A stretch of DNA of 64,000 nucleotides from the NCBI GenBank assembly GCA_048938105.1, contig JBHLMN010000007.1, positions 32,001 to 96,000 of the forward strand, read 5' to 3'. Under the pieces are notes generated by a model, which made no database searches, was not told the DNA's origin, and saw only the letters and a program-made list of their open reading frames with translations. Shown here piece by piece: positions 1-64,000 of this stretch. Both the position numbers and the translations under genes were made by a program. This DNA is from Promethearchaeota archaeon. GTDB lineage: Archaea > Asgardarchaeota > Heimdallarchaeia > Hodarchaeales > Hodarchaeaceae. The first letter of the stretch is position 1, and every line of letters begins with the position of its first letter.

Positions 1-1
1 T

Positions 2-241
2 CAACTCGCACAAGCCGAGTCTAGAGCAGATTGGTTAGAACAGTGTTTATCATACTCAAATTTTGCTCCTCTCACTATTCTGTTACGGATGGGTAATGAG
101 ATGCCCCTTGATTCTCTAGCAAAAAGTGTGGGAATGGATCCCATTGTTCTGGATAATCAACTTCAAGTACTCCATAAACGAGATTTAATTGATATTAGAA
201 GGGATGGAATAATTGTAGTAAATATGCCTACACCTGAATAA
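2..241 (+). CDS. 3' end of a gene running in from the left edge; C-terminal winged-helix-like domain
   Basis: Open frame from base 2 to TAA at 239-241: QLAQAESRADWLEQ...MPLDSLAKSVGMDPIVLDNQLQVLHKRDLIDIRRDG, an HTH plus wing pattern. Confidence 0.6.
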   Translation, partial: QLAQAESRADWLEQCLSYSNFAPLTILLRMGNEMPLDSLAKSVGMDPIVLDNQLQVLHKRDLIDIRRDGIIVVNMPTPE

Positions 242-274
242 AGAAAAGAATTAAAAGAGGGAGGATGTTACTGG

Positions 275-307
275 AATCTGCATATCTTTTTCTTTGAGAT
301 GCAGATT
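275..307. terminator. Inverted repeat between convergent genes
   Basis: AATCTGCAT (275-283) / ATGCAGATT (299-307), perfect 9-bp arms. Confidence 0.4.
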
Positions 308-338
308 TGATAGATTTTCCTTATTTTCCTAAAATAAC

Positions 339-890
339 CTAAATTTCATGATATTTTGGTGAAGAAATGTATATATGTTTATAAAAAGCTGATAATAATT
401 TCTTCAAGCACATTCTATGTTGTTCAGCCTTATCAATTGAATTAAAAACTCCTAACAGTAAAAGCTTCCGTCCTTCTAAAAATAAGCGATAGTGTTGAGA
501 GCGTGAATCCTTCACAACAATGAGCTGGAGATCATTTTTGAGCATAATACCTCTATCAGTTATAATCGCAGGTCGGAATATAATTTTTCGACCAAGATAG
601 ATATTACTCGAGGTCAGTATCAATATTGGTTGTTGATATAACGCATTCAACAACCCAAGTCCTCCAAGAATTATTCCGAAGAAGGAAACAATCAGTAAAC
701 TTATTGAAGTTATTTCTTCATACAATACTTCCATCCCAAAGGAACTGAGAATAAGGAATAATATAAGACTAAATAAACTTAATATTCCTCCATAAATGAC
801 TACTCGTTTCCAGTTGGGAGTTTCCTTAGGCAGATCAATAATGGTTTTTTTCTCAATGATATCAGTTACTCGAAAAGCTATTATATTCAC
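339..890 (-). CDS. Hypothetical membrane protein (2 TM plus soluble C-terminal domain)
   Basis: Two hydrophobic segments; start overlaps the NUDIX stop by 4 nt. Confidence 0.7.
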   Translation of the reverse strand: MNIIAFRVTDIIEKKTIIDLPKETPNWKRVVIYGGILSLFSLILFLILSSFGMEVLYEEITSISLLIVSFFGIILGGLGLLNALYQQPILILTSSNIYLGRKIIFRPAIITDRGIMLKNDLQLIVVKDSRSQHYRLFLEGRKLLLLGVFNSIDKAEQHRMCLKKLLSAFYKHIYISSPKYHEI

Positions 891-1429
891 CCATCCTTCT
901 CAAAGCAATTACAATACAATATATATAATGCTATTAATGTTTTTCCATCTTTAATTACTCCAGTATTTATATAGTGACGCATGTCATTAAATGAAAGGAT
1001 TTCTACCTCTGAAATCTCATCTGATGAGAAAGGTGCCCCTTTTAGAGAGATTCCTGTACCTTTATAGATATATAGCACCTCAGATGAATAACCGATGGCA
1101 GGAACATATTTTAGAAGGAGTTCGAGATTCTTAACAGTATGTCCTGTCTCTTCTTCAAATTCTCGTCGAATACACGCTTCTGGATCTTCACCAGGATCAA
1201 TCTTTCCAGCAGGAATTTCAAGAGTTTCTTCTTGGATTGAATAGCGATATTGTTTGACAAATAGTACCTGCCCATCTTCCAGAATAGGCACTAAAGCTGC
1301 TGCATCAGGATGTTCAACACGAATACGCTCTGTCACTCTTCCTGAGGGAAGTTCAACCTCATCAAGATTCACAGAGAACGAACGAGCTCGGATTGTCTCA
1401 ACTGTTCTCAATTTTTGTTCTTTTCCCAT
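887..1429 (-). CDS. NUDIX hydrolase, ADP-ribose pyrophosphatase-like
   Basis: Nudix box GKIDPGEDPEACIRREFEEETG; QYRY and LEIPAG motifs. Confidence 0.92.
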   Translation of the reverse strand: MGKEQKLRTVETIRARSFSVNLDEVELPSGRVTERIRVEHPDAAALVPILEDGQVLFVKQYRYSIQEETLEIPAGKIDPGEDPEACIRREFEEETGHTVKNLELLLKYVPAIGYSSEVLYIYKGTGISLKGAPFSSDEISEVEILSFNDMRHYINTGVIKDGKTLIALYILYCNCFEKDG

Positions 1430-1587
1430 AGTTTATCACTAAAATGATTTTATCAAACATTTCCTACTAATTTTTTCCTTCCAGCAGGAGTATTAAATCT
1501 TAGTTCAGAGAACGAATAAACAATATCTTTGTTATTCTCATTTAGGCAAAAGTAAAGAGTTGTTTAAGTAAGAATTCTCTCTTTATT

Positions 1588-3099
1588 TCAGTATTGTTTT
1601 CCTACATAGACATAGATTGACGCTTTTTTTCCACAGATGAAGCATTTTTCCCCTTTCCTAGGAGTTATGTTTTTATCAATCTCACGCATGTCTCTTCCTC
1701 TGACTGTAGCTGCTAATTGATCTTTAATTTCCATGGCACACTCTTCCCCATCAAGGTCAAGTGAACACCATGGGATTTTACACATTTTTTTGTTGTTGAC
1801 TTTTTCTTTTAATTCATCCATTGTATTTGCTTCTGTAATACTTTCATTAAAATGTTTTTGGGCATTAATGCGAATATTCTCTGTTAAAGCAGCTCCAAAT
1901 TCTGGGATTTTATTCACAAGATCATCAAACGGAATTGTTACTTTTTCTCTAGTATCACGTCTGAAAATAGTGATTTTCTTTTCTTTCACTTCCTTATTAC
2001 CGATTTCAAGTCGCAATGGTACTCCTTTCATTTCCCAAAAATAATATTTATCTCCAGGTCTACTGTCGCTTAAATCTATCTTTACACGATAACCTTTATC
2101 AATAAGGATATTCTCAATTTCAATACAATATTCTTCTATATGTTTGATATCCTTTTTCTTAGGAATGGGGATGATCACCACTTGTTTTGGAGCTACATCA
2201 AAGGGGAAAATCAACCCATTGTTATCTCCATGAACAGCTATCATTCCTCCAAATATTCGTGATATTGCTGGGCCATAACAGGTTTGATATGCTATTTTTT
2301 CATCACCATTCTGATCTGTATAAGTAATGCCGAATGCTTCCGCAAAATTGGAACCTAAAAGGTGGGTGGATGGTAGTTGCAAAAACCTTCCATCAGGCAT
2401 CAAGGTATCAGCAGCAAACGTGTGAACAGCGCCAGCAAATTTATCCCATTCTGGACGTTGGAAATAAATAATTGGAATTCCAAAAATATCAGTCATTACA
2501 TTATACGCAATTTGCATATCTTCTCTGGTCTGAGCTATAGCCTCCTCCATTGTCTGAAAAACGTTATGAGATTCAATCCAGATGAATTCACGACCTCTTA
2601 AGAATGGACGTGTCGATTTTCCTTCGTATCTAAAGACACTCCCACTTTGATAAAGTTTTAATGGTAGATCTCGCCAACTTCTAACCCATAAGGAGTATAA
2701 TGGATACATTGCAGTTTCAGAGGTTGGTCGAAGAGCTAACCTTTCTTCTAGAACTTCATTGCCCGCTCTTTCGATCCAGAATACTTCAGGGGTGAATCCT
2801 TCCACATGATCCTTTTCTACTTGAAAATTTGATTCTGGAATTACCATTGGGAATATTACTGGTTCATGACCAAATTTATCCAATTCATTTTCATAATAAT
2901 CAAACATCTTTTTCATTGCTATTGTTGCATATGCCCTATAAACAACAAAGCCTTTCACATTATAACGCATATCTGCGAGCTCAGCTCGCTTTACAATTTC
3001 AGTAAACCACTCAGAAAAGTTTTTCTCTTTGTCAATATTGAAAGTTTCTATTTCGGAAATAGATAACGCGTTTTCATTCATTGATTCATTATCGGACAT
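1588..3099 (-). CDS. proS: Prolyl-tRNA synthetase, archaeal/eukaryotic type
   Basis: LRPTSET, FRYE...PFLRGREF, anticodon domain KGVPLRLEIG, C-terminal Zn site and terminal Tyr. Confidence 0.97.
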   Translation of the reverse strand: MSDNESMNENALSISEIETFNIDKEKNFSEWFTEIVKRAELADMRYNVKGFVVYRAYATIAMKKMFDYYENELDKFGHEPVIFPMVIPESNFQVEKDHVEGFTPEVFWIERAGNEVLEERLALRPTSETAMYPLYSLWVRSWRDLPLKLYQSGSVFRYEGKSTRPFLRGREFIWIESHNVFQTMEEAIAQTREDMQIAYNVMTDIFGIPIIYFQRPEWDKFAGAVHTFAADTLMPDGRFLQLPSTHLLGSNFAEAFGITYTDQNGDEKIAYQTCYGPAISRIFGGMIAVHGDNNGLIFPFDVAPKQVVIIPIPKKKDIKHIEEYCIEIENILIDKGYRVKIDLSDSRPGDKYYFWEMKGVPLRLEIGNKEVKEKKITIFRRDTREKVTIPFDDLVNKIPEFGAALTENIRINAQKHFNESITEANTMDELKEKVNNKKMCKIPWCSLDLDGEECAMEIKDQLAATVRGRDMREIDKNITPRKGEKCFICGKKASIYVYVGKQY

Positions 3100-3343
3100 G
3101 ATTCATCGACCTGTGTGTCTATTATAAGTTTTTGGGAATATATCTCCCCTACTAAGAAATCTAAAGTTGATTAAAAAGCTTTTTGGAAGAGTTTGGGATG
3201 TACTTTGACAAAAATAAGGAGTTAAACGAGCATTTATACTGTTAAATGTAAGGAAAGCGATCCATCCTATAATTACTCTCCAATCTACCCCTTTTCAATT
3301 CATCTTTTAAGCTTCTCAGTATATCTCAATATATCGATTTACA

Positions 3344-4486
3344 ATGCCCCTTCGTCAATCTCTTTCAGGTATTCGTATTCTGGACTTAACCAGTAATCTT
3401 CCAGGGCCTTTAGCAAGTCAAATATTGGGTGATTTCGGAGCTGATGTTATTAAAGTAGAATCACTCAAAGGAGACAATGTAAGGCATGTTCCACCTTTTA
3501 TTGAAACAGAATCTGTTTTATTTCTTTTACTTAATAGGAATAAGCGATCTATTGCCATAGATCTTAAAACTGGTGAAGGAATAAAACTTTTTTATGAATT
3601 AGTTAAGACCTGCGATGTTGTACTAGAAGGATTTCGTCCTGGAACAACTAAACGAATGAAGATTGATTTTAATACACTTAAAAAACACAAACAAGATATA
3701 ATTTATTGTTCATTGATTGGTTATGACTTAGAAGATATGAGGTCTGGACATGATTTGAATTATGTGGGGGAAACTGGTATCCTCGATCTAACTGGGCCTA
3801 AAGATATTCCAACTCCAATAGGAGTTCCAATAGCTGATATCGGAGGGGGTAGTCTACCAGCTGTAATTTCCATCCTTGCGGCCTTATTAAACCGAAAAGA
3901 AGTACCTCAATTTCTTTGTGTTAAGATGACGGAGCAGTTAATCCCATGGTTGAGTGTTGCTGCATCTACTTACTTAGCAGGATTAGGTGAACCGCAACGA
4001 GAAGAACATGTATTATCAGGGTACAATCCATTCTATCGACTTTATCGAACAAAAGATAATCGATATGTGTCATTCGCACCAATAGAGTCTAAATTTTGGC
4101 ATAATTTTTGTAAAGCCATTGACCGAGAGGATCTTATCGGAAAGCAATTTGATTTCGACACTTGTAATATTGAACTACCTGAAATTTTTATTCAGAAAAC
4201 TCAATTGGAATGGACACACTGGTTCACAAATAATGATGTCCCAGGGGCTCCTGTTTTGTCAGTGGGAGAGGCATTAAGCGTAAAATCACGACTTCAAGAA
4301 CTCTATCACTCTATAGCAGGTAAAGTGTCTCTATTTGCTTCACCATTCTTAGATTATAATAATAAGGTGGATTTTCGTCCCCCACCTCTTCTAGGACAAC
4401 ATACGAGAAAAATTCTAGAAGAACTTGGATTTTCAGATGAAATCAACCAATTAAAACAGAAAGGAATAATTCTCACTTCAGGATGA
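3344..4486 (+). CDS. CoA-transferase family III (CaiB/BaiF)
   Basis: LPGP...GADVIKVE, NRNKRSIAIDLK, GFRPG, GHDLNY, PPLLGQHT. Confidence 0.93.
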   Translation: MPLRQSLSGIRILDLTSNLPGPLASQILGDFGADVIKVESLKGDNVRHVPPFIETESVLFLLLNRNKRSIAIDLKTGEGIKLFYELVKTCDVVLEGFRPGTTKRMKIDFNTLKKHKQDIIYCSLIGYDLEDMRSGHDLNYVGETGILDLTGPKDIPTPIGVPIADIGGGSLPAVISILAALLNRKEVPQFLCVKMTEQLIPWLSVAASTYLAGLGEPQREEHVLSGYNPFYRLYRTKDNRYVSFAPIESKFWHNFCKAIDREDLIGKQFDFDTCNIELPEIFIQKTQLEWTHWFTNNDVPGAPVLSVGEALSVKSRLQELYHSIAGKVSLFASPFLDYNNKVDFRPPPLLGQHTRKILEELGFSDEINQLKQKGIILTSG

Positions 4487-4517
4487 TTATACAAGACTTA
4501 GTATTCTTGTAGATCAT
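4483..4517. terminator. Hairpin spanning both stop codons of convergent genes
   Basis: ATGAT-TA-TACAAGA...TCTTGTA-G-ATCAT. Confidence 0.4.
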
Positions 4518-5431
4518 TTATGATCAATCCCAGAATCTAAATACCCATCTTTTGAAATCAAAGCGTAAGCCATTCGTATTGTGTTAAAGTGATACCCTAT
4601 CCTACCTTTTTTATCGATCAAGATGATACCACCAAAACCTCCAATTCCAGCGATTTTGTCAATAACGATTTTAGCAGCCATTTGTGGAGTATACCCTTTT
4701 TCAATAAGATCTGTGGCTAGTTTTGCTGCATTTAGCTTCATAAACGATTCACCATGACCTGTAGATGAAGCTGCTGCAACTTTGTTAGCATAACCACCAC
4801 TACCAATGATTGAACTATCTCCTAATCGTCCTATCATTTTAAATGGAGACCCTCCTGTTGATGTTGCTGAAGCTAGACTTCCGTTCATGTCTACTGCAAC
4901 TGCCCCCACTGTACCTTTTGCATTTGGAGAAAAAATATCATCTCCGATATTCCCTTTTTCCCATCGTTTCTGCTCACGGGGAATAATCAACTCCTCTGGA
5001 TCACAACTCAATCCAACTTTTTCCGCAAATTTATCAGCGCCTCGACCAACTAACATCATTGGTGAATTCACTTGATCCAATAACTTTCGTGCAAGAATAA
5101 TAGGATTACAACAGTTAGAGACCGCACCGATTGCTCCAGCATTAAGTGTACTGCCGTCCATTATTAAAGCATCCAGTTCTACATATCCTTCCTCATTTAA
5201 AAACGAACCTATCCCTGCATCAAAGGTAGGATCTTCTTCCATACAAATTACTGCCTTCTCAACGGCCTCAAGAGCACTTCCATGTTCAACCAGAACTTTA
5301 TACCCAGTTTTAACTGCATTAATAACGCCATCCAGATGTTCTGCCTTTAAATCTTCTGGAATACTCCAAGCACCTCCATGAACTATGATTGATGGTCTAT
5401 TTACTCCTTGTAAAGTATTTCTAGGGTTCAT
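4514..5431 (-). CDS. Isoaspartyl peptidase / plant-type L-asparaginase (Ntn hydrolase)
   Basis: VHGGA, autocleavage GTVGAVA, ATSTGG, GRLGDS, STGHGE. Confidence 0.93.
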   Translation of the reverse strand: MNPRNTLQGVNRPSIIVHGGAWSIPEDLKAEHLDGVINAVKTGYKVLVEHGSALEAVEKAVICMEEDPTFDAGIGSFLNEEGYVELDALIMDGSTLNAGAIGAVSNCCNPIILARKLLDQVNSPMMLVGRGADKFAEKVGLSCDPEELIIPREQKRWEKGNIGDDIFSPNAKGTVGAVAVDMNGSLASATSTGGSPFKMIGRLGDSSIIGSGGYANKVAAASSTGHGESFMKLNAAKLATDLIEKGYTPQMAAKIVIDKIAGIGGFGGIILIDKKGRIGYHFNTIRMAYALISKDGYLDSGIDHK

Positions 5432-5560
5432 TTGACTTCTATCAGCAATTATCTTTCGTTTTTTTGTAGATGTTGCTATATAAAAACAAACAGTAGAAAC
5501 TAAATTTATTACTAAAACCCTAGGTTCATCTTCTACAAGACTTGTTCTATTATCAGTACT

Positions 5561-8500
5561 TTATTTTTTGTCATTCGAGGTCTTGATGAGGGGATTACTT
5601 TCTTTCACAGTGATTTCATCTTTATCGGTTGATGTACCACTCGATCGTGAAGATTCACTCACTGGGAGTGGTTTCAGCTTAAGTGGAGTTTTATCTTCTT
5701 TTATACTTTCATCTTTGATCAAGGAGGTTTTACCTGAAAATAAGTGACTTTGGTTACTAAATTTACCAAGCTGATATATTATGAATAATAGGAAAAATCC
5801 TACTTCAAAACCTGTAACAATTAAAAATGCCACTGGATCAAGAGAAAAGCTTTGTGAAGAAGGGAAAAATGGTAATGGCTCTTCTGGTGGTTGAGTTGGT
5901 TGTGGTTGAGTTGCCATAAATAGTATCGCTTGTATTAAGATATGAGTCAAAAGTAAGAGAATAAATCCAAACTGCCCTTTCGAAGCTGCTCTTTTTGTCC
6001 AAACCAGCTTGTCTTTGATAGAAAGGTCTGGGTTTGATCCTTGAAGAATTAAAAATGCCCAGATTCTCTGAAAAATTAGTAAATGGAGTAACATTATTAG
6101 TACTAAGGATGCTATAAGGAAAATATCAGTAGCTGTTACAGTATAGAAAAAACTTTCAAATAATAACGATTGTACGATAATATTAAACAATATCATAACA
6201 ATAATATTTAGAATATAACAGACTAGAATGCTAATTACTCCTATTATAAAACCTATTATTATATTTTTGATTAAATTATCAGGTAGAACATTATGTGAGA
6301 AGTAATACGAGATAGGCCCAATAGAAGCAAGACCTACAAATAACAACAAGGGATTTATAAAGAAGAACATAATCTGGTAATCTTCATAATAATCAAGAAA
6401 ATTATCATCACTTGGAACTAATAAAATGAGCCGCCAGATGATATCAGAAGGCATTAAACCCCGAACAATAACCTGAGCATCTAGAATGTAATTCAGAGTC
6501 ACAATAGCAAGCAGAATTAGGAATACTGTTTGGATTTGGAGCTTTTTATCTTTCAGAAAAGACCACATAGAGGTTGAATCTGAAAATGCTGAGAGATCGA
6601 TTCCTAATTGAGAAGAATAGAATTGTATTTCTTGAATATCTTTTTTTGAAGGGAAAACAGAAGGACGGTAGAAAACTGGCTTCACTGGTTTTTCAACATA
6701 AGAACGAACCATTGGTCTTCCTGAAATCGTTGAAATGATATTTTTCTGACTTGATCTGTAAGAAGGGAGTATTGTGCTTGCCAAGGTGATCATAAAAGAA
6801 ATAATGACCCACAGCAAAACACGATCCAGTTGAAACTGGATTTCAATGGGTATACTGAGAGAGATATACCAAGCAAGAAGAATATATCCCAGTAATCCAT
6901 CAATCAAGCCGATAAAAAGTGCTGAGAAACCTAAAGCAGTAGATTCAGACATGAATATACCAAAAATATTTAGTTTATGTAAGCCTAAACTACGCATAAT
7001 CCCCATTTCTCTCTCCATTCGTAATGTGGAAATGAGAATGCAAATAAATTGAGCCATCGCAGCTAGAATAAATGATTCAACAAAAAGAACTTGAAAGATT
7101 GCAGTTTGAAAAACAAGACTTTCTTCTATCAATTCCCTAAAGAATGTAACTCCTATTACTTCCTTAAACTGAACGTAACTAGCTTCTAAGTTTAGTTGAA
7201 CGGATGCAACATCACCATTAACATCACAGACAAACCATTTTGCGAGGTTCGATTTAAAAAACTCTTGAAAACGTTCAGACGTGATGTACAGGTATTCTCC
7301 ATCGTTTAAAAAGACATTTCCTTGTATTATTGCACTAAGAGTTACATTAACTGTAGTAGTGCTATTAATAGCAATTGGGACATTTGAACCCAGCGGAATC
7401 TTAGGACGGATACGTTGGTAGAGACGATGTGAAATCAACCCATTTGTTACATTTATAGTTGTTAGGGCTCCAGATGTTATATTTAAAGTTGTTTGTGTCG
7501 TCTCATTCAAAAAAACATATGATGATTCTTCATCAATTGCATCCAAAACAGGTTCAGCAAAATGGGAATATCTGATAGGGTCAACACCGAATACATATCC
7601 ATTCTCGCCTCCAATTTCTGTTCTCGCTTCTTGAATAAACGAGGATAGTCTAATATCGCGTCGGCGATCGAGTTGTTGAGTAAAGCTTGTTGAAAGGAGA
7701 CTATTATCTCTAGTTTCAGCAACTAGGTCTATACTACCCCATTGACTCTCAAAATAAGCGGGAACGCTGGCTATCACAGCTGCTGATGTCAAACCTGTCA
7801 CAATTATGAATGCAAGAGCTAAAGCTGAAGTTAAAATTGTAAAAAGAGATTTTTGGAATTCTCGCTCAATATTACGCATAGAAATAGTTCGAGTAATAAT
7901 ACCGAAGTAGACTAGCATTCTCATACCGATTTTAGGTAGAAACACAAGAATTCCAATTTCTAGAAATAAAGTCCCAATGAAAATCAAAATGACAACAAAA
8001 AAGTGAACTGAAAGCACTGAAAAATCTAAAAAGCGAGATGGACCGACAAAGAATTGTAATGTAAATCCCGTAATGGAAAGAAGAAAACCCAAAGCAATAC
8101 TATATTTCCAATTGCCAGTGATTTTTGTTGATTTAGCTGTTCGCATTCGAGAATGAATATTTTGTACAACAGGAACGTTCAGCGCTAAGAAAAGGGGATA
8201 AAGGCCAGAGATGAGTGAAACAACAATACCAGAGAGAAACGTGGCAATAATTGAAGAAGATTGAATAGAAATTTTCTGGATCTCCAGACCAATGTAAAAA
8301 GAGTCGATCAGAGAAACAAGTAAGGTAGAAAAACTAATACCTGCAAAAACTCCTAAAATACTCCCTATTATGGAATAGATTAGGATTTCTAAAGCAATGA
8401 CTACTATAAGTTGACCTGTATTTATTCCTACGGCACGTAGAGTTCCAAGTTCTTTAGATCGATCATTAATTGCTATTGCTAAGACATTTGTAATAAAAAG

Positions 8501-9556
8501 GAATTCCACTACAAAAGAGGCTAAAATGACGAGATTCATTGCTGTTTGATAGGCGCGTATCCCGATAGACTCAATTTCGGAAATGTCTTTCTCTAGTAAC
8601 ACATAATTATCAAGACCTACAGCATCTTTAATACGTTCACCTATTTTCTTAATTCCAACAAGATTGTCAACAGATGCATCAATCTCTCCTGTTAAGGAAG
8701 TCATACTAAGTCTTTGATCTTTTAAAATAAGATCATATAAGACTTCAATATCAACCAGAACCATATAATGTAACAATTTATTTCCGAAATAGGGTTCATC
8801 ACTCATGACCCCTCCTACAGTGACTTCAGTAACATTGATTTCGATTTCATCTGAAACAACAGGAATTGGAGTTCCGATCTCAACCCCAAGAGTCTGTTGA
8901 ATACTCTCGGAAATCATTATTGTAAAACCAGAAACTTTACGTTCTCCAGTAACTACGTTTAGATGGGAAAAATCGGGGTGAGTTTTTGAATCAATTCCAT
9001 AAACCAAGACATTATCACTAATTTCGACATCTAAAAAGCGATTTGCAGACATATAGTAGACAGGACTGGCTGTTGTTACTCCTGAAACCTTATGAACATC
9101 TTTTGCTAAGGTTTGAAGACTTGTGAGATTAATCCAGTCCTTGGGATGGACTGTGATGTCCGTATAGTTTTGTTGTCTATGATCTAAGATAAAATCATCA
9201 TAAAGTGTGTCAACGCTTATCACAATTCCTGTTTCAAGTGCAACTGTGAGTAAGATACCCAATATCAGAAGAAAAGATCGATATTTGGATCGAGTAGCAT
9301 TTCGAAATGCTAAACCAAACGTTAACCTCATTTGAGTTCTACTATTATGGAATGTTTTCACAACAGCTTTTTTCAAGGACGATTGCCTAATGATAATGCT
9401 TTTTATTTGAATTGTTTTCCTGGTACTTTCTTTTAGGGCCGATAATGTTGTCATTACTCTTCTAGAGAGGAGAATTTCTCGGATCCCCCCCAAAAGGGTC
9501 AAAAGTGTGGCCTTTACTCCTCTAGTATGTATGACTTTTTTGAGAGACTCCTGCAT
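5561..9556 (-). CDS. FtsX/MacB-family ABC permease (two repeats) with extra C-terminal membrane domain; true start may be ~9331
   Basis: Two RxxExGxxRxxG motifs (RSKELGTLRAVG, MEREMGIMRSLG), two extracytoplasmic domains, extra TM helices. Confidence 0.85.
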   Translation of the reverse strand: MQESLKKVIHTRGVKATLLTLLGGIREILLSRRVMTTLSALKESTRKTIQIKSIIIRQSSLKKAVVKTFHNSRTQMRLTFGLAFRNATRSKYRSFLLILGILLTVALETGIVISVDTLYDDFILDHRQQNYTDITVHPKDWINLTSLQTLAKDVHKVSGVTTASPVYYMSANRFLDVEISDNVLVYGIDSKTHPDFSHLNVVTGERKVSGFTIMISESIQQTLGVEIGTPIPVVSDEIEINVTEVTVGGVMSDEPYFGNKLLHYMVLVDIEVLYDLILKDQRLSMTSLTGEIDASVDNLVGIKKIGERIKDAVGLDNYVLLEKDISEIESIGIRAYQTAMNLVILASFVVEFLFITNVLAIAINDRSKELGTLRAVGINTGQLIVVIALEILIYSIIGSILGVFAGISFSTLLVSLIDSFYIGLEIQKISIQSSSIIATFLSGIVVSLISGLYPLFLALNVPVVQNIHSRMRTAKSTKITGNWKYSIALGFLLSITGFTLQFFVGPSRFLDFSVLSVHFFVVILIFIGTLFLEIGILVFLPKIGMRMLVYFGIITRTISMRNIEREFQKSLFTILTSALALAFIIVTGLTSAAVIASVPAYFESQWGSIDLVAETRDNSLLSTSFTQQLDRRRDIRLSSFIQEARTEIGGENGYVFGVDPIRYSHFAEPVLDAIDEESSYVFLNETTQTTLNITSGALTTINVTNGLISHRLYQRIRPKIPLGSNVPIAINSTTTVNVTLSAIIQGNVFLNDGEYLYITSERFQEFFKSNLAKWFVCDVNGDVASVQLNLEASYVQFKEVIGVTFFRELIEESLVFQTAIFQVLFVESFILAAMAQFICILISTLRMEREMGIMRSLGLHKLNIFGIFMSESTALGFSALFIGLIDGLLGYILLAWYISLSIPIEIQFQLDRVLLWVIISFMITLASTILPSYRSSQKNIISTISGRPMVRSYVEKPVKPVFYRPSVFPSKKDIQEIQFYSSQLGIDLSAFSDSTSMWSFLKDKKLQIQTVFLILLAIVTLNYILDAQVIVRGLMPSDIIWRLILLVPSDDNFLDYYEDYQIMFFFINPLLLFVGLASIGPISYYFSHNVLPDNLIKNIIIGFIIGVISILVCYILNIIVMILFNIIVQSLLFESFFYTVTATDIFLIASLVLIMLLHLLIFQRIWAFLILQGSNPDLSIKDKLVWTKRAASKGQFGFILLLLTHILIQAILFMATQPQPTQPPEEPLPFFPSSQSFSLDPVAFLIVTGFEVGFFLLFIIYQLGKFSNQSHLFSGKTSLIKDESIKEDKTPLKLKPLPVSESSRSSGTSTDKDEITVKESNPLIKTSNDKK

Positions 9557-9624
9557 GGATGGATACTCACGCCCATGAAAGGTTTTTCTTTCAACATAAC
9601 CCTTTTGTTTTAAAAATGTACTAT

Positions 9625-9670
9625 TGATGCATTGAAGAAAACTTGAAACTAGAAGTCTTCAATGAAATCA
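9625..9670. promoter_or_regulatory. Inverted repeat in divergent promoter region
   Basis: TGAT.CATTGAAGA...TCTTCAATG..ATCA. Confidence 0.35.
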
Positions 9671-9835
9671 GTATTACATCTTATATTAAGTTACCTCAGA
9701 CATATAAAAATTATTATTAGCATTAATCACTGAAGTAGTCAGTAGATTTCACCAATTCAAATCGATATTACTTATACATCAGCCTCCAATGAACTTATTT
9801 ATTCTTGTTATCTAATTACTGATTGAGGAGATCAA

Positions 9836-10396
9836 GTGACACAGACAAATTCTAATCATCCAATAAGAATGGAAAAAATTATGATCAGTCCAAAGAGAAT
9901 GATTTATATCAAGCTTTGGGGACCCTCATATCATCCTAAATGGGGAATGACACGATCAACTATCGAATTACAGGAAGCCAGAGTATCTGACGGTAAACAA
10001 ATATCCTATGGAAGCCCTGTTCGACTTCCTTGTGATGGATCGTCAGCTATCATTGCAGATTTGATTCCTCATTTCATTATCGAGGGAAGACAATTAAATA
10101 GCGAATTTAAGAACCAAAAGAAAGAATTGACACAGGTTTTCACTGAGACGCTTAGACTGGAAGATAACAATCAATATTCTAGCATAAATTTAGAATCAGT
10201 TCTATTGGCCGAGTTTTCAAATCAAAAATTATCTAAAACCAGAATTCATTCAAAACTAACTGAAAAAGGATACGAAATTGATAAAGAAGCACTAGAGCAA
10301 TCTCTCGAATTATTAGCAGATCGAGAGAAAATAACAAAGGAGGTTGCTGTTCATGCTTCCTCTGGTACAAATTATTTTTTGTGGGGATTTTCATAA
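9836..10396 (+). CDS. Hypothetical protein with C-terminal winged-helix-like domain
   Basis: LSKTRIHSKLTEKGYEIDKEALEQSLELLADREKI...NYFLW; GAGGAG upstream of GTG. Confidence 0.7.
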   Translation: MTQTNSNHPIRMEKIMISPKRMIYIKLWGPSYHPKWGMTRSTIELQEARVSDGKQISYGSPVRLPCDGSSAIIADLIPHFIIEGRQLNSEFKNQKKELTQVFTETLRLEDNNQYSSINLESVLLAEFSNQKLSKTRIHSKLTEKGYEIDKEALEQSLELLADREKITKEVAVHASSGTNYFLWGFS

Positions 10397-10418
10397 ATCT
10401 TTTTCGGAGATAATCTTT

Positions 10419-11609
10419 ATGCAGCGCTCAGGTTTTGCAGAAATGCCTCTGCATCCTGGTAAAGCACCTCGATGGTTATTTCATCGAATGGAAAAACTAA
10501 CCAAAGAAATTTGTCTAATTATTATGGATGAATTTGGTTCTCATGAATTATTAAATCGTTTAAGTGATCCATTCTTTTTTCAAGCATTATCTTGTGTTAC
10601 AGGCTTTGACTGGCATTCTTCAGGGACTACTACTACAACATGTGGAGCCCTTAAAATAGCATTAAATGCCATTAAAGATTCCTCATGTCAAATATATGTG
10701 GCTGGTGGCAAAGGACATGTCTCAAAAAAAACTCCTGCAGAATTACGACTTGTTAATGATCATCTAAAGACAGATTTTTCAGATCAAGAAATTACTGATT
10801 TCATAAGAGCTAGTAAATTATCTGCGAAAGTTGACAATGCAGTTGTCCAAGACTCTTTTCAGCTCTATCACCATTGCTTTTTAATTGATTCAGACGGTAA
10901 TTACACAGTTATCCAGCAAGGAATGAATAGAAAATGGGCTAGACGATATCATTGGACATCTGATAGGCATAGGATAGGAGGAGGATCATTTAGTGAACAA
11001 CCTCGTGACTTAATAGCTTGTAATCAAATTATTGATAATACTCTTGATCTTACTGCAGATATTAGTCAACAAACTCGGAACTGTATTATAGACTTAATCA
11101 ATGATAATCCCACGCATTTGAGACAGTTCTTCCCTTGGAAGAAAAACCAGACAATCTTACCTTTAGATCACTTTTTCCAATCAAAACCAACAGGCATTGT
11201 CTCACGAAACATCTCCCCATTGTTATCAATGCCTGAGCGACATCAGATACTTCCAATAGACTTAGGGGAGTCAGAATTTCAAACATTAGTCTCAGCATAT
11301 GAACAACAACCAAATCAGTTCGATGATTTAGTTGAAATCCAAGGAATAGGGCCAAAAAAACTCCGAGCTCTCACATTAGTCTCCGAGCTGATTTTTGGAA
11401 CCCAAGTAAGCTGGAAGGATCCTGTTAAATATTCATTCGCTCATGGGGGGAAAGATGGAATTCCTTTTCCTGTTGATCGTAATGTATATGATTCAACTAT
11501 TCAAACATTACGGTCAGCTATCGATAATGCCCATTTATCCAATAAGACTCAGCTTAAAGCAATAAAAAACCTCTCTCTTTTTACTACCCGAGTTCGGTCA
11601 AGAAATTAG
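10419..11609 (+). CDS. DUF763-family protein with HhH motif (probable start ATG 10419)
   Basis: LHPGKAPRWLF, GFDWHSSGTTT, QDSFQLYHH, ARRYHW, IQGIGPKKLRAL, DPVKYSFAHGGKDG. Confidence 0.88.
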   Translation: MQRSGFAEMPLHPGKAPRWLFHRMEKLTKEICLIIMDEFGSHELLNRLSDPFFFQALSCVTGFDWHSSGTTTTTCGALKIALNAIKDSSCQIYVAGGKGHVSKKTPAELRLVNDHLKTDFSDQEITDFIRASKLSAKVDNAVVQDSFQLYHHCFLIDSDGNYTVIQQGMNRKWARRYHWTSDRHRIGGGSFSEQPRDLIACNQIIDNTLDLTADISQQTRNCIIDLINDNPTHLRQFFPWKKNQTILPLDHFFQSKPTGIVSRNISPLLSMPERHQILPIDLGESEFQTLVSAYEQQPNQFDDLVEIQGIGPKKLRALTLVSELIFGTQVSWKDPVKYSFAHGGKDGIPFPVDRNVYDSTIQTLRSAIDNAHLSNKTQLKAIKNLSLFTTRVRSRN

Positions 11610-11688
11610 CGTGATACAAGAATTTTTATTATGAACATATCCTAGACCTATATAAGTATGAAGCCTTTATTAGTACCTGAACTCGCCC

Positions 11689-12105
11689 ATGGCTTGGCAA
11701 ATGAGGTGTGCTGAGATGGACGAACAAATAAAGAATGAATTGCGCACTATTTTAGAAGAGGTGTTCCAAAAGAACTCACAGGTTCAGATGATCTCCTTAA
11801 TTACTCCTGAAGGGCTTCCAATTCTGACTTTTAACCGTGAATCGGAAAATGGACTTTCTGAAATCACAGATTCAGGTATCCTGAATAGATATGCAGCTCT
11901 TGCAGGAGCGAGTACAACATTAGGAGAACGTACACTTTCAACCCTCTCACAGGAGAAAGTTCGTCTAATACATGTTCAAGGTAAAACTAAAGATATTGCC
12001 ATTGCTGTTTCACCCCATTTAATATCTTTAGTGGTAACTGAACCCTCTGGAAGTCCTAACCTCATTGCTGAGAAGTTGAATACCAAACTTAAAGCAAAAT
12101 TATGA
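11689..12105 (+). CDS. Roadblock/LC7 (MglB/LAMTOR-like) protein; start probably 11716
   Basis: LITPEGLPI...YAALAGASTTLGER...IHVQG...IAIAV...LVV pattern; GAGGTG upstream of ATG 11716. Confidence 0.85.
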   Translation: MAWQMRCAEMDEQIKNELRTILEEVFQKNSQVQMISLITPEGLPILTFNRESENGLSEITDSGILNRYAALAGASTTLGERTLSTLSQEKVRLIHVQGKTKDIAIAVSPHLISLVVTEPSGSPNLIAEKLNTKLKAKL

Positions 12106-14081
12106 TTAAGGCATTTGATTTCATAATGGATCCTCTTCAATGGTTTAATATAACAAAAGAAGCTCTCCCTCTTGTAGAATCTGAACTTGATATCTCTCAA
12201 TTTGAACTGTTGAGCTTAATTCGACTTGATACAGAAGTTCAGACCTTTTCAACCTCTCAAAGCCAAGTAGATGTAAAAAACGCGGCCTTACTTGGGCAAG
12301 CATGGTTTATTCTTATGAATATTTTAACTAATGAACTTCAGTTGGAAGCTTGGAATTCTCTTACTATTAAGAGTCACAACAAATTTGTTACAATTTATTC
12401 TCTAGGTTTCGATGTATTTCTTATAATCTTGGCTGAAGCTACAGTTGATTCTATGGATGTCCTGAAAATAATTCTAAAATTTATTTTTCAGATCGGTTAC
12501 CAAAAGAAATATGAAATAGCTGGATTGGTTTCCTCGGAAGGTTATCCAGTCTGGCTGAATTCTGTAGAAGAGATGGATGATTTTCTCTTTGCAATTTCAA
12601 TTACGTCTCTTCTCTCTCTAGTTGAACGAATAGATTATGAGGTATCAGCAGGCGGAATAGGCGCTTGTATCCTTCAAGGAACTGAAAATTTACTTTTAAA
12701 TGTTGCTTTTAACCCATCTCAGGATTTAGCTCTGGCTGTAACACAAAAAGGCGAAGATCTAGATGTAGTAACTCTTGATCCTGACATAAATACACTTTAT
12801 CAGAAAATTGTAGATCCTGTGGTATTTAGTGCAATCGTACCAGAAATTATTGATGAAGACCGAGAGCGAATGTTGGAAGAGATTCGTCAGGCATTTGATG
12901 GTGAAACAACTGAAGAAGAAATCCAAACATTAAATATATTTGACACAGAAATGCTTAAATCTCTTGAAAATGAGATTAAAACAGTAGCTAAGAAATATAG
13001 AGCGAATGAGATTTCGATTGGGTATTTACGTAAAAGAATGAGACTACCAGCTGAAGTCCTTTCGATGGCTTTAGAATATCTTATTGGAGAGGGATCTATC
13101 AGTGGTAAAGTTGGTAAGGCTCGTGTATCGGGACAGGAAATACTAGTTCTTGATTCAATGGCCGATATTGATAAGGAAGATAAAGAGCAATTAGAAATCG
13201 TAACAACTCAAATTGAAGATCTTTTCACTCCTATAGAACCCCTCATTATGCAACTACCCTCTGTTCAACCATCAGAAGCAGATGTCCAAGAAGTTATCTC
13301 AGAAGCTCTTGGAGAATTCCAAATTATGTTAACACTAGCGGATACGGATCCTCTATATTTGTTAATCAATGATCTAAGGAGTGTGAGAGCACAATTAGAA
13401 AACTCTGCCAAAACATTCGCACTCGTGAAACAACAGTTATCAGAAACAGATCAAGAAGATGTTCTTCGTACTGAACTGGAGAGACGCCAGGCTAAATTAG
13501 ATGATAAAATCCATGAACAGCAATTAACAATCACTGGAAAAATCAACCGATTTTATGGAGATCTTCTAAATTCATATCGCTTATTTTTCCGATTACTTCC
13601 TATTCCAGTTAAATTTAATAGGTCGAAGAGAAAGAAAAATATCATTGTTGTTTTCGGGTGTCCTGCTCATAATTGTGGAACAACAGTTAAAATTCGGGAT
13701 AAACCAACTACATGGGTTAAATTAAGTGTTTTCGCTACTCTTCTCGGTATTCAGGATGATTTCCCTGAAAAAAATCCCCTTATTGTTATTAAATTAAAAA
13801 CAATTCTTGAAGATCGCTTTAATAAGATCATTGCTTTGAAGAAAGAAGAAGAAACAAAAATAGACCTTGTTTTAGAAAATTACCTTGCCATTGAAAATCT
13901 AGATGAACTTTTAATTTCTAATACTCAAAGGGATGATGGAGTTAAAAAGCTTAGAAAAGCCAGAGTTGGACGAGGCACTGATAAAGAAGATTTTTATTCC
14001 CTTTTTTCACAGTGTAACTCATGTAACAGATGGTATTGCAACAATCATATGGCAACTACCACTAAATGTAAATACTGTTGA
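12102..14081 (+). CDS. Multidomain protein: tandem roadblock-like domains, winged helix, coiled coil, Cys/His Zn finger
   Basis: GLVSSEGYPV...SLLSLVERI...ILQG roadblock; ISIGYLRKRMRL...LEYLIGEGSISGKV; CPAHNC, CNSCNRWYCNNH, CKYC. Confidence 0.75.
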   Translation: MIKAFDFIMDPLQWFNITKEALPLVESELDISQFELLSLIRLDTEVQTFSTSQSQVDVKNAALLGQAWFILMNILTNELQLEAWNSLTIKSHNKFVTIYSLGFDVFLIILAEATVDSMDVLKIILKFIFQIGYQKKYEIAGLVSSEGYPVWLNSVEEMDDFLFAISITSLLSLVERIDYEVSAGGIGACILQGTENLLLNVAFNPSQDLALAVTQKGEDLDVVTLDPDINTLYQKIVDPVVFSAIVPEIIDEDRERMLEEIRQAFDGETTEEEIQTLNIFDTEMLKSLENEIKTVAKKYRANEISIGYLRKRMRLPAEVLSMALEYLIGEGSISGKVGKARVSGQEILVLDSMADIDKEDKEQLEIVTTQIEDLFTPIEPLIMQLPSVQPSEADVQEVISEALGEFQIMLTLADTDPLYLLINDLRSVRAQLENSAKTFALVKQQLSETDQEDVLRTELERRQAKLDDKIHEQQLTITGKINRFYGDLLNSYRLFFRLLPIPVKFNRSKRKKNIIVVFGCPAHNCGTTVKIRDKPTTWVKLSVFATLLGIQDDFPEKNPLIVIKLKTILEDRFNKIIALKKEEETKIDLVLENYLAIENLDELLISNTQRDDGVKKLRKARVGRGTDKEDFYSLFSQCNSCNRWYCNNHMATTTKCKYC

Positions 14082-14899
14082 TTTTTTTTTCCTATTTGAG
14101 GACTAAATACATGGTTCTGGTTGCAGGCGTTGATATCGGCTCGTTGACAGCAAAAATTGTAGTATTATCGTTTTCTAATAAAATTAATGCTCCCCCCCAT
14201 CAAAAATATGCATTTATAAAACGTGTTGGTTATAATCCTGCAGGTGTTGCAGAGTCTTTAGTAAAAAATGCCAAAGAGACACTAAAAATAAAAGACTTTG
14301 CATATATAGTCTCTACTGGGTATGGAAGAAAATTAGCTCCATCAAATGAGAATATAACAGAGATCACTTGCCATGCAACTGGTGCTTTCTTTGTTAATAA
14401 TACTATTCGAACAATTATTGACATAGGTGGACAAGATTCTAAGGTTATTCAAATCAATGCTCAAGGACAGATCCAAGACTTTGAAATGAATGATAAATGT
14501 AGTGCTGGGACAGGGCGCTTCTTAGAAGTGATGGCCAATGCATTGGAAGTAGAATTATCAGAATTTGGTAATCAGGCACTTATTTCGACAAATCCCGCTT
14601 CTATTTCGAGTACTTGTACTGTATTTGCTGAGTCAGAAGTAATATCACGTTTAAACCAAGGAGCAAATAGATTAGATATTATTGCTGGTATTCATCAGAC
14701 AATTGCTAATAAAATTACTGCTTTAACTGCTCGTGTTGGTGTCATCCCTGTAGTAGCTCTAACAGGGGGGGTTGCTTTAAATCCTGGTGTGAAAAAAATG
14801 CTTGAACATCAAATGAACACGTCTATAGAAGTTCCACCAAACCCCCAAATGATCGGAGCATTAGGAGCTGCTCTGTTAGCTTCTAAACATCTGAACTAA
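14078..14899 (+). CDS. BadF/BadG/BcrA/BcrD-type ATPase (2-hydroxyacyl-CoA dehydratase activator family)
   Basis: GVDIGSLTAK, STGYGR, TEITCHA, DIGGQDSK, MNDKCSAGTGRFLE, STCTVFAESE, GGVALN. Confidence 0.93.
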   Translation: MIFFSYLRTKYMVLVAGVDIGSLTAKIVVLSFSNKINAPPHQKYAFIKRVGYNPAGVAESLVKNAKETLKIKDFAYIVSTGYGRKLAPSNENITEITCHATGAFFVNNTIRTIIDIGGQDSKVIQINAQGQIQDFEMNDKCSAGTGRFLEVMANALEVELSEFGNQALISTNPASISSTCTVFAESEVISRLNQGANRLDIIAGIHQTIANKITALTARVGVIPVVALTGGVALNPGVKKMLEHQMNTSIEVPPNPQMIGALGAALLASKHLN

Positions 14900-14917
14900 T
14901 TCAAATTAAGAGAAGAG

Positions 14918-15901
14918 ATGTTGGATTTGTCCAATATTTTTAAAAATTTGACCTTATTTGAAATTAAAGAAACTCTTTCCAAAATCCGACCCTATGTAAT
15001 TAAAACACCAGTCATAAGATCTTATTATCTTGAAAAACTAATTGGAAAAGAAGTTTATTTGAAATTGGAATACTTGCAACCAACACGGTCTTTTAAAGTA
15101 CGAGGAGCATGCTCAAAAGCTCTGTCATTAAATAAAAAAGACTTGTCCCGTGGTTTAGTGACTGCGTCCGGTGGAAACCATGGTTTGGGGGTTTGTTATG
15201 CTGGAAAGGAACTTAATTCTCCAGTGGTGGTTTTTCTCCCTTCAAAGACTGCAAAAGAGAAAATTGAAAAAATCAAACAATGGGGAGGAAAAACGATCTT
15301 ATACGGGGAAGCTTGGGATGAGGCTAATCAAAAAGCTCAAAAATATGCTCAAGATGAAGGATTAACTTATGTTCATCCATTTGATGATCTTGAAGTAGTT
15401 AGGGGGCAAGGAACTATTGCATTAGAACTCCTTGACCAAAATCCTTATCTCGATGCTATTATAGCATCAGTAGGAGGAGGTGGTCTGATTAGTGGGCTGG
15501 GAATTGTGGCGAGACAAATGAAACCTGAAATTAAAATTTGGGGGGTAGAAACTATAGGTTGTGATGCTGTAACACAAAGCTTTCGGAAGGGATACCCAGT
15601 AAGACTTCCAGCAATAACAAGTATTGCTGATACTCTTGGAGCAAAACAAACTACTGAAGATACATTAACAAGAATTAAGGCTGTAGTAAATGACATGCAA
15701 ACTGTAACAGATGAAGAAGCTCTAGATGCCTTACTCTTAATGTTAGAAAGCGAAAAAATCCTAGTAGAACCTGCAACTTCTTGCTCTATTGCAGCGCTAC
15801 TACAAAATAAATTTGATGTGACAAATGTTGAAAAAATTTGTATTATTCTATGTGGATCAAATGTTTCTCTTAGACAATTAAAAGAATGGAAAGTTCTTTG
15901 A
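14918..15901 (+). CDS. PLP-dependent threonine/serine dehydratase
   Basis: SFKVRGA, ASGGNHG, HPFDD, GQGT, VGGGGL; no ACT domain. Confidence 0.92.
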   Translation: MLDLSNIFKNLTLFEIKETLSKIRPYVIKTPVIRSYYLEKLIGKEVYLKLEYLQPTRSFKVRGACSKALSLNKKDLSRGLVTASGGNHGLGVCYAGKELNSPVVVFLPSKTAKEKIEKIKQWGGKTILYGEAWDEANQKAQKYAQDEGLTYVHPFDDLEVVRGQGTIALELLDQNPYLDAIIASVGGGGLISGLGIVARQMKPEIKIWGVETIGCDAVTQSFRKGYPVRLPAITSIADTLGAKQTTEDTLTRIKAVVNDMQTVTDEEALDALLLMLESEKILVEPATSCSIAALLQNKFDVTNVEKICIILCGSNVSLRQLKEWKVL

Positions 15902-15997
15902 TTCTTTAAAATAAACAAATAGAAAAAGCTAATTCATGAGGCATTTATATAAAAAATTTTAACCCTAGAAGCAAACAACTCAAAGGAAGATAGTATT

Positions 15998-16507
15998 TTG
16001 GACGCATTAGAACTTCTAAAAGGGCGGAGAAGTATTCGAAAATATAAATCAACACCTGTAGAACCCGAAAAGCTTGAAAAATGTCTTCAAGCAGCACAGT
16101 GGGCACCATCGGCTTCAAATAAACAGCCTTGGGAGTTCTTGATTGTAACAGAAGAAGAAAAGAGAAACAAGTTAGCAGAGTTACACCCCTATGCAAAATT
16201 CGTCACACAAAGCCCAGTTGTATTTATTCCACTAACTAATCCGACTATTCATCCAAAGTATCATCATAGTGACACAGCTTTAGCAACACTACAATTTATA
16301 ATTCAAGCTCATTCTATAAACTTAGGTACTTGTTGGGCTGGAGTAATAGGTACAGATTTTGAACCCAAAATAAAAGATCTACTAAAAATTCCTAAACATT
16401 TACATGTATTAGCGCTGGTTGCTGTGGGTTATGCAGATGAAACTCCTTCCTCTAATCGTAAACCCCTTGAGAGCCTAATCCATAAAGAATCATATAATTT
16501 AAAATAG
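15998..16507 (+). CDS. Nitroreductase-family flavoprotein
   Basis: RRSIRKY, APSASNKQPW, LGTCW. Confidence 0.92.
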   Translation: MDALELLKGRRSIRKYKSTPVEPEKLEKCLQAAQWAPSASNKQPWEFLIVTEEEKRNKLAELHPYAKFVTQSPVVFIPLTNPTIHPKYHHSDTALATLQFIIQAHSINLGTCWAGVIGTDFEPKIKDLLKIPKHLHVLALVAVGYADETPSSNRKPLESLIHKESYNLK

Positions 16508-16527
16508 GAATGAAAAAATGTCTTTAA

Positions 16528-16596
16528 TGAGCCCCTAATGTTCGAAAGGCATATGTCTGACTTGTGATGACTAATCGATCCGAACGCTGGGGTTCA
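16528..16596 (+). ncRNA. Candidate structured RNA with CUGA/GUGAUGA (box D'/C'-like) motif
   Basis: TGAGCCCC/GGGGTTCA and TGTTCG/CGAACG stems with G-U pairs favouring the + strand; CTGA 16557-60 and GTGATGA 16564-70. Confidence 0.4.
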
Positions 16597-16627
16597 CTAA
16601 ATTCTCTCTAAAAAATCCCATCTCGAA

Positions 16628-19042
16628 TTATCGAAGAGCTAATCGAAGGGTTAAGTTTTCTTCAATAAAACGACCGAATCCAATTAAATCAGCTTGACCA
16701 TGCTTTATTGCTAGCTCTGCAGTTTCAACATCGAAATCACCACTACAAACAATCGGGATATGAGGAAGATCAGCTTTCATTTTTTGAATAAACCGTTCAA
16801 TATCTGATTCCTGCTCTTCTGATTCAGTGAATAAATAATCAATGCAAAGTAATTCGATGCCTGCTCTTCCGATATAGTTAACAACAGTAGATAATTCATC
16901 ATCAGATAAACCACGAAAAGGAGCCGATAAATAATATGCGAGCATAACCTCTGGAGGGAGACTGGCTCGAATGGCTTTTGCAACTTCTAGAGGAAACTGC
17001 ATTCGGTTGTTAAGTGATCCTCCATATTCATCACTTCGCTGGTTGTATATTGGTGAGAGGAATTGACCAAGTAGACCTGGCTTTCCGTGTGCTACGCTTG
17101 AGGATATTTCAATAATATCAAAACCAGCACGTGCAGCACGAACTGCAGCCTCCACATAGGTGTCTCGAAGTTCAGAGATTTCTTTCATCGATAAGGGTCG
17201 AGGAGGATCAAGATTGGGAAGGGCCACCGCTGAAGGTGCTAGAGGTTGAACTCCGCAAATAGACTTCTTTGTTGCTCCACCCGCATGAGTCAAACGAATA
17301 CCAATTAGAGATCCATTCTCATGAACCTGTTTAACTACCTCTACTAACCGAGGAATGACATAATCGTCATGAATTCCGATTTGAGAAGAATTACTCTTTC
17401 CAGAAACAGAAATGTATGCTGGTTCTAGATACACAAGTCCTGCCCCATCTCGCGCTATCTTGGAATAATATGATATTGCCTCACGAGTAATCTGACCATC
17501 AACTATTTCCCCTGCTGGAATTTTTCCAATCGGAGAAGAAGGCATCACAACACGATTACGAGCTTGAAGTTTTCCTAATTGGTAACTTCTAGTCAGAATG
17601 GATTCTTTAGGAATACGATTTTTGATGAATAAAATCATCAAAGTAGCTATTGTATAAAGAGTAGCAGTGAATAAGAATACGTATAAGAATCCAAAGTTGT
17701 CTACGATGTATCCCCCTATTGAAGCAGAAATAGACCAAAACATACCCCACGCCAAGGTCTCTAATGAATTCCATTTTGCTCTTGAAGTTGAAGGAACAAC
17801 ATCCATTAGTATGGATCGACTCACAGGCCCACTCGCATTCATCAAAGCATTGCGGCTTATGTAGAATATTGCTAAAAGCATGACTGAAGTGGAAAAGGAT
17901 ATATATCGGATCTGGTATAGTGGATGGTATAGTACAAGATTAATTACTAGTCCTAATAGACAAATAATCGCAAGTCCTTGAGTAAGGAACATTGTGCCGA
18001 TGCGGCCAAAAATTCGTATTATTCGCTGAGCTATTATTGCCATTAATCCTGTAATAACATTAGTAATACCAACCACGACATAAGTGAATAAAGGTTGTAG
18101 CCCATAACCAATAGTTGAACTAGCAAATAATATAGGGAAGAACGCAACTGTTGCCCCAGCGCCAAAACCAATGATTACACCGCTAATAACAAGTATAATT
18201 GGTGTAATTACATCATATGAAAATGGATGTCCAAAAATTGTGACAACAGGAAAATCCTCCATACTTCCTTTTGGTGGAGAAATTCCTATAGGAGGAGAAA
18301 CAGGCTTTTTTATTTTAACTAATATTGCTTTACTATCAGAAACAAAAACTATCGCAATATATGCAAATATTCCACTTATTCCTCCCACAAATATGAGATT
18401 TTGAAGAAGCATGAGATCCCAGATGTCACCAAAAATCAATGTTAACCAAGCTGCTAAAAAAGGGCCTGCAGCTGAAGCTAAAAGGTTAGCAAAAAACATC
18501 TTAGCAAATACTCGACTTCGATCTCCTGATTCAATTGAATCTGCTATTAAAGCTTGACCTGCAGGGCCAGATAACCCCCATCCTATTCCTCCAAGAATTT
18601 CACTAATAAAAAGTACGGATAAAGCGGCTGAAGGAGTTCCAGTTAAGAATGTTGAATAAATAAGTGTCAATTGGGCAAAAACACCGAAGATCACAGAGAT
18701 TCGGACAAGGAGATCCCGTCGATATTTATCCGCGAAATAACCTGATGGGAAAACAAAAATAGTCGAAGCAATACCTTGGATTGTAAAAAGATTCCCTAGG
18801 ACGAAATTAGATTGACCTAGTCCTTGAGGGGGATTATTTATAACATAAATTGAGAATGCGGTCTGAATTATCCCCATTCCAATAGCAGAACCGATCGTTT
18901 GGAGATACGCCAACCTAATATTCCAATTCATTTTTTCAGCACTTCTTTTATCAACTAACTTAATTTGTGAATAAGTAGATTTCCCTAATACCTTTACTTC
19001 ATGAATTTTTGGTCTTAAACATAAAACACTTATTACTTTCAT
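16628..19042 (-). CDS. MFS transporter fused to NADH:flavin oxidoreductase (OYE-like) domain
   Basis: GYFADKYRRD MFS motif and ~12 TM, then RNRVVMP, HAGG, AARAGFD, QFLSP.YNQRSDEYGGSL.NRMQFPLEV, ADLIGFGR. Confidence 0.88.
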   Translation of the reverse strand: MKVISVLCLRPKIHEVKVLGKSTYSQIKLVDKRSAEKMNWNIRLAYLQTIGSAIGMGIIQTAFSIYVINNPPQGLGQSNFVLGNLFTIQGIASTIFVFPSGYFADKYRRDLLVRISVIFGVFAQLTLIYSTFLTGTPSAALSVLFISEILGGIGWGLSGPAGQALIADSIESGDRSRVFAKMFFANLLASAAGPFLAAWLTLIFGDIWDLMLLQNLIFVGGISGIFAYIAIVFVSDSKAILVKIKKPVSPPIGISPPKGSMEDFPVVTIFGHPFSYDVITPIILVISGVIIGFGAGATVAFFPILFASSTIGYGLQPLFTYVVVGITNVITGLMAIIAQRIIRIFGRIGTMFLTQGLAIICLLGLVINLVLYHPLYQIRYISFSTSVMLLAIFYISRNALMNASGPVSRSILMDVVPSTSRAKWNSLETLAWGMFWSISASIGGYIVDNFGFLYVFLFTATLYTIATLMILFIKNRIPKESILTRSYQLGKLQARNRVVMPSSPIGKIPAGEIVDGQITREAISYYSKIARDGAGLVYLEPAYISVSGKSNSSQIGIHDDYVIPRLVEVVKQVHENGSLIGIRLTHAGGATKKSICGVQPLAPSAVALPNLDPPRPLSMKEISELRDTYVEAAVRAARAGFDIIEISSSVAHGKPGLLGQFLSPIYNQRSDEYGGSLNNRMQFPLEVAKAIRASLPPEVMLAYYLSAPFRGLSDDELSTVVNYIGRAGIELLCIDYLFTESEEQESDIERFIQKMKADLPHIPIVCSGDFDVETAELAIKHGQADLIGFGRFIEENLTLRLALR

Positions 19043-19180
19043 CTATTAAAATTAGTTCGGTATATACTATTATCAATAAACCATCATGAAAATCGAATAC
19101 TGTAAAGATTATGTGACAAAAAATAAATATTCTCTTTAAGATTCAGTCAAAACATCTAATAAATAATGGAGAAATAAATC

Positions 19181-19651
19181 TTGACTAAAGCAATTATCGA
19201 AACTAAATATGGTAATATTACAATAGAATTCTTTGATGAAATTACGAACACCGTTAAGAATTTTGTATCATTAGCAGAATCAGGATTTTATGATGGTTTG
19301 ACATTTCATCGGTGTATCCCAGATTTCGTTGCGCAAGGAGGATGCCCCCAAGGGACTGGTACAGGTGATCCAGGATACTCCATTCCTTGTGAGACAGAAA
19401 AAAATACAGGAAAACACAAACATGTCCGAGGAGCTCTCTCAATGGCACATGCAGGCAAAGATACTGGTGGATCACAATTTTTCTTAGTAAGAGCTCCCCA
19501 ACCTCATCTGGATGGGAAACACACGGTTTTTGGCCGAATTACTGAAGGCCTTGACATAATTGATAGATTAAGTAATGGAGATAAGATGAATAGGGTAAGA
19601 ATAGAAGATAAAAGTTCATTAGTTCAAAATCACCAGTTAATTAAGATTTAA
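19181..19651 (+). CDS. Cyclophilin-type peptidyl-prolyl isomerase
   Basis: [38 protein letters not shown]. Confidence 0.96.
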
Positions 19652-19700
19652 ATATAGGTAAAAATAATGTGTTTCTAGGATCAAATGGGGGTTTCTAATA

Positions 19701-20261
19701 ATTCCTGTTTGTAAGAAATGCCATAATTATGTCATGAAATTAGATGAGGATAATCCCTGCCCGCATTGTGGTAACACAGAAACATTGACAGACAGATCGG
19801 ATAAAGATTTTAGGCCAGTTATTCCGAGGGACTTACAATTTGACTTTCAAAAAGAAATCGGAGATGAGGAGAATGTTTTCGTAGCCCCTACTCCTCAAGA
19901 GACATATGGCACCGAAAGAAGATTACCAAAACCTCCTGTAATGCAAGAAACACCAGATCTTGCACCAAAACGAGTTTCTCAAGACATCCCTCTTGAGGAG
20001 ATTTTTCCGACTATTGAAAACGCTACACTCGATCCTGCTTCCCAAAAAGTCTACTTTCAACTCTCTATTGAATTTCAAATCATATTAAATAAAGCTTCCA
20101 ACTATCGACAAGGCCTCTTCCGTTGGAATTTACTATTACCCGACAGGTTACAAGAATATGGATTGACAGAGGAAGCATGGCACAAAATCGCGGCAAAAGG
20201 GGATGGGGATGAGAAAATTCAGGAGCAATTAAATCGATTACTTCGATCAATTTTCGGATAA
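19701..20261 (+). CDS. Zinc-ribbon hypothetical protein; probable non-canonical start
   Basis: In-frame IPVCKKCHNYV upstream of ATG 19734 completes CKKC...CPHC. Confidence 0.65.
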   Translation: MPVCKKCHNYVMKLDEDNPCPHCGNTETLTDRSDKDFRPVIPRDLQFDFQKEIGDEENVFVAPTPQETYGTERRLPKPPVMQETPDLAPKRVSQDIPLEEIFPTIENATLDPASQKVYFQLSIEFQIILNKASNYRQGLFRWNLLLPDRLQEYGLTEEAWHKIAAKGDGDEKIQEQLNRLLRSIFG

Positions 20262-20302
20262 AGAAAAAGGGATTTTCTAAAAATCTTCAAGAAAGTTCTA
20301 CA

Positions 20303-21640
20303 CTATTCTTGAATTAATGAGATATCAATCCCTTTAGTCTCAGGAATCAACCTAGGAACAACCAACATAGCGAGATAAGCAAATGTACACGCAAGCATTG
20401 CGACAGCTAATGCTTGAGCATGTCCTAATGGATTTTCGATAACTGGGCCTGAAGGCTGAAGAGTTTCTGCAATTATCCCAACGAAGAAGGCTCCCCACGC
20501 TAATCCACGAGCTACTGAAAAAATAATAGAAGTAGCTGTCGCTCTGAATCTTGTAGGAAAAACCTCACTTGACCATACCCCAAAAACTCCATGCATTCCA
20601 AATGAAATTGTTAAGACAAGACAGCCAATTATAATTAAAGGAGTTAGAACCATTATAAAATTTGCAACAAAGAAAATAGAGGCTCCAACAAGACCTATAA
20701 TTGAACAGCCGAAAAAAGCATTTCTCCTACCCACACGATCACTTAACCAACCAGTAGTGAATAAAGCAAAAGCAGCAATAACCATTACAGCTAGCATAAC
20801 TACCATTGAAAGCGTACCTGCAGAATCAACGTCTCCCCCCGCTCTTTGTAGCTCATAAGTGAATAAATATTCGAAGTAGGTAGGTGCCCAATCAGCGAGG
20901 GTGTGGTAGGCGAATTCAGAAAGCCAAAATAACAGTGTCAGTAAGAGAGTTAATTTCAACCATTTTCCTTGTAATATGTCAAAAATCCTTACTTTTTCTG
21001 GTTTTACTTCATCTTCAAGTTGTACCGTTTTTTTATAATCAGTCCAAACTTGAGATTCATCTAAGGAAAATTCTAAGTATATTAAAAATGGAATAGGGAA
21101 AAGAGCAGAGAGAAAACACATTCTCCATCCTTCAAGAACAAGAGGCCCAAACGTAATAGGATCGATATTCCCAAAAATCAGAGTGACTATAACAGCTCCA
21201 ATATACCCAACCACAAAGGTCGCATGAACCAATCCACCGGCAGCCCCTCGTTTTTCTGACGAAAATGTTTCAGAAAGCAAAGAAAATGAAATACCCCATG
21301 AAACTCCAAGCCCAGAAAGTAATCTTAGCAAAGCAAATATTTCAAAAGTTGGTGCAATTGCTGAAAGCGAGGTAAAAATAGAATCCCAAAGTACAGAGAG
21401 TAGGAGGATGTTTTTTCTGCCAAAGCGATCAGCTAATTCACCAAAGAGTGCAGCTCCTGGTACAGTCATGACATACTGAGCGGAAAAAACGAATCCAATC
21501 GCAATTTTATCTACACCATACGCAGCACTGATTGTTGTAGCAAGTAGGCTTACCAATACCAAAGCAAACCCATCATGGGCCCAACCAATTATCCCAGCTA
21601 TTAAAACCGGAATTTTACTAGTATTTTGCAATTCGGTCAT
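20303..21640 (-). CDS. MFS transporter (aromatic acid/sialate:H+ symporter-like)
   Basis: GELADRFGRK, GWLSDRVGRR, EVFPTRFRAT, PETKG. Confidence 0.93.
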   Translation of the reverse strand: MTELQNTSKIPVLIAGIIGWAHDGFALVLVSLLATTISAAYGVDKIAIGFVFSAQYVMTVPGAALFGELADRFGRKNILLLSVLWDSIFTSLSAIAPTFEIFALLRLLSGLGVSWGISFSLLSETFSSEKRGAAGGLVHATFVVGYIGAVIVTLIFGNIDPITFGPLVLEGWRMCFLSALFPIPFLIYLEFSLDESQVWTDYKKTVQLEDEVKPEKVRIFDILQGKWLKLTLLLTLLFWLSEFAYHTLADWAPTYFEYLFTYELQRAGGDVDSAGTLSMVVMLAVMVIAAFALFTTGWLSDRVGRRNAFFGCSIIGLVGASIFFVANFIMVLTPLIIIGCLVLTISFGMHGVFGVWSSEVFPTRFRATATSIIFSVARGLAWGAFFVGIIAETLQPSGPVIENPLGHAQALAVAMLACTFAYLAMLVVPRLIPETKGIDISLIQE

Positions 21641-21805
21641 GAATAATCACTCTGAACCAATGATAACGACGCTAAAGAAGAGTAGTGATTTGATCAATAT
21701 ATTAAGTTAAAAAATCTTTTGTATAATTTATTTTATAGCTAAGTAAGATCTAAATTAAACCATTGGAAAAAATTAATCAAATTAAAGTCTCCACTATCCA
21801 TCCCT

Positions 21806-23902
21806 TTATTGGAATTTCCTAGATAATAACTGCTGCATGAGTCCTTTTTTTAAACGGATAATTTTATCCATATACTCTTGAGTTGCTGCTATTCTTGCAT
21901 CTATAGCTGAGAGAATTTCAACGATTTCTTTTTGTTCTGCAATAGATGGAAGAGGAATTTGAATGGTATTAAAATCAGTTCTATTAATTCCTCCCACGAC
22001 CCCATGAAATCTCTTCTTGATTTGATTCTGACAAAGCGAAGAGAACAGGAGATAGAAGAGAAAATGACTATCAAGTCTCTCAGGGTTTTTACTTCTAACA
22101 ATAAACACATGTTCATTAACTGCTACTTTTTTAAATGGTAATTCTTTTACAAATGCAACTTTACCAGTTGTTGCTCCGTCCTTGACTATCAAAATGTCAT
22201 CCTTTCTGACTTTCCCTTGTGTTAGATATTTGTCATATAATTCTTCTGGTATGAACTTGATATTATCCCAAATCACATTACCAGATTCATTTATGTGTTC
22301 TCCGCCTACACTGGCAACTGTCCCCTCTTTCAGTGCTCCACCTTTTGCTCTTTTTCCTGTTTCCAAGTCTACCAACTCCCCAAGGTGAACAATATCCCAT
22401 GAATAAGATTGTATCTTGTTATACTGATTTAACTCTGTTTGAACCGTTTTATTAAAATCTCGATATTCCTTCTCGTATGTTCTTAATTTAGAAATCTCTG
22501 AAAGAACTTGAACCACATTAATCGATTCCTCCTCAACTATGGTTTCGACATATAATGGAATGTTTAGATTATAGTCAAGATCTTGGATTTCATCTAGCGA
22601 GACAACTCGAGAAAATTTGTCAATAGATTCATATTTTTTGAATGCTTTTACAATTCTTTCTATATCATTCACTCGAAGGAAATTTTGTGATCTTCCCTCC
22701 TTATAATAGTTAAAGGCATCAATGAACAAAATTCTTCGTTTTTGGTGAGGATGTTTTCTTTTATTAATCAATATAATAGCTGCTGGTATTGATGTCCCAT
22801 AAAAAAGATTGGGGGGTAAACCAACAATTGCTTCTATTAAATCATTCTGAATTAATGCCTTTCGGATCTTTTTTTCAGCTCCTCCTCTAAACAAAACTCC
22901 ATGAGGCAATATTATTCCCATTCGACCATCATCACGAAGTGTTGCGAACATATGTTGTAAGAAAGCAAAATCTCCGTAATTTTTTGACGGAATACCGAAA
23001 GTAAAACGATTATATGGATCATTTTGAGCTACTTCCATCCCCCAATTAGATAAAGAAAATGGTGGATTGGCAATAACAATATCAAAAAGAAGAAGTTTAT
23101 TCTCTCTTAGCAATTTTGGATTTCGTATTGTATCTCCTTTTTCAATTTGCGAATTTACAATCCCATGAAGGAGTATATTTATTTTGCAAATTACCCAAGT
23201 ATATTTATTCTTCTCTTGACCAAATAAAAATAAACTCCGCCAATTTTCACCTTTCTCCTTCATGTATTCAACACACTGAATCAACATTCCTCCAGACCCT
23301 ACTGTTGGATCAGCTACCCGCATACCTTCTTTTGGTTGAAGTAATTCTACCAAGAGTCGAGCAACCATCTTCGGAGTATAAAACTCTCCTCCTTTCTTCC
23401 CAGCTGATTCTGCAAATTGGGCAACTAAATATTCATAAGCTCTCCCCAATATATCGGGATCTACTAAATCACAGTTTCGGAGTCTATATAAGCTGAAATG
23501 CTTAATTAAATGATCCAATGTTTCACCAGACAGACGTTCGTTTATACTGAAATCAATTCCACTCAAAATTCCTTCTAAAGACGGATTATGCTCTTCGATT
23601 GCTTTACAGGCTTCGCCCAAAGAAGTTAAATTGAGTGAACTCCATCGAGCTGTGTGGGGGATAAAAAAGCTATAGTATCCTCGATCTTCAGTAAAACTCA
23701 CCCTCCTCTCTCTTTCTTCCTCAAAAACGTCATTTAATCTTTTTAAAAACAGTAAACAAAAAATATAATGTTTATATTCTGACGCATCAACGCTTCCCCG
23801 TAAAATGTTTCCAGCCTCCCAGAGATGCCCCTCTAGCTCTTTCTGAGTTAATTTAATACCCAGATAGCGGTGTAGTTTATCTTGGTACTGTTTTTCTGGC
23901 AT
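21806..23902 (-). CDS. Type I N6-adenine methyltransferase (HsdM) fused to a single-TRD HsdS half
   Basis: LWEAGNILRG, GEFYTP, DPTVGSGG, NPPF, HGVLFRG; then DILIVKDGATTGK and PLPSIAEQKEIV...LKKGLMQQLL. Confidence 0.9.
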   Translation of the reverse strand: MPEKQYQDKLHRYLGIKLTQKELEGHLWEAGNILRGSVDASEYKHYIFCLLFLKRLNDVFEEERERRVSFTEDRGYYSFFIPHTARWSSLNLTSLGEACKAIEEHNPSLEGILSGIDFSINERLSGETLDHLIKHFSLYRLRNCDLVDPDILGRAYEYLVAQFAESAGKKGGEFYTPKMVARLLVELLQPKEGMRVADPTVGSGGMLIQCVEYMKEKGENWRSLFLFGQEKNKYTWVICKINILLHGIVNSQIEKGDTIRNPKLLRENKLLLFDIVIANPPFSLSNWGMEVAQNDPYNRFTFGIPSKNYGDFAFLQHMFATLRDDGRMGIILPHGVLFRGGAEKKIRKALIQNDLIEAIVGLPPNLFYGTSIPAAIILINKRKHPHQKRRILFIDAFNYYKEGRSQNFLRVNDIERIVKAFKKYESIDKFSRVVSLDEIQDLDYNLNIPLYVETIVEEESINVVQVLSEISKLRTYEKEYRDFNKTVQTELNQYNKIQSYSWDIVHLGELVDLETGKRAKGGALKEGTVASVGGEHINESGNVIWDNIKFIPEELYDKYLTQGKVRKDDILIVKDGATTGKVAFVKELPFKKVAVNEHVFIVRSKNPERLDSHFLFYLLFSSLCQNQIKKRFHGVVGGINRTDFNTIQIPLPSIAEQKEIVEILSAIDARIAATQEYMDKIIRLKKGLMQQLLSRKFQ

Positions 23903-24011
23903 ATAAATTGCCTTTAGTTCTAGTCTGAATTTATATTTTTCTAAAAAAGAGTGTTTTTTAAAATATATTATAAAAAAAAGATGTTAATAATTAATCTCTT
24001 GCTTTTAATAT

Positions 24012-25247
24012 GTGAGAAGACTGAAATTGAATACAAGCCAGAAGGTTAAACAGGAACAGTTCTATCTAGCTTCAGTTGATATACTCCAAGGAATTTCGGT
24101 ATTATACTTTATTATCTGGCATACAATGCTCTGGTGGGATCATTACATTGATTCAAAATGGCCAAATGTCTTGTTGACTACAAATATCTTTATGACGACG
24201 GCAATGGTCATTCCTCCTCTGTTTTTTTTCCTTTATGGGTTTAATGTTGTAAATTCTCTACTACAAAGAACAACAGAATCTGATCGTAATAATAGTAGAA
24301 CCCGATTAATAAAACGTACACTGATTTTCTTTATAATTGCAGAATTTGCTGAAGGTGCAACAGCATTGGTGACTAACCCGAAGTATTTAATTAACTATCT
24401 TCTTACATGGGAATTATTTCATTTATTCTCTCTCACTACAATCTTCCTTTTATTGATATTTGAGTTGGCATGGAAACTTGAGTATAAAAAAGCTTATGAT
24501 TACCGGAAAGTGAGTTCAGGTGTCTTAATTTTTTTTCTAGGTAGCATACTAGCGATATTCCTACTCATTCATGATTATTCAAGTGGTTTGGCAATTGAAA
24601 AATTATATGTAGATTTAACCCTCGATTCTATTCTTAAGCGAGCTATGTTCGAATATGGTCAAAATCCAGTGATTCCTTGGCTCTCTTTCCCAATTATCGG
24701 TGGAATTACTGCTAACTTTCTTGATTTACCTCATGAACAAAAAAAAGCAGTAGGAAAGAAACTGAGATTAGCATTATTAAGTGGGGTAGTATCTCTGGTT
24801 ATAGGAACGTTATATCTAGGATTTGAAAGATATATTTCAACTGCAGTCTATTACCCAGCTTCTTCATCGTTTGTATTCATATCTATAGGTACCATTATCC
24901 TTTCAACAACTATATTGATTCTTTTTATCGATTTAAATTCTTCTAGTTCTCATCAAACTGTTCTCAAAATATTCTCTCCTCTTATTCTTATTAGTAAGAT
25001 CTCGTTGACCGTTTTTATTATACATAATGTAGTTTATATTATCCCACCCCAAACACCACTCTTACAAGTATTGATCTTTTCTGAAACAGCTGCCATGACT
25101 ACAGGCTTCATTTATTCAATCTTTTTCATAGTAATTGCTTTTTTTTGGCAAAAAAGGAGCTTCAAGTTTAGTTTAGAATGGACTATCTCGAAACTGCAAA
25201 AAGCACAATGGCGATGGTGGATAAATAATCAGAGAGAATTCAAATAA
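24012..25247 (+). CDS. Multi-pass membrane protein, DUF1624/HGSNAT-like acyltransferase
   Basis: SVDILQGIS...WH, PPLFFFLYG, PVIPW, SLTVFIIH, SLEW. Confidence 0.7.
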   Translation: MRRLKLNTSQKVKQEQFYLASVDILQGISVLYFIIWHTMLWWDHYIDSKWPNVLLTTNIFMTTAMVIPPLFFFLYGFNVVNSLLQRTTESDRNNSRTRLIKRTLIFFIIAEFAEGATALVTNPKYLINYLLTWELFHLFSLTTIFLLLIFELAWKLEYKKAYDYRKVSSGVLIFFLGSILAIFLLIHDYSSGLAIEKLYVDLTLDSILKRAMFEYGQNPVIPWLSFPIIGGITANFLDLPHEQKKAVGKKLRLALLSGVVSLVIGTLYLGFERYISTAVYYPASSSFVFISIGTIILSTTILILFIDLNSSSSHQTVLKIFSPLILISKISLTVFIIHNVVYIIPPQTPLLQVLIFSETAAMTTGFIYSIFFIVIAFFWQKRSFKFSLEWTISKLQKAQWRWWINNQREFK

Positions 25248-25484
25248 TCTTCAAATGGTTCCTTTGATTCTTTTTTTCTGTTTTAATTTTTGAAATAGTT
25301 TATTTTTATATTTCCAAGATTAATACTGAGAAAAAAATAAAATTTTCACTTTATATTCAGTTGAGACTCCATTGTGATTATCCTTAAATTTTATTCTGGG
25401 TTAGCCATTATCAATCCCTTTTTGATAAATTAACAACCACATTCAACAGTTTTTAGTGAATTTCTCAAACAAATCAAATATTGA

Positions 25485-26576
25485 ATGATTTTATATAGTA
25501 GTACTGCCCAATTTTATAATGAAGTTATGCAATCAGATATACTGAATAATTCTCACTCTGTTCTTGAACAACCTGTCATAAATGGTCATGAAATGTTGTT
25601 ATTCGAAGCAAACATTGCTTGGAATGCAATCAAAGGATGGAGTTTAGATCAATATCTCAATCAGAAGGAACTTTTAGTCTACGATGATAGAACTATCAAT
25701 CTATCATTCATCAAATCCATAGACCAAAAAGAGAGTGGGAATCAATTATTTCATAAAATATTGAGCCACCACCCAATAAGTAAGCTTCTTCGATTAATGG
25801 ATCAAAATCAACTTGAAAAAATCAGAGAAATTCTTCGAAATCATATCTGGAAGGCAATAAAGGGAGATAACATACTCGGTGTGTCTTTTCTATTTAATTT
25901 TGAAGATCATATTGTCTCTAACATGTCTAGAGTCATTAATTTTGAAAAAATCTTGAAAGAGCTATTTCAGAATCAATATGGTTTTCCAATAGATTGCTGC
26001 TGTCTATATCCTTCTTCAATTGATGTTTTGGACTTTGCAGAGCTAGTAGATCTTCATAATGGATATCAAATCTTTGATAAATTTCAACACGCAAGAGTTA
26101 AACATCATTCATCTCTCAGTCAATCAATGATTTGGGATAATAATGAAACTTATGAGCTTAAGGATTCACTTCCTTTTATTGCTAAAAGAGCTCTATCAAA
26201 AAACAACGCCCCATTCTATTTTTTCAGAGGAAATGAAATTATTGGGATTGCTCATAACCTCGAGAGTTTCTATGAACAATTAGCAGAAGTTCCATTAGAT
26301 GTGTTTTGTTTTCACTGCTATAGAATGAGTCAATCTAGTCTCGCAGGGGAGAGGACTTCTCCTAGCCCTAGAAGTGATATTGCCCTATGGATTGAGTATT
26401 CACTGGGAGACATGAAACTTGCTCATCAAATCTTTGATACAGTAAGTCATTCGATGGGGGATGGATTAAAAACCTTAGAATCTGCGTCTAAATTTACAAA
26501 ATCTACAATAAAATCTACAATATTAGAACTAATTAAATCAAGGATCGATTTTCTTTCTTTCGGAGATTTCATTTAG
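25485..26576 (+). CDS. Putative MEDS-like sensory domain plus DUF5752-like domain
   Basis: CCCLYP...LVDLH (MEDS-like end); FYF...AHNLESFYEQLAEVP...FH...SDIALWIEYSLGD.KLA. Confidence 0.55.
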   Translation: MILYSSTAQFYNEVMQSDILNNSHSVLEQPVINGHEMLLFEANIAWNAIKGWSLDQYLNQKELLVYDDRTINLSFIKSIDQKESGNQLFHKILSHHPISKLLRLMDQNQLEKIREILRNHIWKAIKGDNILGVSFLFNFEDHIVSNMSRVINFEKILKELFQNQYGFPIDCCCLYPSSIDVLDFAELVDLHNGYQIFDKFQHARVKHHSSLSQSMIWDNNETYELKDSLPFIAKRALSKNNAPFYFFRGNEIIGIAHNLESFYEQLAEVPLDVFCFHCYRMSQSSLAGERTSPSPRSDIALWIEYSLGDMKLAHQIFDTVSHSMGDGLKTLESASKFTKSTIKSTILELIKSRIDFLSFGDFI

Positions 26577-26597
26577 ATAATTCAACCAGACACATCT

Positions 26598-27107
26598 TCA
26601 AGATGTATAGGGGACACCACTAGGAGCCATCTTAAAATTAAGTGTTTTCTTGACAATACAATAGGATCGCTTGAAGAAACTTAACCACTTGTCCATATGA
26701 TTCTCCCTGTATTGTTTATATCCTAGAAACAAGTAAAAATTCTTTCTCTCATCTTTCGGGGCTATAACCTCAATTCTATTGACGTTAAAAATTACAATTT
26801 CTTCAACAACACGCATTAAGGAGCTTCCAATTCTGTTTCTTTGATACTGCTTATTAACTGCTACACTGATAACGAACGCATGATGTTCTCTAATTTGAAA
26901 AACAACCCCCCCGAGGATCTCACCATAATCAGCTTTAGCAACTAAACAGAGATGATCCTTTTTCAGGCCGTGATAGAAATTTGGAATATCAAACTGTGAA
27001 AAAATCCTCGTCAATTCATGAAAATCACGTTCAGAACCCAAATTTCGGATTTGATACTTTGGTGGGTTTTTGATCTTTGAAATCTCCCTGTGAATCGTTT
27101 TATACAT
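26598..27107 (-). CDS. GNAT acetyltransferase
   Basis: VAVNKQYQRNRIGSSLM; NFYLFLGY. Confidence 0.85.
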   Translation of the reverse strand: MYKTIHREISKIKNPPKYQIRNLGSERDFHELTRIFSQFDIPNFYHGLKKDHLCLVAKADYGEILGGVVFQIREHHAFVISVAVNKQYQRNRIGSSLMRVVEEIVIFNVNRIEVIAPKDERKNFYLFLGYKQYRENHMDKWLSFFKRSYCIVKKTLNFKMAPSGVPYTS

Positions 27108-27234
27108 GTTTAAAGAATCAGTTTATTAAAAAATTTCCTATTTGCTTGTTTGAGTAATATTTTATAAAAATCTTAACACTCGAAGCTATATTGAAATCTC
27201 ATTATAAATTCAAGATCTATAGGAAGATTATTTT

Positions 27235-27804
27235 ATGGAATCACATTATTTTGAAAAACCTGGACGTGAGAATACATTAGACACCTTGAAACTCGCATAT
27301 AAGGCTGCAAACGAGTTGAATATAAACACCATTGTTGTTGCGAGTACTACTGGTAAATCAGCTCTCGAAGCTATCAATGTTTTCGGTGAATCAATTCAAT
27401 TAATAATTGTTACCCATCAAGATGGTTTTAAAGATGTTGGTAATGAATTTTCTGCAGAAATCAAAGAAGAAATCCTTCAAAAACGGCCTTCTACCATTTT
27501 TCACACAGGAACTCATGCGTTTGCAGGTCTAGAGCGAAGCTTTCGCTTAAAACAGGAGACAATGTTACCTATTGAAATGATTGCTATTACTCTTCGTCGA
27601 TGCTTTGGGGAAGGAACAAAAGTAACCATGGAGATGGCTTTAATGGTTTCGGACGCTGGTCTTATTGATTTAACTAGAGAGATAATCAGCATTGCAGGAA
27701 CAGGTAGAGGACTTGATACTGCATGGATTATCAAACCCTCATATTCTCATAAGCTTTTCAACTTAAAAATGAAGATACCAATCTGTAAACCAAGGAATTT
27801 TTAA
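27235..27804 (+). CDS. Pyruvate kinase C-terminal-like (DUF1867/MTH1675-type) protein
   Basis: YFEKPGRENT, VVASTTGKSA, FGEGTKV, DAGLI, AGTGRGLDTA. Confidence 0.88.
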   Translation: MESHYFEKPGRENTLDTLKLAYKAANELNINTIVVASTTGKSALEAINVFGESIQLIIVTHQDGFKDVGNEFSAEIKEEILQKRPSTIFHTGTHAFAGLERSFRLKQETMLPIEMIAITLRRCFGEGTKVTMEMALMVSDAGLIDLTREIISIAGTGRGLDTAWIIKPSYSHKLFNLKMKIPICKPRNF

Positions 27805-27859
27805 TGAATACCTTTATCTCTAATAACTCATATTATTTAAAGAAATTTGGTTAAGAATC

Positions 27860-28585
27860 TTGAAACACTCTCAATTTGCACTCTCATATGTAGATTCTCT
27901 TGATTTCCTACATAAAATAAAAAAAATCAATCATCAATTTATTTATAACAAGATTGAAAAGATTTTTCAATATATCAATGTTCGTGGGGACTTTCAATGC
28001 AAAATACAATTTGCTCCTCTTTTATTTGCGAAAAAACTTGACTTATTAAACTTAAATAGATTTATAGACATCCTACCGGCAGAACCTCTTTATTTAATCC
28101 TTCTCATCAGAGCAGGTTATGCAGCGTTAGGTTTTAGTCAAAATGGTATTCTAACTCATCATAAGGTTATAAAGAAATATATGGTAAGAAAAAAACAAGG
28201 GAAAGCTCAATTAACTTACCAAGCTCAACGTGGTAAAGCACGAGGTGGTGCTAAACTTCGCTTAGCTAGAACAAATGAGTTTTTAATAGAAATAAATACT
28301 AAACTTAATGATTGGCAAGACAGCATTAAAGAAGCTCAGTGGATCATGTTTCAATGCTCTCCTCGGCTATGGAATGGAATTTTCAAGACAAAAATACTCA
28401 CTCCATTTGATAAAAACGATGAAAGATTGCATAAGATAGGTTTAAACACATATAAACCATCATATGGAGAATTACAGAGGATAAATGGTCTTTTATTACA
28501 GACCACAATAAATCTATATGCCAAGGAGCGTGTTGGATCCATCGAAGATCTATTATTTCAATTAACAACAGAGGCTTCTGACTAA
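27860..28585 (+). CDS. VLRF1 (Vms1/ANKZF1-like) eRF1-fold protein
   Basis: LIRAGYAALG...HKVIKKYMVRKKQGKAQ...GKARGGAKLR...PFDKNDERL. Confidence 0.8.
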   Translation: MKHSQFALSYVDSLDFLHKIKKINHQFIYNKIEKIFQYINVRGDFQCKIQFAPLLFAKKLDLLNLNRFIDILPAEPLYLILLIRAGYAALGFSQNGILTHHKVIKKYMVRKKQGKAQLTYQAQRGKARGGAKLRLARTNEFLIEINTKLNDWQDSIKEAQWIMFQCSPRLWNGIFKTKILTPFDKNDERLHKIGLNTYKPSYGELQRINGLLLQTTINLYAKERVGSIEDLLFQLTTEASD

Positions 28586-28592
28586 ATGCTTC

Positions 28593-29567
28593 TTAATCGT
28601 ACTGTTGCATCATCATTAGGAGCTGAAAAGTGGCAGCTTCTTTTTGTTTCATAGATTCTTGTACATCTTGTTGTGAATAATCATGAAACCCTTTTCCACT
28701 TTTTGTACCAAGCTCCCCAGTTTTAACCATTTTCTCTAAAAATACAGGTGGTTTGGTTGAACGATCTAAAGTTGGATAAAGGTAAGTAAGAACATTTTGA
28801 ATAGTATCCAGTCCCATCAAGTCTACCATCTCAAATACCTTCATAATAGGGAGCCTTAATCCCAAACCATATCTTACAGTAGTTTCTAAATCCACAACAT
28901 CCATTACATCCTCATCTACTAAGTGCATTACTTCCCTAAATAATGCTGCTTGTAATCTATTATGAACATAACCAGGAATGTCCTTTTTAACTAAGACTGG
29001 ACGCTTATTAACGTTGATTAAAAGCTTCATTATTACCTGTACAGTCTGATCCAATGTCTGTTGTCCTTTGACTACTTCTACGAGAGGCATGAAGAGTGGG
29101 GGATTCATAAAATGAGTCCCAATACACAGTTCAGGCCGAGTCGTTTCATTAGCGATTTCTGTTATACTCAAACCAGAGGAGTTGGTTGCTAATATGGTTG
29201 AAGAAGGTGTAATTTCATCTAATTCTTTGAAAATTTTACGTTTTAACTCCAGTTTTTCTGGAACAGCCTCAATAATAAGATGAGAATCCCTTATAGAGCC
29301 AATGTCGTCCTCTAGATAAATCCTATTACGAGCTTTCTTTAGATCAGCTGCATTAAATAAACCAGTACTCTCAACTTTAGTGAAATCATTCTGCAAACGG
29401 AACTCAGCCTTCTTTAATTGCTCCTCAGAAATGTCGTACAATATTATCTCAAAATCATATGAGGCTCCAAAAATAGCGAACAGCTCTGCAATGCTAGGCC
29501 CCATAACTCCCGCACCAAGTATTCCTATTTTTTGTATTTTTGATAAATCCATAACTTTCACCAGCAC
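28593..29567 (-). CDS. 3-hydroxyacyl-CoA dehydrogenase
   Basis: GAGVMG, EAVPEKLELK, TNSS, HFMNP, PGYVHNRL, G.KSGKGF. Confidence 0.95.
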   Translation of the reverse strand: MLVKVMDLSKIQKIGILGAGVMGPSIAELFAIFGASYDFEIILYDISEEQLKKAEFRLQNDFTKVESTGLFNAADLKKARNRIYLEDDIGSIRDSHLIIEAVPEKLELKRKIFKELDEITPSSTILATNSSGLSITEIANETTRPELCIGTHFMNPPLFMPLVEVVKGQQTLDQTVQVIMKLLINVNKRPVLVKKDIPGYVHNRLQAALFREVMHLVDEDVMDVVDLETTVRYGLGLRLPIMKVFEMVDLMGLDTIQNVLTYLYPTLDRSTKPPVFLEKMVKTGELGTKSGKGFHDYSQQDVQESMKQKEAATFQLLMMMQQYD

Positions 29568-29571
29568 TTTC

Positions 29572-30543
29572 TTAAACTTTATATTGAGGATTCTCTTGAA
29601 CCTCTGAAATAAAATCTTTAACCAACTTTTCAGGGGAATAAACTGGTTTAAAATTCAGATCCTTACGAGTCAAGGTATCATCGCCTTCCATCATTGATAA
29701 GAATTTCAGTAATATTGATAACTCATCATCAGGTTCATATTCAATCACAGCCTCAGGGATTTCTTGTTGTACTAGATTAGCTAATTCTTTGGCCGAAATC
29801 CAAAAGCCATCAAGATTGTATGCCTGTTCGCTAATACTTTTCCGCTCTAAGAGGCTTCCCAAAAGTTGTGTTACATCTTTTATATATAAAATGGGAATGG
29901 TTATTTCAGGTTCTACATTACAAACTCCTTTCAGGCCCTGAGCAGGATACTGTATAATATTATTAGCATATATTGTCATACCAGCACCTGTCCTTCCTGG
30001 CCCAATAAGGGCGGGAAGGCGAAGTGTAACAAAATTAACATTTTTACGACGATGGTAGAACGTTCCTAGAACTTCTGAACATACTTTACCAACGCCATAC
30101 ATTGTTAAGGGCTCACGATATGTCTTCTCGGTTATAGGAAGATCAACACCTGGGCTGTAAATAGCTGCACTACTAGAATAGTAAACATTAGAAGTGCTAA
30201 AAAGGCTTGCACACTCAAGTATGTTGAAAGTGCCTTGAATATTGACTCTAAAAGCATCTTCGGTCTTTGTCTCTGTATGTGGAGGCATCAGGCTCCCAAA
30301 ATGAAAGATATTTTCTATCGGTTGATGAGAATCAAAACACGATTTTAATTCTGACCAGTTAGATAAATCTCCCTGAATAATTAGTACCCTAGAATTATCT
30401 TTCAGGTCTTTTATTCTCTTTTCATTTATGATATAATCATATAGGATAAGCTCTTCATTTGTGGTTTCTGTTAAATGACGAGCCAAAAACGACCCAATGA
30501 ATCCTGTTCCCCCAGTGATAAGTGTTGTCATGATATAATCCAC
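29572..30543 (-). CDS. Extended SDR epimerase/dehydratase (SDR-type threonine dehydrogenase-like)
   Basis: TGGTGFIG, SSAAIY, P.TMYGVGK. Confidence 0.85.
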   Translation of the reverse strand: MDYIMTTLITGGTGFIGSFLARHLTETTNEELILYDYIINEKRIKDLKDNSRVLIIQGDLSNWSELKSCFDSHQPIENIFHFGSLMPPHTETKTEDAFRVNIQGTFNILECASLFSTSNVYYSSSAAIYSPGVDLPITEKTYREPLTMYGVGKVCSEVLGTFYHRRKNVNFVTLRLPALIGPGRTGAGMTIYANNIIQYPAQGLKGVCNVEPEITIPILYIKDVTQLLGSLLERKSISEQAYNLDGFWISAKELANLVQQEIPEAVIEYEPDDELSILLKFLSMMEGDDTLTRKDLNFKPVYSPEKLVKDFISEVQENPQYKV

Positions 30544-30547
30544 TCAT

Positions 30548-32257
30548 TCATTTCCAATAGCTTGGGTCAGCTGCCGCAGCTGCTCGCTGGTTTAAGATAT
30601 TCGTTTCTTTATCATCAATTCTAACATCTATCAGTGATACACGGCCACTATCACGAGCACGTTTTATCGCTCCAGAAATATCTTCAGGTCGAGTTACCAG
30701 CTCACCCAGAGCACCAAGGCTTTCAGCAAATTTAACATAATCAATTTGTTTATTCAGCTCTGAACCAATCCGATAACCCCAAGATAGGTCTTGGTTGTGG
30801 GCTATCATCCCCCAAGCAGAATCATTTTCAATAATAATAACGAGAGGAAGATCATGTCGAACAGCAGTATCTATTTCAGCACCATTAAAGAGGAAGCTTC
30901 CATCTCCAGTCAGAATCATTATATTTCGATCAGGATCCGCGAGTTTAGATCCAATTGCATGGGGTAATCCAGCTCCTAGATGCCCAATTGGGCCATGAGC
31001 CATGTATATTTGACCAGGATAACTTGATTTCAGAATCAATAACGCCCAAACGGTAGTGTCCCCCCCATCTAATATTAACCTAGTATTCTTATCTAAAAAC
31101 GGTTGAATCTCTTTTGTAAGCCGCTGCGGTTTTATGGGAATATCATTAGAATCAGCTGGACCCATAAGCATTGATTCTAATTCTAAACGGTTCTGTTTCA
31201 CCAGTTTGCTCCACTCTCCATGTAAATTGCTCTTGTTTGCCTCTTTCTGAATAGCTGAGAACAATTCTGTAAGAAAAGGTGCTATTGAGGATGTAACTCC
31301 AAGTTCGAATGGGCGGTTCTTACCAATAACTTGAGAATCAGGATCGACCCAAATTACTTGAACATCCTTATCATAAATACTAGGATTGGTTCCAAAACCT
31401 TGTAACTCTCCAAAGGTTACTCCTAAGACAAGTATAACATCAGCGTCTTTAAGAAGTATATTTTGGATCGCACTTCCAATTGAGAGAGGGTGTAAACCTG
31501 GTACACAACCCATACCTAATTCATCATGTGCGATGGGAATTGATAGGAATTCTGCTACTCGTAGTAGACTCTTAGAAGCATTTCCCCAATAAACGCCACT
31601 TCCAGCAATAATCACTGGCTTCTCAGCCGCTAAAAGAAGCTGGGAAGCTTTTTTAACTAACAAAGGGTCTGGATATGTCTTTCCCTGTACCCGATATGTC
31701 TTTGGTTTTCGCTTAAAGAAAAAATCTTCATCATGGGGCTCCCAATGAAGTGTTTGAATATCTTGAGGGATATCTAATAATACAGGTCCCATATTTTCTG
31801 ATGTAGCAATTCGAAATGCTTCTTGAATATATTCTGGTATCCTAGCGGTCTTATGTATCATTTTAGCATATTTTGTAACATGTTTTGCTAGAGGAATCTG
31901 ATCAATTTCTTGGTTAGCGTGTTTATCAATATGGCACAAAGCACTATGCCCTGTTAAAGCAATAACAGGGCTTCGGGCATAATACGCTGAAACAAGAGCG
32001 GGTAGAAGATTCGCAAAACCTGGGCCCGCAGTTACTAAACAAACACCTGGTGTACGGGTGGTTATAGCCCAGCCTTCAGCTGCATTTCCTGCAGCTTGTT
32101 CATGTCGTGTAGTGATGATCTGAATACCTTCTTCGTCAAGAGCTTTGTAAATGGGATTGATATGTCCTCCAGAAATCGAGAACACATATTGTACCCCTTC
32201 TTGAGCGAGACTTTTTGCAACCAACGATCCGCCAGATAAAGACAAATTCTTGGACAT
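30548..32257 (-). CDS. ThDP-dependent enzyme (acetolactate synthase-like / 2-hydroxyacyl-CoA lyase-like)
   Basis: GGHI, RHEQAA, TAGPG, DGGD, GDGSF...ENDSAWG. Confidence 0.9.
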   Translation of the reverse strand: MSKNLSLSGGSLVAKSLAQEGVQYVFSISGGHINPIYKALDEEGIQIITTRHEQAAGNAAEGWAITTRTPGVCLVTAGPGFANLLPALVSAYYARSPVIALTGHSALCHIDKHANQEIDQIPLAKHVTKYAKMIHKTARIPEYIQEAFRIATSENMGPVLLDIPQDIQTLHWEPHDEDFFFKRKPKTYRVQGKTYPDPLLVKKASQLLLAAEKPVIIAGSGVYWGNASKSLLRVAEFLSIPIAHDELGMGCVPGLHPLSIGSAIQNILLKDADVILVLGVTFGELQGFGTNPSIYDKDVQVIWVDPDSQVIGKNRPFELGVTSSIAPFLTELFSAIQKEANKSNLHGEWSKLVKQNRLELESMLMGPADSNDIPIKPQRLTKEIQPFLDKNTRLILDGGDTTVWALLILKSSYPGQIYMAHGPIGHLGAGLPHAIGSKLADPDRNIMILTGDGSFLFNGAEIDTAVRHDLPLVIIIENDSAWGMIAHNQDLSWGYRIGSELNKQIDYVKFAESLGALGELVTRPEDISGAIKRARDSGRVSLIDVRIDDKETNILNQRAAAAADPSYWK

Positions 32258-32367
32258 TGTAAGACACCTGAGAATTTTTCGGTGTGAATCTCTTATTAAT
32301 TTGGAGTTTTCCTTTATGCACTAAAACTTTTAGACATCTTCACATTCATTCATCTTTCTGATATATA

Positions 32368-34194
32368 ATGGCTAATGGTTACAATAATCGCCTAGTTCGT
32401 GTCAATTTAAGCACAAATCAAATAACTATTGAAGACCTTCCTAATATTATTGAAACCTTTCTAGGAGGTAAGGGATTAGGCGCATATATTCTCACCAGGG
32501 AATTATCACCTAAAATTGATCCCCTAGGCCCAGAAAATAAACTTATAATTGCAACAGGGCCTCTTCAAGGTTCTATTGTTCCGATTTGTGGACGTTATTC
32601 AATAGTAACGAAGTCACCATTAACAGGCCTCTTTCTTGATTCACATGTAGGTGGAACTATTGGACCAGAGCTAAAATTTGCTGGTTATGATTGCCTAATT
32701 ATTGAAGGAGCTGCTCCAAAACCCCGTTATCTACTAATTGTTGATGATAATGTTGAAATTAAGGACGGAGAACATTTAAAAGGGCAATCTGCATTAGAAA
32801 AGGAAATCCAGATTCAGAAAGACTTAGAAACTGATGAAATCAAGATAATGAGCGTAGGATTAGCAGGAGAAAATATGGTTAAATTTGCGTGCGTAACAAG
32901 TGAAAGTTTTCGTAATGCGGGCCGTGGTGGAGTAGGAGCAGTTTTTGGTAGTAAAAACCTTCTAGCTATCGCTATTAAAGGTTCATCAAGAGAGATTCCA
33001 GCAGCAGATCTCGAGTCTTTGAATGATGTAGCTATGCAACTCCGTAACAGAGTTACCCAAGGTCGAACATCTGGGCTGAGGATATACCGTATTGGAACAC
33101 CAAACCTAGTGACGGTCGCTTCAAACCGCGATCAGATTCCAGTTCGAAACTTCCAAGAAGGAACATTAGAAAATCCAGCATTACTCGAAGAGGAAGCAAT
33201 CAATCAATATACAACGAAAAAGAAACCCTGTTATAAATGTCCAATTTCTTGCGCTCATATTTTTAATCAGGAATTCTCATATGCAGAGGAGGGACACGTT
33301 GTAGCGGTTCCCGAATACGAAACACTTGCGTTATTTGGCGCCAATTGCGGAGTAGATTTTGAAACAGTTATCGAAGCAAACTATTTAGCTAATATGTTTT
33401 CACTTGATACCATTTCTACTGGGAATGTTATTGCATGGTTTATGGAATGTTCTGAGAAAGATTTAGTTCCTAAAAAATACAAATCTGATAAAATTTACTT
33501 TGGTGATAGAGAGGGGTTGCTAAATCTAATTGGTAAAATTGCTTATAGGCAAGGTGTTGGAGAAATATTAGCAGAAGGGACAAAATTTGCAAGTGACATT
33601 TTCGGGCAAGAGACTGAAAAGTTTGCGATTAATGTCAAAGGTTTAGAAATGGCTGCATGGGATCCCCGTGGAAGGTTAGCGTTAGGGTTAAGTTATGCTT
33701 CAGCTGCAGTTGGAGCGTCCCATTTACGAGGATGGCCTTCTTCAACAAAGACGCCTTTAGAAGAACCTGTCACTCCTGAAATCGTGGAAAGTCTTGTTAG
33801 AGAACAAGATCTGAAAATTATCAAAGATTCGTTGATTATCTGTCATTTTACCCATTCTATAATTCCTGCACTGAACTTAGAAGATGGTCAAGCTCTTTAT
33901 TCTGCAGTTACAGGATCTCAAATTGATGTGCGAAAAATTGCTCAGAATATCTGGAGCTTAACACGATATTTTAACATGAGAGAGTTTGAAAAACCTGCAG
34001 GGGCCTATGATCAATTACCTTCTCGTTTACTATACGAAGCCCTTCCATCAGGATCCGCGGAAGGTTCCAAAGCTTTTCAATCAGAAGAAGATTTCAAGAA
34101 TGGATTAAGAATGCTTTATCAAATGAGACGATGCCAAAATGATGGTGATCTTACTTTAGCTGAAAAACAAAGAATTGAAGAGCTCCTCAAGTGA
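32368..34194 (+). CDS. Aldehyde:ferredoxin oxidoreductase (W/Mo-pterin)
   Basis: KSPLTG, GRGGVGAVFGSKNL, CYKCPISC, EYET, DTIS, DPRG. Confidence 0.95.
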   Translation: MANGYNNRLVRVNLSTNQITIEDLPNIIETFLGGKGLGAYILTRELSPKIDPLGPENKLIIATGPLQGSIVPICGRYSIVTKSPLTGLFLDSHVGGTIGPELKFAGYDCLIIEGAAPKPRYLLIVDDNVEIKDGEHLKGQSALEKEIQIQKDLETDEIKIMSVGLAGENMVKFACVTSESFRNAGRGGVGAVFGSKNLLAIAIKGSSREIPAADLESLNDVAMQLRNRVTQGRTSGLRIYRIGTPNLVTVASNRDQIPVRNFQEGTLENPALLEEEAINQYTTKKKPCYKCPISCAHIFNQEFSYAEEGHVVAVPEYETLALFGANCGVDFETVIEANYLANMFSLDTISTGNVIAWFMECSEKDLVPKKYKSDKIYFGDREGLLNLIGKIAYRQGVGEILAEGTKFASDIFGQETEKFAINVKGLEMAAWDPRGRLALGLSYASAAVGASHLRGWPSSTKTPLEEPVTPEIVESLVREQDLKIIKDSLIICHFTHSIIPALNLEDGQALYSAVTGSQIDVRKIAQNIWSLTRYFNMREFEKPAGAYDQLPSRLLYEALPSGSAEGSKAFQSEEDFKNGLRMLYQMRRCQNDGDLTLAEKQRIEELLK

Positions 34195-34220
34195 TTTATC
34201 AGATACCAATTTTACACTAC

Positions 34221-35447
34221 TCAAGTAATAATTGAAAAGAAATTAATAATCCAAGGGCGGATTTCCTCAATAAATTTCTCTGTTTCTGGCTCATTTTTTG
34301 ATTTAAATTTGGCACTAATTGAACAAAGGAACAACTTGATTGAATCAAATTCCATTCGATCAATGGTTATAAATATTCCTCCCATATTGCTCATAATTAC
34401 AAGTTTATCATGTTTTTTCTCGCTTTCATAAACCTCTTGGCGAATTGCTTCCATTATTTCTAAAAATAATTTGTCTCTTTGCTCTGTTGTTAATTGAGTA
34501 GTCCACTCTGCAGCTATAAAACAATTCTCTGTTAAGAGAAAACTTGCTGTAAAGCCATGAGTCTCAGAATAAAATGCAAGAGAATCGGAAAGAATTTTGC
34601 TTAAAGGGGAAACGTCTGAAAAAACTCGAGAAAATAATTTAACCAATTCTTCAACGTCAAAAATGCTTGTTCTTAATATTCTAAAGTCATACTCATGTTT
34701 AGTCAATATGGGCCTTATATTATTGAGAATAACATCGATTGAATTATCAAGCTCAGCTTTATCTAGGATTGGGTCATATTTATGTAGAACTAAATATACT
34801 TTAGGTTTCTCTTTCAAATACTTGAATTTTACTAATAGATTATTGAGGTATTGCGCTGCCTCACCTGAATATTCTTCTCTCTGTGTATCTAATACGAAGA
34901 TTAGTAGCATTGTTCGTGATAGGAATTGCTTAGGATCATCTAGATAGAGTCTGTGAAAACTTGGCTGCCCTCCAAGATCCCACAATGCGATTTTTAATCC
35001 AAGAAAATCAAGATGCTCTATTGAAGCTCCTAGAGTGGGAAAATGGATTGGGGTTGTTTTTTGCGTTTGCAAGGTTTTTATTAGGGAGCTTTTTCCTGCA
35101 GCACCCAATCCAGCTATGCAGACACGATGTGAAGATATAGGTATTTCAGTACTAGAAGCAAACCTATGGATAATAGACGCAGAAAGTGTCCATTTTTCTA
35201 GCAGCTTTTGACTTATTCCGATTTCATCAGCCATTTTAAGATCTAAATTTGCTAAATCAGCAATTGTTTCAATTTTAGCTTTTTGCTTAAGCTTTGTAGC
35301 ATAATATTTTCCAATACCTATTATCACTCTTGATGTAAATCCTGAAATCTCTTCACGCCTGTATTCATAAATAGGTTTTTCAAGGTGACTGTCCATTATT
35401 AAACTCCTTATTCGATCTGGAATGGCATTCTTGGCATTGCTGGACAT
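34221..35447 (-). CDS. Rag/Arf-like small GTPase with N-terminal HhH-like and C-terminal roadblock/longin-like domains
   Basis: GLGAAGKS, PTLG, WDLGGQ, HKYD, TSIF; N-terminal IGIGKYYATKL. Confidence 0.85.
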   Translation of the reverse strand: MSSNAKNAIPDRIRSLIMDSHLEKPIYEYRREEISGFTSRVIIGIGKYYATKLKQKAKIETIADLANLDLKMADEIGISQKLLEKWTLSASIIHRFASSTEIPISSHRVCIAGLGAAGKSSLIKTLQTQKTTPIHFPTLGASIEHLDFLGLKIALWDLGGQPSFHRLYLDDPKQFLSRTMLLIFVLDTQREEYSGEAAQYLNNLLVKFKYLKEKPKVYLVLHKYDPILDKAELDNSIDVILNNIRPILTKHEYDFRILRTSIFDVEELVKLFSRVFSDVSPLSKILSDSLAFYSETHGFTASFLLTENCFIAAEWTTQLTTEQRDKLFLEIMEAIRQEVYESEKKHDKLVIMSNMGGIFITIDRMEFDSIKLFLCSISAKFKSKNEPETEKFIEEIRPWIINFFSIIT

Positions 35448-35750
35448 ATGAAGCCACCTCGTTCTTCTATGATCTTTTCTGGAGTAGTTCCTCTCATAAA
35501 GGCAGTAATTCCAATATAACTCAAAAAATGCTTGGTATAAACATAAATAAAGTTTAGTAGCTTATATATTTGTCGTTTGGAACTAAACTATACTTAAAGA
35601 TGAAAAATATATAGTTAATAAACAAGAAATCTTCACTAAATAAACTGGAATTTAAGATATTGTGTCCCTAATTTTCTGAGCTCGAAGGAATTTGTATCCT
35701 AGCCTAATATAAATCCATTATTCTTGAAGTGTAAAGGTTTCCTGTCGCAT

Positions 35751-35770
35751 GAATTAAGCGAGCTTAATTC
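35751..35770. promoter_or_regulatory. Perfect inverted repeat, putative operator
   Basis: GAATTAAGC-GA-GCTTAATTC between divergent GTPase genes. Confidence 0.4.
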
Positions 35771-36034
35771 TTCTTAGGGCCTTATTCAATTGTACATCAT
35801 TTTAGTTAATCAATTCTTTTCTGACTTATGAATCCTGTGTACAACATCTAAAAAATTGTTTTCACTCCATCTTGAATTGATCTGAATACAATGGTATTAA
35901 AATAAGTAGAAGAAGTTATCCAATGAATGGGTTCAGTGTTGCTTTCAATTGAATTTAATCATTTCTGAAGCCCGAAAAGATTGATTCACGATTTTAAAAG
36001 CCGTTAAGGAAATAAAAGTGGATTTCAGGCGGAG

Positions 36035-36586
36035 ATGAATAATAGAATGACCGAGAACATATTAAAAAACGACCATAAAGTTAAAATATGCGTTCTTAGC
36101 CATTCTAAGGAACTTATAAACCATTTCATCCGAAAATTATTATCCATACACAAGGAAGAGGCCACATTCCGCAACTTTGCTGCTTTAGGGATAAGTATTG
36201 CGACAATAAACCTTTCTACAAATAATAATCGTTTTAAACTTATACTCCTTATAACTACTGGTCAAGAATTCTTAGATAAACTACGTCTTTATTACCAAGG
36301 GGCATCAGGAGCAATTATCCTTTTTAATAGTACTAATTCTGATTCATTCGAAGCTGCCAAACGTCATTTCCAATATTTCAGGAAAATTACTCTGAACCCG
36401 CTTGTTCCTATAATTTTCATTGATATTCTAGAAAAATATAAAGAAATCATTATTGAGGAACCTGAACGATTAGAAGAGGAGTCTAATATCCTTTATTATG
36501 AGATAAATGAAGATAATTTCCCTGCTTTTAATAATATTCTTGAATCTATCATCAGGAATCATTGGGCGACTCTAGTACCGTCTTAG
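36035..36586 (+). CDS. Degenerate Rab/Ras-like protein lacking a P-loop
   Basis: TTGQEFLDKLRLYYQGASGAIILFN...SF retained; no GxxxxGK[ST]. Confidence 0.7.
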   Translation: MNNRMTENILKNDHKVKICVLSHSKELINHFIRKLLSIHKEEATFRNFAALGISIATINLSTNNNRFKLILLITTGQEFLDKLRLYYQGASGAIILFNSTNSDSFEAAKRHFQYFRKITLNPLVPIIFIDILEKYKEIIIEEPERLEEESNILYYEINEDNFPAFNNILESIIRNHWATLVPS

Positions 36587-36725
36587 AGTTCACCTTTTTG
36601 TGTTTAATTACGCATACAATACACAAGTCTATGAAAAAACCAAGAATTAACGAAAAAATCCTTGGTAAATTATATATTTTCTGAAAATTTAATTAAATTA
36701 AGATTTTGAATGATCAGTGATTTGA

Positions 36726-37538
36726 ATGACAAAGCAAATAGGCCCAATACTAATCACCGGAGCTGGTTCGGGAATCGGAAAAACCACAACTCATTATCTT
36801 AGTCAACGTGGTTTTCAAGTATACGCAACTGATTCGAATGAAGAAGCACTCAATGACTTTTCATCTAATGAGAAGGTACACTCAATTCGAATGGATGTAA
36901 CTAAGAAAGACGATATTAAAAATACTTTAGCGACAGTAATGGAGGATAATTTAGGATTATATGGATTGATTAACAGTGCTGGGATTATTCGACTTGGACC
37001 AGTCATGGAAGCACCAGATGAAGAACTTGAGCTTCAGTTCAATGTGAATGTGTTTGGGATGTATCAGGTGACAAAAGCATTCTATCCATTATTAAGTAAA
37101 TCAAAGGGACGTATAATAAATATCAGTTCTGCCGCAGGACGATTTGTGAGTCCTTTTTATGGATTTTATTCCATGAGTAAAATGGCTGTAGAAGCTTTTT
37201 CAGACGCTTTGAGAAGAGAACTAATGCCAATGGGTATAAAAGTGTCAATTATCCAACCAGGGTTAATTAATACAGCATTTTGGGATAAGGCTTATTTAGA
37301 TTCATCTCGATATAAGGATTCGATCTTTAAAGAACGTCTAGATAAATTTGTTGAATTTTCAGTATATAATGAAATCCCTAAAGCATTACAACCAGAAAGA
37401 ATAGCTAAGGCAATTCACCATGCATTAACCAGTTCTAGACCAAAAAGTCGCTACTTCGTGACGAAGGGGAAATACAAACAAATATTCGCTGAAAAACTTC
37501 CCACAGGCTGGATAGATTATATTATATCTCGAATCTGA
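36726..37538 (+). CDS. Classical short-chain dehydrogenase/reductase
   Basis: TGAGSGIG, NSAG, YSMSK, IQPG. Confidence 0.93.
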   Translation: MTKQIGPILITGAGSGIGKTTTHYLSQRGFQVYATDSNEEALNDFSSNEKVHSIRMDVTKKDDIKNTLATVMEDNLGLYGLINSAGIIRLGPVMEAPDEELELQFNVNVFGMYQVTKAFYPLLSKSKGRIINISSAAGRFVSPFYGFYSMSKMAVEAFSDALRRELMPMGIKVSIIQPGLINTAFWDKAYLDSSRYKDSIFKERLDKFVEFSVYNEIPKALQPERIAKAIHHALTSSRPKSRYFVTKGKYKQIFAEKLPTGWIDYIISRI

Positions 37539-37795
37539 CTGATTTCCCGATTTTGTTTTAATAAAACTATTTAGAATGTAGGGAACACCTTAAGAATGAT
37601 TCTATATTAATAACTTTGATTCAATTTATTAGCTATGTAAGGATTTTTTTTTAAGAGGGAAGTTTCTACAGAATAGAAACAAACCTACAATTATCATATC
37701 TAATATAAATAATAAGGCAAAAATCAGGGTTTGTAAGATCTTCAATTGCTTAAAACTTCTCCGAAAGATCATGTTTTGCCTTATATTTTCCAGTT

Positions 37796-38404
37796 TTAAT
37801 TCTTCTTACTCTGCGTTTTCACCAGATTGCCAAAATCAGTTGCCCAATTACGAATTAACTGCCAATTACGAAAATCATTCACTTTTCCATCTTGCATTAT
37901 AATCCCTCCTTCAACAGTCTTTGCAAGTCGTTGGATGATCTTTTTTTCTAAAAATGAATAGTTTGAACTGGATGAAAGATCAAAAACACCTCCAAAAGCT
38001 TCAACCATGTCCGCTTTCACACCAGTTTTCTCCATAATCTTTTCTAGGTATTTTTCGCGTGCACCATCACGAGTCTTAGGATTAGCAGCTTCACCAGAAC
38101 TGACAAAAAGGCCTAAAATCTTGGTATTAAGGGGTTCTTGATTCTGTTTTAAAAATTTAAAAGCTTCTTTTGTCCAGCGACCCATTTTAACTCCAGAACC
38201 AACGAGAATACCATCAAACTCATCTAGAGAGGGAATATTTTCCCCATCCTTCAAGTTGAGAACTAAAGTGGTAATTTCGTTTTTTTCAAGTTCTTCTGCA
38301 ATTTCATGAGCAATTTCATCGGTACTTCCAAAGCGGCTTGCGAATACAATTAACACTGACTTCAATTCTTTCACCAAAACTTTACAGAACCTTGTGAATG
38401 ACAT
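37796..38404 (-). CDS. Flavodoxin-domain protein (HemG-like)
   Basis: ASRFGSTDEIA, GSGV, FGG, DFRNW. Confidence 0.85.
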   Translation of the reverse strand: MSFTRFCKVLVKELKSVLIVFASRFGSTDEIAHEIAEELEKNEITTLVLNLKDGENIPSLDEFDGILVGSGVKMGRWTKEAFKFLKQNQEPLNTKILGLFVSSGEAANPKTRDGAREKYLEKIMEKTGVKADMVEAFGGVFDLSSSSNYSFLEKKIIQRLAKTVEGGIIMQDGKVNDFRNWQLIRNWATDFGNLVKTQSKKN

Positions 38405-38492
38405 TTATGAATTGAAGTCAATGAATTTTGTTCTACGAATTTCAGTGGTTCTGTGTAAGAGTCCAATTTTCCCTTAATATTTCTTAAAGATC

Positions 38493-39806
38493 TTATTTAT
38501 GATTTTTTAACACAAGAATCCGATCAAACTTCTTCCTTCTTGACCTACTTACAACTTTGTTTAGGGGTATCTCGTCGTTTACAATCGCTAATTCTTTAAG
38601 TCCTAATTTTTCTTGATAAACGTTAGAAACTTCTTTTGCTGTGTTTATAGAATATTTAGCCCTATGAACATCACCAAGAACAAATACGACTAATGAATTA
38701 TTTTTTAAAACTCGTTTAAGCTCCTTTCCCACATCGATCATATTAGCAAGATAATTTTTGCTGTCTTGGATCAATTCTTGTCGTAATAGGTCTTGTTTGG
38801 ACTTATTTAAACCGAGAAAATATAGACGAACTCTATTCTGCCCAACATAATCAAGTGTATTGTAATAAGGGGGACTACAAATAATCACATCTACAGAATC
38901 GTCATTTAATTTCAAAAAACGAGCATCACCGTGAAAAATTTTCGCGTTCGTCTTTAATGGGAATCCTGTAGAATACATCCGCATGATTTTTGCAGCTATT
39001 CGTGGGATTACGGCTCTATATTCAGGTTTATCTTTATTTGGTCGGTACTGAGGATGATCGACTGGTCGAGGGGTCATGGGAATAATACAACCAGTCCAAA
39101 CGGAAAGATACCCTGGGCGGTTCCCATGTAATATACCCATTAAACATCCGAGAAGAAAATATTCTTTTTCATCTGTCAGCTTTTCATTCAAAAAAACAAT
39201 TTCTTTGAGGGTTTCAGGATGAAAATAAGCTTGAATCCAATCGGGAACTCCAGTTATATCGATTTTTGAAGCGTCAATATCTCTAATTTCTTTTAAATAT
39301 TTCAAATAATAATCGAGTGGCTTTCGTTCAAATTTTCCTTTGGCTATCACATATCCGTAAATATTCAGATCAATACCAATGGCATATCTCTGTAAAAAGT
39401 CGGCTTCTAGGGGAACAGTCCCAACACCCATAAACGGATCTAAAAGAATATCTCCTTTTTTGGAAAAAATCTTTATGAGCCAATGTGCAAGTGATGGGGT
39501 CATCCTACCCTGATAGGGGGACAATGAATGAAGCCAATTCCCCCAATGTTGTTTGTCATAAGGATCATCACGCCACCCAACAGTTTTTAAAAGTTCAATT
39601 GCATTTCCCAAAGTCCTAGAATAATTGTCTGAATAGAATTCATCGTTATAGAGTTTTGAATCAAAATTTTTTTTAAACTCCAATTTAAATGACTTTTTCA
39701 ACTTCCCCCTTAAGAGATCCCTCCATCTGTTTCGATATACTGGATAATGTTCTTTGGCAATGAAGGGAAAGGGATCCTTTACTCCTAGGTGATCAAATAA
39801 GGTCAT
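38493..39806 (-). CDS. Orphan amino-DNA methyltransferase (probably N4-C, SPPY)
   Basis: LDPFMGVGT motif I before CSPPY motif IV; GIDLN; GDAR. Confidence 0.85.
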   Translation of the reverse strand: MTLFDHLGVKDPFPFIAKEHYPVYRNRWRDLLRGKLKKSFKLEFKKNFDSKLYNDEFYSDNYSRTLGNAIELLKTVGWRDDPYDKQHWGNWLHSLSPYQGRMTPSLAHWLIKIFSKKGDILLDPFMGVGTVPLEADFLQRYAIGIDLNIYGYVIAKGKFERKPLDYYLKYLKEIRDIDASKIDITGVPDWIQAYFHPETLKEIVFLNEKLTDEKEYFLLGCLMGILHGNRPGYLSVWTGCIIPMTPRPVDHPQYRPNKDKPEYRAVIPRIAAKIMRMYSTGFPLKTNAKIFHGDARFLKLNDDSVDVIICSPPYYNTLDYVGQNRVRLYFLGLNKSKQDLLRQELIQDSKNYLANMIDVGKELKRVLKNNSLVVFVLGDVHRAKYSINTAKEVSNVYQEKLGLKELAIVNDEIPLNKVVSRSRRKKFDRILVLKNHK

Positions 39807-39866
39807 TAATTTCTCCTTTCTATTTTGATTCTCCTGTTTTCTATATAATATCAGTAAGAAAAAAGT

Positions 39867-40385
39867 CTATCTATTGTTTTTCCTAAGTTGTTGAATAGGG
39901 TGGATAACAGATTCAAGTAATTGCTGTACATTTTTTTCATCTATCCCACCAATCTTTGCCAAAGTGGAGGCAGAGGGAATTATCCAGTTGGATTCTGCCT
40001 TCGCGAGTAATAAACCATTGTTAGAAGTGATTCTTGAAAGAACTACCACGTTTTTCTTATCATGAGTGATTATTTCCCCTTCAACACGAATTTTAGTGTT
40101 AGCTCGGACTGGGTTCAGGAATTTGGTTGTAATTTCACGTGTAATCCCGACCTCATAGAGTTGGCTAATGATAGTCCACGCGGCCACTTCATCGAGAAGA
40201 GCTGCGATGATTCCCCCATGAACTAACCCATTAAATCCACAAAAATTATCAGAAATAATACATTCTGAAAAGCAACTATTATCTTTATCGGAAAGATAAA
40301 ATTTAAGTTGTAAACCGTGATCATTTGTCGGAGAACACCCGAAACAATTGAATTCCCATAAATTTGGGATCTCAAGTCTAGTCAT
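39867..40385 (-). CDS. PaaI-family thioesterase
   Basis: CFGCS..N..GL, HGGIIAALLDE. Confidence 0.9.
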   Translation of the reverse strand: MTRLEIPNLWEFNCFGCSPTNDHGLQLKFYLSDKDNSCFSECIISDNFCGFNGLVHGGIIAALLDEVAAWTIISQLYEVGITREITTKFLNPVRANTKIRVEGEIITHDKKNVVVLSRITSNNGLLLAKAESNWIIPSASTLAKIGGIDEKNVQQLLESVIHPIQQLRKNNR

Positions 40386-40398
40386 ATCAAATTTACTC

Positions 40399-40992
40399 CT
40401 ACTCTGTCAAAATCATATGCTTTTTAATTCTATGTAAAAATTTGAAAACGATTGTTAATCCCAGAAGAAAAATGAGAAGAATATCAAGAGTGTTTAGGAG
40501 AGTACCTTCGTGATCATATGTTAAATCATAATTAAATGGATAGATGAGAAATCCACATGATAGATCGGAAATTCTAGGAGGTATTGTTTGAATGATTATT
40601 ATCTGGAAATTTAACTGATAACCACGAAGATCAATAGGATAAAAAAGGGGTACAATCCCTTCTAAATCTAATATGGGATGAGTCAAAAAAGCAATTGATC
40701 CCAGTAACAAATATCTCGAGATCATAGGATATTTAGATGAAAAGTCTGGATGCGAGTTCATATAGAACCGTACAATCAAATTAAGTAATAATAAAAACAT
40801 CCCAGAGACTAATAATGAATGAAATGGATAGCGAGTCCCAGTTAGGGTTTTATCAATTATGTCAGGTAAAGTTGCAGCTAGAGATAATAGCATGAGGTGC
40901 TCTAAAGGAATGTCTGAATTAAATAATCGATTTAATATAACTAGACATGTGAAAGCACCTACCACATGGAGGAGAAGGGTTGTCATTTTCAA
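40399..40992 (-). CDS. Membrane metal-dependent hydrolase (YdjM-like)
   Basis: H, LPDIID, HSL, HPILD, LFYP motifs with TM helices. Confidence 0.75.
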   Translation of the reverse strand: MKMTTLLLHVVGAFTCLVILNRLFNSDIPLEHLMLLSLAATLPDIIDKTLTGTRYPFHSLLVSGMFLLLLNLIVRFYMNSHPDFSSKYPMISRYLLLGSIAFLTHPILDLEGIVPLFYPIDLRGYQLNFQIIIIQTIPPRISDLSCGFLIYPFNYDLTYDHEGTLLNTLDILLIFLLGLTIVFKFLHRIKKHMILTE

Positions 40993-41131
40993 TAACGATT
41001 TTAAAAGCCCCTATTTAAATGATTTATTTCATCAGCAAACCATGTTATATCACAATATCACATTTTTTTCCTTCAGTACATATCAGAATCATTAAATGCA
41101 ATAAGTTCAAATAAAATCAAGTAAGAGAAAG

Positions 41132-41593
41132 TTAAACCTTGGAAAGGACAACACTAGTGATCGTCTTTTCAATTCCTTCAATGTCCCTCAATTTAATAAC
41201 TACAAAATCATTTAAAGCATCAACATCTTCTACTCCAACTCGAACAATGATGTCAATTTCTCCTGTCACAATTGATACTTCTTCAACTTCGGGTAATGCT
41301 TTCACGCTTTTAGCAACATCAATTTGGCTTAATTTTTCTCCTTTAGAAGTCCTATATGATACTGTACAGAGGATATATGCTGTTAATCCTTTTTTAATAG
41401 CCTTATTGTTCAGTTTAATTGTGAACCTTTCTATGATCCCCTTTTCTTTCAATTTCTTTATTCGATTATATACTGTAGTTTGAGCAATACCTGTTTTCTT
41501 GGAAATTTCATTTGTGGTCATTCGGGAATCTTTTTGAAGCAATTTAATAATCTGAATATTTTCTTTGTATAGTTCGAAAATTTTTTCTTGCAT
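41132..41593 (-). CDS. Lrp/AsnC transcriptional regulator
   Basis: LQKDSRM...TVYNRIKKL...GII, VTGEIDI. Confidence 0.95.
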   Translation of the reverse strand: MQEKIFELYKENIQIIKLLQKDSRMTTNEISKKTGIAQTTVYNRIKKLKEKGIIERFTIKLNNKAIKKGLTAYILCTVSYRTSKGEKLSQIDVAKSVKALPEVEEVSIVTGEIDIIVRVGVEDVDALNDFVVIKLRDIEGIEKTITSVVLSKV

Positions 41594-41594
41594 A

Positions 41595-41607
41595 GGAAAA
41601 ATTTTCC
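41595..41607. promoter_or_regulatory. Palindrome directly upstream of the Lrp gene, possible Lrp site
   Basis: GGAAAA-A-TTTTCC in the lrp/asnA divergent spacer. Confidence 0.3.
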
Positions 41608-41717
41608 ATTTATCTTATAAAAAGTTTGTTAATTCTTTACATTTTTTCCATTTTCAATAAGTAATATTCTTATAACTTGTAGAATTTCAGAAAATATATT
41701 ATTCATTTATTTATGAT

Positions 41718-42668
41718 GTGAAACTATTGAATACAAAATCAATCTATAAACAAGAGATCACAGTCTTTCAACCAGAAGCACAAATGAGAACAATTCTCAG
41801 AGTTCAAACGGAAGCTTTAATGGCTATACACGAGTTTTTGCATCAAAAAGGATTCCTACAACTTATGCCTGTAATTCTCTCTCCCATTACAGACCCCCTA
41901 AGCCATCCTGTTTATGAAGCTTACATTGATTATTTAGGACAGCGATTCCAATTGACTAAAAGTATGATATTCCACAAACAAATCGCAATCGCATCTTTAA
42001 ATGTTGATGGTCTTTACATCATGTCACTAAACGTACGGTTGGAAATAAGTGATCTTCAAAACAGTGAGAAACACTTAGTGGAGTTTACACAATTAGATAT
42101 CGAACTAAAAGAGGCAACAGCTAATGAGTTCATGTCTTTAATTGAGGATTTAATTATCTACATTATTTTTAAGGTAAAAAATTCTTGTAGAGCAGAATTA
42201 GAAAAAATGGGCATTAACCTTCATATTCCTCGAAAACCATTTAATGTATACTGTAGTTGGGACTTACAGGAGAAATATGGAAGCGATTTTGGATCCCAGA
42301 TATCTTTTCTAGAAAAAGATCCATTTTGGATCACTGATTTTGAAAGAGAATTCTATGATAGAGAGAATCCTAGAAGAAAAGGCCATTACATCAATTATGA
42401 TTTGTATTACCCCGAAGGTTTTGGTGAAGCTCTCTCTGGAGGAGAACGTGATTATGAATATGAAACACTCATGAGAAAAATAAAAGAGCGAAAACAAGAC
42501 TACAAACAATTCGAATCCTACCTAAGATTGTCAAAACAGAGGAAACTGGTTCCTAGTGCTGGTGGAGGTCTAGGAATTGAAAGATTAATTCGATTTCTTA
42601 CCAAAAGGAAGCATATTAGAGATGTAACCCTTTTTCCTAAAGTTCCAGGTAAAAAAGTCGACTTTTAA
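41718..42668 (+). CDS. asnA: Archaeal asparagine synthetase A (AsnRS-like catalytic domain without anticodon domain)
   Basis: SPITDPL, LTKSMIFHKQ, HLVEFTQLD, REFYD, GEALSGGER, GGLGIERL. Confidence 0.88.
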   Translation: MKLLNTKSIYKQEITVFQPEAQMRTILRVQTEALMAIHEFLHQKGFLQLMPVILSPITDPLSHPVYEAYIDYLGQRFQLTKSMIFHKQIAIASLNVDGLYIMSLNVRLEISDLQNSEKHLVEFTQLDIELKEATANEFMSLIEDLIIYIIFKVKNSCRAELEKMGINLHIPRKPFNVYCSWDLQEKYGSDFGSQISFLEKDPFWITDFEREFYDRENPRRKGHYINYDLYYPEGFGEALSGGERDYEYETLMRKIKERKQDYKQFESYLRLSKQRKLVPSAGGGLGIERLIRFLTKRKHIRDVTLFPKVPGKKVDF

Positions 42669-42702
42669 AAGAATAATCAAGAAGTTTGAATAAGAAAATC
42701 AT

Positions 42703-42800
42703 CAATTCTTAATGTCGAAAGGCGGCCCTTTTGTCAGATGGTTTTAGGAGTCAGGAGCTTCGGTTTCAAAGTATTCAGTCTGACATGAATTGTAATGAGG
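42703..42800 (+). ncRNA. Candidate structured RNA or terminator downstream of asnA
   Basis: AAAGG-CGGC-CCTTT hairpin; TGTCAGA/TCTGACA stem; GGAGC-UUCG-GUUUC tetraloop; CAATTC/GAATTG. Confidence 0.4.
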
Positions 42801-42939
42801 AAGATCTCAAGTTTATTAATCGGTAAGTTGCTCTTTCGATAATTTTTTATCATCATTGTCACATCTTACATGAACAGAACTTTTAACTATAATTACAAAA
42901 CTTATTAAAACCTAGTCCTTTTGTTAGATTATAGTAAAG

Positions 42940-44985
42940 GTGATCTGGATGAATCTTAGGACATTATTCTTTTTATCCATACTTGTAACCTCAATTACGG
43001 GAATTTTGGTCACAAATGTTGCTACTATTCAATCTGAGTATACTGAACCGATCTACCAAGATACCAGTGGCGAGGCTATGAGTGTCTATGTACAGGATAA
43101 CTATGCGTTCGTAGCAGATAAAGATAGTGGCCTTGCGATCATTGATATCGCTGATCCGCTGAATCTTAGTGATCCAATCTATGTACAGACAAATGGAGAC
43201 GCGTGTAATGTTTATGTCTATAACGATTATGCTTATGTTGCTAACGGCTACGAAGGTTTGGCAATAATAAGTATTAGTGATCCCCTCAACCCTGGTGATC
43301 CAATCTATAAAAAACTAGATGATTATATAACCGGAGTTTTTGTGGAAAATAGCTATGCTTATCTAACTTTTGTAGGTACCAGTCAAAATGGTCTTGCAAT
43401 TATTGATGTTAGTGATCCATTGAATCCTGGTGACCCAGTTTATAGAAAAACCAGAGGGGAACCTATGGATCTCTTTATTAGAGACGATTATGCCTACATA
43501 GCTGATTCCTACGGAGGTTTAGCAATAATTAATATAAGCGATCCACTCAACCCTGGGAATCCAGTCACAAAAGACATTACTGGGGATACACAAGATATTT
43601 TTGTGAGTGGAGATTATGCTTTTTTAGCAGAACACAGTAATGGATTAGCAATTGTAGATATTAGTAATCCTACAAACCCTGGTAACCCAATTTATTGTAC
43701 AACAATTTCTTTGGCAGAAGGAGTTTATGTTCACCAAGGAACTGTTTTTGTTCCCCTTCAATCTGGAGGTTTAGCCATAATTGATGTCACAACTCCTGGA
43801 AAGCCTGGGAAGCCACAATATCTCCCATTGAAAAGCAGTGGCCTTGATGTTTATGTTAGCGGCAACTATGCTTATGTAGCTGCTGCTGTTTCTGGATTAG
43901 CAATTATTGACATTACTGATTTAACGATTTTAGGAACCCAACTCATTTATCAAAGTATCAGCGGAACAGCACAAGGAGTCTATATTAAAGACAATTATGC
44001 TTTCATAGCTGCTGGGGAGGCAGGATTAGCTATTATTGAAATATCTGATCCCCTGAATCCAAGTCACCCGATATATTGTGATACCAGCGGTTGGGCAATG
44101 GAAGTTTTTGTCAAAGATGACTTTGCTTACATTGCTGATGGGTCTAAAGGATTAGCAATTGTAGATATCAGCGATCCCACAAATCCTAGCACACCAATTT
44201 ACAAGGAAACGACAAGTGAGGTACGAGATGTTCATGTATATGGCTCCCACGCGTTTATTGTAGATCGGGATAGCGGATTAGGAGTTATTGATGTTAGCGA
44301 TCCGTTACATCCAGGTGATCCAAAATACAGAAGTGTAAATACTCAAAATCCCCGCATTTTTGTGAGTAATAATATTGCTTATATCCCCTGTGATGAGAGT
44401 GGATTGGCAATTATTAATGTCAGCAATCCTTCATACCCTGAAGATCCAATATATATTGACACATTTGGACAAGCTACAGATGTTTTTGTAGAAAATGATA
44501 TTGCTTACGTTGCAGACGGAAGTAATGGATTAGTAGTTATTGAGGTAAGTGATCCGCACAACCCAGGATATCTTGTTTACCAAACCACTAATGGCTTTGC
44601 GATGAGTGTTAATGTTAATGACCGTCATGCTGCTGTTGCAATCGATGTAGATGGAGTAGCAATTATTGATGTTACTGTTCCCCAGAATCCTTGTGATTTA
44701 GTGGTTCAAGATACAATTGGTTATGCTGCAGATATATTCATTGCTAATGGATATGTGTTCGTTGCTGATTCTCATGCAGGACTGGCTATTTTCAAGATAA
44801 CAACAATTTCCACAACTACTGAGCCTCTAACAACCACAATAACGACTACAAACCCCCTAACGACCACAACCACTACGACTACTGAATCCCCTACGATAAT
44901 ACCTGGTATAACTTCTGGGTATGGGCTATTATCTATTTTTATTGTTCTATTTACTTTGGTATATATGAGAAGAAGAAAAAGCTGA
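42940..44985 (+). CDS. Secreted LVIVD-repeat beta-propeller surface protein with Thr linker and C-terminal anchor
   Basis: About 14 repeats of YAYVA....GLAIIDVSDP.NP; signal peptide; Thr-rich tract, TM helix, RRRK. Confidence 0.92.
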   Translation: MIWMNLRTLFFLSILVTSITGILVTNVATIQSEYTEPIYQDTSGEAMSVYVQDNYAFVADKDSGLAIIDIADPLNLSDPIYVQTNGDACNVYVYNDYAYVANGYEGLAIISISDPLNPGDPIYKKLDDYITGVFVENSYAYLTFVGTSQNGLAIIDVSDPLNPGDPVYRKTRGEPMDLFIRDDYAYIADSYGGLAIINISDPLNPGNPVTKDITGDTQDIFVSGDYAFLAEHSNGLAIVDISNPTNPGNPIYCTTISLAEGVYVHQGTVFVPLQSGGLAIIDVTTPGKPGKPQYLPLKSSGLDVYVSGNYAYVAAAVSGLAIIDITDLTILGTQLIYQSISGTAQGVYIKDNYAFIAAGEAGLAIIEISDPLNPSHPIYCDTSGWAMEVFVKDDFAYIADGSKGLAIVDISDPTNPSTPIYKETTSEVRDVHVYGSHAFIVDRDSGLGVIDVSDPLHPGDPKYRSVNTQNPRIFVSNNIAYIPCDESGLAIINVSNPSYPEDPIYIDTFGQATDVFVENDIAYVADGSNGLVVIEVSDPHNPGYLVYQTTNGFAMSVNVNDRHAAVAIDVDGVAIIDVTVPQNPCDLVVQDTIGYAADIFIANGYVFVADSHAGLAIFKITTISTTTEPLTTTITTTNPLTTTTTTTTESPTIIPGITSGYGLLSIFIVLFTLVYMRRRKS

Positions 44986-45103
44986 CTAATCCTCTCAATT
45001 GTCTCCAAAAGTGGATTATCTTCCAATTGGGAACATCTAGTGTTACCTCGTAATTTTGTCCATTTCTAAGTACACTTCATAAACTTCAATGACCTCGCCT
45101 GAA

Positions 45104-45508
45104 CTAAAGTCCGCTTTTACCTGATCCTACAACCAGTGTATCAGGTAAATTTTCCCTCTCCATTATATAGTTGTATCTATTAGCCCAATTCACCCTTGTG
45201 TAGGCATTTACACTACCAGTTTGAAAACCATCTCTAACACTAAAAACTAGATATCGCTTACTACTAACTATAGAAAGAGTATGAATCGGACTCCCTAGAT
45301 AATCAGGGTTGTCGTACATTGCTAAATTTCCTGTATAGGACGTTTCTTGCCGAATAGCTATTACACTATAATTGTTGTCTTAGACAGTCAGAGTATAATC
45401 TTCTTGACCATCAGAAATGATAAATGCCACATCTGCTTGGATAACATTCACTGTTAACAAAGTCAGTGTGAAGGATTTTACAAAGATTATGTTCTTATTT
45501 CTCTGTTT
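45104..45508 (-). pseudogene. Probable decayed secreted-protein gene
   Basis: Frame of the 71-aa ORF extends upstream through one TAA (45380-82) to a signal-like KQRNKNIIFVKSFTLTLLTVNVIQA; no start codon. Confidence 0.45.
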
Positions 45509-45509
45509 T

Positions 45510-45977
45510 TTATTGGGAAATGAATATTCTAAAGTTAGAGCCAAAAACACTAAATAAAACTGCGAAAACCCCTGAGAGAATAATTATTGGAAAAACAAAG
45601 AAAAATCCGAAAATAAATAGCAGAACTATGAGCATATTCCAAGTGGAAGCTGATATAGGTTCTCTGAAGAGAGTCACCCCAGCTATGACAGAGAGGCAGA
45701 AAACAGTAATTATTCCAGAAATAAAGACTGAAACAATTCCCGTCATGTGTTTCTTACTAGAAAAACTAACAATGAAGGAACTTATGGCAGCAGGAAATGA
45801 TAATGGAATCACTTGATCCAAAATTTGATGCATAAAACTCACATCGCTATAATCCCTGTTTCCCCAAAATACCCAGAAGAATGCCATTAATAGGAAAAGA
45901 AAGTAAATAATCACCCCCATTAAGATGTATTTTTTATCCTGTGTGATTAAGAGAAACCTCGACCTATTTTCGTTCAC
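45510..45977 (-). CDS. Hypothetical 4-TM membrane protein
   Basis: Four hydrophobic helices. Confidence 0.6.
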   Translation of the reverse strand: MNENRSRFLLITQDKKYILMGVIIYFLFLLMAFFWVFWGNRDYSDVSFMHQILDQVIPLSFPAAISSFIVSFSSKKHMTGIVSVFISGIITVFCLSVIAGVTLFREPISASTWNMLIVLLFIFGFFFVFPIIILSGVFAVLFSVFGSNFRIFISQ

Positions 45978-46315
45978 TGGTAGGCATCCTGATGGGATTT
46001 TGCTCTTTTTCGCCTCACCTTGGGGTACTTGTCACTGTATGGTTTTTTTCCTCAAAAGATTTTCTGTTGATGCTCTTTTCGAGGATTCATGTTTTCTCCG
46101 ACCCTGAGTCATTCTGGATTTTTTACTTTGATCCCCTCTTTTTTTTCTCTAGAACTCCTGGAAACTTCCAGAGATAGTATTTCCGCCCAATTTTACTGGT
46201 GCGTTCTTTCATGTGAATCAAGTTTTCCTCTGCTAGTTGTTTTAGCAGCATATCACATCATTTATAGTCGAATGAGAGGTTGTGTTGGAGTAGTGTCTTC
46301 TCCACATCCATTGTG

Positions 46316-46467
46316 ATTCCGCTGTTGGTAGTTCACACAGTGTTATTGGCCAGGCAGGTTACTATCTTACGGAAAAAATGGGATATTCAATGTCGAAAGC
46401 ATCGGATCCCTATCCAGACCATAACTATTTCAAATTCATCAATAGTTGCAATTGATTCGTTACCACG
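46316..46467. repeat. Chimeric remnant: 55-nt piece of the downstream surface gene plus 94-nt copy of the purH 3' end
   Basis: 46316-46370 matches 47114-47168 and 47795-47849 (4 mismatches); 46374-46467 matches 48441-48534 (11 mismatches). Confidence 0.9.
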
Positions 46468-46650
46468 CCTCAATCACCTTTGACTAACCTTTTTATTTCA
46501 AAACATCACCTGATTATAGAATATGAAAAAGATATTTAAGAAAAAGAATTGAATTTATGAGACATATCTCTTCAATTAGGGTTGTTTCAATTTACCAAAA
46601 CAAGAAGAGAGAAGGCCTTCAAAATGAAATAACGAGGAGTGAACTGAAAA

Positions 46651-48438
46651 ATGCCAAATCTGAAAAAAGCAGGTATATTAATTTTAATTTCTTTTCTTAT
46701 AATTTTCATGTTAACAAAAACCTCAATGGTTACCTCAGAGACCAAGCCACTTGACACTAAATGGACATCGGATGGTAGTTCATTGATAGGGTGGAGTCAA
46801 TGTCATGGTGATCCAACGTATGAATCAGAAAGTGAATATATCTGGGATGTAGAATCATATGAAGATGATTTTACTCCTGAAAACAAATCTTTGAGTACAC
46901 AGTTTTGGGATCCTAATTATGATACGGATGAAGTTTATAGATGTGCAGGAATTTTTCGTCTTGAACTAGGTTTAAACGAGTCAACTTGGATCCTTGAGTT
47001 AACGGTCAGTTTTGACGTTACCAACACAAATACCTTTTCTTTCCTAGGTGATATAGGGATTATCATTGACAACGCGAATAAAGAACCCATGCTTTTAGCA
47101 AAAATTCGTGACCATTCCGCTGTTGGTAGTTCACACAGTGTTATTGGTGAGACAGGCTACTATCTTACCGATAGTTCATATAGTCAAGTGATTTATACAA
47201 CTGCTAACTCTACTGATCGAGATATAGACAGTGGCACGTTTGCAATGAAAAAGAACTCTAGTGGCATCTTTATTTACTTCCCTGAAGAAATTCCTGATGG
47301 TTCTGGTTGGAGATTACTAGCAGATAACACAGCAGCTCTACAGAGAGGAACCCCAACATATATTCGGCTCTATTTTTCTCGGAGACGCTTAGGTCCCGCT
47401 GACGCTCGGATCGAGAATGTAACATTTAAACAGGGTGCTAGCTGGGTTTCTGATGGTAGTAGTTTAACTACCTGGAGTCAGTGCCATGGAGACACTGCAT
47501 ATGAAACAGAAAATAGCTACATTTGGGACGTGGAATCTTATAATAATGATTTTACTCCAGAAAACAAAACTTTGAGTACACAGTTTTGGGATCCTAATTA
47601 TGATACGGATGAAATTTACCGATACGCAGGCATTTTTCGAGAGGAGCCTGGATTAATTGAATCCAATTGGATTCTTGAGTTAACGGTCAGTTTTGACGTT
47701 ACCAACACAAATACCTTTTCTTTCCTAGGTGACATAGGGATTATCATTGACAACGCGAATAAAGAACCCATGCTTTTAGCAAAAATTCGTGACCATTCCG
47801 CTGTTGGTAGTTCACACAGTGTTATTGGTGAGACAGGCTACTATCTTACCGATAGTTCATATAGTCAAGTGATTTATACAACTGCTAACTCTACTGATCG
47901 AGATATAGACAGTGGCACGTTTGCAATGAAAAAGAACTCTAGTGGCATCTTTATTTACTTCCCTGAAGAAATTCCTGATGGTTCTGGTTGGAGATTACTA
48001 GCAGATAACACAGCAGCTCTACAGAGAGGAACCCCAACATATATTCGGCTCTATTTTTCTCGGAGACGCTTGGGTCCTGCTGATGCTCGGATTGAGGATG
48101 TGAGATTCAAGTATGGAATTCCGTTACAACTGAGTACAACTATACCGATTACATCCTCATCAACGACCGAAGCTACCAGCTCAACAGAAACTACCACATC
48201 CTCATCAACAACCAAAACTACTAGCTCCACAGAAACTACCACATCCTCATCAACAACCAAAACTACTAGCTCCACAGAAACTACCACATCCTCATCAACA
48301 ACCAAAACTACTAGCTCCACAGAAACTACCACTTCAACATCAACAATGGAACCAACAGTTCAAATATCTCCTAGTTGGACATATTTCATTCTATGTCTAT
48401 CGATCCTTGTTATCCTATTAACTCGAAGAAGGAGATAG
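46651..48438 (+). CDS. Secreted/surface protein with two 227-aa duplicated domains, S/T linker and C-terminal TM anchor
   Basis: Signal peptide; repeat period 681 nt; SPSW-TM-RRRR C-terminus. Confidence 0.85.
   Translation: MPNLKKAGILILISFLIIFMLTKTSMVTSETKPLDTKWTSDGSSLIGWSQCHGDPTYESESEYIWDVESYEDDFTPENKSLSTQFWDPNYDTDEVYRCAGIFRLELGLNESTWILELTVSFDVTNTNTFSFLGDIGIIIDNANKEPMLLAKIRDHSAVGSSHSVIGETGYYLTDSSYSQVIYTTANSTDRDIDSGTFAMKKNSSGIFIYFPEEIPDGSGWRLLADNTAALQRGTPTYIRLYFSRRRLGPADARIENVTFKQGASWVSDGSSLTTWSQCHGDTAYETENSYIWDVESYNNDFTPENKTLSTQFWDPNYDTDEIYRYAGIFREEPGLIESNWILELTVSFDVTNTNTFSFLGDIGIIIDNANKEPMLLAKIRDHSAVGSSHSVIGETGYYLTDSSYSQVIYTTANSTDRDIDSGTFAMKKNSSGIFIYFPEEIPDGSGWRLLADNTAALQRGTPTYIRLYFSRRRLGPADARIEDVRFKYGIPLQLSTTIPITSSSTTEATSSTETTTSSSTTKTTSSTETTTSSSTTKTTSSTETTTSSSTTKTTSSTETTTSTSTMEPTVQISPSWTYFILCLSILVILLTRRRR
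46993..48071 (+). repeat. Near-identical internal direct repeat (398 nt x2)
   Basis: 46993-47390 vs 47674-48071, one mismatch seen (47052 T / 47733 C). Confidence 0.92.
48151..48330 (+). repeat. 45-nt coding tandem repeat x4 (TSSSTTKTTSSTETT)
   Basis: Units at 48151 (degenerate), 48196, 48241, 48286. Confidence 0.95.
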
Positions 48439-48453
48439 GTAAAAATGGGATAT

Positions 48454-49956
48454 TCAATGTCGAAAGCATCGGATCCCTGTCCAGACCATGACTATTTTAA
48501 ATTCATCAGCTGCTTCAATTGATTCACTATCACGTATTGATCCCCCAGAAGCGATTATTCCCCTGATACCTTTTTCTCCAGCAGCATCGATTGAGTCTCT
48601 AAATGGGAAGAACGAATCTGAAGCCAAGACAGCACCTTGTGATCTGTCATTAGCGCGGTTCAAAGCAAGTTTAACTGCTTCCACCCTCGATGGTTGTCCC
48701 ATTCCTATTCCAAGAGTTTTCCTATTAATGCAAACAACGGCCGCGTTTGATTTTACATATTTTACAACCTTCCATGCAAATATAAGATCTTTCACTTCTT
48801 GAGGAGTTGGACTTCTTTTTGTTACAACCCTAAGATCCTCTTCACCAATAACATGCTTATCAATGGATTGTGCTAATAAACCATTAGGTATCAGTCTAAC
48901 CGAGTATTGAGGCATTTCATACTTTTCGAATTTACAGAGAACAATTTTTTCTTTTCTTGTAAGAATTTCATACGCTTCTTTTTCATACTGTGGCGCAATG
49001 ATTGCATCTACAAACATTGCATTAAGTTTTATGGCTAGATTCTCGGTAATCGGCCGATTAAATCCCATTGCTGAACCGAATGCTGAAAGCTCGTCAGTTG
49101 CAAACGCATGATCAAAAGCTGTTTCAATATCCTCTGCACAAGCGAATCCACAAGGACTTGTGTGTTTAATAATAGCACAAGCGGGCTCTGTGTGTTCTGA
49201 AAAAAGTCCCATTGCCGTATGAAAATCCATTAAATTATTTAAAGAGACCTTTTTGCCATGCAATTGTTTGTAAAAAGGATTCTTATTCGATTGCAAATAG
49301 TATCTTGCATCTTGATGCCAATTTTCCCCATAACGTAAATCTTGAGGGTTCTCAAAGTTTAAGATGAAAGTAGAAGGAAACAAATCATTTGTTTTTTCAA
49401 CAAAATATTTACTGATTATGGCATCATATTTAGCAGTATAGAGAAAGGCTTTCTTTGCTAATTCCTTACGTAAATCGAGAGAAACTGTATCCCCTACAAT
49501 TGCATCACCAACGGAATTATAATCATTAAGACTACAAATGACAATAACTTCACGAAAGTTCTTAGCAGCAGCTCGAAGAAGAGTTACACCACCAATATCA
49601 ATATTTTCTGTAGTGTCTACCAAGTTATGTGGTTGTGAGATAACTTGTTGAAACGGATACAGATTTACAACTACTAGACCAAAAGGTTGAATCCCCATTT
49701 CCTTCATTTCTGATGAGTTATCAATCGTTCCAAGAATCCCTCCAAGAATTTTCGGATGTAGGGTTTTAACACGGCCACCTAGAATTTCTGGATATCCTGT
49801 ATGATTAGCAACAGTTTTAACTGGAATTTTCGCAGCATTAAGGATTTCAGCAGTTTTGCCTGTACTAATAAATGAATATCTTGATGAAACTTTCTTACAG
49901 AACTCTACTATTCCAGTTTTATCAAATACGCTAATTAATCCTTGATTTCTCTTCAT
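48454..49956 (-). CDS. purH: Bifunctional AICAR transformylase / IMP cyclohydrolase
   Basis: SVFDKTG, GRVKTLHP, IDIGG, LRYGENWHQ, KHTSPCG, ASDSFFPF, GGSIRD, R.FRH. Confidence 0.97.
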   Translation of the reverse strand: MKRNQGLISVFDKTGIVEFCKKVSSRYSFISTGKTAEILNAAKIPVKTVANHTGYPEILGGRVKTLHPKILGGILGTIDNSSEMKEMGIQPFGLVVVNLYPFQQVISQPHNLVDTTENIDIGGVTLLRAAAKNFREVIVICSLNDYNSVGDAIVGDTVSLDLRKELAKKAFLYTAKYDAIISKYFVEKTNDLFPSTFILNFENPQDLRYGENWHQDARYYLQSNKNPFYKQLHGKKVSLNNLMDFHTAMGLFSEHTEPACAIIKHTSPCGFACAEDIETAFDHAFATDELSAFGSAMGFNRPITENLAIKLNAMFVDAIIAPQYEKEAYEILTRKEKIVLCKFEKYEMPQYSVRLIPNGLLAQSIDKHVIGEEDLRVVTKRSPTPQEVKDLIFAWKVVKYVKSNAAVVCINRKTLGIGMGQPSRVEAVKLALNRANDRSQGAVLASDSFFPFRDSIDAAGEKGIRGIIASGGSIRDSESIEAADEFKIVMVWTGIRCFRH

Positions 49957-50521
49957 TAAGGTACACCATTAAACGGAATGAAAAGTTACAATCCTTTTTT
50001 TGTAAATTGAGGCACAATCCCTTTCTTCATCCTTAGTCAAAGTATCTAAATAAATAGATTGGCTGGAATCCAAACTAGTTTTATAACAAACAAAACTAGT
50101 TTATCAAAAGAAAAGGATAAAAGAACCAACAAAAGAATTTTCTCTGCAAGTTTTTGACATCTTGAAAAGATAAGTTGGTTGGTATGTTCTTGGACTGGCA
50201 ATAACGGAGAAGAATGTGTATTCACATCTCCTAGCACTTAATCTAATCCAACTCCTTGAAATTACTATTCTTTTTTTGAAAATTACGAATCAGAAAAGCC
50301 ATTCTAACATATTCAACTTTTTTAATAACATATTTTCAGCGCCTCTTATCTTCTGTCTTATAACATGTTGGCGCTGGTGGCACTGGTTTTAGGGCTCTAT
50401 TAAGGTATATTGGCTACTCTTACACACCTGAGGACTTTAAGAGCTTCTATATGCTCAATAAATTGAATCCCACTCATTTTTTCGGATGTCAATAACTTGT
50501 CAATAAAGAACGTAAAAACGA

Positions 50522-51838
50522 GTGAAAAAAATGAGAAAACGAAAAAGATTCGAGTTAGACGAGAATGAATTACCCAAAAAATGGTGTAATATCCTTCCTG
50601 ATTTACCCAGACCATTCCCTCCACCTCTTTCACCAGCGACCAACGAACCATTGGATCCCAAAGATTTAGAAGTCTTATTCGCTAAGGAACTGATTAAACA
50701 AGAGATTGCTAAGGAATCTAACATATCGATTCCAGAGGAAATTAGGGAAATGTTAAAAAATATTCGACCCTCACCTCTAATCAGGGCTAACAGTCTGGAA
50801 GAATTTCTAAAGACTAAAGTGAAAATTTATTACAAATATGAAGGAGAAAGATCCCCTACTGGCTCACACAAAGTGAATACTGCTATTGCACAGGCATACT
50901 ATAATGCAAAGGAAGGAACGGAGACTTTAACAACAGAAACTGGTGCTGGGCAATGGGGAAGCGCTTTAGCTTACTCCAGTCAACTTTTCGACGTGAATTG
51001 TCAAGTTATGATGGTCAGAGCGAGTTATGATCAAAAACCCCACAGAAGAACCATAATGGAGTTATATGGAGCAGAAGTCCATCCCTCACCTTCAACGATA
51101 ACAGACTTCGGTAAAAAACTTTTAAACTCAGATCCACGACATCCTGGTAGCTTAGGTATCGCAATCAGTGAAGCTATTACATTAGCTCTTCAAGACGAGA
51201 AAACAAAGTATTCTTTAGGTTCAGTGCTAAACCATGTTCTGCTGCATCAGACAGTTATCGGCCTTGAGGCTATTAATCAATTTCACATGGCAGAAAATGA
51301 TTCTTCAGGGCCAGATTTCGTAGTGGGCTGTGTTGGAGGAGGTTCAAACTTTTCAGGTTTAGCTTATCCATTTATCCGTGAAAAACTGAGAAATGGTTAT
51401 GAAATGCAAGCAGTAGCAGCAGAATCCACGGCTGCGTCAAAAATGTCTGATGGAGATTATCGATATGATTTCGGTGATACCGCGAATATGACCCCTTTAT
51501 TGAAAATGCACACATTGGGTTCTGATTATATACCACCACCCATTCATGCGGGAGGTTTAAGATATCATGGTGTTGCTCCTAGCTTGTCTGTGTTAATCAA
51601 TACAGGCCACGTAACCCCATGTAAATATACTCAACAGACCGCATTTAAAGCTGCAGAAATTTTTGCTAAAAATGAAGGAATTATTTCGGCTCCAGAATCC
51701 GCTCACGCCATTGCAGCAGTGATCGATATCGCAAGAGAACACAAAGATGAAGAACTAACTATTATCTTTAATCTTTCTGGCCATGGCTTACTCGATTTAT
51801 TAGGATACCAGAGATATATCGCTAATGAACTTGAATAA
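50522..51838 (+). CDS. trpB2: TrpB2-type tryptophan synthase beta protein
   Basis: GSHKVNTA, TETGAGQWG, LGSVLNHV, GGGSNF, HAGGLRYHG, APESAHA, LSGHG. Confidence 0.95.
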   Translation: MKKMRKRKRFELDENELPKKWCNILPDLPRPFPPPLSPATNEPLDPKDLEVLFAKELIKQEIAKESNISIPEEIREMLKNIRPSPLIRANSLEEFLKTKVKIYYKYEGERSPTGSHKVNTAIAQAYYNAKEGTETLTTETGAGQWGSALAYSSQLFDVNCQVMMVRASYDQKPHRRTIMELYGAEVHPSPSTITDFGKKLLNSDPRHPGSLGIAISEAITLALQDEKTKYSLGSVLNHVLLHQTVIGLEAINQFHMAENDSSGPDFVVGCVGGGSNFSGLAYPFIREKLRNGYEMQAVAAESTAASKMSDGDYRYDFGDTANMTPLLKMHTLGSDYIPPPIHAGGLRYHGVAPSLSVLINTGHVTPCKYTQQTAFKAAEIFAKNEGIISAPESAHAIAAVIDIAREHKDEELTIIFNLSGHGLLDLLGYQRYIANELE

Positions 51839-52034
51839 CCATCTTTTCCTCTTTTTTCTATTTTTTATCAGGTGAGAATCACAGTTAATTCTAGTAGGAG
51901 AGATAATTGGAAATCAAATAGTTGATTATTCGGGAACGCATAGGAATGTCTAATATGAATCAACTAAAGAAAGACCATTTAAGATAACTATATTCGAAGA
52001 GAAAAAAAGAGAAAGAGGGAATGAGGAATTATCC

Positions 52035-52991
52035 TTAGAGCTTCTTTGTTGTATTCAGTGCTGTTTCTATGAGAACTGGTGTATCAGCCCCTATTATCAA
52101 TAATGAGTCATCATGATTTTGGATAGCCATTACCCATAATAAGGCAAGGAGTTCAGTTGAGGTTAGGTTCAATTGCTGCCCCATAGCATAATAAGCCATT
52201 CTTTCAGCAGTTAAAGTTATGTTTAACGCTTGGGCTTGAGCTTCCATGGTAATGAGGTAAGCTTCAGCTTCAGCTACAGCTGTTACAATCGTTATATTCG
52301 CATTGGCTTGAGCTTCAATAATTTGAGTCTGTGCACGGATAATTGCGGCCTCCTGCTCGTACAGAGCAATCTGGTACTGCTGCTGCGCAATCTGTACTAG
52401 TTTCAGCGCCTCCTCGAATTCATCTGGGAGGTCTATTTCTCGAAGTTGAAAATAGACTACATCCGCGTACATCTTGTCAATATCTCGTACTAGATAAACA
52501 AACATCTGATCTCCGATGAAAGTTCGATTATTAAAGAATTCAATAGCATTGTAAAAGCTCGTGACATCTCTTAAGGTTGTTCTAGATTGTCCGATGAAAC
52601 GCTCTTCATACTCATCAGCAAAGGTTCCGTATAATTCAAGGAGTTGAGACTTTTGAAGACGATACTGAAATGACAATTGAATATGAATCAAAAGACCATC
52701 TTTTGTCCGAGAATCTAGGGGATATGAATCATAAAACTCTATTGTTTCTACAGTTCTGGGGAATTTGATGAAGTGATTAAATAAACCTATGTGATAAAAC
52801 CCTTTTTCATAAACCTTATCTTCGATTTCTTGTGTAATATCATTTTGATTTAACCCAAATTGGTTGTAACCGACACTATCAAAAGCTAGTAAAAAATATA
52901 TAATGATTACACTTGAAAAAATAATAACTCCAATCACTGTCCCTTTCAAGATATTTATTCTATTAATAAAAATCTTTTCTTTTTCATTCAT
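52035..52991 (-). CDS. SPFH/band 7 (prohibitin-like) membrane protein
   Basis: N-terminal TM, SRTKDGL.I.I..SFQY, FQLREIDLP, AEA-rich coiled coil. Confidence 0.88.
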   Translation of the reverse strand: MNEKEKIFINRINILKGTVIGVIIFSSVIIIYFLLAFDSVGYNQFGLNQNDITQEIEDKVYEKGFYHIGLFNHFIKFPRTVETIEFYDSYPLDSRTKDGLLIHIQLSFQYRLQKSQLLELYGTFADEYEERFIGQSRTTLRDVTSFYNAIEFFNNRTFIGDQMFVYLVRDIDKMYADVVYFQLREIDLPDEFEEALKLVQIAQQQYQIALYEQEAAIIRAQTQIIEAQANANITIVTAVAEAEAYLITMEAQAQALNITLTAERMAYYAMGQQLNLTSTELLALLWVMAIQNHDDSLLIIGADTPVLIETALNTTKKL

Positions 52992-53533
52992 TGTACTCTC
53001 TGTTTGCTAGGGAACTTAGTAATGGATATTAACTTATGGATTCCAGAATCCGAATGTTTATAAGATTGGTAGACGAATATAGCTGCATAGAATTGAGAAA
53101 TCCCGCTTTAACTTAGATTAATTCACTAATATATTCTTTCTTTTGAGTTCACTTAATTTAGGAGGGGAAGAATTAAACTAATGATATGGCCTTCAAGTTT
53201 ACTTTAAGCTCATGTGTGAGTATTCCTTTGAAAAATACAGAGTAGTAGACAAATAGTAGATCAAAACACTCATTAATTCAACTAGAGGAGAAAAAAAGTT
53301 CTAGATACCCCCCATGTCCGACAAAAAGAATATAAGAACTCACCAATTAGCAAATCGGGTGGATTTTTTCTTTAAAAGCGGAGAAATTCTCGAGCTAATC
53401 TTTTATTGATTGATTCTCCATAATTTCTAAAAAGAAATCAAATAAGCCAAACAGATTGTGAAAAGAGCGATTCTATCTAAATGAATTCCAAAACTTTCTG
53501 AAATGTCTATAAGAAGACTAATTAGGGAGTTAA

Positions 53534-54250
53534 ATGTCACCAAATGAATATCTTCTTAAAATTGTTTGTTTGGGAAGCCCATCCTCCAATAAAACAAAAA
53601 TTCTTAGAGGTTACTCTGAAGGAAAATTCACTACTGATTATTTACCAACATTAGGAGTTGACATTACAACTAAACAAATCAAAATAGATGATAATCAAAT
53701 TAAATTAATAATTGTGGATACAGCGGGAGAGAAATTCTTTGGAAAATTACGACCCAGTTATTATCGGGGTGCCTCTGGTGCACTAATCTTCTTTGATCAT
53801 AAAAAACGAAAATCATTTTATTCACATCCAACCTCGCAACTATTTACTAAGAAAGTGGAAAAGCTCCCTAATATCTGGCAAAAAACGAAGCTTGGATTAA
53901 AACATTTTTTTTATAGGTTTTTTCCCAAAAAAAGAATTAAACTGGATGAAAAGAAAAATAAGACTTTCAATAAACAAGAAGTTCGGAATAATTATACTCA
54001 GTCAGTTATAATCCAATTTTACAACGAATTCAGGAAGTATCAACCTAATTCAAATATTCCAATCGGATTAATTGGGATTCAGAATGGACCCGAATCCTTT
54101 CAAATTACTATAAATGAAGCTCAAGATTTAGCTAATCAATTATGTATAGATTATTTTGCCATTAAACCTAGAGATTCTAGCGATTTAGAGAAAATAATGA
54201 TGCATTTGACTCGTCAGGTACTTGAAAATAAAGGAGTGAGCTGCACATGA
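53534..54250 (+). CDS. Rab-like small GTPase with degenerate motifs and a basic insertion
   Basis: YLLKIVCLG, F..DYLPTLGVD, IKLIIVDTAGE, LRPSYYRGASGA. Confidence 0.85.
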   Translation: MSPNEYLLKIVCLGSPSSNKTKILRGYSEGKFTTDYLPTLGVDITTKQIKIDDNQIKLIIVDTAGEKFFGKLRPSYYRGASGALIFFDHKKRKSFYSHPTSQLFTKKVEKLPNIWQKTKLGLKHFFYRFFPKKRIKLDEKKNKTFNKQEVRNNYTQSVIIQFYNEFRKYQPNSNIPIGLIGIQNGPESFQITINEAQDLANQLCIDYFAIKPRDSSDLEKIMMHLTRQVLENKGVSCT

Positions 54251-54348
54251 ATCCATATTGGATTTCCTTCAAACAACCTAGGATTCGCTTCCTCCTTGAT
54301 TCGATACAAAGCCTTTTTGAGAGATACATGGAGAAAGAAATCTTGTGA
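54247..54348 (+). CDS. Candidate 33-aa small ORF coupled to both neighbours
   Basis: MNPYWISFKQPRIRFLLDSIQSLFERYMEKEIL; ATGA overlap upstream, TGATG overlap downstream. Confidence 0.35.
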   Translation: MNPYWISFKQPRIRFLLDSIQSLFERYMEKEIL

Positions 54349-54638
54349 TGAAACCTTATATTAAATTTACTGTAGAATTAAATTCTAGAGTACCTAAATC
54401 TACAATTCGACAATTATTGCTTACAATATGTCCATTTGACCACCTTTATAATGAAGTAAGAAGAAAGAATCATTCTTCGTATGATATTCAAGTCTTCTTT
54501 CAAGAATCTGAATATCTAGAAACCTCTCATCAGATGCTAGAAAAAAAGGCTAAAAAAATGGCTGAAAAGCTAGATTCGCAACTTCCCCAAGTGGGAAAAG
54601 GAAAAGTCATAAAAATTAAAATCGGAGTTATCTCCTAA
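54345..54638 (+). CDS. Hypothetical protein
   Basis: 97-aa ORF co-oriented with the GTPase; GGAG upstream. Confidence 0.55.
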   Translation: MMKPYIKFTVELNSRVPKSTIRQLLLTICPFDHLYNEVRRKNHSSYDIQVFFQESEYLETSHQMLEKKAKKMAEKLDSQLPQVGKGKVIKIKIGVIS

Positions 54639-54896
54639 TGAAAATACCTAAATGGGCTTAATTAACACCAAAATCCTAACATAAGAGAAAATTTTGTTCG
54701 TTCTGTAATTATCTAAACAAATTTCCTATATTTTATCATTATAAATCCTCAGAAGTGAAAGGTGAAATTGACATCCGAAAAAAATATTAGTTTCATAAAC
54801 AAAAGCTTTGACTATAAAGGATATGTATCCTTCTTTTGGTTTAACTTAATACAGATAGGTTAGGATTCTAATAATTATGTACAACTCATCCTTACT

Positions 54897-55634
54897 TTAA
54901 GTTTGAATTGTAAACTCATGTGCTCGTCCCCTAGTTCCCACACGACTTAAAATCCCTAATTTACAAAGACTATAAGTAATACATCCAGGAATTCTTCGAA
55001 CTCGTCTCTTTCCCCCCTGAATCTTTATTCGTTCAGCTAAATCGTTGTTAGTAAAGATATCTGGTAAGTCATATGGTAAAACATTGATGAAATCGTTCCT
55101 TGTACTAAATTGTTTTATTTCTTGAACGTGTAATAGATCTCTCTGCACAACCTTGTATTTATATCTCTTACTTCTCCTCCAAAAACCCATAGATTCTTTT
55201 AGAACATGTTCTTCAATGAATAAGATATCAAATCTCATTCTGTTTGGGATAAATTTCACTTTGAAAAACACTAATTTTTCAAATAATGTATAAATATCTC
55301 CCCGTTTGTTATAATAACTGACTCTGACAGTGTCGGAGTCACGAATGAAGCGAGTTACTTTTTGTTTAAGTACGATGGGATGTACAATGATTATTTTCAA
55401 TTGAGAATACTCTAGTAGGTCTTTTATTTTTTCAGAGAATTTCCCCCCAAAGTTGGAACGATGAATCTCATATACTGCCATTCTTTCTTTGTCGAGAACA
55501 TCAATTCGGTATTTTCTCCCATTCAGCTGCACAATAGCTTCTTCTGTACCCCGTACTTTATCTAAGTAATAATTTTTTAGCTTCTGATGAAGCCATGTCT
55601 GATTTCTTGGTGGTTGAGGTGCTAGAGTGTCCAC
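54897..55634 (-). CDS. PD-(D/E)XK-like nuclease-fold protein with C-terminal wHTH
   Basis: LHQKLKNYY...E...RIDV...YEIH; C-terminal FTNNDLA...TYSLCKLGIL.RVG.RGRA. Confidence 0.6.
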   Translation of the reverse strand: MDTLAPQPPRNQTWLHQKLKNYYLDKVRGTEEAIVQLNGRKYRIDVLDKERMAVYEIHRSNFGGKFSEKIKDLLEYSQLKIIIVHPIVLKQKVTRFIRDSDTVRVSYYNKRGDIYTLFEKLVFFKVKFIPNRMRFDILFIEEHVLKESMGFWRRSKRYKYKVVQRDLLHVQEIKQFSTRNDFINVLPYDLPDIFTNNDLAERIKIQGGKRRVRRIPGCITYSLCKLGILSRVGTRGRAHEFTIQT

Positions 55635-55736
55635 TTTTTTCAGCTTTTTCGTTGCTTTTTATGAAGGGTTTACTTCTGTATATGTAAAAAGATCTATATT
55701 ATGACCGTCATGTCAACAGTATTTGATTGAAATCTG

Positions 55737-56810
55737 TTATAAATCGTTGGGAAGATGTATAGCAAATTGACATTCGTCGTTACCCTTGAGAACCGATTTC
55801 ACGATTTCAATCTTAACCGATTTTCCCAGAGTACCCTCCCATTGTTGCCGAAACCAACCTGCACCACAGTAGCAAAATGTGATCGGCATTTCTTCATCAT
55901 CTAAACGATTCCGTATAATGGGACAAAAACAATAGGCTTTTCTTTTCTCTGCTTTATCTGTCGCTTTCTCATATCCTTGAGGATCACGTGGTATTTTAGT
56001 CGAATAGATGATATTCCCATTTCTTATAGGCCGCTTAGCCCAAGCTGGATCCTTCTCCATAAAATCTAATACGGCATCAACAGCCTTCAATGGATCATTG
56101 GTTTGTTTCTTGGTTTTTTCATAAAGAGTTCTGATCTTTTCAATAGGTTCCTTGGCAAAGACATGAGCACAACTTGAGATGATCTTATACTTTTGTTCTT
56201 CTTCAGCTAGATTATCTAATCTTTTCAAAGCTCCTTTGATCCATTGATGGCGTTCATCAAGCGAGGAATCAATAGTGAGATCTTCATTACCTTTCATGAC
56301 TTCTTGTTTTGTTTCTTCTCCTAAAATTTGTTCTAGACTCTTACTAAATAACCTATTCCAATCATGGATCACAAACTGTAACTCAATCTCATTCCCTTCA
56401 GGATTATTAGAATCCAAATAGACTTCTCGTGAAAATTCATCAGAAATAAGCCCATGTTCGTATGCATAACTATAGAGTTTTCTTAATGTCTCCCTTATTT
56501 TCCCTACTGAACCTTTATGGACAAGTGATAAAACTTCCATCTCTGGAAGCATCCTAGTTTTGATACCACTAGTTTGAACATCCTGGGATACTGGGAAACC
56601 CGCTTCAATGTCAAATCCTTCTTTAACACTTGTAATAAAATGATAAATACAAAATCCTGGACCCGATATAACCTCCTTGGGAATATTTTGATTTAATTTG
56701 TGAAATAATGCTTGTATTTCTTTTCTTTCTTTAAGATTGAAGCGAATACTGGCGATTAATGTGGTTTCAAGCTTTTTGTGTTTAATTGCTAATTCTGATT
56801 GTGAATTCAT
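55737..56810 (-). CDS. GyrI-like ligand-binding domain plus Cys-rich (DUF6144/V4R-like) domain
   Basis: HKGS...LYSY...REVYL; SCAH, YCFCP, FCYCGAGW, SVLKGNDECQF. Confidence 0.7.
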   Translation of the reverse strand: MNSQSELAIKHKKLETTLIASIRFNLKERKEIQALFHKLNQNIPKEVISGPGFCIYHFITSVKEGFDIEAGFPVSQDVQTSGIKTRMLPEMEVLSLVHKGSVGKIRETLRKLYSYAYEHGLISDEFSREVYLDSNNPEGNEIELQFVIHDWNRLFSKSLEQILGEETKQEVMKGNEDLTIDSSLDERHQWIKGALKRLDNLAEEEQKYKIISSCAHVFAKEPIEKIRTLYEKTKKQTNDPLKAVDAVLDFMEKDPAWAKRPIRNGNIIYSTKIPRDPQGYEKATDKAEKRKAYCFCPIIRNRLDDEEMPITFCYCGAGWFRQQWEGTLGKSVKIEIVKSVLKGNDECQFAIHLPNDL

Positions 56811-57019
56811 CTTCCTATCTCAACCAAATTTAGGATGAACATTATTCTAGACAAAAAAATATTGTAAAATAAAATCCTATTAATTTCGCAGTTGTAAAGC
56901 CTTTTTTATTGGATTACAAAAACAGGGTCTTCATAAATAATTTTTGACCTGTGCAATTTCCATTAGACATTATTAAATCATAGGAAGGTAAAAAATCTTT
57001 AGCTTACCAGAACCTTGTT

Positions 57020-58816
57020 TTACTCTATTATTTGACCATCTTTCATTCTCACAACTCTGTCTGCAAATGCTGCCATTTCTTGATCGTGAGTAACAACAAT
57101 GAAAGCGATTCCTTTTTCATTACAGAGACGTCTAAAGTTAGTAAGCACTTGTCTTCCAGTTTCACTGTCTAGATCTCCAGTCGGTTCATCTGCGAATACA
57201 ACTAGAGGATCGTTAACACATGCTCGTGCAATTATAACACGTTGTAATTGCCCTCCCGAAAGTTTCATAGGATCCTGGTTTGTATACTCTGTTAATCCAA
57301 GGTTTTCTAATAGTTCATGAACTCGCTGTTTGATATTCTTGGTATTACCAGCCATCTGTGCTGGGAGCGCTACATTTTCATACACAGTTAGACGTGGGTC
57401 TAGAACATATTGTTGAAACACAAAACCAATTTTGTTTCGGCGAAATTCCGAGAGCTCATTATCACTCACCTGTGAAATATCTCTTCCCTCAAAATACACT
57501 TTCCCATAATCCGGAACATCTAAACCAGCCATGATATTAATTAAAGTCGTTTTTCCCGATCCAGAGGGCCCTAAGACTGCAACAAATTCTCCTTGTTGGA
57601 TTTTAAGATTAGCTCCCCGAAGGGCATAAACTGTGCTATTCGTGGGTTTATAGGTTTTATGAAGGCCAATTGCTTCTATAATTATCCCTGTTTCATGTTC
57701 ATAAGTAACTGAATCCTTCACTGATTCCAAAGCAACTCCTCCTGACTCTGGAGACAGAAAAGCGATATCCATAAAACGATCAGCCCAAATTTTTGCTTCT
57801 CTTAATTGAATTGGCAGTTTTATTATGGCTGAATGAAACTGTTCTAGATTCACTCGGATTTTTCCTTGTTGCGCTTCTTTTTGGAGCTTCCTTAATGATT
57901 TTTGAAGAATCCGTAAGGTCTCAATATTGTTTTCATATTTTAATTTCAAATCAGCTAGATTTTTACCATTACTTATACGATGTTTGATTTCCTTCCCGAA
58001 TCCATTTAATAATTCAATCTCTTCATGTGCAATTGAGTGAATCTCCTTAATTCGTGTAATTTGACGAACAATTGTTCTGAGGGCATCAATTCCTCCAACT
58101 ATGTCACCCAGAAGAATCCCGAAAGCTTCCGATGCTAGATCAGGATTAGAGATTGTTATAATATTTGATCCTTCAAAAGCACTCTTTACATCATTCGTTC
58201 GGGCTGAAATGTCATCTAGTAGTTGATTCAGTGATTTCAAGAAAGATTGTGCGAAGTTAAGGATTAATAGCTCATCAAAAGCATGGAGTGCTGAAGAAGA
58301 CTCCCCATATTTACGATGAAACGTACCATCATGTACAACAATTTGATCCTCACGAGCCTCATCGAATGACCAGAATATAATCCATGAACGTTCCACAATA
58401 AAATCAATGGCGTGTTCGATAAAATCAACCATTTTGTGATTTTCTTGAGTAATTAAATCTTCAGGATTAGGAGGACAGTTAGTCATAGTTTCTAAAAATC
58501 TCGCTAAAATTCTATGAGATTCTATTTCTGAACGATTACGTTTAGTTCGCGAGCGTAAGAGCTTTGATGTTCTCTTAATGTACTTACGATACAAGGAATG
58601 AATGGGTTTTTCCGTTTCGAGTCTGTTCTGTGATTTAATGCCATCTATATTCTTATAATGACTATTTGCTAGCATAAAAGTATTTAATTCTCCAACTGTG
58701 GATGTTTTCAAAGTTTTTTGAAGATCTTTCTGTAGTTTCTTGTTTCCAAATCGATCTAACTTATCGATTAAGAATCCAACCATTAATTGTCCATTCCACG
58801 TATTATCAGTCTTCAT
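57020..58816 (-). CDS. LolD/MacB-type ABC ATPase with ~370-aa N-terminal extension
   Basis: [34 protein letters not shown] at the C-terminus. Confidence 0.88.
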   Translation of the reverse strand: MKTDNTWNGQLMVGFLIDKLDRFGNKKLQKDLQKTLKTSTVGELNTFMLANSHYKNIDGIKSQNRLETEKPIHSLYRKYIKRTSKLLRSRTKRNRSEIESHRILARFLETMTNCPPNPEDLITQENHKMVDFIEHAIDFIVERSWIIFWSFDEAREDQIVVHDGTFHRKYGESSSALHAFDELLILNFAQSFLKSLNQLLDDISARTNDVKSAFEGSNIITISNPDLASEAFGILLGDIVGGIDALRTIVRQITRIKEIHSIAHEEIELLNGFGKEIKHRISNGKNLADLKLKYENNIETLRILQKSLRKLQKEAQQGKIRVNLEQFHSAIIKLPIQLREAKIWADRFMDIAFLSPESGGVALESVKDSVTYEHETGIIIEAIGLHKTYKPTNSTVYALRGANLKIQQGEFVAVLGPSGSGKTTLINIMAGLDVPDYGKVYFEGRDISQVSDNELSEFRRNKIGFVFQQYVLDPRLTVYENVALPAQMAGNTKNIKQRVHELLENLGLTEYTNQDPMKLSGGQLQRVIIARACVNDPLVVFADEPTGDLDSETGRQVLTNFRRLCNEKGIAFIVVTHDQEMAAFADRVVRMKDGQIIE

Positions 58817-59514
58817 TGGTATCCATCCTCCACAACTTTTCCATCTCGAAGTCGGATAATCCGATTACATTGCTTCCCAATCCATTCGGAGTGTGTTACC
58901 AAGATAAGCGTTTGTTGATTATCAACATTAATCCGTCGAAACATTTCCATTAGGTCTTTTGATGTCACTGAATCTAAATCTCCTGTTGGTTCATCTCCCA
59001 AAATAATCACTGGGGAAGTGACCAACGATCGTGCAATTGCTACACGCTGTTGTTGTCCTCCTGAAAGCTCTGGAGGAGAATGATAAATTTTATCTCCCAA
59101 CCCAACCTCACGTAAAATCATTGTAGATTTTCGAGTGGCTTCAGGATAACTCATGCCTTGAGCTAATAAAGGAACCATAACATTCTCTAAAGCATTCATA
59201 TAATCGAATAAATTGAAGAGTTGAAATACATATCCAATATTATCCCTACGAAATGAAGTCATCTTTTCGTCCGAGAAAGTGGAGATATCGACTCCATTAA
59301 TTTTAACGGTACCTGAAGTTGGTGAATCGAGTCCCCCGCAAATATTAAGCATCGTAGTTTTTCCACAACCAGATGGCCCCATAATAGCTACCATTTCGCC
59401 ATACTTGATCTTAAGATTGACACCCCTTAATGCATGAATCTCGTGGGGTGTTCCTTCTCCATAGATCTTATGCAGATCTTCCAACACTAAAATTTCATTA
59501 GCCATTTTCTTCAC
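58813..59514 (-). CDS. LolD/MacB-type ABC ATPase
   Basis: [27 protein letters not shown]. Confidence 0.95.
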
Positions 59515-62500
59515 CTAACCATGATACCTAAGTGCCTCACTCGGTGGAATTCGTGCAGCTAACCAGCCTGGGATTAATGCTGCCAAGAAAACAGAACCCA
59601 TGATAAGAGCTCCAAAAAATCCAACCTGAGACCATGGAATAATTAATTTCCAGTTTAAAAGACCCGCAAAAACCCAAGCAAGGTAATTTCCTGTTAAAAA
59701 CCCTACAATAAAACCTAATATGCCTAGGAATAGTAACTCAAGGAGGATTGCTAAAGAAACAGCCTTTTTAGAGAAACCAACCGATCTCAGCATACCAATC
59801 TCTCTCTTTCGTTCCTTCACAGAACGGTGAGAAACAACTAAAAGCCCAATAACGCCAATGATAAGGCCAGTAGAAATGAATATCTGAAGGAAATTAAGAG
59901 CATTAGCATTCGTAGAATTCATATGGTAAAATACATCCCAAAGATGATGAGCTGTTATTCCATAAAATGTCCCACCACTGAGGATTAAAAGAGAATTAGT
60001 ACTATTTTTATTTGAAAATTCTTCAATCTGACTGGTAAGATCTTCGTTTTTGTCATAATCATAACCGTGTACAGTTTCAATAAGAAATTCTTTGGTTCCA
60101 TAACCTAAGAGACTCAATTGGGAAGCATATCTATCGCTAACGATAATTCCACGCGAAAACTGATTGATGCTGGATTCGCAAGAAGGAAAATAAGTTAAAG
60201 CCCCAGCATAAATCATTTCGATCAAGCTACCATTTATAGCAGGAAAACTCACGATTTCACCAATGTCAAGAAAATAAAGTAGATCACCAATGAACATTGG
60301 TAAACCATCGGGATCTTCAGGTTCAACTGGTTGTTTTGTCAAACGGTGGATCTTTTGATTTCCTAAGAAAGCCTCCCAAAAAGTCTTTGACTCTTCCCGG
60401 GCTTGATCTCGATGTTCCATCCGGTTTATCATTGATAATTGAGTGTAGTAAGGAAGAAGTTCATTAAATACAAACGGATACAGAACTTCTCCGTTACTAT
60501 CAACAAATGTGGAAAAATCAATTGTGATAAGTTTTGAGTAGAATATATCTTCCTCGGGAGTGATTTCATCTCTAGAACCTCTGAAAGGGAGTATACCACC
60601 TACTCCTAAAGGATATACCTGTTTGATTTCATCAAACTCATCTTGAAGAATCTCTGGATAGTTTAAAGATGTCAAATCGATTGGTATTTGAGACTCTACC
60701 AAGATAGAAACCCCTGACATCTGATATTCCCATGTATGACTTGAACCAGAGACTTGTGTGACAGCGTAAGAACCAATAAAAAAATTCAGAGATAGGATAA
60801 CAGCAAATGTGGCAAAAGTTAGCACAGCACGAGCCTTCCTGGAGTTAATATAACGAGTGGCGACCAAACCTGTTGCTCTCGTTTTTTCAAAATAAGAAAA
60901 GGCTTTTCTTAATCCTGCTGTAAGTGCTTCTAGATTGGCTCCGACTACAGTAGTAGCACCAATTACTGCAGATAAAAGTCCAGTCATTGCGATACTATTT
61001 GCATTTCCCCCCTCTTCAGCCCAATCTACGGCAATTTGAAAACCCCAAATAGTGAGAATAATTAACATGAGTCCACTGATAGTTAAACTAAGTCGTCTGT
61101 AACGTCTAAATCGAAAACTAGCAAAAATTAAACCCAAACCTACATAGAATAAGGCCTGAAAGTTTGCAGCTGCTTCTTCTTCAATATTACGAAATCCTTC
61201 TGGGGTATAGAATGGTTGTCCTTGTTGAATCAGCTCAACTAGAGTCATAAGACCTAGAATTATAATAATTCCACCAATTACGATAGGCCATAATGGTTTC
61301 TTCCCATCAAGAGAGGAAAGCTTATCTTTTGATTTAGTCCCACGAACGATTTCAATTATTGAGATGCCACGTGCTCGAAGTGCTGGAACCATTCCAGTGA
61401 TGAAAGAAAGACCAATTGCACATATTAGGGACAACAAAAATGCATCTGGCTCAACAACGATGTTGAAAATTGATGTTGTAACTTCAGGATTTCCCATCGC
61501 TGATAACATATCTCTACTCAGATCATTTAACCAGATACTAATCCCTATTCCTATGATAAGACCGAATATTCCTCCTAATATCCCAGTAAGTACTGTTTCG
61601 ATAGTATAAGAAATGAAAATTTCTCGTTTTTTTGCTCCAATTGCCCGAAGCATTCCAATTTGTTGTTCACGTTCTTCCATATTCATTAATTGAATATTGG
61701 TGATCAATAATAACCCCGCTATAACCACAACAACACCAAACATCTGAAATGTACTAGCAAAACCCGAAATCCCCTCTTCAATCCCTTCTCTATTATCCTC
61801 TCGGACTGTACTGACTTGAAGCATCAAATTCGGAAAATATTGATTTAATACTGTTTCAATTTGCTCCTTGGATTCATCACTTCGCTCTCGTCCTAAGAAT
61901 GGGTTTTCCTTATGGTCTTCTATTCCAAAAATGATCTGTGTGATCGGACGATCTATACTGCTTGGAATTAATGAATGAGCTGCGTGTTCACTCATAAGAA
62001 TTCTTCGTAAATCACTAGGATTACCTGTTCTTCCATACTCTCTATAAGTATAGATATCCTTTATTGTGACATTAGTGAAAATTGGATTTCCACGTTCATC
62101 ACGTAAAGACATCGCAATTTGAGCACCAATGCTTGTTCCTAATGAATCAGCTAAATCTGGAGAAATAACGATCTCATCATCGTGTAATGCAGCGATATCT
62201 AATTTATCCCCAGTTGAATTCGAATAGATATAACCCCAAAATCCTCCATCAAAATCCGATCCTATAGTTTCTACTGTCACTCCCTGTTCAAACTGCCCTT
62301 TTTCTGAATAATAAGCCGTAGTTGAATAAGAAATCTGTGGAGAAATACCCTCGAAATTTGCAGCTAATTCTTCTATTAAAGTATCAGAGACATTTTGAGG
62401 GAGATAAATCTCGTTGACCGAATAAACAATAATATCCACATTTCCATAAGCTTCGACCAGAATTTCTTTGTAATTTCTTTGAATTGTACTCCCCAAGATT

Positions 62501-62625
62501 TCTGTTTGGACGACTAATGATATCCCCAAGGCTATAACAAAAGATGTTAGAATAAAATTTCTCTTTCGACGACTAATACCTTTTATGGTATGTTTAAAAG
62601 TATATTTCAAACTTAATTCTTCCAA
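59515..62625 (-). CDS. FtsX/MacB-family ABC permease (two repeats)
   Basis: EREQQIGMLRAIGA, ERKREIGMLRSVG, terminal P.EALR. Confidence 0.93.
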   Translation of the reverse strand: MEELSLKYTFKHTIKGISRRKRNFILTSFVIALGISLVVQTEILGSTIQRNYKEILVEAYGNVDIIVYSVNEIYLPQNVSDTLIEELAANFEGISPQISYSTTAYYSEKGQFEQGVTVETIGSDFDGGFWGYIYSNSTGDKLDIAALHDDEIVISPDLADSLGTSIGAQIAMSLRDERGNPIFTNVTIKDIYTYREYGRTGNPSDLRRILMSEHAAHSLIPSSIDRPITQIIFGIEDHKENPFLGRERSDESKEQIETVLNQYFPNLMLQVSTVREDNREGIEEGISGFASTFQMFGVVVVIAGLLLITNIQLMNMEEREQQIGMLRAIGAKKREIFISYTIETVLTGILGGIFGLIIGIGISIWLNDLSRDMLSAMGNPEVTTSIFNIVVEPDAFLLSLICAIGLSFITGMVPALRARGISIIEIVRGTKSKDKLSSLDGKKPLWPIVIGGIIIILGLMTLVELIQQGQPFYTPEGFRNIEEEAAANFQALFYVGLGLIFASFRFRRYRRLSLTISGLMLIILTIWGFQIAVDWAEEGGNANSIAMTGLLSAVIGATTVVGANLEALTAGLRKAFSYFEKTRATGLVATRYINSRKARAVLTFATFAVILSLNFFIGSYAVTQVSGSSHTWEYQMSGVSILVESQIPIDLTSLNYPEILQDEFDEIKQVYPLGVGGILPFRGSRDEITPEEDIFYSKLITIDFSTFVDSNGEVLYPFVFNELLPYYTQLSMINRMEHRDQAREESKTFWEAFLGNQKIHRLTKQPVEPEDPDGLPMFIGDLLYFLDIGEIVSFPAINGSLIEMIYAGALTYFPSCESSINQFSRGIIVSDRYASQLSLLGYGTKEFLIETVHGYDYDKNEDLTSQIEEFSNKNSTNSLLILSGGTFYGITAHHLWDVFYHMNSTNANALNFLQIFISTGLIIGVIGLLVVSHRSVKERKREIGMLRSVGFSKKAVSLAILLELLFLGILGFIVGFLTGNYLAWVFAGLLNWKLIIPWSQVGFFGALIMGSVFLAALIPGWLAARIPPSEALRYHG

Positions 62626-63052
62626 TCATTGATTATCTCAATTTTTTCATGTAAAAATCCTAAATTAAGGACTAAATCTGATTTTCCTCATGAAAATCAG
62701 AAGATCCACAAGCAATTAGTGTTAATATGAGTATATTTTAAGGAGTTTAAGATATCGGATATTATATTCTTGATTATCACCTACAACTTTGATGTATTCC
62801 AACAATCATGTTCTAATAGATGAAAGATGTATTATAAATCTTATTTATACTAAAAAAAGCAGAAAGATAACGTTATAATAGAAATAAACAATATGTTCAC
62901 ATAATACATCTTTTCGAAAACTTTATCTACTAAATTTACTCTGATCATATTTAAATGAGAAAAAGAATTTAGTTATAATAATCTATAATTTCCTAGAGTT
63001 TATTGACTTTAATACTAAAATAGTGATCAATTAAACAAAGAAGGATATAAAA

Positions 63053-63964
63053 ATGGACTCCTCTATTGAACTTATGAACCTAACTAAATTTTATGGGAAG
63101 TATAGGGGAATTGAAAATCTTAATATTAATATAAAACCAGGGATCATTTTTGGCTTCTTAGGGCCAAATGGCGCTGGAAAAACCACGACCATTCGCTGTT
63201 TACTCGGAATTTTGAAACCATCGGGTGGTAGTATTAAGATTTTTGGGCGAGAGATTTCTAATTGGAGTTCTGAAGTTACATTAAAAGAAAATATCGGTTA
63301 TTTACCAGGTGAATTTGATTTATACAAACATTTTATTGTTAATGGCATACTGGATTATTTTGCCGCATTAAGAAAAAAACCAGCCATACTTAGGGATAAA
63401 TTGGTTGACATATTTGAACTCGATGAATCAAGAAGTGTTAGTCAGCTTAGTAAAGGAAATAAGCAGAAAGTTGGGTTAATTCAGGCCCTAATGCATGATC
63501 CTGACCTCCTCATTCTCGATGAACCGTCTGTTGGATTAGATCCATTAATGCAACAACGTCTCTATCAGGTGTTGAAAGAATTTAGAGAGCGTGGAAAGAC
63601 CATTTTTTTTTCATCTCATAATCTTGCTGAAGTTCAAAAGATCTGTGATGAAGTAGCCATAATCAAGGAGGGATTCTTAGTAAGCCATGACCATATCGAT
63701 CAACTCAGTCAGCGTGTCCAACAGAGAGTAATCCTCACCATGGAAGAGCCTATTGATTCCTTACTACCTCAAATTTCGCTTATAAGCCACTTCGAAAAAC
63801 TTCAGACTAATGGAAATGGGTATCGATACTCTATCTACCTGAAATCGGCCCAACCCAATTATTCTGATCTATTTCAATCGCTAAGGGGACAAAATATCCT
63901 GAATGTTGTTATTCCTGAACCGAGTTTAGAGGATTATTTCCTACAGTATTATAAGGAGGATTAA
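63053..63964 (+). CDS. ABC-2-type exporter ATP-binding protein
   Basis: GPNGAGKTT, LSKGNKQK, LDEPSVGLD, SSH, SLEDYF. Confidence 0.95.
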   Translation: MDSSIELMNLTKFYGKYRGIENLNINIKPGIIFGFLGPNGAGKTTTIRCLLGILKPSGGSIKIFGREISNWSSEVTLKENIGYLPGEFDLYKHFIVNGILDYFAALRKKPAILRDKLVDIFELDESRSVSQLSKGNKQKVGLIQALMHDPDLLILDEPSVGLDPLMQQRLYQVLKEFRERGKTIFFSSHNLAEVQKICDEVAIIKEGFLVSHDHIDQLSQRVQQRVILTMEEPIDSLLPQISLISHFEKLQTNGNGYRYSIYLKSAQPNYSDLFQSLRGQNILNVVIPEPSLEDYFLQYYKED

Positions 63965-63968
63965 CCTC

Positions 63969-64000
63969 ATGCTTCAGATGTGGGGTCGCAGTTTCAAACT
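63969..64000 (+). CDS. 5' fragment of the next gene, probably the ABC-2 permease
   Basis: ATG 4 nt after the ATPase stop, GGAGGA upstream, frame open to the window edge. Confidence 0.5.
   Translation, partial: MLQMWGRSFK

Follow-up and report, generated by a model that had tools for sequence, protein, structure and literature searches.

A Hodarchaeales gene pair encoding a small roadblock protein and a two-roadblock/winged-helix partner with a putative zinc module

This study analyzed a 64,000-nt stretch of a Promethearchaeota genome (GCA_048938105.1, contig JBHLMN010000007.1, positions 32,001 to 96,000; hereafter, the window) and confirmed that a small roadblock gene and the partner gene beside it form a real gene pair. 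The first gene encodes a stand-alone roadblock protein (SMALL), and the second encodes a larger protein (BIG) with two roadblock domains, a PCI-type winged helix, a helical hairpin, and a putative zinc module. The pair is restricted to Hodarchaeales, the order of archaea that has been put forward as the closest eukaryotic relative. We propose, as a reading with an even chance of being correct, that SMALL and BIG together make up a two-subunit, Hodarchaeales-specific roadblock platform that controls or anchors a Ras/Rab-like small GTPase. In eukaryotes, the machines that switch Rag, Rab, and Arf GTPases are built around roadblock and longin platforms, and this pair bears on how such platforms arose before eukaryotes.

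Gene layout and lineage range

Two plus-strand ORFs were located in the window at 11689-12105 (138 aa) and 12102-14081 (659 aa). Read from ATG 11689 and ATG 12102, both ORFs contain the ATGA at 12102-12105. Nearly all SMALL homologues are 129 aa long and begin with MDEQ, which corresponds to ATG 11716, and the Shine-Dalgarno-like GAGGTG at 11703-11708 supports this codon as the true start. Nearly all BIG homologues start with MD(P/S)xQW, which corresponds to ATG 12126 and a protein of 651 aa. The conserved starts leave a 20-nt spacer between SMALL and BIG. Apart from the window, just its two closest relatives have the ATGA overlap, and the spacer at the other loci was 0-145 nt. The overlap reported in the first-pass annotation is thus literally present, but ATGA coupling is not a conserved feature because the conserved BIG start is 12126. 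The sequence upstream of SMALL contains tatataag, a putative promoter element. The features of the pair are as follows:

11650..11657, + strand: TATA-like box tatataag, read from the sequence, ~59 nt before ATG 11716
11703..11708, + strand: Shine-Dalgarno-like GAGGTG, 7 nt before ATG 11716
11716..12105, + strand: SMALL, 129-aa stand-alone roadblock protein (ORF open from ATG 11689, 138 aa)
12102..14081, + strand: BIG, 659-aa ORF (conserved start ATG 12126, 651 aa)
12132..12437, + strand: RD1, less conserved roadblock-like domain, residues 11-112 (DSSP of the AF2 model)
12450..12803, + strand: RD2, complete roadblock domain with alpha1 and alpha3, residues 117-234 (structure matches, profile link)
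12822..12944, + strand: conserved acidic linker, residues 241-281 (column identity 0.73)
12945..13151, + strand: PCI-type winged helix, residues 282-350 (structure matches; invariant G-Y-L-R-x-R-x-x-L-P)
13347..13595, + strand: antiparallel helical hairpin, residues 416-498 (helices 416-448 and 454-498)
13641..13700, + strand: beta-hairpin with the putative first zinc knuckle C520-x4-C525 (strands 514-519 and 528-533)
13704..13955, + strand: helical insert, residues 535-618, between the halves of the putative zinc site (packs with the hairpin into one unit)
14004..14078, + strand: Cys/His cluster C638-x2-C641-x4-C646-x2-H649-x6-C656-x2-C659 (invariant positions)

The homologue search returned 64 homologues with E-values from 1e-94 to 0, and these homologues, together with the conserved position of the pair, exclude chance. 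Within the window's family, 19 of 20 genomes carried the pair, as did both genomes of a sister family, and the pair is single-copy in the window's genome. The A1 profile matched none of 377 genomes of other Asgard families, and the broader A9 profile gave no full-length match in the other families of the class. SMALL lay directly upstream of BIG on the same strand at all 13 loci of family f1 with upstream sequence; SMALL also preceded BIG at every locus with upstream sequence, down to 24-27% identity. Six divergent relatives of 24-36% identity (L001, L002, L004, L030, L033, and L036) kept the pairing. Their flanks were otherwise unrelated in five cases, and a downstream activase gene was kept in L036. 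The earlier claim of a stand-alone roadblock gene adjoining the gene of a multi-roadblock protein therefore held, as did the expectation of a conserved gene pair.

In a set of 1.84 billion proteins, the BIG family had just 20 representative clusters, and it belongs to no Pfam or NCBIfam family. Its full-family profile gave only a spurious J-domain match (E 0.59) among PDB sequences, a whole-protein feature search of the ESM Atlas with BIG returned no usable match, and a word-index search with a profile including the distant members added no new members. A literature search on four homologue accessions or locus tags returned no paper, and the available passages of two papers on Asgard roadblock proteins (PMC10933270 and PMC12962969) do not describe the BIG architecture. 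These results agree with the initial impression that the architecture was unfamiliar.

Domain structure of SMALL and BIG

SMALL and both N-terminal domains of BIG have the roadblock fold. SMALL had 88 homologues of 56-91% identity, mostly 127-131 aa long (129 commonest). SMALL scored E 0.11 and 12.7 bits against Pfam Robl_LC7 (PF03259), below the cut-off of 23; 17 of the 19 matches of its family profile among PDB sequences were roadblock/LC7/MglC chains, the best being Odinarchaeota Robl 7f8f (E 0.0024). Structural comparison by VIA aligned RD2 (here residues 116-239) with the Asgard Roadblock3 structure 9jue at Z 13.2 (rmsd 2.5, 116 of 120 residues aligned), with MglB 6h5b/6hjm at Z 13.0, and with the ~117-residue Ragulator roadblock chain 5y39_G at Z 12.9; across the MglB and Asgard roadblock structures, 116-120 residues were aligned. 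The DSSP topology of RD2 fits the roadblock alpha-beta-beta-alpha-beta-beta-beta sandwich, and this domain is highly conserved (column identity 0.69). RD1 has the same topology by DSSP of the AF2 model and a mean column identity of 0.51; residues 13-116 in the ESM Atlas's own model resembled Robl_LC7 clusters at TM 0.71-0.76. The description of two roadblock-like repeats, of which the second is clear and the first weaker, was thus accurate.

Pfam Robl_LC7 did not match BIG, its RD1 piece, or its RD2 piece, and profile-profile comparison of RD1, RD2, and SMALL revealed no significant similarity; RD2 and SMALL aligned in the right register over 98 columns at a nonsignificant E of 0.05. The RD2 part of the family profile matched stand-alone ORFs (E 8e-10 and 2e-7) that themselves pass Pfam Robl_LC7 (5.8e-14 and 1e-18). 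At the sequence level, the tie of SMALL and BIG to PF03259 is therefore transitive only, with the gathering score not reached. The most conserved segments of SMALL and RD2 were their alpha2 helices, and to our knowledge all roadblock proteins pair through their beta-sheets and alpha2 helices. Complex prediction for SMALL and BIG residues 9-240, supplied as alignments, scored 0.20 and 0.19 where the mark was 0.32, a result that weighs on neither side of the binding question.

RD2 is followed by the acidic linker, with the consensus VPEIxDEERERxLxEIRQEFxGEITEEEIQTLNxFD, a median net charge of -9, and a block pLDDT of 40-45 over residues 241-280. The linker may serve as a binding motif. The next segment (approximately residues 280-351; column identity 0.74) aligned with residues 351-412 of the COP9 signalosome chain 9efq_B at Z 10.2 and rmsd 1.6 and with the UFL1/DDRGK1 chain 8c0d_B at Z 9.8. 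Compared with the PCI winged helices of the COP9 signalosome, proteasome lid, eIF3, and UFL1/DDRGK1, it superposed over 62-67 residues at rmsd 1.6-2.0 and 16-21% identity, and the pattern I..G.I.G(K/R)(I/V) is common to both. Unlike PCI domains, BIG lacks the N-terminal helical-repeat half in its model, where the winged helix is preceded by just two helices of low confidence (residues 252-278, pLDDT about 42). Pfam PCI (PF01399) appeared below threshold in 14 of the 37 BIG members (best E 0.0066), and DnaB_2, an unrelated winged helix, was matched in 18 of them. The winged-helix profile found nothing meaningful among PDB sequences. A PCI-like segment had been claimed earlier; the winged helix is of the PCI type, but true PCI membership was not supported. 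The long helical hairpin that had also been noted was recovered with a block pLDDT of 82-95, and its structure matches were generic helical ones only.

Eight ligand positions (C520, C525, C638, C641, C646, H649, C656, and C659) were invariant in 37 sequences, and His replaces Cys at position 659 in three divergent homologues. On the model of AN1 fingers, these positions likely form two putative zinc sites, C520/C525/C646/H649 and C638/C641/C656/C659. The first-pass annotation had proposed eight split ligands; eight conserved ones, with a gap of ~112 residues, were present, but H523 of its CPAHNC motif is not conserved. The closest pattern for the zinc tail appears to be of the AN1 type: zf-AN1 (PF01428) matched the BIG C-terminus at 18.5 bits and E 0.002, below the cut-off of 27.9, and six ligands, C-x2-C-x4-C-x2-H-x6-C-x2-C, have an order and spacing similar to those in the second half of the AN1 pattern. 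Unlike in AN1, a helical subdomain separates the two halves in BIG, and the first Cys pair sits in a beta-hairpin 112 residues upstream; BIG thus has six contiguous ligands, whereas zf-AN1 has eight that bind two zinc ions. The PHD/FYVE-type finger suggested earlier was not supported. PHD and FYVE gave no Pfam match at E up to 10 in residues 500-659 or 620-659, and the FYVE basic motif R(R/K)HHCR is absent from BIG.

Residues 400-659 form one confident unit in the model (pLDDT 88.8, pTM 0.84). The best matches of this unit were Z 8.6 by VIA against 48,161 chains (helical bundles and designed proteins), E 0.16 by Foldseek against the PDB, and a TM of at most 0.46 by query in the ESM Atlas. These values are within the noise for helical proteins and give no specific match. 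As modeled, the C-terminal 260 residues appear to match no solved fold, and a zinc-stapled helical module of this size would be a new fold. The module may be common to HEAT-repeat proteins of other Heimdallarchaeia (P0182). Taken together, SMALL and BIG combine three roadblock domains with a PCI-type winged helix and a putative zinc domain without a structural match.

Small GTPases and known roadblock systems

At three loci of a divergent subclade (clade B; L004, L033, and L035), a gene for a Rab-like GTPase of 179-183 aa lies in convergent orientation 11-37 nt after BIG. The pair-adjacent GTPase P0179 matched Pfam Ras (6.6e-47), and the motifs GDGAVGKT, TIGADF, WDLAGQERF, NKID, and ETSAK were identified. 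The pair-adjacent GTPases are 68-82% identical to each other with a clade support of 99/99. The BIG proteins of the three loci share only 30-45% mutual identity, and their other flanks differ; the loci are nevertheless mutually related and do not represent independent events. The Rab-like neighbor is the best lead to the client of the pair.

No GTPase gene adjoined the pair in the window or at the 14 close-family loci examined. The metagenome scan found no further clade-B loci, and the genome scan gave only a bacterial roadblock-like stretch. The window's genome encodes at least 32-35 Ras/Rab-like paralogues. The tree was an unresolved polytomy that resolved no orthologue of the pair-adjacent GTPase in this genome, and six paralogues of 50-57% identity were nearly tied for this position. 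Dynein light chains and archaeal wHTH fusions contain roadblock domains as well, so the fold alone is no proof of GTPase regulation.

MglB is the bacterial roadblock GAP of the Ras-like GTPase MglA. The roadblock fold of RD2, RD1, and SMALL is like that of MglB (6h5b, 6hjm, and 3t12) and of stand-alone Asgard roadblocks (9jue, 7yh1, and 7f8m; Tran et al. 2024, PMC10933270), and the action expected from this likeness is that of roadblock dimers as small-GTPase platforms. Unlike in these systems, three roadblock domains are distributed over two polypeptides here, one of which additionally carries the PCI-type winged helix, the helical hairpin, and the split putative zinc module. In contrast to the MglB system, the GTPase is not adjacent in the window's clade, and the Rab-like neighbor occurs only in clade B. 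If the GTPase link is true, the pair would be among the few Asgard regulator-GTPase pairs assignable from genome layout; the available passages of Tran et al. (PMC10933270) state that such assignment cannot generally be made in the lokiarchaeon MK-D1. Should the link fail, the pair would be a lineage-specific scaffold.

The Streptomyces conservon comprises a roadblock protein (CvnB), a DUF742 wHTH-like protein (CvnC), and a GTPase (CvnD). It resembles the present system in placing a roadblock, a winged-helix-like protein, and a small GTPase in one prokaryotic module, and the S. avermitilis roadblock/LC7 structure 3kye aligned with RD2 at Z 11.8. Unlike in the conservon, the roadblock and winged helix are fused here, and the window's clade has no sensor kinase and no adjacent GTPase; DUF742 gave no Pfam match in the BIG and SMALL scans. 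The tri-longin-domain RabGEFs (Mon1-Ccz1 and Fuzzy-Inturned), which act on Rab, likewise carry tandem longin/roadblock-type alpha/beta sandwiches. Foldseek matched them to BIG at E 3e-4 to 1e-3, with a TM of only 0.12-0.19 and an rmsd of 16-25. BIG differs from these RabGEFs in having two such domains rather than three, a roadblock rather than a longin topology, and no heterodimeric paralogue seen.

Proposed mechanism and competing explanations

Under the proposed platform function, SMALL and BIG would be co-transcribed from the TATA-like box near 11650, and SMALL, RD1, and RD2 would pair through their beta-sheets and alpha2 helices. The resulting platform would dock a Ras/Rab-like small GTPase and either set its nucleotide state, in a GAP- or GEF-like manner, or anchor it. 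Adaptor surfaces for more partners would be provided by the conserved acidic linker, by the PCI-type winged helix, and by the helical C-terminal module with its putative zinc staple.

The winged helix and zinc tail could instead act on DNA or RNA, with the tandem alpha/beta domains serving as GAF/PAS-like sensors in a CodY-like regulator. Foldseek returned CodY (GAF plus wHTH) with an E of about 1e-3 across 240-280 columns, but these matches have a TM of 0.10-0.12 and an rmsd of about 18. Archaeal fusions of Robl_LC7 with HTH_24 occur in the ESM Atlas, the winged helix has a net charge of +2 and a basic R-x-R patch that is invariant, and hairpin-plus-zinc proteins such as CT398 (4ilo) match the BIG hairpin at Z 7.5. 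However, the would-be recognition helix, the third of the winged helix, is acidic and hydrophobic (AEVLSMALEYLIGEG), the pI of the whole BIG protein is 4.8, the best winged-helix matches are protein-binding PCI-type domains (COP9 signalosome and UFL1/DDRGK1) rather than DNA-binding ones, and a GTPase gene adjoins the pair in one subclade. We consider such a nucleic-acid-binding regulator unlikely. Those same PCI-type matches, the below-threshold PCI hits, and the below-threshold zf-AN1 hit would suit an adaptor of ubiquitin/UFM/proteasome-like machinery, in which the winged helix docks a lid/CSN/UFL1-like partner, the zinc module is ZFAND-like, and the roadblocks only dimerize. Nevertheless, no family match reached threshold, the helical-repeat half of PCI is absent, DnaB_2 was matched as often as PCI, and no ubiquitin-system gene adjoined the pair at any locus examined. 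This adaptor role seems slightly less likely still, and the ubiquitin-related module suggested earlier does not extend beyond weak resemblances, namely the PCI-type winged helix and the AN1-like pattern. Nothing pointed to a link with membranes, which had been offered as the other option.

The first-pass annotation had also called the pair a candidate Ragulator-like module and had suggested modeling it with and without the Rag-like GTPase at 34221-35447. A true Ragulator counterpart would be a scaffold for this HhH-Rag-like GTPase through roadblock pairing with its C-terminal domain. The protein matches Gtr1_RagA (E 8.3e-21), and the assembly of several roadblock domains recalls LAMTOR2/3 and LAMTOR4/5 with the Rag/Gtr C-terminal domains (5y39, 6ehr, and 3r7w); in addition to its Ragulator chain match, RD2 aligned with the Gtr1/Gtr2 C-terminal domains at Z about 9. 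However, close orthologues of the Rag-like GTPase occurred in only 9 of the 20 family genomes, whereas 19 carried the pair. Members of the wider family of this GTPase occur in many Asgard families without the pair, and the GTPase gene is 20 kb distant and on the opposite strand. Unlike Ragulator, the pair has no phyletic or positional tie to this Rag-like GTPase, the winged helix, hairpin, and zinc parts of BIG have no Ragulator counterpart, and the GTPase adjoining the pair elsewhere is Rab/Ras-like. No LAMTOR1/p18-like gene for a wrapping subunit was apparent at the loci examined, where short helical proteins are hard to detect, and no second heterodimer was seen. A Ragulator counterpart is very improbable, and neither the name nor a link to this GTPase was supported. 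An even smaller probability is assigned to an LC7-like cytoskeletal adaptor, whose roadblock dimers would connect tubulin/actin filaments or a motor-like ATPase to cargo without a GTPase. Many dynein LC7 chains were among the SMALL profile matches (E 0.01-0.7), but MglB and Asgard roadblocks scored equally or better; L004 was the only locus where a tubulin gene was seen, about 5 kb from the pair, and we know of no dynein-like motor in archaea.

The roadblock platform for a Ras/Rab-like GTPase could be combined with the PCI-type resemblance of BIG. SMALL, BIG, and the clade-B Rab-like GTPase would then form a Rab-regulating complex that couples nucleotide state to lid-/CSN-/UFL1-like (ubiquitin-family) machinery. 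We regard this specific form as a long shot; if true, the combination would be one without a known example in any organism. Together with the clade-B Rab-like GTPase, the two proteins constitute a concrete three-protein system for reconstitution.

Organization and distribution of the SMALL/BIG gene pair

This study examined a stand-alone roadblock gene (SMALL) and the gene of its large partner (BIG). Both open reading frames proposed by the first-pass annotation were present on the forward strand in the ORF listing, and the sequence ATGA at 12102-12105 was common to the two.

11650-11657, +, TATA-like tatataag upstream of SMALL
11689-12105, +, SMALL ORF, 138 aa
11703-11708, +, SD-like GAGGTG upstream of ATG 11716
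12102-14081, +, BIG ORF, 659 aa

Because nearly all SMALL homologues were 129 aa long and started with MDEQ, which corresponds to ATG 11716, we moved the SMALL start to this codon; the BIG start was likewise moved to ATG 12126 because nearly all homologues started with MD(P/S)xQW. The results of a junction comparison at 21 loci revealed that the ATGA overlap, previously read as coupling, was literally present in the window but limited to it and its two closest relatives, and the 4-nt overlap was therefore regarded as a non-conserved feature. At the other loci, SMALL ended 0-145 nt upstream of the conserved BIG start, with a spacer often carrying a GGTGG/GAGG motif. The two genes abut and are surely co-transcribed.

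The block comprising SMALL, BIG, a BcrAD-type activase, and a PALP enzyme was intact in 14 of 14 loci of the window's family, and a nitroreductase followed it in all 10 with available sequence. Since these 14 loci came from closely related genomes, the divergent relatives are more telling: SMALL lay directly upstream of BIG at L001, L002/L003, L004, L030, L033/L034, and L036, so the gene pairing is conserved down to relatives with 24-36% identity. The remaining neighbours of these loci were unrelated, except at L036, which kept the downstream activase.

An exhaustive search of 1.84 billion representatives identified only 20 BIG clusters, and a word-index search identified 64 homologous proteins; most organism-labelled records bore the names Hodarchaeales, Hodarchaeota, or Heimdallarchaeota, and a few bore Thorarchaeota or Promethearchaeota. 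BIG was found in 19 of 20 species-representative genomes of the window's family and, with a broader profile, in both sister-family genomes, one of which yielded only a 141-aa fragment, from a short contig. None of 377 genomes of other Asgard families matched the A1 family profile, and other families of the class showed no full-length match to the broader A9 profile. BIG is single-copy in the window's genome. SMALL evolves slowly (56-91% identity among homologues), and BIG evolves faster (38-81% among aligned full-length members).

Domain architecture of BIG

We modelled BIG with AlphaFold2 from a 37-sequence alignment (mean pLDDT 77).

Domains of the BIG model (residues of the 659-aa ORF)
11-112, first roadblock domain (RD1), alpha-beta-beta-alpha-beta-beta-beta, block pLDDT 73-88
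117-234, second roadblock domain (RD2) with alpha1 and alpha3, block pLDDT 65-91
243-279, acidic linker, pLDDT about 42
282-350, winged helix, block pLDDT 70-80
416-498, helical hairpin, block pLDDT 82-91
504-659, beta-hairpin, four helices, and Cys/His tail, pLDDT mostly 86-93

The long helical hairpin described earlier was thus recovered. Column identity was highest in the winged helix (0.74), the acidic linker (0.73, yet predicted to be disordered), and RD2 (0.69).

The two roadblock repeats claimed for BIG were both borne out by structure. RD2 had full-length matches to the Asgard Roadblock3 9jue (Z 13.2, rmsd 2.5, 116 residues), to MglB, and to a Ragulator roadblock chain (5y39_G); Z was 13.0 and 12.9, respectively, for the last two. 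RD1 was absent from this list because RD2 matches filled it; an independent ESM Atlas model of residues 13-116 matched Robl_LC7 clusters with TM 0.71-0.76. None of SMALL, RD1, and RD2 reached the Pfam threshold (SMALL, 12.7 bits against a cut-off of 23), and the three shared no significant mutual sequence similarity. Roadblock/LC7/MglC chains accounted for 17 of 19 PDB matches of the SMALL profile, and the RD2 part of the broad family profile retrieved stand-alone ORFs passing Pfam Robl_LC7 at 5.8e-14 and 1e-18.

The best structural match of the winged helix was COP9 signalosome chain 9efq_B 351-412 (Z 10.2, rmsd 1.6, 21% identity), followed by UFL1/DDRGK1 8c0d_B (Z 9.8). Pfam PCI was matched below threshold by 14 of 37 family members (best E 0.0066), and DnaB_2, another winged helix, by 18 of 37. 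Because the PCI matches stay below threshold and the PCI helical-repeat half is absent from BIG, the winged helix is PCI-type without being a PCI domain, and the earlier PCI-like assignment of the winged helix is upheld.

Residues 400-659 folded as a single confident unit (pLDDT 88.8, pTM 0.84) with no specific fold match in VIA (48,161 chains; best Z 8.6, helical bundles), Foldseek (best E 0.16), or ESM Atlas (TM <0.5). All eight potential zinc ligands noted previously (C520, C525, C638, C641, C646, H649, C656, and C659) were invariant in 37 BIG sequences. Among more distant homologues, C659 was replaced by His in three cases, a swap typical of metal ligands, and one had lost the 638-646 knuckle. 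The suggested PHD/FYVE-type finger was not upheld: the region gave no PHD or FYVE signal, and the last 40 residues matched zf-AN1 below threshold (18.5 bits, cut-off 27.9). Presumably following the AN1 ligand order, the putative zinc sites would be C520/C525/C646/H649 and C638/C641/C656/C659; by this analogy, the first knuckle would come from a beta-hairpin 112 residues upstream.

A 556-aa protein from another family of the same class (genome G052, locus L044, 3654-5324, -), whose N-terminal region is mostly helical and without a Pfam family, weakly resembled this module in its C-terminal ~140 residues (profile E 3e-4; hhalign E 0.002, probability only 14%). The features in common are LPxP, two Cys in a hairpin, a conserved Trp, and C-x2-C at the end. 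If this likeness is real, the module would be a mobile domain that, in its simplest form, has one split zinc site.

Among known proteins, MglB and the stand-alone Asgard roadblocks are the closest relatives; BIG differs in that its roadblock domains are fused to a winged helix of the PCI type, a hairpin, and a split zinc module. The first-pass annotation had not recognised this architecture; the fusion was absent from Pfam, NCBIfam, and the PDB, and keywords did not find it in the portions of the Asgard roadblock literature covered.

GTPase links and possible function

Three BIG proteins of one divergent subclade (P0161, P0162, and P0165; 30-45% mutual identity) had a convergent Rab-like GTPase gene 11-37 nt after BIG, with differing other flanks. 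These GTPases (179-183 aa) had intact G1-G5 motifs and no C-terminal Cys, shared 68-82% identity, and formed one clade (99/99 support); one, P0179, matched Pfam Ras at 6.6e-47. The window's genome encodes at least 32-35 Ras/Rab-like small GTPases (E up to 1e-12 to 1e-15), which illustrates GTPase expansion in this Hodarchaeales genome, and no orthologue of the pair-adjacent GTPase was resolved among these paralogues.

The first-pass annotation had named a Rag-like GTPase as a candidate partner.

34221-35447, -, Rag-like HhH-GTPase, 407 aa, Gtr1_RagA 8.3e-21

This protein comprises, from its N-terminal side, a weak sub-threshold helix-hairpin-helix match (HHH_5, E 4e-4), a Rag/Gtr-type GTPase domain, and a C-terminal extension. 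Phyletic comparison revealed no link with the pair: close orthologues were limited to 9 of 20 family genomes, against 19 of 20 for the pair, and relatives of about 400 aa were widespread in Asgard families, including where the pair is absent.

We consider the chances about even that SMALL and BIG form a two-subunit roadblock platform that would bind and regulate a small Ras/Rab-like GTPase, possibly with a catalytic effect; the acidic linker, PCI-type winged helix, and zinc-stapled helical module would serve as adaptor surfaces. A true Ragulator serving the Rag-like GTPase is less likely, given the disagreeing phyletic patterns. So is a CodY-like nucleic-acid regulator: BIG has a pI of 4.8, the third helix of its winged helix is acidic, and the winged-helix matches are PCI-type. 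A ubiquitin- or proteasome-linked adaptor, for which sub-threshold resemblances are the sole basis, and an LC7-like cytoskeletal adaptor also appear less probable than the GTPase-regulating platform.

Neighbouring genes

Directly after BIG, 14078-14899 (probable start ATG 14111) encodes an ATPase that resembles acyl-CoA dehydratase activases of the BcrAD/BadFG type (Pfam 7.9e-61, TIGR00241 4.3e-71), with no dehydratase subunit beside it in the window. A BcrAD_BadFG gene also sits 17 nt after the L036 BIG, which shares only 35% identity; more distant relatives do not have this adjacency. Just upstream of the pair, a DUF763 gene (10344-11609, Pfam 5.3e-115) overlaps by 53 nt a gene for a 186-aa protein (9836-10396) that weakly matches an RNase R-type winged helix (HTH_12, E 0.031). 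Only some family loci carry these two genes. On the L004 contig, from the subclade with the Rab-like GTPase, the SMALL/BIG/Rab-like trio has as close upstream neighbours a tubulin-family gene (1-798, -) and a gene for a 1389-aa protein without a Pfam family (810-4979, -).
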